Shown: piece after piece, positions 1 through 64,000 of the stretch
How positions within the stretch are numbered: position 1 is the stretch's first letter
Layout: each line of letters begins with the position of its first letter
Assembly: GCA_976226885.1 (NCBI GenBank)
Contig: OZ320319.1
Coordinates: 23,002,001-23,066,000, forward strand
DNA: 64,000 bases
DNA from: Iphione sp. A-MEVVRFRX5
Lineage: Eukaryota
Reading direction: 5' to 3'
The notes under the pieces: generated by a model
The model's database searches: none
What the model saw: only the letters and a program-made list of their open reading frames with translations
Told to the model about the DNA's origin: nothing
Program-made: the position numbers and the translations under genes

Positions 1-806
1 AATTTGTTCACTTCAATATTTGTACACAAACGCTGCAGTGCACTCTGCATGTGGGCGCCACACTCTCTCTGTCCGTTGCTGTCTCTGTCTCTGTCTACAA
101 GGACCTTAATTGGCACTTATGTTGAATCTTTGCTAAACCGACACATTGGAAGTGATTCCTTGACTGGGTCGGTGGGGTATGAAAGCCACCTCTGCCGTCG
201 CCTCTGTGGACTCAATCTTCTTGACTGGTTCAGCACATCGCACAGTTGAGGAGGGAGTACTTAAAAACAGACATTAAAGTCCTCGTCCACACAGTTGACT
301 GCTTCTATAATGATGGAGGAGAGAGAGGGTAGGCCGACCAGTTCTGTCCCCCTCCCACCCTACCCCCCCCAGTAGCAAACAGGGAACGTCCAGACCAGCT
401 CCTTCTCGCTGAACCGACCACTCAAGAGTGGTCAGAGGTGATAGTGACGGCCCAAGCATCCTTGTGCCGACCTCCTGACTTATAAGAGGGGGGCTGCGGA
501 GTGGTTGGGGGGTAATGGCAGTCGAAGCACCCTTCTGCACTACCGCAGAAGCATAAAACTCCCCCAAAGTCCAAGATAGTCCTTCTGTGATGTAATAGGT
601 CCAAAGACTGACTCAGACAAAGAATTCAAGGACACATTTACTGGCAACTTTTGAACCTGCAATAGTGGAGGTCATGCTAGCACTAAATTTAACAGTACTA
701 TGAGCAGACACGCCCTCCACTGATAAGGCAAAACTATGAAGACAGCTTGCTTCATAATAAAATTACCAGATGAAGGATTCAAAATGTGTACTTGAGAATC
801 TGAAAA

Positions 807-1115
807 CAGTCGAGACCCTATTTGGGACTACTTTGATTTGCAACCAAATACGACCATTTAAGCTCGGAACCGAAATTTTTCTATACATAACCAGTAAAGT
901 TCAATCAACCAAATTGATTTGCGACCATTTTCAGCCCCTGACGACGCATCTACGGATAATTTTCATCATATCAATCCATTGATTTATTATTGAATATTGA
1001 TCTTTACATATTGAAACTAAGCGGGACCCCATCTCCAGTCGATTTGCAACCAAAGTCACTATTCTGACCATTTGAGCTCGGACCGAGGTGGTGGTCACAA
1101 ATAGGGTCTCGACTG
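807..1115. mobile_element. Tc1/mariner (pogo/Tigger-like) MITE
   Basis: Terminal inverted repeats CAGTCGAGACCCTATTTGGGACTAC / GTGGTCACAAATAGGGTCTCGACTG. TA follows the right end; the left TA is not preserved. Internal GATTTGCAACCAAA and CGACCA motifs recur. Confidence 0.7.
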
Positions 1116-1384
1116 TAGCTTAAATTTAGTTAACCTCAAGCAATGTGCATTTCATAAATTTCAATATCCAGTAAATTACACAACTGACTATTGCTTAAGC
1201 CCGGTATAGATATGCACGGCAGTGCTCCCGGACACCACTGGAGGTATAAGACACTGAGCCTTAAGCGTTGATGATCGCAGCGATCGCCCACCCTGCTCTC
1301 CTTGCCCACGCCAAAGAGTGAAGGCGGTCCTTCTTAGCCTAAACATGCAGTAGCGGGGCTCCTATCTGTTTACAAGCAGAGAAT

Positions 1385-1706
1385 ATCACCCCCTTTTCTC
1401 TCCGTCCCATTTCTTCCCTCTCTTTTTCTCCCTTCCTCTTGTCTCTTCTCCCACAACTGCTTCTTCCCTCATCTCTTCCCCAATATCTTTTATCTATACA
1501 TTCTGCATTCTGCCCCATTTCATCTCTTTGTTCCTTTCAGCTTGTTCTTCTCCTTCTATTCTCCTTCTGTACCTATTGCATTATCTTTCTGAATCCCTTT
1601 CACATGCTCGTTCTTCCTCCCTCTCTGACTCTCCATCAGTCCCTTTTACCTCACTCCTGGCCCCTTCCCTTATTCCCTTTCTCTTCTTCCCGATCCTTTC
1701 TTCTCT

Positions 1707-1757
<51 letters not shown>

Positions 1758-2165
1758 ATCCCTCTCTCTGCATTTCTCCTAGTCTGTTCCTCTCACTCTT
1801 CTCACCTCACCAAACATTCTTGTAACCTTCATGCTCCCTTATCTCTCTCTCCCATCTTAATCCTGTCTTAATCGTTTCTTCTCCTTCCCTTGCTCTCTGG
1901 CCTCTTTCTCCCTCTCAAACTTTTCTCCCCCGGCCCAAGCGTCCTGCTTGCCCCCTTCGTGTCTCCGTCTCTCCTCAGTTTCATCATTCTTTTTTATCAT
2001 TTTCCTCCCTGTTCCTCCTCCCTCTCATTGTTCTTGCTTTTCTCAACCTCCATATTTCCCCTGCTGTTTTCTCTCCTCTTACTCTATCTTTTCCCCTTCT
2101 TCCCTCTCCCCCTCACTCCATGCCTCGCCCTTTCTTTTTCTCTCGTATTCTCTCCTTACTTGCTT
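1385..2165 (+). repeat. Long pyrimidine-rich low-complexity tract including a pure (CT)n run at ~1709-1755
   Basis: Plus strand is heavily C/T-biased for ~780 bp. The L/S/P/F-rich ORFs here are compositional artefacts. Confidence 0.9.
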
Positions 2166-3064
2166 GTACTTATTTGCCGCATCCTCATCCCCATCCAAGG
2201 CCACTACGGGAATGTTAGTGGTCGTGGGGGTGACGGTGGTGGTGGTGGTTGTGGTTAATTTGAGCATTATGACTTGAAACAATCTACTCGTTACCAACAA
2301 CTGAGCAGAACCACAATTGAACAGGATACAGCTGCATCTTATGAAGTAGTTGCTTACCGGGAGATGACTATTTAATAAATTTGAGAGAAATGAAAACCAA
2401 CTATTGAAGTGCAAGGACTCATTTTAATTAATCTGGAGCTTACAGTGATTCATCATAAGTATACGCCAATGTCAAGTAGGTTACTTGGCATTGGCATTTA
2501 ATTACACAACATACCATTTGAAACAGTACTCCTTCATGCAGAGCATGTTTTGTTGACAAAGATTAATACGGTAAAGTATTTAAGTCGTCGATAAATAGCT
2601 TTTCTCCTCGTTGAATATGAAATGAAGTCAACATGTTAGCTCCTGATGGTGCCATGCGTTCTTCCATAAGAAAAAAAAATTGTTTCAGTTTGACTGGTAG
2701 GAACAGTGAACCAGAGTGTATGGACCGAAAACTTGATAGAGCTTTCGCCAGAAATAAAGGGTACAAGTATAAAATGTATGCTCAAAATACAATACATGTA
2801 TATTGCACACTAAACAAAACTTTAGTACCAGCATAGGACACTAGGTGTCTCCCTGAGATACAGCCCAGTGGCGCCACCACAGTCAGCCATCTTGGTTGTT
2901 GTCACTTTTAGTCTAGCAGTCACCCAATTCAGACCTGTCTTGGGATTCTTACTGTTCTAAACTGTCACTGTTCTTTCTTTCTGCTATTTCTATCAGGATC
3001 ACCAAAGGGAGTATTTTTTCTACTTTGCTTTGCTGATTTGTGTTTTGCTTTTGTGATTGTGATC

Positions 3065-5298
3065 ATGGATTTGGCCTCCTCTATCATGGGCATGCCAGTG
3101 GAGCAGCCCAGGCAGCAGCAAAAGAGGGGCAAGAGATCTTCCTCTGGGAGATCTGCCAAAAAGACAAAACAGACCAGTACAGAGGGGGTAGAAAGCTCCC
3201 TCAGTAGTGTGTCTATGGTCTCCATGATTTCTGTAGCTGCCTGTGGTGACCCTGTGGGGTTAACCACTGCTGCGCTGGGCGAAACGCCCGCCCACGGTCC
3301 TGGTTCGACCATGTCGACCGCCGGCGCCCTGGGGGTTCGCGCGCTAGGCGCAACACCCGCCCACGGCACTGGCTCGACCCTGTCGACCGCCGGCGCCCAG
3401 GGTGTTAGCGAATGCGCTGGTAGACTGCGCGAACCACCCGCCCACGGGCTGGGGTTGACTCTGTCGACCACTGGCGCCCAGCGCGAAACACCCTCCCACG
3501 GTGCGGGGTTGACCCTGTCGACCGCCGGCGCCCAGGGTGTTAGCGAATGCGCCGGTACACTGCGCAAACCGCCCGCCCACGGGCTGGGGTTGACTCTGTC
3601 GACCACTGGCGCCCAGCGCGTTAGCGAATGCGCCGGTACACAGCGCGACACCCCCTCTCACGGTGCTGGCTTGACGCTGTCGATCGCCGGCGCCCCGGGT
3701 GTTCGCGAATGCACCGGTGCGCTGGCCGAAACGCCCGCCCACGGTGCGGGGTTGATTCTGTTGACCACCGGCGCCTTGGGGGTCAGCGCGCTGGGCGAAA
3801 CGCCCGCCCACGGTCCTGGTTCGACCCTGTCGACCACCGGTGCGCGGGACGTTCGCGAGAGCGCCGGTACGCTGCGCGAAAGCACCGGTACCTGGGCGTT
3901 CGCGCGCTGTCGACCACCGGTGCGCTGGGAGTTCGCGAGAGCGCCGGTGCGCAGCGCGAAATGCCCTCCCTCGCTCCTGGGGGGTTGGCGTTGTCGACCG
4001 CCGGCGTTAGCAGTATGCTGCGCGACACCCCCTCCTCCTACGGAGGGTTGGCGTTGTCGCGTTAGAGAATGCGAATCGGTCTCGTTGTCGACTTCGTCCG
4101 CCGGTGCTGCATTGGTGGGGGCCCTAGGCCACCCCTTGACTTTGTCCTTTGGAGGAGTGGCCTCAGGCGTTCCTTCGGCAAGCACATTGTCTTCTACCAC
4201 GCAGCATAACCCCCGAACTGATTTGAGTCAGTATGTTTCCTCTTGGGGGCTGGGCTTGCCTAGACAAGCTCAGGGGGCGTTGGCCTCTAGCGGAGTAGGG
4301 GGCGTGGTGACGATTACGTCCTCACCTACGCCGCCGTGCCTTACGCCCGTCCGTAGTTTGCATGCGCTTTCGGATAGCGACTCTGCGGGCGAAATGCGTT
4401 TGCGTGTCTCCGTGGGGTCGCTGTGCGGGCGGGCACAGCAGCCTCCGCCCCAGGCCACTGTGTATCAAACCTTTACGGGTTTGATGGGGTCGGTGCCGGC
4501 CCCGAAAGTGGTTCCGACCTCCTCCGCTCTCCCGGCGACAGTAGTGAGGCAGCAGGATGCTCCTACTGTTCCGCCAGCAGTGCCGGCTGCGCCTCCGATC
4601 CAACCTGCTGTTACTTCAACAGCGTCCGTTGTGTCAACCCCGCAGCGGTTTACGACTGTTCGGTGAAGTTGGTGGACCCCTTCAGGCCGGACTACCTCTC
4701 GGAGGTACGCAAAAGGTACCTGATGCCGGAGGGGGCCGACCACCTGCAGGTGTGCCGGCTCAATGATATTCTATTCTCCAGCCTCCGTGAGAAAGACCAC
4801 CAGTCAACCGAGCGCACGCTGCAGCGCGTTGGTGGCGACGTCATGGGGGGCATGATTGCGGGGTGCAGGGCACTCGAGCATATAGCCCCCATGGCGGAGC
4901 AGCATGCCTGGGCCAAGTCCGCCCAGGATGCTATGGTAGACGCCCTGGTGCAGCTGGGGTCTGCCCACCAATCTCTCATAAAACATCGTAGGGAGCAGGT
5001 GAAACCATCCTTGCCTGCCTCTTTTAAGAGATTGGTGTCTGAGGACTGCCCGCCATCACCGCGGTTTTTGTTTGGTGATGATCTTCTCGGAAAGATCAAG
5101 GTTGTGAAGGAGCATTCTGCTCTTTTAGGCCAGTTTGAGAAGAAGCCGGCCGCTGCTTCGTCGGGGAGACCAAAAAACTCTCGGAAGGGGCGGAGCAGGG
5201 GCAGGGGTCGGGGTGGTTCTCGTGGACGTGGCCGCAACTACAACGTGGCCAGGCAGGTGCCTAACTGCCCACCTCTCCCCTCCCATGTGGGCTTTTAG
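3065..5298 (+). CDS. DIRS ORF1/Gag-like protein split by one frameshift (ORF 3065-4666 overlaps ORF 4423-5298)
   Basis: C-terminal ORF has KRYLMPE..LQV..LND, LVQLGSAHQSLIKHRREQVKPSL, FLFGDDLLGKIK and an RG-rich tail, matching the conserved DIRS gag pattern recalled from family knowledge. The N-terminal ORF starts MDLASSI just inside the left terminus and is low complexity. Confidence 0.7.
3270..3960 (+). repeat. GC/CpG-rich coding minisatellite in the DIRS gag (peptide unit ~ETPAHGxGxTLSTAGAxGV)
   Basis: About eight recurrences of CCCGCCCACGG...TGTCGACC(G/A)C(C/T)GGCGC with variable spacers, with the frame kept open. Confidence 0.85.
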
Positions 5299-8200
5299 TT
5301 CCTTCATCCTCATAGGTTTCATTCTCATCCTATTGCTGCGGGGTTCCTGACTTCTTTGAATAGTGACAACAACCAAGATGGCTGACTGTGGTGGCGCCAC
5401 TGGGCTGTATCTCAGTTAGACACCTCTGTCCTAATACTGGTACAAAGTCAAGGTCACACTTCACTGTAAGTTCGTGTAACCCACTAATTGTGCAGACATA
5501 CTTCTGAGACACAAAGATGAGTCAAACCACAATAATTGTATGAATACCTATCAAACGAATTCATTCATTCGTTCGTTCATTCAAAAGAAAGGGTACTTGT
5601 TTTTTTCTGAAGTGGGGATGGGGGAGAAATGTTTCCTCAAACTTTCATTTCATGAGTTGTTCAAGGATGCCCTGATCATCAAGCACTTCCAAGGTCCCAT
5701 ATGTGAGCAAGAACCCACAAATATAAATACAACCTAACTCTTCACATAATTACAGATTGGACGCCTACATCCTTTTATGATGGGGGTATCTCTGAATGTT
5801 GAACACTGGGTTGAAACAAAAATGTCCTTAGTATAAACTCAAAATACCACCTTACCATTCCTATATTTATATGTCTGTATCCTTACAATGGGAGCATGTT
5901 AATGTTAAAAGGTGGGTTGAGTCCACGTTAAACTGATTTGAAGTCCTCACCAGATGGACACGTGTGACAGTCAATGGCCGAGACTTAATATCCATGCATG
6001 CATATTTTCATGACCACGGCAATGTGTTTTGCGCATGTTTTTTTTTGAAAATATCTACTTAACTACCTACATGTACATGTGTACATGTTTAATATGTTTT
6101 AAGATTGGTAAACTTCCCAATTTTTAAAGCTTGTATGCATGTTTTTAATGAGAACTCCATATGCTAATTTACTAGGGTGATGCAAGGCTTCATTCTCTTT
6201 CCATTACTTTTTTTATTCCCATGCACAACAACGGACAAAGCCTCATTTTGCTCTGTGTCCCGAACGTCTTGGACTGAGGCACCTAACTAATCCTTTCCCC
6301 CCCCCATGTCAACATGGAGAAGCACCTGAACGGCCCTACATGACATGACCTGGCTTATGTTAAGTGGCTTTATCTAAGATAGGTCGGATCTACAGGACAC
6401 CAGTAGCAAGAGATCAGGATACAAATTCTGCAACATATGCACTTACCAACCCACCCCAGGTAACTCACCAGGGAGCGGAACCTAGCAATTTGGGGCAAAT
6501 GGATTATTTTCGTTATCTTTAACTAGTGTACTGGGACAACCATCAGATAGGGAAAAATTGCCCAGTCCAATTGGTGGTCTTAATTCTGAGTTGTTGCAAT
6601 ACACTTAAACCCATTTATGTGACCTCGAACGCGACTAATTCCAGTCAAAACGATGACTTGCGTGATGTCCTGGAAACACTGCACAAAAGTTTGATTTTCA
6701 CTTTGCAGGCTGCTGTTTTTGCTCCGATAAAACATACTGGGCAGGATCTCCATGTGGATGTATGTGGGTCCGCATCTGTGATCACTTTGAAATTGCACTT
6801 ATGGATCAGTTTATGGATCCATAAATATTTATGATCAGAGCTCATAGGGTCATAGGCCTACAGGCCATGCAGAGCCCATAGGCATGTGGGCTCATAGGAA
6901 AGTTAATGTATGAATAAGTGTGCATGATGTCTTATTTTGAATTGTACACACAGAAGGAGCATATACATGTAATGCAAAATCCGTTTTTCTCCTGAAATAT
7001 TTACACAAAATAGGAACATTTTATGAAAATTAATTTTTTAAATTTTCAACATACATAGACACATCAAAAGGTAAACGTGGCTAGACCTAACATGCAACTA
7101 GGTTCTGTAAAAAAATAAAACAAAAAAAACACATAGACACATCTACATACATGGGTCTTCTTTATACTTTATTTGGAAAAATGCATCCAAAACATACATG
7201 CTCATGTTTATACCCCTATCTGTGCTTGCCCCCATGTGCTTCTTTTTCACACGCGATTCATGTAGGGACTATATACACTTACATGGAGATGCATATCCAG
7301 CCTTATAGTGCCGACGTGGATCCACAGTGCATGAAAAAATGAACACGGCTACTTTTTCCACTTGGATCTGTGTACGTGTAAGGTACATGGGCACATGGGC
7401 TCAGTTCCATTCATTATGATTTGCCTGTTACATTGTCTGCACAGTCTCGGGGACCTGTGGACAACGAGGTACTAGTTAGGCCCTCACTCTCTTTCACTTT
7501 CTCCCTCCCTCCTCAACTCCCTCTCCCCGACTCTCTCCCACTTTGCAAAAATCTGCGGATTACCCTGCAAAGTGAAAATAAAAGATATGCGTGCAGTGCT
7601 TTTTGCAAATTGTGCAAATTTCCAGTTAGCACTTAACATATACATCAATCATTCGGTGCTAGATTCGGTGGGACACATGCCATTGTGGACAAGAGAAAGT
7701 AATTTAACGTGAGTACAAGATCTGCAAGATTAATTCACACGACATACAAAATCTATATAAAAATAATATCACTGGGTGTACAATTATCATATTCAACAAA
7801 CTCTGAAATAATACTTATGAAATGGACAGTACTATTCTTGTGCAACTCCATCTCTAATTTGTTCTTCGGTACAACATGATAAAACAAGGTCAACAAAGAG
7901 GTACATCACTGGTCCGATATGACAATATAGGAACTGCGGTATATCATGTATGAAATTTATCATTGTTATTGCTGACAGAAAGTGTAGCACCGGCATTTCC
8001 ATAATTACATATTAGCTAACTCAACAATTTCCTATATTGATTACGTGTACCTCGTCATGGTCCCATTATTATAACGATCTAATAATTACCATTTTTGTGT
8101 TTTTTTCCATAGAGACAGGTGACTACCCCAAGTCAGGCTTTGCAGTTTGCAAGTTAAAAATAAGTATGAACAAGCATGCATGATTCATTAGTTAACATTA

Positions 8201-8680
8201 GAGATCGATTAGATGACATTAAAGATTAAGATTAATTAGTTATCATTAAAGTTACATTATTTCGTTTTTCACGCACTCACCTCACATTACGGTACCTACA
8301 TTTAAAGTCAAAATAGTGGGCTTCTGATGATGAAATTTCTCACAAAGTGACGTCAGAGAACATATATACATGTACATATATATACACGCACTTTGTTATC
8401 AGAGATAATATACCTGAGCTTATCCATGACATGTCCAATTTGAATATCTCAAACTATGTAAGAGGTATGGAATGAACATAAATGTAATTCTCCAAAATAT
8501 TTCTTCAAAATATTATTAGAATTGTAAGCTAATGGTCGTAATACTTTACGTCTGGAACTGGGGCACAACTTTCTGCTATGACCTACATTGGTATATTTTC
8601 CCAGAGTATTGTTCACAGCCTAGTTTTCTGTGGTCCATCTAGTAATATCTGTAGATGTGACTGTGGTCACCCTGCCTCCT

Positions 8681-11600
8681 TCAATCAATATGCTGAGCCA
8701 AAGCCTTGGCCATGAGACGGTCTGTCAACGGAGAGTTCTCCTTCAGTGCTTTACGTTCATATAGGAGTTGTCTGAAGAGAAAGAAACACATGACAACAAG
8801 GCTTAAGAGGCCAATGTCCACACCACACAGTATCACGTGTAGATAAGTAGTCTTCATGAATATTTTGTACGTATTTCATATGTGTATATAAATTTGGTAC
8901 AATATATGCGATATATAAGCAGATTTATTTATGTGAATATAACTCAGTATCCCTCCACCTCAGTGTATGCTGCTATCATATACAGCTTTGCTTGTGAAGG
9001 AAGTGTATAGGCATGTAACAGTGTTTATTCTAAACTAAAGATAGCAGGAAAGTCGACCTGCGAGGCTTAGGGCCCCTGACCATCCAGTCTAATCAAGCAG
9101 AACGGATTGTTTCTGCTTGGATAAGCAGACTGTGATATACAGTGGAGTCTCTTTTTACGACCACCCCTTGGGACTAAGTTCAAATGGTCGTACATGTATT
9201 GATAAATTTGGTCGTAAATAGAGTATTATATGTAGAGAAATGTGGTCATAAATAGAGACTTCGCTGTAGGTCTACTCTGTCTTAATAACAAGCATGATTC
9301 TTTTTGGTGGTTTAAATTAGCGTAAATGACTTGTATAGAACCCAGTGCCAAGCATTCCTACAAGGAACCACTATATTGAAAAAACATCGGCTTATGTGAT
9401 AAAGTGCTATGGGAGTAATAAGTCCCGCAAGATCATGACAGAGGGTCAGATAGTCGGACAGCAGCAACTGCACGTCTCTCTCTCCTCTTCCTCTCGATAC
9501 GAGGCAGGGGACAATGCTAACATAGGTTATTATATATGAATAAATTATTACAATATTAACTTTAGAATACGTTTTCAATTCCTGACATGTGCCCGTAATA
9601 GAGAGTTCTCTGTTTGATTAAGCGCCCGTTATACGAGGATCGACGTAACTGCAGGTCTGTGGTTATCAGTTTACTAGGTTGTCGCTCACCTGGCAAGTAG
9701 CTTGTGCCGCCGTTCTGGAGACTTCATCGCAGTGTGGATAAGAAATTGATTCAATATGTCTCTCTGTAAGATGGAAGAACATGGAGGTACTTTAGTTCAC
9801 GTTTAGTTTTATATATTTACTCTTGCGCAAAAGTCATCATTTTGACAACCATTTCCAGCAGCAAAAATTAATAAAATAATTGCAAAAATGTCTATATTAG
9901 ATACGAGCGCCTTAGGTGGTTGCACTGGGAGTTAAGACAGTCCCTCTTTCGTTTCCTCTCCTTCTCTCTCTCTCTGTCTGTCTCTCTCTAACTCTCTCTC
10001 TCTCGCTCGGTGTGGCTGCAGTTGCTGTGGCACTGGCACAGTACAAGGAGGCGGGGGCTCTGATGACAGTCACTTTTGCTCTGAAGATCCTACACATGAT
10101 CAATATACCCTCAGTGACACTCTTGACAGAGAGCCCCGTACAAACTAGAATCCTGCAGAGAAGGCCAGGAAAGCTCGAATAGACCTGCCTAGCAGTGAAG
10201 GCCAGGGGTCTTCAATACCCCAACCAAGTCCAAGCTCAAGTTCAACTCCAGGTACCGTACTGAAAAGCTGACTGCAGTTAGGAAATATGGAAGGGTTCTA
10301 TAGTGCCGGCAATCGGAGAAATATAAGAAATTGCATCAACTGCTAATAAAATCAACCTTCGGTATATTCAGTCCTACAATAGGTGAAAACAAAACAAAAC
10401 AATACAATGGTGAACAACGTGCAAGTTTCTCAGCGATCGGTCCGTTCTTCATGCAGCCTTTTTACACATACACACCCGATGAAGGGTACACTTGCTACCC
10501 AACTTGTCTGTAGTTAAGTCAATTGATCTTCTCAGTACAAAATAAAGCCAGATCTGTGTGAAGCCTTGGTTCACAGCCTCATCCTCTCTTTTATTTCTCT
10601 AAAATCCTTATAGTAGAATGTTCTATTAACTTGCTTAATTTGTTTGCACCATCCCCAACAAAGATGGATGGTGTGCAACTTAGGCCTACCGTGCCCTGGC
10701 AGTCGGCCAGTAGGCCTATTTCACTTTATGTACATATAATTTTTAGGTCACGTCGAATCCGCTATAATTATGCACACTTATACACGCAAGAACAAACACA
10801 TNNNNNNNNNNNNNNNNNNNNNNNNNNNNNNNNNNNNNNNNNNNNNNNNNNNNNNNNNNNNNNNNNNNNNNNNNNNNNNNNNNNNNNNNNNNNNNNNNNN
10901 NNNNNNNNNNNNNNNNNNNNNNNNNNNNNNNNNNNNNNNNNNNNNNNNNNNNNNNNNNNNNNNNNNNNNNNNNNNNNNNCATAAGTGAGAGAAGGTCTGT
11001 CTCGAAGACAGACGGTATGCTTCTATATATGTATTTCTATGTGTATGGCACGAATATGCACATACATACATACATACATAAATACATACATACATGTACA
11101 TGTATATGTTTCTGTATGTATAGCAAGACCTCATACATGTATACATATACATATACCCTGGCTTTGCAGTTTAAACACCTATGAAACCGTCTGTACCCCA
11201 CGTCCACCGCCAGTCACACAGATTCTAAAAGATACCTACTTGGGCATCGCTGCCACCAATGAGGACGATTTCATAGCGACAGTTATTGAGGCGGTCGGCA
11301 GCCTTGTCGTAGTCACCATTCTCATACGCCACAAGCGCCTTGCAGATCGTCTCGCCTACCGAGGCTGTCACTACACGATTTGTACCGAAGTGTGATGTGC
11401 TAATATTGGAGATCAAATAGGAGACAATCATGATGAGATTAAAAGTGACCAAACTCCATATGGTGGATGCCATTTTGTCGCATTCGTCAGTGAGAAAAGG
11501 TCCATTTTTCAGAACATTTATAAGGAAAAAGATGAAGGCTTTGTTCACGTCAGCAGTGCGTGATGAAACTGTTCTGCAATAGTCGTTGGTGATCCTCCTG

Positions 11601-14600
11601 AATCAAGTGCTTTACGTATACCTGTAGTATAGTGTTTAACATAGAGTTATCCAACGCTTGAGGTGGACTTAACATTTGACAAAGGAATCCCCTTCCTGAC
11701 AACTCAACAAACTTTTAAGAGAAAGTAGAAAATCACAATCACCAAGCTGGACTGTCCCCTTAATGACGTCAGTAATCACACGGTTTATGGGTCCGTACCT
11801 GGAATATTCCTTCAGAGATGTCATGAAATGGTCGACACTTTGCTTTTGCTTCGCACCCAGACACGACATGAGGAAGTGGACATCATTGAAGGCGAGCAGG
11901 TGGTCATCAAGGTGTGAGCGGCTGATTTCATGGACGTCTTGCCATCGGTCACCCACATTAACACCTGCAAAACCGTAAGGAGCAGATTTGTATTTGTTGG
12001 GCCTTCCCTTACATAAAAGAACTGGTTTTTCCCCCTGAAGATCTTCCCAATGAAGACATCTTTGTACACATCAAGAACAGAAACTAACAGGATCATGTAT
12101 CGCTGGATATGAATGAAAATATGGAGATTTGAAAAGGTGAACAGAAATAAAGAAATATAGAAATAATTCGGTGGGTCCCAGCACAAGACGAAAGAACAGA
12201 AGCAGAACAACACACCGAGGTGTACCAGGCCTAACACAATCGCACACCGAGCTTTTACTGGTTACCTACGTACCTTCCATTTCCAGTCGATACAGCAGGG
12301 AGCTGGCATCCACCAGATCTAACATGGCTCCAGAGGACTTGGCTCTCTGGCTGATCTACAACAGCAAACTCAACATGTAATCTGACCGCATGAGTGAAAA
12401 CAGCCTGCAATATAACTGTGAATGTTGTACATGTATTTCCACGACAAACATACAGTAGACGCCCTATTTCATGTATGGACGTTGGAGATTTGCCAACTAT
12501 TAAGTCTGTCACATTTTAGAGGCCGACACGATAACCACTACATGTACAGCCAAGTCCTGAATAATTGAGACCGGCATTTAGATTAACCGAGATAATATTA
12601 CTGAACTGTGAAGGCGTTATTTATCCAGGTGCTTCACCATGCGGTCTAATGCCGCTAGGCGACCAAACTGGAATGCAACCTAAATCATCACTGCAGCCCA
12701 ATATGTTCAGAACGGAATTTTTAGTATAAGCAGCCGAAGTCTTTAATGACAGCTACCTGCCACATAGGCAGTGTTATAGGTGTTTTGGCTTTTGCTTAGT
12801 ATGAGCTTAGACTTAATGCAAAATAACTAGGGATGAACCTTGAAAACTGAACAGCTATCGTTTCATTTTTCGAAATATGCTATAAAACAATGCGACTAAA
12901 TACCACTCATGCGGCAACTTTGGTGAAGTACAGAGTGATGGCCGCATTGCAGCATTTGACTGTATATTATGTGTATATTATGCAGAATTAGATAACCCTT
13001 AACAGTTCCAACTCACCTCAGCATCAAAAATGTCCAGAGCACCCTGGTACTCGCCCTGTGTGAGAGAAAGAAAGAGGGACATAGGAGAAACACCATGCAC
13101 GCACAACGAAACGTAAATGTAGTTGGACAGATGGAAACGAATGTATCTCGCATACCTGTCAGGCACTGCTAAATACCGGCGAGGAACCGGGCATGACGTA
13201 TTCTCGGTCAAGTTTTTTTTCTTTTGGACGTCTGGATTTTTTTTAGAATTACTATTACAATGATGACAGAGACAAAAATGATTAATACAGACAAAAAAAC
13301 TATGTTCTACCAGGTCCTCCAACAGCACACCCGTACATAAGCTGTTTGAATAAGCTCCATTAGAATATTTCGTGCATAATAATTTAAATTAAGTCGCGTA
13401 TTTAAAATTAAATTCCATAGCTATGAATGATTTAACATGATGAATATTCCGAAAGGTTCAACACAATCTGATATTTCTAATGACAGGTCATCTGCATTCG
13501 AAACATCGATTATCCGACACGTCAATAACCGATAATTATATTGGAGGGGGGGGGTAAATTTAATTAAATAACTTGCCGCGAGGCAGTATTTATTTGTAAC
13601 ATCTTTTCTCGCCTGACCCCGATTCTATTAAAACGAACATGTCCTAGATACGCAGGCTCTAAAATTCTCTTATCTAGAGAGAGAAGTAAGATGAACCCCA
13701 GCCTCACCTTTTCAATGTGGTAAAGTGCCCAGTGCCAGAAGTTGTGAGCGGCAAGCATCCCACAGAACTGAAACGACAGTCAGCGACGGTATCAATAAAG
13801 TGCATGTCGTGATCTTATTGATCGGTACAGTAGTCTCCCAAATGACAGGTAAGACGGGCCCCTCAGTAGGTATAACATGTCAAACATGTAAACATCTGTC
13901 GTTGAAAAAAATAGCACCTGGACTCGTTCTGTTCTCGTGGGATTTTCTCGAGAACAAAAGCACTAAACTGGTTTTAGAGTTAAAAAAAAGGAGTTCTATA
14001 GGTTTACGCATGTGTATGTACTGAATTCACATAAATGAATTTGTATGAGTGTACTTACTTACATTTAGTCTTCAGCAAATATTGCATTCTATACAGTGTA
14101 TGAATATACATGTATAAATATGTACATTTTCTTACGGTGCCCATCCCTCTCGTACATGTATGATTGTGATTTTTATAAGTCAATCCTATCATCGACTATG
14201 TGTGTGATATGTTGCTTTCAGTATGCACTGTAGACTTGTACAATTGTACGTATTTGTGTGAATGTAATTAGGATGTATGCATGAATGCACGTGTAGGTTT
14301 CGAGTATGTATATGTTTTTGTCTGTGTGTGTGTCTGTACTCGTGTGCATATGTGCATATGCGAGTATGTGCATTTGTATGTACATGTGTATGTGTGCAAA
14401 AGCCTGCACGTGCATGTATGTATGTATGTATGTATGTATGTATATGCGTGTGGTTGTGTGTATATAAGCGTGTTGCTCACCGACCAGTCCTGTACTGTCG
14501 AGCTCATGAAGGCGATGCCCTCGTCGTGACGTCCCGTCACCTCCAACACGTGAGCCAAGGAGTGTGTGGACCAAGCATCTCGTCGGTTAATCTCCAGGCC

Positions 14601-16973
14601 TTTCCGTGACACGCGCTCAGCATCATCAAACATGTTTGTCTCCACCAGACCGAACGAGTGCATTCCCATCAGGTAACTGGTCAAGAAATCAAGTTCAAAA
14701 TGTTTCTAACATTCTGAAAAACCCCTGCATGTCAGCTGAGCTTGGGCGAGCTGGGGGAGCTGAAACGTCTTTTCCAAGTAAGGACTTTTCATATTGTGTA
14801 AAATAGTTTTAAGTTACAAGGATAAAGGCTACAGAGACAAAGCACATATACATGCATATATGTGTGTTGTGTGAGAATGTACCCGTATAATGGCATTGTT
14901 GCCTTCCAGTGGGGGAGTACACGAGCGATGGAGTCTCTCATCTTCCGCTGCTGGCCCATGTAGAAGTAGGCATCGTGGGCAAACTTGATGGCCAACATGT
15001 CATTCGGGAATTCAACAAGAATCTCCTCCCACAGGCGTGTGGCTGTCTCCATGAACCTAAGATAAACGGTAATAATACGTTTTCAGTGGACTATTTCGAC
15101 ACTCGCTGAACCATAATAGTACAGAAGAGCCAAGCTCCCAGACCCCTTATAGGTGTTTCATCCGGAAATTCAATCTAGCTCAGGTGTGTTGAATGGGGAC
15201 AATATCAGAGCAAAGGAATTCAGACTTGCCGAGTAACACACAACTCGAGGGTTTGTGTACATCACCCAATCATCCACCTAGAAGCATCTGTTCACATTCA
15301 AGGTCTGCAAAGTAATAATCTAAAACTGGAGATCTATATGTATGTCTTCAGACTATGAACATAGGGGCTGAAAGTAAATTAGCACCACCTTTTCAGGTCT
15401 GTCCCCCCTCCGGACATCAATCTCATGTGAAGATCTTACCACTTCATCCCCAGTCTGGTCTCTCTAACTTGGCAACCCTGGCAGTGGTGTATTTCACAGG
15501 ATTTCACTTATAAACGACAACAAATTACAGAGAAACTGTAAGATTGGCAGTGAATTGAAACTACCGTCAAGATACTACGAAAACAGTTGTAATATAGGGG
15601 TACATGGGTATAGGCATACCCATTAACATGGGGAGTGTGTATGTTTTTATATGTATATGTATACAAACATGGAAAAAAAATAAATATTGCATACCCGTCA
15701 GCACAGGTTGAGATGGCAGCAACATGCTTCTTCTCTCTGCTGTTCACGTGCTCAGAACTTGCCTTTTCGACCATAAAGCTAATGGCAGCCTGGAATTCAG
15801 GGTCCAGATTCACTGACCTGCCAGTGCCCATTAGATCAAGCCCATTGCTCATCACATGACCCATCACTGTCACAGAAAGGCAGAAGTTAGGGGTTCATTA
15901 TACACAAGGTCAAGAGGCAGCGGAAACACTCATGAATTGTTGGGAAAGTAGTTCACTGCGGAAAAATCAAGATTCGTTGAGAAGTAAAAGGCAGATGGAT
16001 TGAATCATTTAAAAAAATGAGAACAGGCTTCCAAGATGTTTCTTAGTCCGTAGTTTCCCAACAATGTTATGAAGTATTTAAAATTATGCTGAAGTAACTT
16101 CAAATGTCAATGACCAAGCAACATGTGTGAAATCAACATTTGTATTCAACTGACGGAAATGTTTGACTTGTATCAAATATTTGAGCTGAAAATCCTCGCA
16201 CATGGCCCGTATGATCAGATACAACTGTTGAACAGCGAGTATTTTTAAGATGAAGATAGAGGAAGTTAGATATGGCTGAAAAATGCAGCATTGATGAACT
16301 ACCATCATACAAAAATACCCATGGAAATAAGGCTATTTTTATATGGCTAAAGTGAGGAGCCACTAGCCAGCTGGAAACAGAACTCACCAAAGTCAGGGTC
16401 TGCTTCTAACATCTTGGCGCATGCGTTCTCCAGGCCTCCTACTGAGGGGTCTTCATACCACCCGACGTACTGGAACAAGAAATGTCTCTCACTTACAACT
16501 CATCGAATACTCTAGGTACGTTCTGCTTTAATGTACTTTGTATCATCCCAGCGGTCCTGCTACTGAAGAATCCTCCTGCCAATCTAGATACCTTTACAAG
16601 AAAAACCTCTAATCTTTAGTGGTCAGTGCATTCTACTTCATTGAACCTTATACATCACCTCAGCAATCCTCATACCATCCAATACACTGGAAAAAAGATA
16701 ATATCCCACACATACAACTCAGCAAATGTATCAGTGACTCTCTATTTGAATATACTATATATGTGCCTTATATCAGTCTTCCAACCTTACCAGACCTACA
16801 TGACTACATGTAGTACACCTAGAGCAATATTGAGAAAACTTCATATACACCTGACCTCGGTTAATACCGCGCAGAAAAGTGTTCAGGAACCTCACCTGGG
16901 TTAATGATGCATCATATAGTTTGGCAGCTTCGTTATTTGTGGTAGAAAGGGGGAGACCATAATCTCTCCAGGC
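8681..16973 (-). CDS. TTC38: Tetratricopeptide repeat protein 38 homolog (start exon not included)
   Basis: Phase-consistent GT-AG exons: 16896-16973 (AWRDYGLPLSTTNNEAAKLYDASLTQ), 16388-16469, 15695-15866, 14883-15056 (LWEEILVEFPNDMLAIKFAHDAYFYMG), 14481-14676, 13708-13767 (HNFWHWALYHIEK), 13017-13055, 12274-12355, 11799-11964, 11240-11399 (IGGSDAQ), 9690-9763, 8681-8771 (ends in TGA). Colinear with human TTC38 as recalled. Confidence 0.95.
9140..9266. mobile_element. Tc1/mariner-like MITE in a TTC38 intron
   Basis: TA|CAGTGGAGTCTCTTTTTACGACCAC ... GTGGTCATAAATAGAGACTTCGCTG|TA, i.e. TA target duplication and ~25-bp imperfect TIRs. Confidence 0.75.
10802..10979. other. Assembly gap (N run) in a TTC38 intron
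   Basis: 178 Ns. The flanking exons join in phase (AQ|RD), so no coding exon appears to be lost. Confidence 1.
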
Positions 16974-18414
16974 CTGGAAGCAGAAACATTTAGATGATTG
17001 CCTTTAAAAGAAGTACGTGCACCAGGAATATGCAATCTACCCCAGTAACTAACACGCTCAGTAATCAATAACCACCTGCAATACATGGATTTTCAATTAG
17101 ACAGAAATCGTCAGTTTCCAATATTGGCCGGAATAAAGCCTTGTTAACTCTGATATCCTTGAAGTCCCCATACAGTAGTATGTACTTGCTAAGGCTATGT
17201 TATGTCCATGTACAGCAAAACAGCACATTATGACAGACTACAAAGTGAACACGACCAGGATAAAGGACTCATGATTCAGCTCACAGAGTGTGGCGATGCT
17301 CGAGGTTACAAATAATACGTACTAGGCTAGAAACGCTCGAATGTCAAAATTTATGTATGGAATCTGGGGATATTTCACCTAACAGAATTAATCTAACATG
17401 ATTAAAATAAGGACATGTTTTATATCTATGCTGATGATGTATAGTGTAAGATGCAGCTTTGAGCTGCAAGCATGGCGATAATGCATCCAACCTCTAACCA
17501 ACCAATGTGCCACTAGTTTCATGAACTAAGAGATTTTGTAGCAGAATCTCCACTATTTTCATGAATGAGATGTTTTTTGTAGTAGGACCTCCACTAATAT
17601 TTATGCCAATGGTGCATAAATTAGATAAATTCTTACACTACCATCCTGACATGCAGAGGGGGTAGTGAGAAGAGGGGGGTCATCCTGGAGACGGGTGTTA
17701 CTATTGGAATGTGCTGCTTCGAGTTACACAAAGGGTTCAGTTTTGGAACATTGGTGGTGGTGGGGGGGGGTGTCAGTGCGATGCTTAGCTCTGTGACACA
17801 TTTGCTGCCAGTTTGTACCTTTAGCAGAGCAGTACCAAAGTAATAGTAAACAACTAATTATGCATTTTACTTTTGGTATTTATTACAGTGTAATACTCTG
17901 CCATGGGACACAGAGGAGCACTCCTAAAACATACCCCAGTCAGCAAAATTCAGAACAAAAACAAAAGGACAACCAACTTAAAAGACAAACTTAATTGGCA
18001 CATGGCTTCGTCAATGTCAACAGGGAAGTAGACATGCATTCAGCTTAAATCATCGACTACCACACTCTTCCTGAACACCTTCTCTGACAACCATCATGCA
18101 TCCTTGTCTAGTCGGATCTGTCAGTCAGATGCTGAATGGCTTTCCAAAAATAGATTCAATAAAGAACACAAGCTACAGCCGTTGGGAGTATTAAAAGAAA
18201 AGCAAATCAGTGAGTCATATTTCAGGAGCGTTCCGGTGAAGTTCACATCAGGACCCTCCTTAAATACTGGGTGGGTTTTATACAATTTGTTCAGCTGTAA
18301 TACCTCTATTGTGCGAAACAAATGGACCGGGTCATCCCCCGCCCCATGCTCCCCACCCCCTGCTGACCTACCATTCTATTTTCGGCAGGAGACTTAAGGG
18401 AATCAATATATATA

Positions 18415-18593
18415 CAGTGGAAACCCTATTTACAACCACATCAATTTACGACCATTCTTGCTATCACGACCACTTGGGATGGGAACAAAAATACTGTTTT
18501 TAAGAGTTAAGAATAATCTATTTATGACCAAATTCACCATTACGACCAGTTGAGTTTGGTCCCAAGGTGTGGTCGCAAACAGAGTTTCCACTG
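18415..18593. mobile_element. Tc1/mariner-like MITE
   Basis: TA|CAGTGGAAACCCTATTTACAACCAC ... GTGGTCGCAAACAGAGTTTCCACTG|TA. Confidence 0.8.
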
Positions 18594-19594
18594 TATGTGT
18601 GTGTGAATATGTGTGTATATGTATGTGATTATAGACGAAGAAATTGCATTTATCGTTGTGCAACTGCATGAATTTTAGGAGTCAGCTTTTTCCTGCATAA
18701 AGGCTTAAAGAGAGGAACTAGATACCAGCCACTCGGAGGCCAGAAACAGGCAAATATATAGGCAAATGTCCTGGTGGGTCATCGTTACACAGATATACGT
18801 GTACATCCTTTTATTCTCCTGTTGGGTAACTAGTCATTTTCGCCATACAGTCACCCATCGCCCCCATACTGAAATGGACCCTTCTGAGGCTCCATTGTAT
18901 TCTGCTAATTAGATCCACTATGTTGGTGGTCCATTAAGCTTATCGAGGGGTGTCCTCCTATCGAAGGCTATTTGCCGATCTACACTACCATTTCCCCTCC
19001 CACTAAAACATCTGAATTATAAATGTTCTACGTACATAATCAACTATCAACACCATGCATGTATTGGGGTGCTTTAAAAAGAGAGACTCGGTAAAACGTG
19101 ACTGAAATATAATTGTCTAATATAAATCTAGATAAAATATATCCCTGTAATAGACTCAACTTAACGGATGTGGACCATAAAGTCATAATTTGCACCCACA
19201 TCAGTTTACATTACTCCGGCACCTGCTTCTGGATTTATATAACAAGGCATTAAAGCGCTCTGGAAAGGTCCCCTATGGAGAACTAGTGATTAAGTGGATT
19301 ATATATATATATATTAGTTCGTGGGCGGTTCTTTTAAAGGATATGCAGGCAGCAAGACTGACAGACACACGCCCAGAAAATTATACAAAATCGGAGGGAG
19401 ATGAACCCAAAAGATATTTTACCATTAAACTCCGAGGCGTCCACCATCCCTCATTGTCTCATAAAAGGTCTTTGTAAAAAAAAATGTCAGATAAAAAATT
19501 CTCGAATACCTGCACAGTCGTATACTCAAAGCCTGAAACCTAGACATTTGACCTGCACTGGTGCATGTGTACAATGTACACAATCAGGTACTAA

Positions 19595-19941
19595 GGCCAA
19601 AAAAATAGGTGTGTTTCTGGTAATGGCCACCCAAATACCTAGGTAGGGAGCGGGGGTATCTTTTTTCTTTTTTTTTTAATTTTAATTTTCTTTCCACTTT
19701 CTTTCTCTGGTTTTTAATAATAATTAAGATAATATGAATAATTTTGATCAGTTTACAGTTTTTTGCTCAATTTCCATGGATTTGGTTGTTTTTCTATTGA
19801 ATTTACCAAAAACATGTGCCGTGAAAACATGTATCTTCGGAAATTCAGCCTTGGAAACTCTTTTGGGCCAAAAAATGTTTAGGTAGGGTGAGGTTTTACT
19901 AGGCAGGGATGGGTTACCAGAACCAGACCTATTTTTTGGCC
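19595..19941. mobile_element. PIF/Harbinger (Tourist-like) MITE, copy 1
   Basis: TIR GGCCAAAAAAATAGGTGTGTTTCTGGTAA / TTACCAGAACCAGACCTATTTTTTGGCC, flanked by TAA and TGA. The internal sequence matches the 22776 copy in inverted orientation. Confidence 0.75.
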
Positions 19942-20814
19942 TGACATGGACATCTTTTTTTTTTTAACAATGTGCACAACCAGTCGTGTATATCTCCAGG
20001 CTTGATTCAATACGGAGAAAAAGCGGATTCCTGCCTGTGGTTTCGTTTTATAAATGCGCCTGTTGTTTTTAGGGAATCTTAAACTCGCGAACTGAAGTCA
20101 GTTCAAACATGACGAGTAATCAAGGGTATGAAGGCGTATTCAATACTGCATATGCCGCCATCCCTGAGACGAATATAGAAGGAGACACAATATGTGTAGA
20201 CCTACACAGAAAATACCAGAGGAGGTGGGCAGCCCAACCAGGAAGGTGCAATGCCAGTGGGACGCAATCAGTTTTTTTACGTCTTTCAATGGATTTTCAA
20301 AATGTACCAAGGGAATTTGACGAATCGATATTTCAAAAAACATAAGTCTATGGAAAAAAGTGAAAAGCAACAAATAGGATGGTTGACAACAAATGGGTTC
20401 AGTCACCTCTTCAAGTCATAAATTGTCAGTGTAAAATTCCTTGTTTATTTGGTTTGTCCAATTTTGAAACCGAAATAGTAATTGTATGCATGCACTTACA
20501 TGGCAACACATCAACTCTGTTATGGACTATCAATTTTGACCTCATTAATAGATTTTTCTACCCTCCAGCATTGAAGAATGTGGAGTCAGCTAAGGTAGAC
20601 TTCCTTAACACAGAATGTGCAGACCAGGGCGTGATACTGACTGTATGAACTTAACAGAATCCATATACGGTCCAAACACCAATACACAGACACTTTTCTA
20701 CCACTACATGTGTACACTTCCTTGAGCAACTTCTTGGGGTGGCTCATGCTTAGCCATTTCACGCTTCAGTGGTCTGTACAGTGTGTGTCAATCTGTCTAC
20801 TCTGATACACTCAC

Positions 20815-20832
20815 CACCATGGTCGCACTTCG
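20815..20832 (-). CDS. Candidate 18-nt micro-exon carrying the TTC38 start codon (ATG at 20820-20818, encodes MV)
   Basis: Minus strand reads polypyrimidine tract-CAG|CGAAGTGCGACCATGGTG|GTGAGT: strong acceptor, good Kozak context (ACCATGG), and a phase-0 donor matching the phase-0 acceptor at 16973. Confidence 0.4.
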
Positions 20833-22014
20833 CTGAAGGGGAGAGGGGAAGGAGAGGACGAAGGCCTTCAAGCAAGGCCTCCCAGGCTTATAAAACATCC
20901 CTACTGATTCCTCAGATAAGGATAGGTAGTAAAAAAGCTGCCCCTATGCCCAGTGGAGGAGAGAGGAACAGTCACTGTTTTGCTTATTACTCTCTTTTCT
21001 GTCACAGAACAGATACAAGTTTTCGTTGATCTAAAGTACTTGCATACCTAATAAGAGAGGATCATGTACTCTTCTTTGAATTTCATTAGTTTTAGAAAGA
21101 ATGAGATGAGACCCACGTTATCGCAACTGTTTTTTTTTTTATAGATGCATGTAGTTTATCTACACAGACCCCCACTTGGCAGTTACCACTGCAGCTAGCA
21201 CAGCATTGTAGCATCGATTATGTGGTAAACTCATCTCCGTGTAATTTACAACACATAACTGACCTTAATCCTACTGCATCTAGCACTATATAGGCACATC
21301 CCCGGGGCACATCCCTTCGCTCTGTTCTCACTGGGTATATATTCGGCTAACAAGAAGGGACAGATGGTAGAGACAGGAAAGAGCTACAAATAGAGACAAC
21401 ATGAAATGACAGGCAGAGAAAGGAAAGCGTAGAATTATAGCTAGAGAGGAACAACATGCGGCCAGTGGTGACAATGCCTCCAGGCATCAGACTCACAAGT
21501 AGGCCTACAGTGCCTACGTGTTCATAAGCCATCGTTGTGTATAGGCCCTACATACCTGTGTATCACGCCAAGCGGAGTGCAGTGCCATAGTGTATTAAAG
21601 GTAGTGGTCTTGATTCAAGAAATGGAGCTGACCCGGCTTTTCTGCTTTTTCTTCTGTCTGCGTGTCTGTTTGTGTGTCTCTTTCTCAAACACACTTTCAA
21701 GGTCTCTCTCTCTATCCTCTCTATGCCAGTCTACGCTCTCTATCTGTCGTTCTCTGCTCCGCCTTGTTTCAACTTCTCACCATCTGTGCCCAGCCGTCTA
21801 GATGTGTCCTTATGTCGTTCTCTTCCCGCCAGCGTTCCTCTTCCTTTCCTCACTGACCTGTCTCTGCAGGCCTGCCGCTGCCGTCTAGCCGTGCTCTGTG
21901 TTGTTTACGGTCCTCGTGGAGCTCCACCTTTGCCCAGAGTCTATGTTAATGCGTGTGTGTTACTTCCAGACCGCTGACTGAGAGTCAAGCACTCCCCTAC
22001 CGTACCGTCCCCTT

Positions 22015-22145
22015 TTGACGTAACTGGTCACGTGTTGTAATCACAAACCACGCCGGTTGGCTCCCTGGTGCATGTCCCGTTCGATCCCGTCTACTCTGCG
22101 TTTGCCCTGGATCAGTATTTATGTCACTTTACGTGTGACGTCAGG
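22015..22145 (-). promoter_or_regulatory. Candidate TTC38 promoter region
   Basis: CpG-richer segment with GTCACGTG (22027-22034, E-box) and TGACGTCA (22136-22143, CRE). A minus-strand donor CAG|GTCAGT at 21858 could end a non-coding first exon. Confidence 0.3.
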
Positions 22146-22775
22146 AAGGGACATAGCGATTGAGGCTGCCGTTGTTTCACATGACTGGGTGATGTTAGAA
22201 AGGGGCGAATGACATTGCTTGGTCCCAAGCTGAATACGGTCAGCGTGTACCTTCACTAGAGTTGCAAACAGTAGTGTCACTTGTAAAGCCATGTACAATG
22301 TTGGGTGGATCAGAACGGTGTCAGAGGTTTAATCGAAGCATACATGTGTATACATACTTATTTACATGTGTTATATTTCTTGGACTGGTCTCAATATGGG
22401 GGATATAGGCCATTGGTTTACACCTACTTATCGTGTACGCATTGTGTAATGCCGGGTGTTATGTTGAAGACAGTGCAACAAAAAGTATTTCGTATACTGT
22501 CCTATTGCCAAGCTAGTAGTAGGCCTCTGCTTACTTATCGCTCCATCTACTTCCCTAAGATCAAAATCAGTGATAACGGGACCATCATCTCAAGTCAAGA
22601 TGCTGACAGATGTAGATAATTAGGCCTAAGTTATCTATCGGAAAGGTGGTTCCAGGGGGTTTGTGGGGGAGGGACAGATAACCCCTTCTCTCCTCAAAAT
22701 GGGCCCTATGCACCTACAAATCTTGCTCCTAGTCCCTGGGATAGCTATTCCTATCTAGACTAAATTTTCATGTAA

Positions 22776-23164
22776 GGCAAAAAAAATAGGTGTGTTTCTG
22801 GTAACCCACCCCTACCTAGTAAAACCTCACCCTACCTAAACATTTTTTGGGCCTAAAGAGTTTCCAAGGCTGAATTGTGCTTTCACGGTGCATATTTTGG
22901 TAAATTCAGTAGAAAAACAACAAAATCCATGGAAATTCAACAAAAACTGTAAAACTCATGCAAATTGGTCAAAATTCTGCATATTGTCTTATTATCATTG
23001 AAAACCAGAGGAAGAAAGTGGAAAAAATTTTTAAAAAAGATACATCCCCCCTCTATACCTAGGTTTTGGGCTGGTTGTTACCAGAAACACACCTATTTTT
23101 TCTGGCCTAAGCATGTTTGTGTGTGGGCTGGTTGTTACCAGAAACACACCTATTTTTTCTGGCC
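22776..23164. mobile_element. PIF/Harbinger (Tourist-like) MITE, copy 2, with tandem duplication of its right end
   Basis: TAA|GGC...GGCC|TAA at 22776-23107. A ~57-bp unit covering the right TIR plus flank is repeated, giving a second GGCCTAA at 23161-23167. Confidence 0.8.
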
Positions 23165-24562
23165 TAAGCATGTTTGTGTGTGCTGTGTTTCCATGACCAC
23201 AAAGCCATGAAAAGTTACGCCATGTTACCCCCTTATTTTGGTGAAATAGAATAGAACATAGTGGATCCTTGAAGCTCCCCTGGATATTATCACAACATGC
23301 CTAAACACGCATACAGGGCTATCAAATTCGTGAAGTTTCCCAATCCAAAAATATGCCAACACACCTGTGAAAATACATCACATGGTACATCAGGACACTC
23401 TTGGTGGTTTAACCATATAGTTCCCCTAGAATACACTGAAAACATGTCGTCGTGGTCGTGAAAACACATGTTCATGTATTCTAAGCCTAATACCATAATA
23501 AAAAAACTCATGGCCATATCGCGCTACTAACATTTCCATGTGTAGCGCGTTCATCATGATATCTAGAATCCATTGCACGCTCATGCTAGACATGGACATG
23601 CTACATGGTACATGCGACATGGGTACATGGAAACACTCCTGATCTTTTCGCATGCGAAGCCTGGGACAGGTTGTCCTGAGGACTACGTACATGTATGCTG
23701 GTTCACCTGATACACTTTTCTATCTGGTTTGCAGTCTACAGGGAAAAACACCAATAGCTGGCCCAGAACCGCCATGCCTTTGTCTGGTGGTAGTGGAAAA
23801 GTCTATTATAAATGTTATTTATAGGGGGCCTTTACTTTAAATGTCTCTGTAATAATAAATAAACATTGTATGGCGGCACATTGTCCTCGATAGAGCTTTG
23901 CCACCACAGAAAGATGGACAAATTTACCGGTCATGACCCAGAAACATTTCGTCAGCAGAGGATCAACGTGAGGACAGACGTTTTTTTTTAAAATCTTTTC
24001 TAAACACCACATTTATTCAAGAATGCCTGTTTTAAACAACTGAACTGAGCTTCGGATAAAAGAAAAGTTGTCACAAGGACCCTGTCACACACACAAAAAA
24101 ACAATTATTTTAGCTTTAAAGCAGTTAGCAGCAAAGAAGGTTGTCGCATTTCTTAATGCCAGTGTCGCACTTTTTTTGCAAAAGGCTGCCAAGCCCTTAT
24201 AAATAGCACGCAGCTTTTGATAATTTTTAGAGAATTGCTGATAAAACTGTCAGAGTTGTCACAAATATTAGAGAATCCCTCACATTGCACCTGATTTTGT
24301 TCAGTCAGCCACTCAGGTAATCTGACCCATAAAGTTCCGATTACAGAGCATTTGCCGTAGCTAGGTGAGAGAACCAAATATTTCGATCATATATTTCAAT
24401 GTCGAATGATCTGTTACTTTTACACTGACGAAATGCACTGAAATACCATAGTGGTCAGGACAGGATACTGGCGCTAACTTTAAGGTCAAAAACGAACATA
24501 GAAACGTAAACGTAGACCTGCATTCGCTGAGCGTACTGCACGGTCATTAGTGGTGTCTATGA

Positions 24563-24563
<1 letters not shown>

Positions 24564-24640
<77 letters not shown>
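24564..24640. repeat. Compound (TCTG)n(CT)n microsatellite
   Basis: Direct reading. Confidence 0.95.
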
Positions 24641-25399
24641 GTGTCCTCCTCTCTTTGCTGCTTTCCACGTTCATTGATTATCTCTTTGTGTATCTTCCCG
24701 GGCGTCTTCTTTTTGCCTCTGTTAGTGCACTCTCCGAGGTGTCAGAATTTTCTCTCAGACCCGCAACTAGTGTGGGCGGGGAGGGAAGGGGATCACTACG
24801 TTAGTTATTTATCACACATGCTATCATAGAAATTAATGATCGTCTATCATACAACATTTAATATCAAACGACCCCTTGTTACGTGGGGAGGGGACACCTG
24901 TCACATTGTTAACACCAGGGAGAGAATTGAATTGAATTGCTTTTATTAACCAAATCTCAGGTGTAGTAGAGTTTTCCTTGGTTAATACATGAGATGACTT
25001 AATTACTAGTGGATACAAATTGATAGTCAGAGAATACACAATAGTAACATGATGAAGTGTACAGTATATTCACATTATGGAGATTTTCTGGCTTCTGCAA
25101 CAAAGAGGCAGTTAATCTGTGCCTTATCATGAATGTTTCATTCTTAATTAAGACTAGATCACAGTTCTGAAGGTAAAAATATTATATCCGCGTACAGATC
25201 AAGTGCACCTTTGACCCAGACCATTGCACCTCTCTTGTGTGCAAGCTGCGGTGAGAGTGTTTGTTGCTAATATTACCTTGTTGCAATCACCTACAGTATT
25301 GTCATCTTGATGAGAGTCGGTCTTAGCAATGTCGATGCTTGTGTGTACCTTCTTTCATTAGAGTTTGTTCCATGGTGCTGTACGTTAGCAACCTAGGTA

Positions 25400-25576
25400 C
25401 AGTGCAGTCTCGGTTTCCGACCAGGGGTTGGGACCAGGCTAAAATGGTTGTATTAGCAGGAATGGTCGGAAATTGATGTATATTAATTATAAAAATCAAT
25501 CTTTTGCTCCAAATCAGGTGGTTGGAATAAGCAGAAAGGTCGGAAATTGATATGGTCGGAAAGAGAGATTCCACTG
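25400..25576. mobile_element. Tc1/mariner-like MITE
   Basis: TA|CAGTGCAGTCTCGGTTTCCGACCA ... TGGTCGGAAAGAGAGATTCCACTG|TA, with internal repeats of TGGTCGGAAA. Confidence 0.8.
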
Positions 25577-28216
25577 TACTACATAACTCTTTATGTTAAT
25601 TAACAACAAGGCACCATGAATTTAGTCTTCTTCTTTGACTGTTTCACAAAGACTAGCAATACTGGCACTGATAGACTACCATGTTGTGCCGTACTATACC
25701 TTATCGATACCTGCTCTGTACACCAATATACACAACAATTTACTATGGTGGGACCACATTGTATATGACTATTGCGCACAGATACTAGTGTTGAAATGTG
25801 CACTGGACACTGATCACCTGGTTTGGGTTAGGAGGAGGAAGTCATACTGATTGGAGTGTCATGACATAGAGATTTTAATACGCCACCCACACACCCAATG
25901 GTCCATACATTTGGGACAAAAGAGTGACGGGGCGGGGGGGGGGGGATCGCTACTCAGTGAGTTGGGGCATGCTCGCTGGGTACCCAAGGGGGGCGTGGGC
26001 TATAGGGGGGGGGGGGTGAGCTGGGTAGACCAGAGATGGGGGGGGGGACAGATCTGTGGGGGTTGGAGGGGGTTAAGTGGACATGACTTTGATAAAGCGA
26101 TATGTTTTGATACAGGGTGTGATGTAATTAACCATGTTAGCCAGGGGATCAAGCTCTATGATAACAAGCGGTGTAGATATGACAGAAATTAGTACGTTCA
26201 CCACTAGAGTAAGATACAAGGCAACAGAGGAAGAAGGGAGAGATGCCTTGAACAAAGCCATGTTGGGTGGGTGGGGGGCATTTTGTACATCTCTCACTTC
26301 CGTACTACAAGGGCCAAGTTTTGTGAAAGGAAAAGTGATTAGTCTTTCTTTGTTGCCATCGAAGCCACCTATTCATGCATGCAGATGGCAATGCACCAAC
26401 GAGGGGTCAGCAGTAAAAGGGAAGGTAAAATGGGCGATCTTAAAAAGGGAGTTCATAACATTAAGGCCGTTCTCAGATGTGATCTATAGAGTACGTTATC
26501 GTGATGAATACAGTGGCTACTGTTGATGATTTCATGAATTGTACCAATTGATGATTTCATGAATTGCATCAATAGGTCAATTTGTTACAGTTATACACTG
26601 TGTGTATAAGACAACTGCTAAAACAGTATTCATACCTAAGATGACACTAGAGGGTGGCACCTTGTACTTATCTTCTTACAGGTGTCAGCACTCTGTAGGC
26701 CAAACTACAATGTAGTTAGATCTGGCTTATCGGGCAACCTGTTGGTTTCATTTCAACTACAGTAGAAATTGGGTACCCTTCCTGACCCAGGGAAGTATTT
26801 CTTTTGAAGAAGGCTGAATGAGGCAAGAAAACTCGTTGTTTTCCTTTCAGAACATACATGTGCATCACTGGTAGACTATATGCATCAGGCCTGAGAAAAA
26901 TGTCTGTGTTTCCGGTATTATGCTGAAAAAATGTACGGTTGCTAGGAACTAGAAACACAGAGGACATTTTTAGGCCTTATGACAATTTAAGCTTAGCCCT
27001 ACCGAGTTGGTCCTACCAGTGTTAATTTAGAAGATGAACTGATAGTTTTCTTACGACATAAAAACGGCAGGCATATATCCTTATTTCCAAAATTAAAGAT
27101 ACAACAATGATAAGGATGTTTGAAAAATAACAGAATATGCCAGAAACCAGGCACAGATCACTTACCCATATGCAAAAGGGACTAAGGGATACCAACCTAA
27201 GAGGGCTGGGCACCAAGTGGTAACTGCTACCACTAAACCAAACAAGGAGATGAATGGCTCTCTATGGACACGTACACGTTCCGCCAACACATTTTCTTAA
27301 CACTGCATTTTCTTTGGTATGATAAATACATGAAAAAGTATGAGTCACCAGTACCTTACAGTTACACAGTTGGCCATATTACTAATGATAATGATGAATT
27401 GAATGAAAGCAATTATTGGAGATAAACTGGCCAACTACTGTGTCAGTCTGGAGGCATGGAATATCACAAAAAGATAAGTAAGAAAATGTTCGTTTTCATT
27501 GAAGGGGTGTGTAGCTATAGGGGTTATGGGTTCATCCTGCGCTTTTTCTCGACCTTTTCATAGCCAGACATGAGACAGAGAATATTATTTTCCATGCGGA
27601 AGTTTTGTTTTTCTGAGCAACCGACCTTTTTATCCCTATTTGTTAGTGTGTGGTGCTTCAACCATAAGAATAGGCTATGTGTTAGTGTATGGTGCTTCAA
27701 CCATAAGTATATGGCTATGTTTATTGTTTTTCTCTTCCTGCTTTATCAATTTAAACCACTTACAGTGGCATACGGTGGCAAATGCGGCGCTCTTTGGGAA
27801 AAAGAAGTCTGACAGCAAAGTGAACAGCTTATCTCATGTTTAACAGTTTTATCCATTAGATTTTGCTATATCACTTACTTATTGATAAGTGTAGAGATAT
27901 GCAGCTGAAGTTGTTTGAACGAAGGGTCTACGTAGGCCTATAAGTGATATTAATACCTTATCAGCTGAGGTGACTTCAGCTTAAATATGATTGTCATGTT
28001 GTTTTATCTGTCTAGCCTGTCCAATTTTGGAGTTCATACCCTTAAGAATTAATATTTTTGAAATGCCTTTCAATAGCTTGTCATCCACAAAGAAATGTGG
28101 ATGTAGAAATCCATCCACTATGTTGATAGAAAGTGAAATGAGAGAGGAGGAAGGAGGCCACACAGTAGATTTGTAGTGACCGCAGAGGGCAAGAAGCCGA
28201 ATGAAAAGTGCTAAAA

Positions 28217-29343
28217 ATGGGACCTCCTCCAAAGAAAAAAAAACATGATTGGAAAGATGACGACCAGGCACGACAAGATGTCGCCCAACCAAGGGGGTTT
28301 CTCCATGGAAGCCGATGAAGAAGCCCAGGACCTGACACCATTATTGACTAGCTCTGATATAGGTGATTTACAACTGCTGGCCCTAGACCAGACAAGGGCG
28401 CCTAATAATCAAGGTGAGCAAAGTTACGATACCGCGGAGGTTCAGATGCCAAAGGAAGGGGACACCCGATTGAAATTGTGTGAAACTGTACAAGAATTCA
28501 AAGATATCATGATGTCAAATAAGTCTCTGCTGGATAAGGTGTCGGATGTTGAAGCCTCCTTAAAAGAGTTGCAAACTAAGGTTACAAATCTCTCAGAGGC
28601 ATGGGAGGGAGTCAACGCTAGGCTTCGCAAGGTGGAGAAGGCATTGCATGACAATGACCATAATGACCTATGTAATACAATAAAACAAAGAGGAGGCTTT
28701 GTCTAAACTGGAAAAAAGATGCTCTACACTTCAGTGGAAACTTGGGGAATATGAAATAGGAGACGGGAGGCCTATATCGGACCAGGTCAACGAGCTTATG
28801 CGAGCAATTGACGGAAACTACCTGGGCGTGACGCTGCTAGCAGCAACAAGAATAGGGAAGAAAGGTGACAAGCTTTGTTCCATGATAGCAATGTGTACGT
28901 GTACTGAGTCTCGGGCTAGCATCTATGGGTGCAGGTACAAACTCAAAGACACTACAAACATATCCTTATGGCCACGTGACAGGCACGGACAGCCCATGCC
29001 AGGCACGGCCAGCTCCATCATGGACATGGGAACCATGACAGCATCAGACCGCCATGTGACAGTCACAGACAGCACTATTATGGCCACAGATAGCCCTGTG
29101 ACAGTCACAGGCAGCCCCGGCAAGCCCCATCATGGACACAGGGATGATGACAGCATTAGACAGTCCTGTGATGGTCACAGATGGCCCCATCATGGCTACA
29201 GATGGCCCCATGACAGCCATAGGCAGCCCCGTGCCAGTCATGGCCAGCCCCATGCCAGCAGTGGCCAGTCCCATCATGGACACAGGGACCATGATAGCAA
29301 CAGACAGCCCTGTGATGGTCATAGGTCCCGTCACTCGCAATGA
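28217..29343 (+). pseudogene. Decayed LINE ORF1p-like sequence (coiled coil plus RRM-like region), frameshifted, no ORF2
   Basis: Coiled-coil stretch LLDKVSDVEASLKELQTKVTNLSEAWEGVNARLRKVEK, followed after a frameshift near 28700 by ATRIGKKGDK...IYGCRYKLKDTTNISL, resembling the AHRLGK...KLKGT.I motif of LINE ORF1 RRMs. A probable original start MGPPPKKKK at 28217 is out of frame by a further shift. Confidence 0.55.
28985..29335 (+). repeat. Degenerate coding minisatellite at the ORF1 C-terminus (peptide ~SPIMDTGTMTAxDSPVTVT)
   Basis: Recurrent CCATCATGGACA..GG..ATGA.AGCA..AGAC.GCC.TGTGA..GTCA units. Confidence 0.8.
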
Positions 29344-29489
29344 AGGCTCAGCACACACTGAACGAGGTGGCCTCATGGTGCAATGATAATGGACTCTTAG
29401 AAACAAGAGTGAATGTACGTACCTAACATTTGGTAAAGCTGCAACTTTTAACCTCGACCTGTTCATCTTGGGGACAAAAATAGGTAAGG

Positions 29490-29684
29490 CAGGCCCGTAG
29501 CCAGGAAGTCTTGTGGGGGGTATCTCAAATTAGAGAGGTGGAACTCTTAGCTAGAGAGGTGAAAATTCTGGATTAGAGAGGTATTTCTTCCTCTGTCTGT
29601 CTGTCTGTCCTCTCTCTCTGTCTCTGTCTGTCTGTCTCTCCCCCCCTCTTTCTTATGATACACCCTTGGCTATAGTATAGGCCT
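29490..29684. mobile_element. Degenerate relative of the CAGGCCCGTAGCCA MITE
   Basis: Left end CAGGCCCGTAGCCAGG is intact. The right end is decayed (CTTGGCTATAGTATAGGCCT). An internal microsatellite is present. Confidence 0.45.
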
Positions 29685-31754
29685 AGAGATGTGGAACTCT
29701 TGGGTCCTCTGGGGGGTATTGATATTTAAAGCCTGCTTTCTCTCGGTACTGAACGATCCTCTGTGAGGGGCACCTGTCCTTGGATGGAAAGGAAAGGGCT
29801 ACAAACCCTAGACCATCAAATAAAATACCACATGTGCCTAACCATGTTTGACCTATCCTTCCTACAGCCAGTGACTGTATGACAGATGGGAAGGACAAGA
29901 TGCAGAGGGATGTGTCGATTCTCATTTGACAGACCAAGGAGCAGCCTACAAGGAAGGGGCACTGTGAAATGATCTCCCAGTACCTATAAGAATGACAAGG
30001 GAAGAAAGCTGTTAAACAAATTTTGAATTCATTTAATTCATCCTTTCCTTTTTAAATTGCCGTTATTAAATTATCCTTGTTGTTTGTGAATTGAAATAAA
30101 GACTAAAACTAGGATAAGAGATGTGGTTGAATAGCGTCTGGAAGATGACATAGTATCTCAATAAAGAAATCAATGAAAATCAAAATCTGTAAGAGGTTAA
30201 TGCAAGAGAGTAATACAGAGCTAGCTGAACTAATAATGAAATCATGGATTTATGTGTCCATGTAGTAATATAAAATATATGGAGGAATATGTACCCAACT
30301 TTATGGCCATATCATGATTTTACTGGCGTGTCCCTGTCATGCTGTGAAGTGTACACAGTTTTATGCATTACTTTTATTCACATAGATATCACTTTTTCAT
30401 TGCGGTGCGCATGTAAGAAGATCATTTTTGTTGTGCTGTACGACTTCTGTCAATTTCTGCTTATAGTATAGGTCCTTGCCTTAGTTATCTGAAATAACTT
30501 AACTATAAGCTGTATGTAGCAAACAAAATGAACAAAAATACTGCTAACGAAATATTAATATATTAATATGTAATACAGCAATGGTAAAGTAATGGTAAAA
30601 GGTGACAGATTGATTATATCAATGATGATCTTGTATGTTGCCAAGGGTGAATAAAACAAACTGTGTATGTATAGTGTAAAGTTATAAGGACTAAGTGTCA
30701 TCCTTTGTGAGGGAATATAATGCACAATGACAACTTTTTGTGTAATTGACTTTGCACATTGGTATACACGATGATCCACTGTCTGTGTGTGGTATTACAT
30801 TGTTTATGTAACTCCTTTCTTACATGTAGGCCTACCCAGTAATGCATCCCAAACTGAGACTGTTGAGATGCAGTATCTAATGAGAACTTGGCTCTATGCC
30901 TTAATGCTGTTGTTGGAGATTGGCTATCTGTCAGTGCTTTGTTCTACATGACAATTGATGAATAACACAACAAGTTTTACACAGGTTGGTGAACCTCTTT
31001 ACACTGACAATTGGTATGTAAGATGAGGGTTGTGTATCACTTGGGGGATGCGCATTTTAAGATCTACAAGAGACTGTGCCACTAATCAGCAATAAAGGTT
31101 TTTCAAAATGAGCCTCTGGTGTGGTGTACATTTTATTGTTACAAATAATTATCTATGCTGAAAGTACATGCTCTTTCTAGCAAACGCTCAGTTTCACATT
31201 TCGATGGATACATGTATGATATCTACCAGTTGTATTTCATGCCTTGCACTGGATCTCAGCCACCGCATAATTTCGCTCGCATACGGTTTGTATAAAATTT
31301 AAAAACACCCATTTCCCCACCTTCAGGTCCCACTGATGAAAAGTCTTAATAATGGTTATAATTCAAATGTCTACAAATATCATGGGCTTTTGTCATGGTT
31401 ATTTGATATGATACAGTCATGAGTTGTAAGTAGGGAATCAAACGACACAACAATAGAACGGTGCGAAAACATTTATCATCAGTACTGCATATGTATGATT
31501 ATTACCAGTTGAAATAAAGTATTTAATGATAATAATATGTATGAATATCTCTAATATTTAACAACAATATAAAGACATAGGCCTACTTGTGACCATTTGC
31601 AGGGTGCCATCTTTATGTTTCTACGTCTTCGATAGTCTTTCTCATTTGTCTGTTTCATTTTTATCTCTAACGTCTGTAGTTTGCTGTTTTCCGAATGGTT
31701 AACTATTCAAGTACCAGGCCCATTCCCTTTCTGCATCTCCGTCATTCTCACTGC

Positions 31755-31840
31755 CTGTCTGTCTGTCTGCCTGCCTGTCTGTCTGTCTGCCTGCCTGTCT
31801 GTCTGCCTGCCTGTCTGTCTGTCTGCCTGCCTGCCTGCCT
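31755..31840. repeat. (TGCC/TGTC)n compound microsatellite upstream of the lectin gene
   Basis: Direct reading. Confidence 0.9.
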
Positions 31841-31986
31841 GCGCATCTCCGTCTGTCTCCCTCCTGGTCCTCGCTCAGATATCGTTCGTTCGTATGTATT
31901 TTCACTTCTTGCGAGCCCATGTGGCTGACGTGAGAATAACAAATGCCACTTTCACAGGGTTATCACTTCTTGATTAGAAAATGTAA

Positions 31987-31992
31987 TATAAA
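31987..31992 (+). promoter_or_regulatory. Candidate TATA box of the lectin gene
   Basis: TATAAA ending 45 nt before the ATG at 32038. Confidence 0.5.
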
Positions 31993-32037
31993 GGTGAATG
32001 ATGCCCAATGTAGACCGGTTACTTCTGGTTGTCGGCA

Positions 32038-32300
32038 ATGACTGTTAGACGCTCTGGTCTGGTTCTCCTCCTTCTCGTATCATTAGGGATATGCGGTAAG
32101 TTCCGATTAAAAAATAACTGGAAAACAACTATATCTTCGTGTAATTACATGTATGACCTCCCTTTAACCAGCTTCTACAGCGCCCTCTACCCTCCTCTGC
32201 CTCTGCCATGTACCTATTTGTGATACGTACATGTGTCCGTCCCTGTTGGGTTCTCTCGATCTACTCCCCTGTGACTATCTGTCTTTTATGCTCTCTCGCC

Positions 32301-32354
<54 letters not shown>

Positions 32355-35300
32355 TTATAAACCTCACTTACTACAGTATGGGCACTAGTGAATATCTAGA
32401 GTCCCGGCTTCCAATGGTCACCTGTTCCTCAGCTCCAGATATGGTCTGAGACCATGGAAAAGGGTCTGTGTTAGGCTCTGTCTTACCTATTTGACTGTAG
32501 AAAGTGAAAGTTGTGAAAAAACATAGATCGCAGAAGATTTGGGGGATTAAAAACCAACTTGTGATGAATTGGGGGGGGGGGGGTAACCAAAGTTATGGGA
32601 ATAAATCATATATCCAGAGATATAAGCGACACGCAATTAAATAAGCTTTCTAAATATAGTTGCTTCGCCTTTTGGTCAGGCTAGGTCAGTTCTGTAGGTG
32701 ATCATATGGAAGGGTTTTCTCTGTAATTGTTAAATGCTGAAAAATTTGGTAGTTGCACAGTTATCTAAACAAGATCAGTTCATTTTCAGAGACACAAGGT
32801 TTCTTTGTACCTCCATGGAAAACCGAAAGTTGGGCAGAGTGGACAAGACGATGGCCTGACTGGACAACAGGTTGGCCTGATTTGACAACAGGATGGCCTG
32901 ATTGGACGACAGGTTGGCCTGACTGGACAACAGGATGGCCTGACTGGACGACAGGTTGGCCTGACCTGACAACCAGTTGGCCTGAGTGGACGACAGGCTG
33001 GCCTGACTGGACAACCAGTTGGCCTGACTGGACGACAGGCTGGCCTGACTGGACAACCAGTTGGCCTGATTGGACAAGTTGGCCTGACCAGACAACAGGA
33101 TCGGAGACAACAGAATTGACAACAGAATGGCTGACAACTGATAGGACAGAAACTTCTGAATCGCCAGACGAGACAACAACAGGATGGCCGGGCAGGACAA
33201 CAACAGGTTGGTTTTCCATATTTACCACTGATGATTCAGTTAGACAAAATATGACAATGTATGCAAATGCACAGTGCAAATGACCTTTCTTACAATCAAG
33301 TAAATTACTGCTCTCCTTGTCCGTTTTTCGTTGGGAGTTCATCACTAGAATTATTTCATCAAAAATAACATTTCGTTCATTGGCATTACATGTATATGGA
33401 AATACAGAGAGTCGACCTTTTCTTAAAATAGTCCTGTGTCTGCCAATTCCTCTCTCCCTCTACTACCTCCTTCTTTCTTCCACATTTTCAATTCAATAGA
33501 GAGCGTCGGATAATGACGAATGTCGCATAATGCGGTCATCAACCTACAGAGAGGAGTCTCAATCCAGTTTACCCTTTAAGTAGTTCCATATTGTGTTAGA
33601 TCGGATCACAAGGCTCGACTGTACACTTCATCATTATCCAGATAGTCCACCAGGTGGCAGGCAGCCCTACTGTGCTCCCGGTTGGGAACTGCGTGGAGAC
33701 ACCTGCTACACAGTGTTGAAAACTAGGATCACCTGGCCATTTATCTCCTCCTGGAAGGAAGCTGCTGCCTTCTGTGAGCAGGCCGCCTACAAGGGAACCC
33801 TGGTCTCCATCCACGATTACGAAGAGAATGACTTTGTGGTTAATCTACTGTACGATGCCCATGCACCCAAAGCTTGGATAGGCCTCTACTACGATCGGAG
33901 AGGTTAAAATGTTTTCAGGCTTTTGCTGTGTAATTTAACCGTGCGTAGTCACAGATGTATATGTATTCGATAAGTATGTTATGTCTTGTGTTTAAATATG
34001 TTATATATAAATGGCATATGGTAACCTTAATATCAAGATTTACTTTGCTTCATTTGATGAGCTCTGCTGTTCTAGGCCTTTAACTACAATTTAAACTAAG
34101 AAGAGCTGTGCTCTTCTGTGTATTACCAACTTAAATCCTGATGAGGACTTTCAGTTCCGTCAAATTGTATCTTTTGATTTATCATAGCACAAAAGACACC
34201 CAAGATAAAAGTACCTTTCATGGACTGCCAATAACATACATGCACATGAATGCACAGAAGAAATCCTATCTCTCCAGGAAGAGAACTGTCCTGCCCAGCT
34301 GCAAGTGTTCTGATAGGTGTATTAAAATTTTGTAAAGGTACGAAACCGCTTACTCTGAAGATCACTTTGTTTTGGTTACAGATTTTTCGTACAGATGGCA
34401 GGATGGTACAAGGCTACGGTTCAGTAACTGGGATTTCGGCTATCCTAGATATGATTCCGTATGTTCCCCATTACTCATATACACAAATATATATTTTATC
34501 TCCCTAACCTCTACATGTCGTAATATATAATATAGACTTTAAACATACTTGGGTAATAGCAAATACCAGCCCCATCAATGGACAATAAAGTTGAAAAAAC
34601 AAAGCACATAAAGGCAAGGGGCAAAAAGAATAAAAAAAACTCACATAGCAGCAGATGCACATGTACCGTAGGTATATCTTTACATAGTCTATCACAGATC
34701 GGTAGTGACACATCGGGGCATACAATACCAAAAGCTGTAGGTAGGTGCTGTAGGTATGGCCTTAGGTAGAAACGGACGGGGGGGGTGTCTATTGTGGAGG
34801 GATACATAAATTCCATATCCGAACGCGTACATTTATATACATAGCCACTGCATGTGGAGATTGTATTTTATCTAGCTCATAAATAATTCTTCGAAAAGCT
34901 AGGGAAGATTTTTTAAAAAGCCACAAAACTAAACTATATGTATATTTATGGTATATGGAACAGATAGTGACAATACTCTTGATTCGTATGTTGTGTGCAA
35001 AACGCACTGTTCGAATCGTGCCATGTGCACTGCCCATTTCTCAGAATGCAAAGAATCTTGCGACATATATACTAGGTGTAAAAATGCGGTAGAAATTAAG
35101 CCACCTTATGGAGACGTCTCCAATAGGGACATGCCTCTTGTCAGGACACCTATATGAAGAGCTGATTTTACTTACATTATAGTTAAAGAAGTCTCTAATA
35201 AGGACATGTGGATAGAGGGACAGTTTCAGAAAGAACAAACGGTGTCTGATTAGCGTCTTTCTACTCTAGAAATAGAAATTGTCGCGGTTTCCATTGTGCT

Positions 35301-37974
35301 CCCCCCGCCCCCTCCAACGTGCGTAATCATTGTTGTTATTGTTCATTCATATTTCTCACACTGACTGTCCTCTCTCTCCTGTCTCTCTAAACCTCTCTTC
35401 CCCGCTGCTCCCTTTTCTCTTTCTTTCTTTCCCTTTCCCCTTTCCAAGCCCTTCTCCGTGGACAGTGCAGCACGCTTTGCCACCAACTGATGAGCGTCAC
35501 TGTGTACAGAGTGTGTGACTTCTGTTCTGGCTCAAAGCGTCTCCACCGGTTCTGTTATCATTTATGGGCTTGTGTCTGTGATACACCGACAGGATCTAGG
35601 CTGTACACTGATAAACGGAAATTATAGCTGGGGTCGCTGGATGGATGAGTCATGTGAGGAAGTCCCTGAGGTCTTCATTTGTTCAGCCCCTTCAGGTAAG
35701 TCGTATACCCTTTCTTCACAGCCATTATGTCAAGCATTTATTAGAATCCGTATATTACCAACATAATGGTTGTTCTTTTTGTTTATTTTAAGAGAGTTTC
35801 CTTGGTTATTTCTCACCGGGGTGGGTGGTGATCATAGTGAGCACCACAAGTGGTAGAATATTCCCGTTGTCTTGGGAGGTACCAGCGGATTCCCTTTGAG
35901 TATTTCAATACAATGTAGAGTAGCAACTGAAATTTCAGAAAACCATTGGGACCAGTTTTGCTAAGAGCAAGATAGCCTGCTACCTGAGCTGTTTACTTTT
36001 TGAAACACAGTGTAAATATCAAAACCACTCCGAGCAAACTTTGGTCTTTACAAGGAGTTTCTAATCAGATTGTCCTCACACCCCAATTCCCATAGAATTT
36101 AATGATCACATGCATATTAACTTGACATGCAGATGTTTTGAGTGGTCCTTTTCTACAGTACTCCCACAGCTGCTGACTTCCCCAGTAGATCTGAGAGTGA
36201 CTGGGGGATGGTGGGACTAGGAAGGCTTCATTTATTAAAATATCATCACCCCCACAGCTGCCAGTTAGATTGACTGGTGACTGGGGCTGCTGCTGGGGCT
36301 TGGAAAGCTATAGTTACTAAAATGTCAGTTTTACCTCCATAGCTGATAACTTCACCAATGTAATAGAGGGTGACTGGTGTTGCTGGTGGGGCTGGGAAGG
36401 CTACAGCTACTAAAATGTCAGTTTTACATCCACAGCTGATAACTTCACCAACGTGATGGAGGGTGACTGGGGTTGCTGGTGGGGCTGGGAAGGCTATGGT
36501 GACAACTGTTACCTGTTCGAGCCAGATGCACCCCATGATGAAGGACGAGTGGACTGTGATGATCATTATCCTGCATACGCAGTCTACATCGAGAGTGCCG
36601 ACGAAAATGAATATATTGCTAGGAAGTTACGCGAGCACACGAAATATCAAGTACAGGGTTCTGTGAGGCTTTGGTTGACTTACCGCCATCATGATGGTAC
36701 GTAAAATATTATCAAAACCATAGGCCATGTGGAAGTCAGGAGTCACTGACGTATTTTTCCCAGAGTGTTCTGTTAATACTACTCTTTTACTTCTATTTTT
36801 ACAATGAGGCACTTCAGTATTAGTAATATATCGTATAAAATGCCAGTGTAGAATTCAGGCCACTTGCATCTGGGTGGAACTAATTTTCTCTGTGGGGAGG
36901 TAGTTCCTGTTCAGTTCAATGGGAATTATTATTCGCACAACGATAATTTTCACTTTGACTACGGTTTGCGATTACGAACATTGACTTATGCAAAAATGTC
37001 CTAAATGTTTAATATCCGTGGTGAAGAAACATAAGAAATCTGTTGGAACTGTATCACTTATTGAAAGATTTTACATGAAAACCTTCGCAGAAACAGAAAA
37101 AGAAATTCCACTTTGCAACTAAATAAAAGTACAGTGGAATTCCTCTTGTCAACATAAAACGGACTGAACAATGATCTTGAGTCGCCCTGATTAACAGGGA
37201 TTTTAAACTTGCATATAAGAGTGGGTCCTGTCTTTTCACTGTCCAAAGTACGGATTGTCCTAATTGTTGGGCATCCGGATTACGGGATTCGACTGAATTT
37301 GTTCTCCTTTTCCCTGCATCGTGACTCGCAAGTCGAGAAGAAAACTATACGTACTTGGAATGACTATTTTGTTTCTTACAAGGGTTTCTTAGTTAAAAAT
37401 TACGAATGAGACCGAAGACGAATGAGTGCACAAGATACCATTTCATTTTAGTGAACAAGTGACGGTTTGACATTGTCAAACTCTCACTTTTCTTGACTGC
37501 AATAACCCAACACTCCCCACAAATCTCTGCCAGTTAGGAAAAGTTACAAAACATACAGCTAGCATATGTGCAATCATGGTATCAGTAGGGCCAGTAATCA
37601 AAACGAAGTGAGATATGAACAATGTCCAACCCTCCCGGGGTTGCGTCCAAAGTCATCATATAACAAAACACGTTACTTTTCTATTGATTGCTACATATAA
37701 AACAAAGCGATGTTGAGGCATTTTGTGTTCTTTCTGTCTCATTTTCCTTCATCAAGGTTGGACTTGGCATCCAAGTGGGGCTACAGCCACCTTCCGTAAT
37801 ATCCCAGCTCAGACCTATGACGTGTCCATTGGTAAAACCCATGTCGATATGGATGTGAAGACTGGCATATGGAACGCGGCCACTTCACCTGCTCCTATCC
37901 TCGGTCGTGTGTGTAAGGTTCGCCGGTATGCCAGACCACAAGCATCCATGAAGAGCCCAGACAAGAGAAAGTGA
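32038..37974 (+). CDS. Secreted protein: signal peptide, Trp/Thr/Asp heptad repeat, two C-type lectin domains
   Basis: Exons: 32038-32095 (MTVRRSGLVLLLLVSLGIC), 32790-~33206 (repeat; donor weak and uncertain), 33642-33902 (YCAPGWELRGDTCY..AAAFC..LVSIHDYEENDFV..AWIGLYYD), 34382-34458 (YRWQDGTRLRFSNWDFGYPRYDS), 35593-35695 (DLGC..GRWMDESC..FIC), 36436-36696 (GCWWGWEGYGDNCY..IESADENEYI..LWL), 37757-37974 (GWTW..GIWNA..RVCK..TGA). All junction phases are compatible. Confidence 0.85.
32852..33100 (+). repeat. 21-bp coding tandem repeat, 12 units (WPDWTTG consensus)
   Basis: Eleven 21-bp units plus one 18-bp unit, consensus TGGCCTGACTGGACAACAGGT. Confidence 0.95.
36160..36500 (+). repeat. Four tandem diverged copies (85-93 bp period) of the acceptor plus 5' end of the CTLD2 exon
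   Basis: CCA(C/T)AG|CTG acceptors end at 36169, 36257, 36342 and 36435, each followed by GTGACTGG..TGGGG..GGAAGGCT-like sequence. Confidence 0.85.
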
Positions 37975-38005
37975 CCACAACACAATGTTTCACAGAAATA
38001 TGCTG

Positions 38006-38164
38006 CAGGCCCGTAGCCAAGGGGGTATCGGGGGTATCGTCCGATACCCCCCAAAGCCATTAACGCCTATTTGCTTCTATAGAGAAGGAATAAAATTAGT
38101 TCCACCTCTGCTGTATTGGGGTATCTTCCGATACCCCCGAAAAATGTTCCTGGCTACGGGCCTG
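38006..38164. mobile_element. 159-bp MITE with 14-bp perfect TIR and 5-bp TSD in the lectin 3' region
   Basis: TGCTG|CAGGCCCGTAGCCA ... TGGCTACGGGCCTG|TGCTG, with two internal hairpins GGGGTATCNTCCGATACCCC. Confidence 0.85.
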
Positions 38165-38289
38165 TGCTGGAAGCTTGTACGGAAAGGCTGGACTCAGATC
38201 CTCTGTTATATTTAATTAAATATTTATCAATACTCAGTTTTAATTTTTCTCTCATTACTCTGCATCCTTTTGCCAAGAAATGCTAACTG

Positions 38290-38950
38290 GAATCCCGCAC
38301 CTGCTGTTCAATCAAGTGGAAAAATTTGTTTCTGCTTGGTTGACTGTACATTACTGCATATTCTGTCTTATACACTTGAAAATATGGTTTCCCTGGTTTT
38401 TGCTATTGAAAATGCTTTAAATCATACAAGTGTAAGCCAGTAACAAGCGTTCATATAGAAAATACCATGTAAAAATGGCTTGACGAAATGGTTTAAGAGA
38501 AAAAAGATCACAAGACAGACGACGGCCAGACAGCAGCAATAAAAGTGAACGTGGTTCTTCAAACGCCTTTTACATCAACCCATGCGCTGTACCTGAATCT
38601 TTTGCTTTTTTTGTATGATAATTTGTTTTTCAAAGAGTGACATTTTAACGAGAACCCACGCAGTGTGCTCTCCCCTGCCTGGTGTCCAATCAAGTGGAAC
38701 TAAGTGTTTCTGCTCTGATGAGCATGTAGATAACTCTACATTCTGCTATACCCATGTAAATACGGTTTCCCTTATTTGTGTTATTTTAAATGCTTTGAAT
38801 TGTACCCAAATAAGCCAGTAACAAGCCTCCATATAGAAGAATAATATGCCCAAAGAAAGGCTTCATCTGACTCAAATGGTTTAGCATGTACTGTGTAGAT
38901 AAAACCACAGCACCATGACAGAGGTCGGACGGTGGAACAGCAGCAATCCT
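38290..38950. repeat. Old diverged tandem duplication (~370-400 bp period)
   Basis: Shared colinear blocks CAATCAAGTGGAA, GGTTTCCCT, AATGCTTT, TAAGCCAGTAACAAGC, AAATGGTTTA and ACAGCAGCAAT occur in both halves. Confidence 0.75.
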
Positions 38951-39439
38951 CATGTCTCCAGCTCTAGGAGACAGGGACAAAAACAAAGACGATGCATGAT
39001 AATAACACAAATGTAAAAAGGGAGACTGGCTGGTAGAGACATATGCTTGTTCTCTAATTTGACTTTGGCCTACGCATACACTTAGTATTCTCTGACATCT
39101 ACTCCCATCCTAAGCCAAACTACCCTGGGAGTTTCCAATGTTCCTGCCCATGCTTTCTAACAGGTGTTGATTCACGCTTATGCCATACGAGTGGGTGGGT
39201 TTATATCATACTGTAAACCCTTGCTATTGCAGGACTCCTTGGTTTCATGTAGTTATGCCTGCAATGGCGAGGTGACAATACTAAAGGACTTGCTGGAAAA
39301 GAAAAAAAACTCAGCAAATGCAGCTATCATTGAGAGGGACTCTGGAGTGACATAATGTTCAAATATTGAAGGGTCTGTTGTCACCCCGCCAAAAAGTGAT
39401 CATATTGTGGCACATGCATTATATAGAAGAGTGGGCAAG

Positions 39440-40070
39440 GCTCTGGGAAGCACCTGACGAGGTGTGAGACCGTCTAAAGGCGACAGGAGGAAGACTAAGG
39501 AAGGGCAGAAACACCTGAGCAGGTGTAGGAACTTGTAAGAGCGACAGGAGGACGGCCAAGGGTGGGGATAGCACCTGGAGAAGTGTGGAACCTTCTAAGA
39601 GCAACAAGAGGAGGGTTCTAATATGGTTGGAGGTGACGTACCTATTCTTTTAATGTCCAAGCTAGAATTGTGAAACTTCGGACCCAGCACTGGCCTAATT
39701 AGGTCAGAGCTGCGCGCTGTGCTTGTTCAACATGCTATCAGAAACTCGGGAGGGCGTCGACTCAACTTTAGCACATAGGGCTATGGAGATAATAGATTGT
39801 TTTCAGGCAAAATACAACATATTACTCTGACTTATTTTTATATATCATGTAAACCCTTATTTTGTGCTGGGTAGCTTAGGTAAGGAAAGGGGTAACACCT
39901 CAGGAGGCGTAGGAACTTCTAAGGCTGGTGGAAGCATCAGAGGAGACTAAATACCGGCCCTAATTGCTTAGGTAAGGAAGGGGGTAATGCCTGAGGAGGC
40001 ATAGCAACTTCTAAGGCTGGTGGAAGCATCAGAGGAGGCGTGAGACCCTCTAGGAGCGACAGTATAGGGC
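39440..40070. repeat. Two clusters of a related degenerate minisatellite (39440-39610 and 39880-40070)
   Basis: Recurrent GG(C/T)GT(A/G)GGAAC(T)TCTAAG, GAGCGACAG and GCTGGTGGAAGCATCAGAGGAG units. Confidence 0.65.
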
Positions 40071-41639
40071 CATACAATAGACGTCGCAAGGTGAGGGTCT
40101 CGCTGGCCTCCCTTCCGTGTTTGGTATAGTGAGGGAATAGCACATAGGCATATAGAGGAATCTAATCTGTTCCAAGGATATGTGCCTGGAATAGTGAAGG
40201 TACTGGAATAGCGAGGTGACAGAGTAAGGATTTACTGTAGTTTCATTACTGTGTTGGCCTATCATACTCAGTAAGGCTGAACGATTTGAAGGATCCTTTT
40301 TAACTATCATTTCCAACACAATTCCTTGTCTCTCAAATTTAAGAAGGTTGCACAATGATTTTCGAATAGGCAATTTATTACCCGCAAAAGATACATGGTA
40401 AAACATTAAATTTCATAAGATTGCATCATATTACTATGCAAAAGGCTACCTTTGTTTAAGTTTCTTAACTCTTAAATTAGACTCGTGTTCCTGTTTCCTT
40501 TTGCTGGTTTTCTTTTTTAGTTCACCAGCTCTATTCTGAGTCGCATCGATCTTGTCTAGTATTGTGTCCGGAAAAAGTTCATCATTAGAGCAGACTTGGT
40601 TCACTGCCTCCTGAATTTCCTTTTGAATATAGCCCGATGGTCTTGGAACCTGCAAAAAAGGGTACAAATAGTTGTTGGAAAATGAACTGCAGAAATTTGT
40701 ACACATGTATTTAATATTCGCTTCCCAAAATAAAAAATGCGTCTTATGGTGCTAATGTATAATATGGATAAGTCTGTATAGCTGCCTGAGACAACAGGAT
40801 GTGTATGTATGAGCAAATGGAAGTGACTGGAAGTATGGAGGAACTACGAAGGGTAACCACACTTACAGAACACAACAGGACTGATCACTGATGCATTCAG
40901 ATGTGGAGGGGTCGCTATGTCTTGTGTGTCTGAGCCAACAGACAACAAAGACGCTTGGGAGGAGATCGACATGCAACTGAAGTATGGAATGATCTGGGCA
41001 TCAAAAGATCTGGCATAGAAATTGAATGTAAATGGCTAGACCGTTCTAAGCCCTGCATATATGGGAATCCAATGAGCCGATCACCAGCTGTTTAAGCAAT
41101 TTGATTGGGCCAATCCCATTATGAAGTCAGAATTTGGTAAAAATTATGTCTGTAGTACCTGGGTAATTGAGCTCAATTGACCTGCTTGCCCAAGGCAAAT
41201 GAGCATGGTGCAACTACTGGAGTAATTACGCTTCCTGGTGGTACTTAAAGCAAATAACTCACCCCCCCCCCAGGGGGAACTGAGCTCTGAGCTTCTAAAC
41301 TGGTCTTACCCAGTTGAGCTCTTTGATTGCTTGAAGATGATCCTTGCACCCCCACGGGGTCAACAAGTGCATTTTCATGCTCATCCACCATCTCTGGTGG
41401 GGCTTTCTGTTTTCAAGTCGACACCACAGCAGGATACAGAACAATTTGCATTGGAATGCTTGCTGACTTCATGAGCAAAGACGCTTTATTGGCAGACCCC
41501 TTCTCAGAGGTAGTGTCTATTTTCGCTTATGAGATGACCTGGTAGATGTGCCAGGGGCATTGTCACCCTCGGCACCTCTCAGCATGCTTGCCAACTCCAC
41601 GATCAAATGACATAAAGATCTTAGTAAACATACAACTTA

Positions 41640-41790
41640 CACATTATGTTACTTCCCCCTTAGTGTCCTACCTTATATGAATGTCCCATATGTCCCACCT
41701 TATGTTACTATCCAGATATGGCCCACCTTATGTTACCATCCAATATGTCACACCTCATGTTACTCTCCCAATACCTGACACCTTATGGTA
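41640..41790. repeat. Degenerate ~26-bp minisatellite (CACCTTATGTTAC..TCC..ATATG)
   Basis: About five visible units. Confidence 0.75.
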
Positions 41791-43153
41791 GTCAACTCTT
41801 GTTTGGAGGATCACCTTTGGCATAACTAAAATTTTATCTCTGTTGTGATCGTTTCCTCTGTGGTCTCTATGTAGAAATATATGCGTTTGGTTCTATAAAT
41901 GTCTGGTTTCTGGTAGGGCTTGGCCTCCCCTATGATCTAGTCGTTTAGTGAGAGTTGAATATACTGTAGTGGTATGTTACTTGTCATAATATGTCGCATG
42001 TTTGGTTACTGTCCCCATATATCATTCTTGGAGTGGGAAATCCGGGTACTTGTGGCGAGTAAGATGTAAACAATAGGTTGTCAAACCCTTTTTAGTACAG
42101 ATTTCTAAAGTGTCTTGTATATTCTTTGGGATATATACATATGTTTATGGTTAACCTAAAAGACCAAATTAGTGTCTAAATTTATAGTCTTTGTTAAAAG
42201 TCATAATTCTGGAAAAATACTACAGAGGTGAAAAGTGGGTGATAATCAGGGAGTTTCTGCATATTCTACTGTGAACTCTAAAGCCTGGTAAAAACAAACC
42301 AATGATAATTTTGACATTTTCATTTCAGCTTAAGGTAGTTCTACATGTGTCTTAATCATAATGTCAGAGTTAGCACTGAAGTCAAAGCCAAATCATTATT
42401 ATAAGACAAAACAGTACAATGGTTCAAAGAGAAAAGTCCACTTGTTTTCACCTCCACACTGGGCTCCCTGACCTATATTTGACTAAGGGTACCAGTCTTA
42501 TCAGCCACTGTGACGTCATGCCCACTTGAAGAATGTTGTATGCCACCATCTCCACATGGCACATTTTTTTTTTTTTTTAAACTTTTATTTAACCTTGGGG
42601 TGATATACATAGAAATATGTAAAAAGACCAGGATCCAGCGACATACAAATAATGAAATGTTTAACGGCAACACAAATATTCTACATTATGCATAATGTAA
42701 GTTATCATTTTGTCTTAACAGTATAGACACCCAACTATATTTTTAGATTTTAACCGTTTATAAATGAAACAATGCAATCTTATGTTGCTGTCCCCCATTC
42801 CCCATCACACATTATGTGACTATCCATATATCAAACATGCAAATATGGGTAGACACCCGATCTTGTGACTATATACATATTCACCGATACCCCCGCCCCA
42901 GGTGCATTTACAGTCGGACTTTGTTAAAGCGTGAGCTGCTGGTGATCTCGGTGGCAAACTAGTTCAAGCGATTACAACAACTTACACCATGAGGATGATA
43001 TTAATCATCATAGTCCCAGTTGGCTGCACGTACATGTGTGTTCGCTAATAAAGCCACCTCGGAGCCAATCTCTGTACTTTCCAGCCTCTCTAGACATTAT
43101 TGAAAGGACTGTACTACGTAAGGACAGTTTCTGCTGTGTTTGTGTGAACGTAC

Positions 43154-46100
43154 CTTCTTGTTTGCCGGTTTGGAAGGAACTGGTGGCACAAACGACATGA
43201 GGAAAGGGTCATACTCCTCATACAACTCTGACGGCGACCTGAGATGGAAAAAGAACAGAAAACAAACGACTGAAATACCTACACCATCACTGATTTTGCT
43301 TTACCACTGAAACTGCACAACTGTACAAGTGCCTTGTTAAATGTAGCTACTGCAATATAAACTTCATAATGATAATCAAAAGCAAGTCAAGTCCTATTGA
43401 TAGCTGCTATATAAAGTAATGTATAGAAAAAATTGTAAAATTTGTATTAAAAACAACAGTCTGTTTTTGAGTCAAACTGGGGATACGTTCAATACCTCCT
43501 ACTGAATTTTGGGGTTCATAATATGTTGTGTTGAAGGCAATTTCAAAGATAATCTGATGTACACTGGAGTCCCGGTGAAAGATCAGATCACAAGGGAGAT
43601 CAAATCGGGCAGAAACCAAGATATCTATGACCAAATGATTTATTACAACATGTCTAATGAGACCAAAACTGGTCAGTCCCAAGCTTGGTCTCCTATGTGG
43701 GTCTAAACTGTAAGTAAATAATGCTTGAAACTCTGCCCAGCCAGGTTTTTAACAGAAGCTATTCCGATTTAGACTTGTGTGCATCTTTGACGGGCATTAT
43801 TATTGGATACTGAAGCTTGTACTGTAAAAAGTGCACCGGGACTGAGAGGCAGCTTGGCAGTTGTTGCATGGACCAAACTCCCTTAAAGCCAGACAAACAT
43901 TTGCCTGTTTGCTGCCTTATCAGCCAGCCTGCAACAATGCATAATTTATTTGCCTTATCAGCCACCCTGCAACAATGCATAATTTGTTTGCCTTTTGTGA
44001 TATCAAAATTGTTTGCCTTTTGTGATATCAAAATAGACTATCTGTCACAGAAAATACACCATTAAAAAAGTTTATTTGTAACAGTTTGCTTTCGTGGCCA
44101 GCGAAACCTCAACCGATCCACAGCCAATGACAGTATGGGCTTTTAGCAGTGTTTTGGTCATGTGCACACCGTAAAGATGGAGGATGAAATCTCTAGTTAA
44201 AATCTGAAAGCATCAACAATGGGGAACCTGAAAAGTTAACAGTCGGCCACTCGAGACTTACTTTCTGCTGAGATCAACAGGCAAGTGCCCAGCCCCTTGA
44301 GAAGGCGCCTTGTGTAGGAGATGGGAGGAGTACTGACGAACCGTTGGATGGTAACTCCTCTGTAAACAAAGAGGATACAGCAATGATCTCTACTCTCTGA
44401 GTGGAGGAGATAGTATGAGAGGGAGAGAGAGATTGGGGAGAGGGAGGGAGAAAGAGAACTGTGGTGGGGGAGATACAGAGAGAGAGAATAAGAGAAGAGG
44501 TGAAGAGAGACAGGGACACAAGAAAGGTTGAGAGAAAGGAGTGATGAGTGTGATGAAGAACAGAGAGAATGATAGAAGAGGCCAAGTCCATGATACCACA
44601 AATCACAAAAGAAATACACACAAAATCAACAAAGTAAAGTTGAAAAAATACTCCCTTTGATGATCCTGATAGCAATAGAAATAGCAGAAAGATAGAACAG
44701 TGACAGAACAGTAAGAATCCTAAGACAGGTCTGAACTGGGTGACTGCTAGACTAAAAGTGACAACAACCAAGATGGCTGACTGTGGTGGCGCCACTGGGC
44801 TGTATCTCAGGGAGACACCTAGTGTCCTATGCTGGTACTAAAGTTACATGTATACAGAAAGACAGACAGAAAGAAAACGGTGGAGAGGATGGAGAGAGTC
44901 AAGCAGGGAAGGACACACAGGGTACAGTCAAAATCAAACCTGACATTAAGTGGTAGCAAATGGTTTTGTAGGTTATACCGAAATGTCGGGTGGTAAATCC
45001 ACATGAGGCCCAACAATTAAATGGTTACAGTGAATGATGTCAGAAACATAGGTAATGTCAGTTTCTGGGTAGTAAGCGAGGATGACAGTCAGGTACCGCT
45101 TAATCAACGTGAACCTGACCATGTGGTCCAGCGAGTCTCCCCTACATGGACAGCCTAGCATGTCCTGGTGGTGACTGTTTATTAAAACAGCTTATGAGCT
45201 TGGTCTCAAATCCATTATCAAAACACCAAGGTTACATAGAAAAGCCTACTTAGACGCTCTTTGGCTACAACATAAATGATATAGAAATATACAATCCTTA
45301 CAGTCGCCTGGTCATATCAGCACGAGGATTCTAAATAAAACGAGTACTCATAAACACACCTCGGTGTGTACTAATAATGTAATTCTGACCTAGGGTATGT
45401 GAAACTTGTATAAAGGTGCATTAATAGCATTGTGACTAAAACGAGGTACATGTATATAGTGCTTACCCAGAGCCAGTGAGGCTTTTTTTCATTATAACTG
45501 AAATGTTGTTTAAGCATAAGAAGAAAGTACTGCTTACTCCCAGCATATTAAGCATACGCAGGGGTATAACGATGCAGTTCTAACTGGAGAGTTGAGTCCT
45601 CGAGCAATGCGGCGCTTACCGGCAGCAAATCAAGACTGTAAACGAGTTACATTTTCGTATCATACTACCTGGATTGTTTGCCTGGAGACAATGCAGTGCT
45701 TACCCGCAGCATATGAAGTTCATACAGTGACGTATTGACAGCGTTGCAGTGTTCTGGCTCCTCTAGTTCAGGAAGGAAAAGGCCACTACCAATGGTATCA
45801 GTATCAAACAGGAGATCCATCTTTGGGTCCGCCTAGGAACAATAAGAAAGAACCAAGGTGTGTGACATTAAGACCAATGATAATCTCCGGAACGTGTCAT
45901 TTTTATTTAGAGAAATATTGTTCATGCTGACAATAGACCAGGTACAACAGACCAAAGTATAATCAAACTCACTAGGAAGAATGATCGTGCCATGGCCAAG
46001 AGAGCTAGGCTGCCGTTCGAGCTGAGATGCAGTGCCAGAGTGGTGAGTCGCTTGGTGAAGGCGAGAAGGCGATGCTGTGAAATCTATGAAAACAAACATG

Positions 46101-49100
46101 ATGGGGATGTATTAAGTACTGCTTCTTTCTTTAAGCACCCAATGTTACCTTATACAGTTAAAAAAAATTCACCTTGCGGGGAACTAACTGAGAAGGGCAA
46201 CTCAGAATTAAGGGCATATTTGGCTTGTCCAAATGGTCTGTTTTTGTAAATGTAACCAACTCAGATAGGACGGATCCTTATAATTGAGGGCAACATTGTG
46301 TGGTCTTATCAGTGGTCGTAATTAGGAGATGTACTTGCAAATGTAATTTCAATTTATTCGTAAAAAAAATGCATAAGCATCACATAGATACAATAAACAA
46401 ATGCCCCCCCCCTCAGTCTCTGGAATCGACAAATAAAAGAGTAGCAAAACGCTGAATTGCTTTAGTCTAGCAATACACCTGTGGGGCTGAATTTGAGTCA
46501 AAGACACTATGTCCTGCACACAAGTAATGGGCTATCCTCTACCAGCTGAGGAATGCTCCAGTGATTTTCGCCCACTCACCTGTCGCTTTCTCTTGTTGAT
46601 CATGAGGTCCAGACATTCTAAAGCAATGGGCAGGTCGCTGCTGGAGCTGCCAGCATGGACGTCCAGCAGTGACGTGTACAGGTGACTATAGAAACGTATC
46701 GGGTCAATATTGAGGGCAGAGCCCTGACCCGACAGGATCTTGAAGGCAGTCTGCACACAGTGCAGGGACTCCCGGTAGGTTAGGTCCTAATGATTGAAAG
46801 TAGAAGGCTTAAGATTCACCTGAATTTGTTTAAAATGTAAGAAAAGAATTATAAAAGTATCCATAACAGTATGCGAATATTGCAACACTTAAGCATGAAA
46901 GCCGAGTTTAATTTACATATATTCGTGCCAAACTACGGATGAATTAAACTTACCCCTGAGTCAACCAGTTGGGTGAGCACAGCGAAGAGGTCATCGAAGA
47001 ACTCAACATTTATGAGATGGGCAAACCTGGAGAGAGTAGCAGACGACTTTTAATACTCTGAGCCTGGAATGCCTCGAATTCACTGAATAATCCGCTTCCA
47101 ATCAAGGAACAGTCATTATTTTCTGCTCATAGTTTCTAATTATTCATAATTTTCCACTTAGACTTTGTATGGGTGACCACGAACATTCAAAGCGGTTATA
47201 TATGCTGCAAGAATCACTTATAAGAAATGCACTGAATCGAACTTTACAAATTCTCTCCGTAAGACATGTCAATAATAGGACCCTATGCATATGTGAATGT
47301 GCATTCATTCAAGTTTGTTCTCATGTCTTACTTTGCAAGTCCTTCAAGCACCGTGGAGAGCAGACCAGAGGTTGTGCCCATCTTCAAGATGCGGAAGTAC
47401 GTGAGGAAGATCATATTGATGATTTCTGTGTTCTAAACCAGAGACAGAAACAAACAGGTTAACTTCAACAGTGCTAAAGCCAGGAAACATTTCTCCAAAA
47501 TCTTATTTTCATGGAGATGAATTTCCTCGACGTCATGTGGATAATGGTGCTTATATATGAAAAAAACCCATTAAATATAGAAAATTCCACTTTCTACATG
47601 ATCAAAGGGTCTATGGAGCAATGAAAGGGACTTCATCATTATACCTAGACCCCCCCACACACACAGGTCGATCCCTAGACATTAACACGAAGGATAGCGA
47701 CATTCCCACATCTATAACACCTTAGTATGATGGATTAAGCCTTTGGAGCTGACAATGCCTCCGGTGGTCCACTTCATGGGTCTGCTATGTCTGTATCCCT
47801 ACCAGTCTGTTCCATTTAGACTCAACTGATGGACATCTTCTATATTTTACATCGATGTGCATCGTCTCCATCACATCCCTTCTATTCGGACTTACCAATC
47901 GGAGTCGTTTTTGTGTCGTGTCAGCTGCGGCGGCCTCCTCTAGCTCCTTCTCCAGGTGCTGCATCTGCTTCTTCCTCTACACGACCATCCGAGAGCCACA
48001 ACACGAATGAAAGAGAATCTGTTATTACACACTCCATGGGCAGCTCCATTTGCAGCAAATAACAACGAACACTCACAGAGGTTTCTCTCATTTAATTTGA
48101 ACAGTTTTAAAACCCAATCAAAATGCATTTACCATGTATCTAAGTCGAAGTCAGCAAGTAAGAAAGTCTCTTTTTCACAGAATTTGTAGTGATCTTTAAG
48201 CCCAAACAAATTTAAACTGCACATTGTTTTTGGTCACCAAAAGTAGTATTTTCAAACAGATGAACGGCCTCTAATACAGACAAATGTTCATGTAAACTGT
48301 CTTCCCACCTTCCAAGAATCTTTCAGAAAGGCTGTGTAAAACAAAAAAAAAGAAAAAACAGCCCTGCACTATTAGAGAGAAACCTAGTTTCTTGATCACC
48401 TTGCGATCTCGCCGTGACATCTTCGAGAGATTCTCCCTCCTGGCTTTCTTGTTGTCTTGCGGTGTTCGATCGACTTCCTTGATCTTCAGTGACAACAGGG
48501 TCATTAGCATCTTGGGCTGAACGTCGAAGTGGCAGGCTTTGGTCACTCTGCCTATTAACCTCACCACCTGGAAAACAGTTGAAAATAAGAAATCTGACAC
48601 AACGGGCACTGTCTGTGGTGACTAGAACGACAGGGAGAATTAGAGAGACAAACACAGATGGTGACAAAAGAGGAGGATTTGTCTTGGTGTGAAGTCTGCA
48701 GGTTCTCCCATGCTAACATTCAATCAGTATTGCTCGTTTATGTGAAAACATTACAAAGAGATACCCTGTACTAAATCTGTAGAAACTATGATGTAACCCT
48801 TGTCTTAAATTTGTAAAGACTACATAGTAACCCTGTATTAAATCTCCGGAGGTTATAATGTGAACCTTTACCTCTAGTGTTACTTCTCCAGAGCGATCAT
48901 CCTTGAAGATGCGCTTCATGGCATTACAGACAATATCCGAGGCCTGAAAGAGGGTCAGATTGTAAGATAAGGTACATTTTAATTCTAAAAAGGTTAAGTT
49001 AAGACTATCAACCTCAATAGCTAGGAATCCAGAATTCCATCAAATCGATCACAAATTCCTATAATTGATCCAAACCTGAGCAAAGAACGTCAAAGAAATA

Positions 49101-52100
49101 GTATTAGAAGGGTGGAGCCCCAGCTAAAAGTCTTATCACTGCGACAACTGCACTAAAAGTGCCTCTAGTTATAGCAGTCAACTGCAGCACCACCTGGACT
49201 ATATCACAGGTAGAAACCTAAGTGTCCACCCTCAATACGTAAGTAACCAGTTCTCCTGACAGCTTTTTAAACTGAGTAGAGGTTAAAACAAAAGACGTTC
49301 TCCCATCACTGCTGCTACCTCAAGTGAGGATATATTCTTTTAATGTTACTCATATTACAATGTGTATAATCTGATCAAGGCAACTTGTATATCACTGACT
49401 GCTGACTACAGTTTCGTACAAAATCAACTGGCTGCATACTGAATAAAGAAATGCGTGACAATATTCAAGAGTTTGTACAACTTGATGTAAGTAAACGTCA
49501 AATACGGATAAGTTTATAAATGAGAACCTAAAGAGTTTGAAATTTCAACACCCAGACACCTAGTATATGCTGCTGTTACTAAAGTCTCAAAAAAACCAAT
49601 GACTTCCATGCATCTCGCTAGCATGTACTGACGATGTTACAGTCTGTACAAAGGCTACTTTACTTACCTCAGGATCCTTCGTGTTCATGTATGGCACGAC
49701 AGTGGCAATGATGTTGGTGCGGTAGTTGAAGTGTGGGTGAGTACTTAGCAGGTCACACAGACATCGCAGTCCCAATCGGCGCATTGCCTGGAAGAGACGT
49801 GGTTTCAGCAGATGGATTACATTCTTTGTTTACTGGCACTATAGTTAAGAACTTGACTGTGACGGTATGCATAAGGTATGTTGTCGGTGTGTAAACATAT
49901 TTACTTACTGACTCAACCACTGCACTCACTCAATCATGTACTCACTCACACTATCACACACTCACACATATAAAAACACTGTCAGTCACTCACTCACACT
50001 CCCATGCATAAACATACTATGTAAATGCTCGCGCATTGAAACACTAACACGCTCGGTATGCTTGTCAGTCTGTCTGTCAGTCTGTCTGTCTGTCTGTCTG
50101 TCTCTGTCTGTCTCTGTCTTCTTCTCACACAGAGGGAGGGCTGCATTCCGATGAAAAAAAATCATTTGCTGACCATAAATTCTAGTCACAATGACATATT
50201 TGATACCTTCAGCCAGATATACATGGATCATTATTCCTAAAATATCAGGCTCATCTCAGTCTAAGTACAAAGTGATAAAGATGTACCATTACCTTGACTG
50301 CCTCTGCAGGAACCAGGGCGCCAGTTAGTTTCTTCCTACGCTTCTTGTGAATGTTACCTTTTGGTGCCTTGCCTGGTAAATGGAATATTAGGTAACATTG
50401 TTTTGTTAGCTCAAAACTATTACAGAGGGGGAATGTTACATAACAACATCTTCTGTAAAGAAATATGACTGAACCTAGAGCAAAACCGATCGTTATCAAC
50501 TGTATATGGAAAGTAGCTTTACTAGAATAGACGAAGGAATAGAGTATGGCTCGGTCCAAATTCGAAATAAAACAAAAGTTCTTACTTTTTACTAAAACGT
50601 CAAGGAATTCTAGGAAGAGTTTATAATTGTTCAGCAAGGATTCTTCATAGTCTCGAAGTTGTTTGGTCTCCTTCTTCATCTACAATGAATAGAAGTGGAA
50701 TTTGTAAAATTACAAAGTCCCAAACTATGAAAGCATCCCATGTGTGATATCATTGCCTATACATTTATATTGAAAAAAAAACGTTTGGGAAAAGTAAGCT
50801 AGATAGAGATTGCTGTCATTGTATCAATAGATATGAGTGAACCCGACAGGTTGCATGTCCTCATTAGATATTCAGGAGTACAGCAAGCTTTCCATTTTAA
50901 GTGTCATTCCTTCACTCTGTTAATATTTCATATGATGCTAGCATATTTTATCTTGGGATTATGTGGCAGTAAAATTTGCTCAGTCTGTAAATGTGTCCTT
51001 GTGAAAGACACAAAGACTTATAAATACTGTTGCGAGTGCTTCGGCATAGGGTGATGAGGATGAGACCCCCTTAGTATACCCTTCCAGTAGCCCGCGGTAG
51101 CTATCATTCAGGTTGGCTGCACCACCCTATTTCCCCGCTACCTATACTCAGGCAACCTGAGCCTTCTGACTGAAGGTTGCCTCAAACAGGAATTCCAGGT
51201 TCTCCGTCCATGCTACAATACGGTCATTTTACTGATAAACAGTCATGTTATGGATTTATATGACTGGTCTTCCTTCATCTCATCTGGGGTAGTCCTTGTA
51301 TACCAAAGTGGCCTGTTGAACTCGGAAATCACAAATTTGGATGATCTGTGACATACCATGTTGCATTATAAAAGAAAAGCAAGGTTTCGCATACTAAGGC
51401 TGATGATGCATCTTATGTACAGTACACTCAATCCTCCTTTACACCTCCCTTACACACGAGTATGAGTGCATAAGCATAATCAATTATCTTGGCCTCTCTA
51501 CAGTTACACATTATGAAAAATAATTATTTTCTAGTTTTCTTTTATTAAAATTTGATGATGAGACTCACTTACAGCTTGTGACTTTTCAGATGTGGTCGCT
51601 ACACGAATCCGGTAGTCTGGAATGATGTCCTTGAAGACTTCTGTTAACGACACAAGGGCAAGCTTCTTTGCTGTCAGAAACACATCTGGATCTTGATGAT
51701 CTAGCAACTCTCTCAGCTCTCTCAGCTTACGAATCTGCACGAGAATCACTTGTGGTCAGACCAACAGTCACGTCCTTGGCCATGTAAATTAAGAGACTAT
51801 TATGCACCATGATTTGTAGAGTGTGACAGATGAAATGGGGGTCATTGAGAACCAGATATCAGAATTAACATGCATAGATAATTTCCACTATTTTCTTGCT
51901 CAGAAACATTCCCGTTCACACGTTCAACAGTGAATTTCATGAACAAACCTTTTAATAATGATGTACATTCTGGTTAAATACGCAAAGTTATGTCAAAGAG
52001 ACTTAAACGATGCACCTATTCTTTGTTACAAATAAAGAAAAAACGTTTTTTAATTACTACAATTCCATAGCACAGTTTTATGAATCATGGAATAGAATAA

Positions 52101-54699
52101 AACTTTACTCCTAGTACTGATACAAAGAATTTTACACCTTAGTTACAGGAGTTTTATTTTCTATTCATACTGCATGCCATAACCTAGAGGGCAAACCTTA
52201 CATTTTCCTCTGGGTTCTCTACTAGAGCGCTGGCTAGTGTTGCAACATGCTGTCGGAGTGCTCTGAGCTTCTCCTGCCGAAGCTGGAGTAGCTGGGAAGT
52301 GCTCAGAGATGGCAGGGGTCGTGATGGCTGCAGGTTCTCCGTCTGTTCTGTTTCATTATGTCCTTCAGCATCTTCGCCTTCATCATCTGATTTTCGCGTT
52401 AATAAAACGAATTCCTCATAAGTTCACAACTACTTCACAAATTTGTTTATTCTATTTCATAAAAATTAATCTTTTGGTTCTTCCGGTAGTTCTATGATAA
52501 GTCAGTCCACCAATATGTGACTACAGCATTTGAGGAGAGTCCTTGCATCGTTCACTGAATTGGTAACTTCTGAAATAAATGGTCTCATCAGAAATCTGGA
52601 AGCAAATCATGGAGGCCATGAGGAATCAGCATTCCGCCAATATAGCCAACAAATATAGTCACATGCAAGTCACTCNNNNNNNNNNNNNNNNNNNNNNNNN
52701 NNNNNNNNNNNNNNNNNNNNNNNNNNNNNNNNNNNNNNNNNNNNNNNNNNNNNNNNNNNNNNNNNNNNNNNNNNNNNNNNNNNNNNNNNNNNNNNNNNNN
52801 NNNNNNNNNNNNNNNNNNNNNNNNNNNNNNNNNNNNNNNNNNNNNGAGAGATGAGTTTGATGAAGAGGTAATAGACTTAATAAGCAGAACTAAGGATATG
52901 CAGAGAGCACAAAGGACAGAGAGAGGGGGTCTTGTACTGGATTATTTTTCGAATACCGCAATGGGAATACTAAAAAGTGAGGTTGCAACTTACTTCGAAT
53001 CAAGCTACTCTAGTTGCTGGAATATGAGTTCCTACTTTACTATATATAGTTAATAATCCATGAAAAGAAAGAAAATTTTTAATTCAAATGAAGGACGAGT
53101 CTTACTCTGGTCCTGGCACTAACAAAACATCTTGAAAATACATGTACACATGTACATGTAAAGATGGGTTTCCTTCACAGGTTTTAATAGTTTGTTCAGA
53201 CGTCATCAACATACCTGACTCATGTTGCACTTCAACACTCTGTTGGACGAGACCAGCCTTTGTTTTGATAGGGAGAAGTGACTTCACCTCCGCCACACGT
53301 GGTTTCCTCTGGGCTATCTCCTCATAACGTGTCTCCAAATCATCTGTTGACTGGCCCTTCTTTTTACGCCTTTTCTTTGAAGGCTCAGTTCCTTCACTGT
53401 AAAAGCGCAGAGCAACCCTTAACTACTTCGAATTTTACTTATCAAAGAACGTCATGAGGTAACGTCACATTTCAGTCTCAAAGCAGGAAATGTTACGCCT
53501 TCACAAAAGCAAGCCAATATCTTTCTCCGGATTGTTCTGCCAAAAATGACTGCAAAGGTCAAATCAGAAAGGAGCACGACCTCGAAACGGAACTTTCGAC
53601 ACATATAACCACAATTTTCCAACAAAAAGATTGATAAAGACTAGAATTGAGTATAGTTACCTGTCAGATATATCTGTGATAAAGCTGTAGTCTCTATCAG
53701 GGGTGGCAAAGTATTCATAATCAGCCTCGGATAGTGGAATATCCTCCGTTTCTTCACGCTCCAACCTACGCTGTTCCTCTGCAACTTCTGGATCGACATG
53801 GCCCTAAATATGGCAAGTAAGCTGTGTTCAATACTATTAATGACAGATACTTCCATCAAACTGTCAAGTTAAAAACAGCTGAGGCTAAGTCAGAGATTAG
53901 ATCATAGAGGAGACCAAACTGAGGGGAAAACCTAGCAGATCAGGTATGTCCATCTACATGTATACATGTGCACATGTATATCACCCAAACCCATAGTCAG
54001 CCCATTTCCTAACATGACTTCATATGCAGGTCTTAAATGCGGTGCATTTATTCACATAAGGTACTCAAATATTGATGTTTTTTTAATGAAATAGTCTTGA
54101 GATAAACAAAAAAACAAGTATAATTTATATTATAACTATAAGTATTATCCGTACAACGCTTCACTTCAATACCTAGATTACGTTAGTAACTTTCCGTTGT
54201 GTATGATGATATGATTCCTTTCATGTTATTTAACATTCTGAGTAATGTTATTTTCAACTTCAATACATTTTAGCCGTACCTGTGTTCGTTGCTTTAGGAA
54301 ACGCAAATACTGGCCCTTTTTGACTCTGTCTTTCAATTTACCCTGCTTTGCCAATGTATTCAATCGCTTGTTTGAGAGTTTGACTGCAGATACTTTTGAT
54401 CCGACTTTCTTCTTTCCACGACGCAACTTTCCTTTTTTCTATGAAAGGGAATGACAGAAATGAACAACATGGAAATACTATAGGTGAGTATGACAATCAA
54501 CCTTATTATCGCTCAGAAGATCGTTGCTTACTATAAAGTCAGTTTTATGGCACTATACATATCGTTTATCTCAGGGGGGCGACTGAACTCTCCTGTGCAA
54601 ATTGCCATGCTAGTATGGCCTTATGTTATTTGATGAAATAATTGCTAAACTGGCAAATAATAACACACACGTGTGCACCACCGCACTCACCGCCGCCAT
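43154..54699 (-). CDS. NOC3L: Nucleolar complex protein 3 homolog (terminal exon unresolved)
   Basis: Phase-consistent exons: 54691-54699 (MAA), 54280-54438, 53661-53803, 53215-53396, 52202-52386, 51573-51734 ([17 protein letters not shown]), 50586-50679 ([17 protein letters not shown]), 50293-50372, 49668-49787 ([11 protein letters not shown]), 48872-48943, 48400-48567, 47896-47976, 47332-47432 (TYFRILK), 46954-47026 ([10 protein letters not shown]), 46580-46786, 45973-46083, 45704-45832, 44262-44359 (YHPTVR), 43154-43238. Matches recalled NOC3L motifs. Confidence 0.95.
44569..44845 (-). mobile_element. Left-end fragment (~275 bp) of the same DIRS family inside a NOC3L intron
   Basis: Reverse complement of ~2819-3087. 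The first ~105 bp read identical to the left terminus, and similarity continues through the gag start (MDLASSI) before breaking off. Confidence 0.85.
45531..45725 (-). repeat. Three tandem diverged copies (82-84 bp period) of a NOC3L exon 3' end and donor
   Basis: CTTACCCGCAGCATATGAAG (functional, 45699), CTTACCGGCAGCAAATCAAG (45615) and CTTACTCCCAGCATATTAAG (45533). The intron side is also similar (GACAATGCAGTG vs GCAATGCGGCG). Confidence 0.6.
52676..52845. other. Assembly gap (N run) in a NOC3L intron
   Basis: 170 Ns. The flanking exons join in phase 1. Confidence 1.
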
Positions 54700-54872
54700 C
54701 TTGACCTCTTTACGGCCTGCCCCCTCGCGAGTAAAACTGACACTCGACCTTTGTGGAAGAAAGATACACAGCTGTGCCAAAAAGATTTAAGGATTAAAAG
54801 CACGAATTTAAGTCGATATGGTTGGATAAAGACATACCCTGAGGCGTCAACGAGTTAATTTACCACTGAAGA
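54700..54872. promoter_or_regulatory. Bidirectional promoter between NOC3L and the attractin-family gene
   Basis: Divergent ATGs lie 173 bp apart. CTCGCGAG palindrome at 54724-54731. YY1-consensus GCCGCCATCTTG overlaps the NOC3L ATG (54692-54703). Confidence 0.75.
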
Positions 54873-55153
54873 ATGTCTGTCTGCTGCGGAAATCAGGATG
54901 ATAGTGCAGTATTGCGACTTGATTGTGTACAATGTTGGAGACATAGACAGACTAGTATAAGAAGTCAGCCATGGACATCTTTGTTGGCATATTTGACTGC
55001 ATTTCTCTGCCTATTTGCCCTTGTTCAGGGCAAAGACCAGCAGTGTGAACCTTTGACGTGTGATCATGGATTCTGTATGAACGGAACTTCGGCCTGTGAA
55101 TGTGAGGTTGGTTGGATCGGCGATTCTTGTGACCGCTGCGGGGGTCGAATAAG
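54873..55153 (+). CDS. ATRN: Attractin / attractin-like protein, exon 1 (extended signal peptide plus EGF-like domain); exon 2 not found in window
   Basis: Hydrophobic leader LLAYLTAFLCLFALVQG, then CEPLTCDHGFCMNGTSACECEVGWIGDSCDRCGGRIR ending in a phase-2 AG|GTGAGA donor. This matches the ATRN/ATRNL1 exon-1 end (C..CGGRFR) that precedes the CUB domain. Confidence 0.8.
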
Positions 55154-57941
55154 GTGAGAATTTACCTTTAATAACAACACTGTCACTCCGACTTAACACA
55201 ACCCGATAATAACCGCGATAGTTTAAATACTTAACGATTTTTAAAGATGAAGATTAAGTTATAATTACATGTATACCCTTTCGATTCCATATTGTGTGAA
55301 AGTCTGCTTTGTTTTGTTGGATTTCGCCACGTTCACACTGGTCTTTCAAGTCATGTTCAATGCTTTTCCCCATAAATAGACATCGTGTACATGTGCTGAA
55401 CTGTCAAACGATCCTATGCTCTGAACATATATTGTTTTAATTTTACCATAGGCCTGCGTTTTCTTAAACTGGACACCTTGCTTAATTTTTCTAACGGTTT
55501 TGTTTTTAAGATTTTAATGGTATCCGGTAATATTTAATGCTAAACCGTACTGTTAGGATGTACAATGACATGTATTACTCTATTCTGTTTGGCCCCACAT
55601 GATATCACTTGTGCTTACCTCAGGTTAAAAAGAAAGCCTTTTAGGAAACGATGTAATAGTCTTTTTGTCAGTTCACATCGAATACAGAGATTTTATTTGC
55701 CTAGTATTTTTTTTCATGTGTGATGATGGCTTTGGGGACTGTAGCCTTTTAAAACATAATTATGGATGCTTTTTTTATTCTTAGCTAGATGCTACCCGTA
55801 GGTATCATTATGGTTTAGGAATCATATACATATATTATATACATATCATACACCTGCCACAAACGAATACCTGAATCAATCAGAGTATGTTGAATGTGTA
55901 TCGCTTTAAACTCTCACACCTCAAAAATCAGCTTTTAAGTTATGTGTTTGACCACAGTTGTTGTATATCCACATACATCCATTTGTAATCAGTGTACAGT
56001 GTACATGTACATGTGCCATCTAAGAAGCTAAAAGTCAACTAACTGTGGGTGTTACCAAGTCCTCGTGTATAACAGACATATATTTAATTACCCACATTCA
56101 CTTGCTGCTTGTGCCGCTGTTGATTTTTTTCTGCGTACTGTCAAATAAGACTTCTACACGGAAGTATTGCTGTCCACATTCATAGGACCTATCAAGACGG
56201 TGTTTTCACAGAGGGTGGAGTGTGAAAAATGTCAGGATTCTTCGTGTGATGTCTTCACCCTTTTTTTGTATATAACAGTCACATTAGAGTGTATTCTACT
56301 CCTTTCTGATGGTGGGCCATCTGGGCAGCTGCCTAGGGTTCCCTCTAGGGTGGTTGGCTTGCTGGATTGTAGCCTAATCTGATGTACGGTGTCAGCCAAC
56401 CAATTTTACAAAAATTTAATTAGTTTTTAGACTTGTATAAATAAAAACAGCAGAACTGAATGTATGAATGGAACTTAATCTTTGTCTGTGTCTGTCTGCC
56501 TGTCTGTCTCTCTCGTGTGCTTATGTGTACTGTCTCATATGCTCTCTCTTCTTTACCCCCTTTTTTCTTGCATTTCCACGATGTTCTCTCATCTCTCTGT
56601 CTCTCCATTTCATGTCACCTTCACTCCCCTTTAAAGCTGGAGCCCCACCCAAAACTGCCACGAGGACACCAGGAGGACACAGGTGTGTTTCTGCTCCCCC
56701 CCCCCCCGACCTCCTCTCTCGCTCTAGCGACCTCACACGCATCTCTAGTGCATCCATTCCTTGTGTGTAGTAAACTATGGGTGAAAAAAAAACAGTCACG
56801 GATGGTCTGTTGAAGTTAAGTGGGCATATTTCATTTAGAAGTATATTTGCTCGCTCACACCTACCCAAGAAACTGGAGAATCGGAATGTGTCTACTATCC
56901 AGGAGTGTCTCAGAACTACACAGCCTTGTCAGTCAGCTTGTTCCAAAAAGGCGTTAGTGAAATCTTTATCGTTTATTATTACACGGACTTTAAAATTTGG
57001 GCGTTTAGAGGGGAGTGTTTGTTACTTCAACGTCATGGAATATGTCTAGATGGGTGTTGCCAGTGCCAGGGTGCACCAAGGCTCTGCTAGTCATGAGCTA
57101 ATTGATGAACAGGTATACATCTGTTGATGAGGGAGATGTGTTCCATAATATGACTTCACCGTGACAAACTTTCTTTATTGGAGGTATCCTGTTCCAACAG
57201 AATATTCATGATTTTTACTTTACATTTACTAGAATCGCCCATTTCTTATATATATATTTACACATATATGTGGTTTCTCCTGCTTTCATTTTGTAATTTT
57301 TTCTAGAAAGCGGTTTGGGAAAATGTGACTTAGGCCACAACGGTTTGCAAGCTTCGTTAAAAAGAAGCTTCCCTCCCAGAGGCTTCATTAACACAGGTGT
57401 ACCTGTATACACTCGCAGTGGACATTAAATATCTACAAGGTCGCTAGGGATGCTTGAGCAGAATTACTGGGGAAGAGAGGAAAGTAGCGAAGATTATTTT
57501 TTTAGGAATGCATGTAATGAAGAAGTAAAAACTGGGACCACATTTTTGGGGTGGGTGGGTGGGGGGGTAGCTGAACTATTCTATTCAGTTAACACCGGCC
57601 CTTTTTGTTGTATCACTGCAAATATTTAACAGGATTGAAACTAAGTCTGCATAGTCATCTTGTCCTAGAACAAGTCTGATCTGAATTGAGAGAGAAGCCT
57701 GCCGTTCTGGTGACCATATGTGATGCCATTTAAGGTCAGGGTCAATCAGTGCGTTGAGATGTCCTTTGTGCTACCACACTTCTCTGTGATGGGCACGTAA
57801 ACAACTTTAATTTTTATCAAACTAAAAGTGAATTTGCACCTCCAACCTTTGTTCCCGTCGGACCTCACGGTAAGTTCCGAGTGGCCTTTGTCGCACAGCT
57901 TTTGACCATGTGGCAGCTTTCGTGGGAGGTTCTGTCAGGAT

Positions 57942-60900
57942 GGTGACGTGGTTACTACATATAGAGCTAATAATTACTTGTCATTTCCATTTGAGAAACT
58001 CAGAATGTATTTATAATAAATGCACCCTATGGTCGTGTTTATGAACATCTGATCTGCACTGTAGATCTACAAATATCGATTAAACTCTGGATTTGGACGA
58101 AACAGGAAGCTACTTAGCAGTGTGAGTCCACGCCAGAAAGCTCTAATATTAATATGCACATATATGTATAGTTACATGTTCTTTTCGAACTAACTATCGA
58201 AGTAACAAAATGACGGAAAATGACGGCATTATGATGTGAAAGAGGCACGAGCTTACCATTTTGATTTCTTTGTATCTGCGAAATTTCCCATGTTTTTTAA
58301 TATTTTTTTTGAAAGCAGAACCGCTGACAAGAGAACGATCGTGCTCTATTGAACATTTGCACCGAGGTTAAGAAGGTCTTTCCAGTAGACCCCAAATAGA
58401 AAAAGAAAGAGAGCCCACAGACAGACATGCAGACAGACACACAGAGAGGGGAGACAGGAAGGACACAGAATAAACAGAGAACATACAGTTCAGGTTTTTT
58501 TTCCCCCGAGCACCTGCAGATCTGCTTATTATTCATTCGCCGTAAAGTGTGATGTTGTCATCACGTTCTTCCCCATACATCAATGTTGTCTTACGTTTCT
58601 GTCCCAGTAATATAAATAAACCACCTACATCCCTTGTACGGAATGACTGGATGCTGGGATTCTTTTTGCGGTTTAGTGCTACGAAGCCTAAGTTCTTCTG
58701 TACTAAATGTGAGCATTGTCCAAAGTGGGTAACTTTCATATGCTGCTTCAGTTTGCGCTCAGAAATCGAATCCGAAAGTCGAGATCAGGGAAAGCGAAGA
58801 GACGCCGAAAATATAGTAATCGGCAAACTGAGTGTGTAGGTGGATGGTTAGCAATGGTGGTTCTAAATCCTGGATATCTTAATGTTTAAATTTCCAGTGA
58901 AAAAAATAAGACGTACACTGGAATGACGTTCTCTGATTGGTCGTTATAGTGTGATGTTACCGAAGCGTTCCTCAGATACTCACATATAGAAATATGTCTT
59001 GTAATTTTGTCGAATGTCATTCGTCAGTGAAAAAAAACGAATTATAACCCTTTTGAACGAAAGGAATTCGTCTTCTGGAAGTACTTTCGGCACTAAGTAG
59101 GGTCCATACCGGTCCGTCTAACTTAATGGTTACTCAGCTGCGACTCAGTGTCACGGCTTCAATTCGGAGCAGCTCCACGACCGATCCGGTCATAGTTGTA
59201 GATGTCGAGTAATCGTGTGACTAGACCGCCATGATTCAGCATCCTGATAGAAGTGTGTCCGGACATCACATGTCAATATAGGCTTTTGGACAGAACACTT
59301 CATCTAGCGGACAGGGTCAAAGCTGAGGCAAATGCAGCTCTGATTAAAGTCAGTGGCTGTTGTGGTCGAAGTAAGAAGTGATGGCTTAATGCCTATTAGC
59401 GTTTTCCTCAACAATATCATGATAAGAATACTAAGGAAAACTCAGATGTTCCGGTGGGCGTCATTTAGAGGCGAGCATAATTCAATGAGTGAACTTGATA
59501 GTCCTTACTTCACCCCAAAGTCGAGGTAAAACCTATGCACATGCCAGATTTATATAAGTCTATTGTTTGACCTCGATTTAAGATGACAGCATCAGCCCGA
59601 GGGTATTAATAGATTCGATGTGCGAAAAACTAGTTTGTTGGTCTCATTTCTAATGTTGTGTTGATATACCATTACTCATCCTCTTTGATGAACCGGTTCT
59701 TAAAATATTCCCGTCTCTTACAAGCTGACTTTCATTTCAAACAGTTTTTCATGGAAAATTTCAGTAAAGAATGTCTTCATACAACATGACAGGAGAAACA
59801 TGACAGGCATTTCTTCTGGTATGTGTTGCATTGAATCGTCTTCGGTGCATCTCTTCTGGTTGGTTCCTTTTTCTTTCTCATCCTATTTTGCAGCAGTCTG
59901 TCTTTGTTTTTTTTTTCTTCATCATCGGCCCTTTTTAGCAACATCACACTCACGAAGGCCTCATCTGCGACACCATGAGCTGGAGAAAGATAGACAATAA
60001 CGAAATGAGCACGACCAACCTGGTGTGGAATAGCCCTCGAAACTGAATACAACATAATACAGTCTTCAGAATACGAAGCAGCCTTTTGCCGAACACATGC
60101 TGTGAACATGACGTCATCAGTTCGTTTGTCTCCACGTACATGTATATGCACAAGACCATAAATTTATGTTCGTTATGCAAGCGCCCATGTAAAACGCGAC
60201 CACTTTTCCATTAAGTGTACACCACTGCCCACACCCAGTTTTTTCCATACTTTTTGCGTTGTTTCTTGTTTGATTCGTCATTTGCATGGAACGTTCATGT
60301 ACCGAAGTTTGATAGACTCTGACCAAAAGTGATAAGAAAGATCCTGGTTTTTATATAACTTATAAGGTCGGTGCTCACATGGCCCTTCTTTTGGCGAGCG
60401 TATTGACAAACTATCAATATGTTTTAGGTCTACTTGATAACCAGGTGATATTCATGATAATACATTTTAGACATGCGTAGGAGACCAAGCTTAGTGGTCC
60501 CTGCAACAGTTTGGTCGCATTAAGAACCGTGTATACATGTTAATATATATACATTTTTTAATCACTTTGAGTGTGAAAAATTTTGGTCTCTGCCGATTAG
60601 GTCCCCCCTATGTTGTGGTCTTTAGCTTGGTCTCTACTGTACTACTGATATTTACTCAAAACGCCCTGACCATTGACTTTTACAATTACATATCTCTGGA
60701 GCCGACCGACAGATTTGACTGTTCTTCTCCGGAGCACACATGTAAAATCGGCCCTCATTAGCATGTTGGTCTCCATTTAAGCAAAATTAAAGGGAATTTG
60801 GATAATGAGGAAATAAGCATAGGTTAAAACAGCCCCTGGCTTACTTGAAACTGTTCGGATATGAAAGGAATTCAGATAATTTGTCTAATTGGGCGTTACT

Positions 60901-61287
60901 GTAAGCGTATTCATCACTACTTTCTGAATAGGGTGAAAGCTAAATACAAGTGCTAAGTTTAACCACTATATATGGACAGCATCGATGATCAATACTTTTT
61001 CCCTTTTAACCCGGTTTTTATCAGGTACATTTGGATCAGATGTATTGATAGTGGTTGAAACCGTTTGTATACACGTACATATACATATCTGGTAACGTGG
61101 TTACTACATGTAGAGCTAATGACAGACTTGTCATTTCCATTGAGAAACTCAGAATTTATAGTAAATGCACCCTATGGTCGTGTTTATGAACATCTGATCT
61201 GCACTGTAGATCTACAAATATCGATTGAACTCTGGATTTGGACGACACAGGAAGCTACTTAGCAGTGTGAGTCCATGCCAGAAAGCT
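57942..61287 (+). repeat. Pair of ~200-bp direct repeats (57942-58142 and 61091-61287) in attractin intron 1
   Basis: Near-identical blocks, e.g. AAATGCACCCTATGGTCGTGTTTATGAACATCTGATCTGCACTGTAGATCTACAAATATCGATT. Confidence 0.9.
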
Positions 61288-63639
61288 TCAAGTGGAGTGT
61301 CGTTAGAAGGCGGTGGTCATAGTTACATACATAGGTTGCCTGGTGACAATAACAATGGTATATTGCGACATATATTAATATAATAATTTATATAAATATA
61401 TATACGTGTCCATACACTAAGGGCTATTTTGCAATTATTATGCATAGTTTGGTGTGTGCATGCAGTACGTTGTGTACCCGTGGGTAACAAACAGAACTGG
61501 CTTTGATTTAAAGAAAAAAAGACAAATTTATTAAGTTCACAGAGAGTGTTGTTTGCCTGAAGTGGAATGCGCATTTATAGAAACCAGCCCTATCAGTTCA
61601 AAATGGTACTTGAGGTTGCATTCCGTCAAAGGTCTGCCTATCACAAAGAGGTTTTTAAACCTTGTGGTGAAGTGAATTTGACATTAATGTTACTTGTTAT
61701 TCAGAAATGTATTAAGTATTGTATACTTTACTGTAGTGAGAATTGAAGGTGCGTATGTCTTTTCCGAAAAAAGAACTGCACGCATCAAGGACGTCACACA
61801 TGAGATATCTGTTTATCAGACCGTGAACAAAGTCGCCACACATCCATACTTTTCATGCGTCAGAAAGAATCTGATACAACTTCATGTGGTAGTGACATCG
61901 AGAGATGGAGAATGTTCGAAATGTAACGTTATGATCAGTACATGTACATGATACTTCAAATTGAGTGCCCCGTTTTCGACACACGATTATCCCTGCTTTC
62001 TGTAAAAAAAAAAAAAAAATCTTTCCATCTTAAGTACCATTGTGGCTGAATGTCGAAGGACAGCTGTCAGAACCATCGTTATTTTCCTGTAGATCTCAAA
62101 TTATTTTCTAAACGCGGACTTCTGTAAAAAAAAATATCTTTTCACCGCCGCCACAATTTATCTTTGAAGCGGAAGTCGTAAAAACATGTACAGATTTTTT
62201 TTTCATCTTTTCGTCTCGTTGAGTTCGTTTTCAGAACGAAATGGTAACGTTATCAAGCATCGGCGCTTGTGTTTAAGTAATCCATCAGCTCTCCAGTGTT
62301 GTTTTAGATGTGATCCGAAGGCCAAAAGGTAGAACGAGTCCATGTAGCAACTCATATTAGGAAACGCAGGTTATATAACAGGACGGTTATATATTTAGTA
62401 GCATTTCTTTTTTTTTTTATATCCATCTGGTAGAAATGAGGTGTACCTGCCCATCCCACACACGTTCTGCGCTACGATCGAGGAGAAAGGCACGACTTGT
62501 TTCTGTTCGCTTTCCTTCACTGTAAAGCAATCTTATTTCGATGGGGAATACGAAAAAAAAAAAAAAAATACTACGCCATATTTGCGACTGACTGGAGTGG
62601 CCATCATGAACGTGGCTTGATCAACAGTCGATGAATTTTATACCTTTCCAGGCCTTTTCCGCGCTGAGGTTGTATCTGGAAGAGATTTTTGACAGAGTGT
62701 CTTGGCTGCACAGTATGTTGTCATACATGATGTCCTATGCAGGTTGACACCGTTGACGTGTTGCCATGCTCTGTATCATAGATCATGGCTGGGTTGACTG
62801 CTAACTTGCCATGGTTTTGATTGTATGGCATGTCCTATATAGACCATGGCTCGAGTTGCTAATAACATATGTTATGGATGAGGTCATACACCATGTCCCT
62901 GTACAGGTCACGGTTGGATTAACAGGGAATGTCTATGGATGCAGTCAGTGACGGTTGAAGTCTTTGATTTATGTTTTTTTTTGTTTTTCTTTACAGCCCA
63001 GGTTTGATATCACACACTAAGTACACACACAACATTCACACGCACGCACGCACACGCAACCTAGCCCCCCCCCCCCACACACACACACACTCCCAACCGA
63101 GCCACTGTCAGTAGTGGATGCCTAACAGTCTAGAGCGTAAATGTTTGATTGCTGAAGCATCCTAGCATTACGATAATGAATATCAAGCGTCCTACTCTCG
63201 ATAAAGCCGCGGTAAATGTACCCGTTAAACCGGCCTGAGCTCGTCAGGATGTCTCGAGGCAGTTCTCAGGGGATGTCGCAGTGATAACGTGCAGGTACCT
63301 TAGACGGTACGACAGCCACTTCAAGGGGCATACGGAACGCAGAAGGGGCATACGGAACGCAGAATTTAACAGGCGTGATGAAAAAAGGACCCTTGTCAAT
63401 TTCTTTTTGTGATGTGTGTCGCCAGGCTAAGTATTTTTCGCTGTATCTGTGCACCCCCCCCCCAACCCACCTTACCGTACTGGTAAGAAAACAAGGTGAA
63501 TTGTCCTTGAGAGACGTGTCGGTCGCTCCTGTGTACGACCAGACGTGTGATTAAGTTTGCTTTTAGTGGCACGATAAGTAGGACGTTAGGGATTATTCAG
63601 GTGACGCTCAAGGAGAACGGGAAGAGATTGGGCGTGGGC

Positions 63640-63930
63640 AGGCACACAGGTTGCCAGACGGACAGGCTGGCAGGCTGAGTGGTTGACAGGTAGTTAGGCA
63701 GACAGATGACACAGGGAAGCAGAGAGGTCAGCGAAAAGGCAGTTAATGTAGGCAGGTAGACTAACTGATAGGCATGTAGGCAGACAGACAGGGAAGTTAG
63801 CGTGGCAGACAAGCAGTAATGTGGGTAGGTAGGCTGACTGACAGGCATGTAGGCAGACAGACAGGGAAGTTAGCACGGCAGACAAGCAGTCATGTAGGCA
63901 GGCAGGCTGACTGATAGGCATATAGGCAGA
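63640..63930. repeat. Purine-rich minisatellite (~73-bp period) built from GGCA/GACA units
   Basis: GCATGTAGGCAGACAGACAGGGAAGTTAGC recurs at ~63772 and ~63845, with degenerate flanking units. Confidence 0.85.
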
Positions 63931-64000
63931 TAGGCAGCAAAATTGACTGGTAGATGGGAAGACAGTGAGATGGAAGGCAGGCTGTTTGTCAGACCGACAG

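What the first reader, a model, noticed from the sequence alone, without database searches (positions are those of the whole stretch)
32038..37974. Secreted double C-type lectin with a 12x WPDWTTG tryptophan heptad array
Seen in sequence: signal peptide, then 12 tandem WP(D/E)(W/L/Q)TT(G/S) units, an acidic Thr-rich linker and two CTLDs. Established knowledge: W-x-x-W is the DPY19 C-mannosylation consensus, and it occurs in 9 of the 12 units plus an upstream WAEW. The Thr pairs are plausible O-glycosylation sites. Signal peptide plus CTLD plus repeat is the architecture of echinoderm spicule-matrix proteins (SM50 type) and of mollusc perlucin-type shell lectins. Inference: this could be a densely C-mannosylated, regularly acidic (Asp every 7 residues) aromatic polymer-like spacer for biomineral, adhesive or extracellular-matrix assembly. 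Trp falls at heptad a/d spacing, but Pro argues against a coiled coil. I do not recognise this repeat from any named family.
Basis: partly seen in the sequence, partly recalled or inferred. Interest (0 to 1): 0.8.

Follow-up and report, generated by a model that had tools for sequence, protein, structure and literature searches.

The report
Secreted lectin-like protein, tryptophan-rich repeats
This is an intact but unannotated worm gene for a secreted, acidic protein that joins a unique arm of twelve tryptophan-rich seven-residue repeats to two lectin-like domains. It is probably a coupling component of mucus, tube or cuticle material, but no RNA or protein data could be obtained.

Summary
A seven-exon gene at 32038-37974 (+) has GT-AG at every intron, a TATA box and a poly(A) signal, and encodes 464 aa. 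The parts are a signal peptide, one 417-nt phase 1-1 exon with 12 in-frame 21-nt units WP(D/E)(W/L/Q)T(T)(G/S), a Thr-rich acidic tail, a clear C-type lectin-like domain (CTLD) and a second, very divergent one.

The units differ mostly at synonymous sites, so the peptide looks constrained. No protein among 1.84 billion representatives has a two-Trp heptad. The hits are unrelated Pro/Thr heptads, or reading frames through short tandem DNA repeats (minisatellites). The gene's own product is in no searched collection.

CTLD1 has YPR and WMD where sugar-binding lectins have EPN and WND, so "lectin" is nominal.

Dense C-mannosylation is possible but doubtful. WPDW puts Pro at +1, where the enzymes want a small residue.

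Mussel Pvfp-1 has C-mannosyl-hydroxy-Trp repeats, and Atrina apfp-1 has a signal peptide, aromatic repeats and a CTLD.

The spliced protein was searched exon by exon only.

Verdict: a real gene and a new variant of a known kind, with its function inferred.

The parts
31987..31992 (+). TATAAA box, 46 nt upstream of the ATG
   Evidence: Pattern search; sequence
32038..32095 (+). Exon 1: start codon and a 19-aa signal peptide (basic MTVRR, a 13-residue hydrophobic core, G at -3 and C at -1). The donor is GT, phase 1.
   Evidence: The signal-peptide call rests on the (-3,-1) rule and is an inference.
32790..33206 (+). Exon 2: 417 nt, phase 1-1 (symmetric and skippable). It holds the whole repeat arm and the Thr-rich acidic linker.
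32852..33100 (+). Core array: 12 in-frame units of 21 nt (one of 18 nt) coding WP(D/E)(W/L/Q)T(T)(G/S)
   Evidence: TRF, unit table, 21-mer scan. Thirteen of 20 differences from the consensus are synonymous.
33101..33206 (+). Decayed repeat units forming a Thr/Glu/Asp-rich linker that ends in WPGRTTT
33642..33902 (+). Exon 3 (261 nt, phase 1-1): N-terminal half of CTLD1, from the CxxGW hairpin to the WIGL strand
   Evidence: Pfam Lectin_C 8.4e-08. PDB hits: DEC-205 1.9e-18 and PLA2R 4.7e-15.
34382..34458 (+). Exon 4: the long-loop region of CTLD1. YPR sits where sugar-binding CTLDs have EPN or QPD.
   Evidence: aligned with DEC-205 WDENEPN and PLA2R WDTGRER
35593..35695 (+). Exon 5: C-terminal part of CTLD1 with three Cys. 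WMD replaces WND.
   Evidence: Pfam Lectin_C positions 82-106, E 0.038; PLA2R alignment
36436..36696 (+). Exon 6 (261 nt, phase 1-1, the same size and phase as exon 3): N-terminal half of a divergent CTLD2 (CWWGW...NCY hairpin, alpha-1 Cys, WLTY strand)
   Evidence: The 18 best PDB hits are all CTLD N-terminal halves (best is 6a7t at 1.2e-3). BLASTP against exon 3 aligns the hairpin.
37757..37974 (+). Exon 7: presumed C-terminal half of CTLD2 (only the last Cys is kept), a basic tail and the stop codon
   Evidence: No Pfam or PDB match. The alignment to exon 5 is in register but not significant, E 3.5.
38089..38094 (+). AATAAA poly(A) signal, 115 nt after the stop

Best explanation
Shown: an intact seven-exon gene encodes a 464-aa secreted, strongly acidic protein. 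It has 63 Asp+Glu against 38 Lys+Arg in the complete codons of exons 2-7.

Its mature N-terminus is a single-exon arm of 12 heptads, WPDWTTG, flanked by decayed copies. The arm grew by slippage or unequal exchange of a 21-nt unit, with 42- and 84-nt higher orders. The units differ mainly at synonymous sites.

Behind the arm sit two domains. The first is a CTLD of the mannose-receptor type that lacks the canonical Ca2+/sugar ligands. The second is a strongly diverged CTLD that has lost the inner disulfide. A short basic tail follows.

Inferred: the arm does not fold into a globule. It is an extended, proline-kinked chain that carries a Trp pair, an Asp and a Thr pair every 7 residues. The Thr pairs are probably O-glycosylated, because the second Thr has Pro at +3.

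Inferred: the protein works as a two-handed extracellular coupler in a secreted material such as mucus, tube lining, cuticle or glue. The CTLD pair would dock on a protein or glycoprotein partner. The aromatic, acidic, sugar-coated arm would make many weak contacts (Trp stacking on sugars or on other aromatic groups, and hydrogen bonds) with polysaccharide or with neighbouring molecules. The fan-shell byssus protein apfp-1 works this way, with a DOPA-bearing repeat arm and a mannose-binding CTLD.

My odds: real gene with this architecture 0.85; exon 2 present in the main transcript 0.75; structural or adhesive coupler rather than immune lectin 0.5.
For: Gene model: canonical GT-AG at all six introns, consistent phases, a CDS of 1395 nt, TATAAA at 31987 and AATAAA at 38089.

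Repeat.

Constraint on the peptide: 13 synonymous against 7 non-synonymous nucleotide differences from the consensus in 10 heptads. That is about 0.30 per synonymous site against 0.04 per non-synonymous site. The binomial P is 2e-5 counting every difference and 0.04 counting each variant type once.

No fold: AlphaFold2 gives pLDDT below 50 and no secondary structure across the array.

CTLD1. CTLD2: plus exons 3 and 6 both being 261 nt and phase 1-1.

Similar period-7 Pro/Thr repeats serve as linkers in extracellular mosaic proteins. One example is abalone cubilin-like, between CUB domains. Another is a Sushi plus Lectin_C protein.

Functional precedents: apfp-1 (PMC4912638) and Pvfp-1 (PMC4275877, PMC12721214).
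Against: There is no RNA or protein evidence.

No orthologue was found. Conservation between species could therefore not be measured. The within-array constraint test is weakened because the units share descent.

The single-sequence AlphaFold2 result is weak evidence for disorder. Ligands, glycosylation and localisation are all inferred.

The arm is acidic and has no Lys. The cation-pi cohesion shown for Pvfp-1 therefore cannot be copied directly.
Confidence: 0.5

Rival explanations
1. It is a humoral immune lectin. A soluble pattern-recognition or agglutinating protein uses its CTLDs to bind microbial surfaces. The repeat arm is only a mucin-like spacer or a site for self-association.
For: Secreted invertebrate CTLD proteins are mostly interpreted as immune receptors (for example PMC10140915, listed). 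There is a signal peptide and no membrane anchor. The closest solved relatives of CTLD1 are endocytic pattern receptors (DEC-205, mannose receptor).
Against: The Ca2+ site 2 ligands are replaced: YPR for EPN and WMD for WND. CTLD2 is degenerate. There is no collagen or coiled-coil neck for oligomerisation. Immune CTLD genes usually lie in tandem families, but the window holds no paralogue.
Confidence: 0.2
2. The repeat exon is not part of the protein. Either it is an in-frame minisatellite that is skipped or unused, or the whole gene is silent.
For: Exon 2 is phase 1-1, so joining exon 1 to exon 3 keeps the frame. Many library hits are plainly reading frames through minisatellites, such as WPDSLNN, WPDVSLQ and IWPDYII. 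The spider YPDWTTG array carries stops. No transcript data exist.
Against: The open frame runs 531 nt and extends beyond the array on both sides. It is the only open + frame. The acceptor has a good pyrimidine tract and the donor is CAG|GT. Differences between units are concentrated at third codon positions of this frame. No unit carries a stop or a frameshift, and the one length variant is a clean 3-nt loss.
Confidence: 0.12
3. It is a biomineral matrix protein of the SM50 or perlucin kind. An acidic CTLD protein with a repeat region would nucleate or shape calcium carbonate.
For: It has a signal peptide, a CTLD and a repeat. It is strongly acidic, with a regular Asp spacing. CTLD-only eggshell proteins (ovocleidin-17, struthiocalcin) appear among the weak PDB matches.
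Against: Other agents place the genome in the annelids (not tested here), and most annelids do not calcify. No sequence relation to any matrix protein was seen. The repeats are N-terminal and Trp/Thr-based, not the Pro/Gly/Asn or Asp-rich runs I recall for such proteins (my own knowledge).
Confidence: 0.08

Closest known systems
[quoted passage not shown]
   Same: It has a signal peptide, then short degenerate tandem repeats rich in Pro and an aromatic residue (VVPDYKPP, PVDYKPP; note the shared P-D-aromatic), then a linker, then a CTLD. It is shown to act as a two-handed coupler: the repeat arm cross-links and the CTLD holds a glycosylated partner.
   Different: apfp-1 is basic (pI 9.47), uses Tyr/DOPA and Lys, has one CTLD with a sugar-binding motif, and is a mollusc protein. 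The protein here is acidic, uses Trp, has no Lys in the arm, has two CTLDs and lacks the sugar-site residues. No sequence homology was tested or claimed.
Perna viridis foot protein-1 (Pvfp-1)
   Same: It is a tandem-repeat secreted adhesive whose repeats carry Trp in a WxxW setting. Those Trp are C2-mannosylated and 7-hydroxylated, and the Thr are O-glycosylated (PMC4275877; PMC12721214). This is a direct precedent for a C-mannosylated Trp polymer.
   Different: As I recall them, Pvfp-1 repeats are Lys-rich decapeptides with Thr at +1 of the sequon; the original paper was not held. Its cohesion is attributed to cation-pi contacts with Lys. It has no CTLD. Here the residue at +1 is Pro and the arm is anionic.
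CTLDs of the mannose-receptor family (DEC-205/LY75, PLA2R, FcRY)
   Same: These are the best solved-structure matches to CTLD1: 1.9e-18, 4.7e-15 and 1.4e-12 on exon 3, and 6.4e-06 for FcRY on exon 4. Most CTLDs of that family also lack the EPN/WND sugar site (my own knowledge).
   Different: Those are large membrane receptors with 8-10 CTLDs, a ricin-type domain and a fibronectin II domain. This protein is small, soluble and has two CTLDs.
Period-7 Pro/Thr linker repeats in invertebrate extracellular proteins
   Same: They share the register x-P-(D/E/N)-x-T-T-x. Examples are abalone cubilin-like AYPDYAT between CUB domains, shrimp IPDNTTG, and P0022 with LPEVTAK plus Sushi and Lectin_C.
   Different: None has two Trp per unit; the WxxW count is 0 in almost all of them. 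The host proteins are unrelated, so this is a recurring repeat style and not a family. The nearest motif is spider YPDWTTG, a stop-ridden 21-nt satellite with different codons and no CTLD nearby.
Thrombospondin type 1 repeat / cytokine-receptor WSxWS C-mannosylation sites
   Same: They hold the WxxW sequon in a secreted protein that passes through the endoplasmic reticulum unfolded (PMC10154233, PMC12990085).
   Different: Those motifs sit in folded, Cys- and Arg-stabilised domains and have Ser, Ala or Thr at +1. Here there is no Cys or Arg ladder, and +1 is Pro.

Membership tests
[quoted passage not shown] | Profile match above the curated cut-off | tested here: met
   Exon 3 alone scores 33.3 bits against a cut-off of 22.6, E 8.4e-08. 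Exon 5 matches profile positions 82-106.
[quoted passage not shown] | WIGL strand and six cysteines of the long form (hairpin pair, C1-C4, C2-C3) | tested here: met
   AWIGL lies in exon 3. There are three Cys in exon 3 and three in exon 5, at the aligned places.
Ca2+-dependent sugar-binding C-type lectins | EPN or QPD tripeptide and the WND motif that form Ca2+ site 2 | tested here: not met
   YPR aligns with the EPN of a DEC-205 CTLD. WMD occupies the WND place in exon 5 (the register was read by eye).
[quoted passage not shown] | Recognisable CTLD sequence over both halves | tested here: inconclusive
   N-terminal half: the 18 best PDB matches are all CTLDs, the best at 1.2e-3, and the hairpin aligns with exon 3. 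C-terminal half: no Pfam or PDB match. The C2 and C3 cysteines are absent. The AlphaFold2 model of exon 6 alone is useless, pLDDT 35.6. The fold of the joined domain was not predicted.
C-mannosylation substrates (DPY19 sequon) | W-x-x-W/C motif in a secreted, unfolded stretch | tested here: met
   Nine WPxW sites plus WAEW lie in exon 2 behind a signal peptide. The array has no predicted structure.
C-mannosylation substrates (DPY19 sequon) | Small side chain at +1; no Cys at -2 | tested here: not met
   The +1 residue is Pro in all nine array sites, and only WAEW has Ala. The rule comes from PMC12990085. That review does not mention Pro at all, so this lowers the claim but does not exclude it. 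The -2 residue is Thr or Ser, never Cys.
C-mannosylation substrates (DPY19 sequon) | Hexose (+162 Da) on Trp in the native protein | not testable with these tools
   This needs mass spectrometry.
Mucin-type Pro/Thr/Ser tandem-repeat domain | Tandem repeats in one exon that are rich in Thr, Ser and Pro, with Pro near the Thr | tested here: met
   The array holds 23 Thr, 12 Pro and 4 Ser in 83 residues. The second Thr has Pro at +3. Actual O-glycosylation is not testable here.
Alpha-helical coiled coil (heptad a/d) | Helix-compatible heptads with hydrophobic residues at a and d | tested here: not met
   There is a Pro and a Gly in every heptad. AlphaFold2 predicts no helix at residues 30-105.
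Sea-urchin SM50/PM27 and mollusc perlucin matrix proteins | Sequence relation of the CTLD or repeats, and expression in mineralising cells | not tested
None appeared among the PDB or library hits. The resemblance is one of architecture only and is recalled from memory.

The most novel reading that the evidence does not exclude
The arm is a true glyco-tryptophan polymer. Most of its 21 Trp would be C-mannosylated, and perhaps hydroxylated as in Pvfp-1, with the Thr pairs O-glycosylated as well. It would be the densest C-mannosylation substrate known and the first in an annelid. It would show that a DPY19 enzyme accepts Pro at +1. It would also tie a sugar-coated aromatic rod covalently to lectin-like domains that could bind the same sugars on neighbouring molecules, giving a self-assembling material.
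Probability: 0.15. Interest if true: 0.8.

Novelty: new variant of a known kind. Interest (0 to 1): 0.45.

Why it matters
If it is expressed, this protein gives a natural test of how far the C-mannosylation sequon stretches, because it offers nine W-P-x-W sites in a row.

It would also be a second, independent case of Trp-based chemistry in a marine secreted material, after the green-mussel foot protein. Tyr/DOPA is the usual basis for such materials.

It adds an annelid example of the "repeat arm plus CTLD" design, which has been shown to couple stiff and soft parts of a bivalve byssus.

For genome annotation, it is a complete gene that is missing from every protein collection searched here.

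Tried and rejected

2. Word-index protein searches. The exon 2 reading frame, exon 6 and the exon 3 reading frame all gave nothing. The length window of that tool excludes a 464-aa relative, so these blanks are weak.

3. Full library search with exon 2. It gave 272 hits, none an orthologue. They are convergent heptads or minisatellite reading frames.

4. Two degenerate DNA patterns, one for the repeat and one for the CTLD2 hairpin, against metagenome contigs. Both gave 0 matches.

5. AlphaFold2 of exon 2 and of exon 6 alone. Both models have low confidence, so no fold search was run.

6. Paralogues in the window: none.

7. Neighbouring reading frames against Pfam: nothing except one EGF exon about 17 kb downstream. 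Rfam and tRNA scans of the whole window found nothing.

8. Antisense reading frames across the array (194 and 142 aa). I rejected these as by-products of a stop-free repeat unit.

9. Coiled coil: rejected because of Pro and Gly in each heptad.

All searches went exon by exon, by reference.

11. The original Pvfp-1 papers were not held. The Pvfp-1 repeat sequence I give is from memory.

12. The N runs at 10802-10979 and 52676-52845 were left untouched.

Full report
**What is there**

The + strand between 32038 and 37974 carries a complete seven-exon gene. The exons are:

- exon 1, 32038-32095
- exon 2, 32790-33206
- exon 3, 33642-33902
- exon 4, 34382-34458
- exon 5, 35593-35695
- exon 6, 36436-36696
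- exon 7, 37757-37974

All six introns are GT-AG, and the phases fit together (1, 1, 1, 0, 1, 1). The coding sequence is 1395 nt, which gives 464 aa plus a stop. A TATAAA lies 46 nt before the ATG and an AATAAA lies 115 nt after the stop.

**The repeat**

Tandem Repeats Finder reports a 21-nt period with 13 copies, and an 84-nt higher order, at 32829-33101. In the frame set by exon 1 this reads as 12 units of WP(D/E)(W/L/Q)T(T)(G/S). Ten units are clean heptads, one is the hexamer WPDWTS and one is WPDQTTG.

Decayed units flank the array on both sides: PWKTES and WAEWTRR upstream, and a Thr/Glu/Asp-rich stretch ending in WPGRTTT downstream. Arrays with a homogenised centre and worn edges usually look like this.

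Nine units carry Trp at positions 1 and 4. The array is 25% Trp and 28% Thr, with one acidic residue per unit. The 21-mer occurs nowhere else in the window, and shuffled sequence gives no match.

Only this frame is open across the array on the + strand. The open frame of 531 nt runs past the array on both sides.

**Is the repeat coding?**

Among the ten full heptads, 13 nucleotide differences from the consensus are synonymous and 7 are not. Only 4.3 of the 21 sites per unit are synonymous. That is about 0.30 changes per synonymous site against 0.04 per non-synonymous site.

The binomial P is 2e-5 if every difference counts. It is 0.04 if each variant type counts once, which is the fairer figure because the units share descent. 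No unit has a stop or a frameshift.

This argues for constraint on the peptide. Exon 2 is phase 1-1, so an isoform without it would stay in frame. That possibility remains open.

**The lectin-like domains**

Exon 3 alone passes the Pfam Lectin_C threshold (33.3 bits, E 8.4e-08), and exon 5 matches the end of the profile. Against solved structures, exon 3 is closest to CTLDs of DEC-205 (1.9e-18), PLA2R (4.7e-15) and the yolk-sac IgY receptor. Snake-venom and echinoderm CTLDs come next. Exon 4 aligns with the long-loop region of the same receptors.

In that alignment the EPN of a DEC-205 CTLD lies over YPR. In exon 5 the WND place reads WMD. CTLD1 is therefore a sound C-type lectin-like domain with all six cysteines, but it lacks the residues that hold Ca2+ and sugar in true C-type lectins.

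The second domain is much weaker. Exon 6 gets no Pfam hit, but its 18 best PDB matches are all N-terminal halves of CTLDs (best 1.2e-3). Its CWWGW...NCY hairpin aligns with that of exon 3. Exons 3 and 6 are both exactly 261 nt, both phase 1-1, and both end just after the WIGL-type strand. This points to a duplicated CTLD unit.

Exon 7 matches nothing. Laid by eye and by a non-significant BLASTP alignment on exon 5, it keeps the final Cys but has lost the inner C2-C3 pair. An AlphaFold2 model of exon 6 alone was useless (pLDDT 35.6).

**Is the repeat known?**

Pfam finds nothing in exon 2. A full-text search for the motif found only unrelated acronyms.

A phmmer search of exon 2 against 1.84 billion representative proteins gave 272 hits with E up to 1e-3, but none was a relative. 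The best 150 are a mixed set of period-7 repeats of the style x-P-(D/E/N)-x-T-T-x. Examples are:

- abalone cubilin-like proteins with AYPDYAT between CUB domains
- a shrimp protein with IPDNTTG
- a Sushi plus Lectin_C protein with LPEVTAK
- LRR and PDZ proteins
- many metagenome reading frames that are plainly translated minisatellites

Almost none has a WxxW at all.

The nearest motif is YPDWTTG in a hypothetical protein of the spider Araneus ventricosus. It turned out to be a 21-nt satellite with in-frame stops, different codons and no CTLD within 10 kb on either side. A local phmmer run found no CTLD related to this one in any of the hits.

The search did not return the gene's own product either, so this protein is absent from the collection. 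Word-index searches of exons 2, 3 and 6 and two degenerate DNA scans of metagenomes also found nothing. Given the length window of the word search, these are weak negatives.

My conclusion is that the repeat style is common and convergent, while the two-Trp heptad is so far unique.

**How it probably works**

AlphaFold2 gives no structure for the array (pLDDT below 50, no helix or strand). This fits a Pro and a Gly in every seven residues and rules out a coiled coil.

I read the arm as an extended, probably polyproline-like chain. In such a chain, residues i and i+3 face the same side. Each unit would then show a Trp pair, and the face would turn by a third of a circle per unit. This geometry is inference.

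The second Thr of each pair has Pro at +3, which is a favourable setting for mucin-type O-glycosylation (established preference, my own knowledge).

For C-mannosylation, the WxxW rule is met nine times, plus once in WAEW. However, the 2026 review of the enzymes states that a small side chain is needed at +1 (PMC12990085). The C. elegans enzyme structure shows the peptide backbone sharply bent and hydrogen-bonded next to the acceptor Trp (PMC10154233). Pro at +1 is therefore an untested and doubtful case. I put the chance that the array is substantially C-mannosylated at about 0.15-0.25.

**Precedents**

- The green-mussel foot protein Pvfp-1 is a tandem-repeat adhesive. Its Trp residues are C2-mannosylated and 7-hydroxylated, and its Thr residues are O-glycosylated (PMC4275877; PMC12721214).
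- The fan-shell protein apfp-1 has a signal peptide, then Pro/aromatic repeats (VVPDYKPP, PVDYKPP), then a linker, then a CTLD. It is described as a coupler in which the repeat arm cross-links and the CTLD holds a glycosylated partner (PMC4912638).

The gene here combines both themes but differs in charge (acidic, no Lys), in the aromatic residue, in having two CTLDs and in lacking the sugar site.

My best reading (0.5) is a two-handed coupler of a secreted material. The rivals are a humoral immune lectin (0.2), an unused or skipped repeat exon (0.12) and a biomineral matrix protein (0.08).

Several other agents of this scan place the genome in the annelids. I could not test this from this window, and I used it only to judge the biomineral reading.

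**Surroundings**

The window holds no paralogue. Thirty of the longest neighbouring reading frames show no Pfam domain, apart from one EGF exon near 55 kb. There is no Rfam family and no tRNA. The gene stands alone in gene-poor, repeat-bearing DNA.

**Verdict**

It is a new variant of a known kind, namely a secreted repeat-arm plus CTLD protein. Interest is moderate and would rise sharply if transcripts and Trp-hexose were found.

Noticed in passing
window 36157-36435: The 3' end of intron 5 holds three progressively decayed tandem copies (93-nt period) of the acceptor plus the first 60 nt or so of exon 6. The nearest copy, at 36343, keeps a pyrimidine tract and an AG. It reads DNFTNVIEGDWCCWWGWEGYSY and then hits a TAA. 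It could act as a decoy or alternative 3' splice site, giving a protein that ends after CTLD1.
   Followed up: partly
window 38006-38164: A 159-bp element that looks like a miniature inverted-repeat transposable element (MITE) sits 32 nt after the stop codon. It has 14-nt perfect terminal inverted repeats and subterminal inverted repeats. It carries the only AATAAA within 240 nt of the stop, so the poly(A) signal may come from the insertion.
   Followed up: partly
window 33642-33902 and 36436-36696: The exons for the N-terminal halves of the two CTLDs are both exactly 261 nt and phase 1-1. Both end just after the WIGL-type strand, which suggests an internal duplication of a CTLD unit. The second copy has since lost its inner disulfide and an intron.
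   Followed up: partly
window 31751-31842 and 32304-32352: A (CTGC/CTGT)n microsatellite lies about 150-240 bp upstream of the TATA box. A perfect (TC)24 lies in intron 1.
   Followed up: no
window 54873-55157 (+): This reading frame has a hydrophobic, signal-like stretch followed by an EGF module (Pfam EGF_Teneurin, 5.8e-05, just under the cut-off). It may be the first coding exon of a separate downstream gene.
   Followed up: no
window 28245-29343 (+): Two adjoining reading frames (153 and 214 aa) lie in a stretch richer in G+C and skewed towards A. They give only weak coiled-coil-type Pfam hits below threshold. This could be a decayed mobile element or an intronless gene with a frameshift.
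   Followed up: no
L001 10774-11223 (Araneus ventricosus BGPR01000611.1): A 21-nt satellite coding YPDWTTG, with in-frame TAA and TAG codons, underlies the GenBank hypothetical protein GBM28436.1. That protein is probably an annotation artefact.
   Followed up: yes
window 10802-10979 and 52676-52845: Two runs of N (178 and 170 bases). They were left as they are.
   Followed up: no
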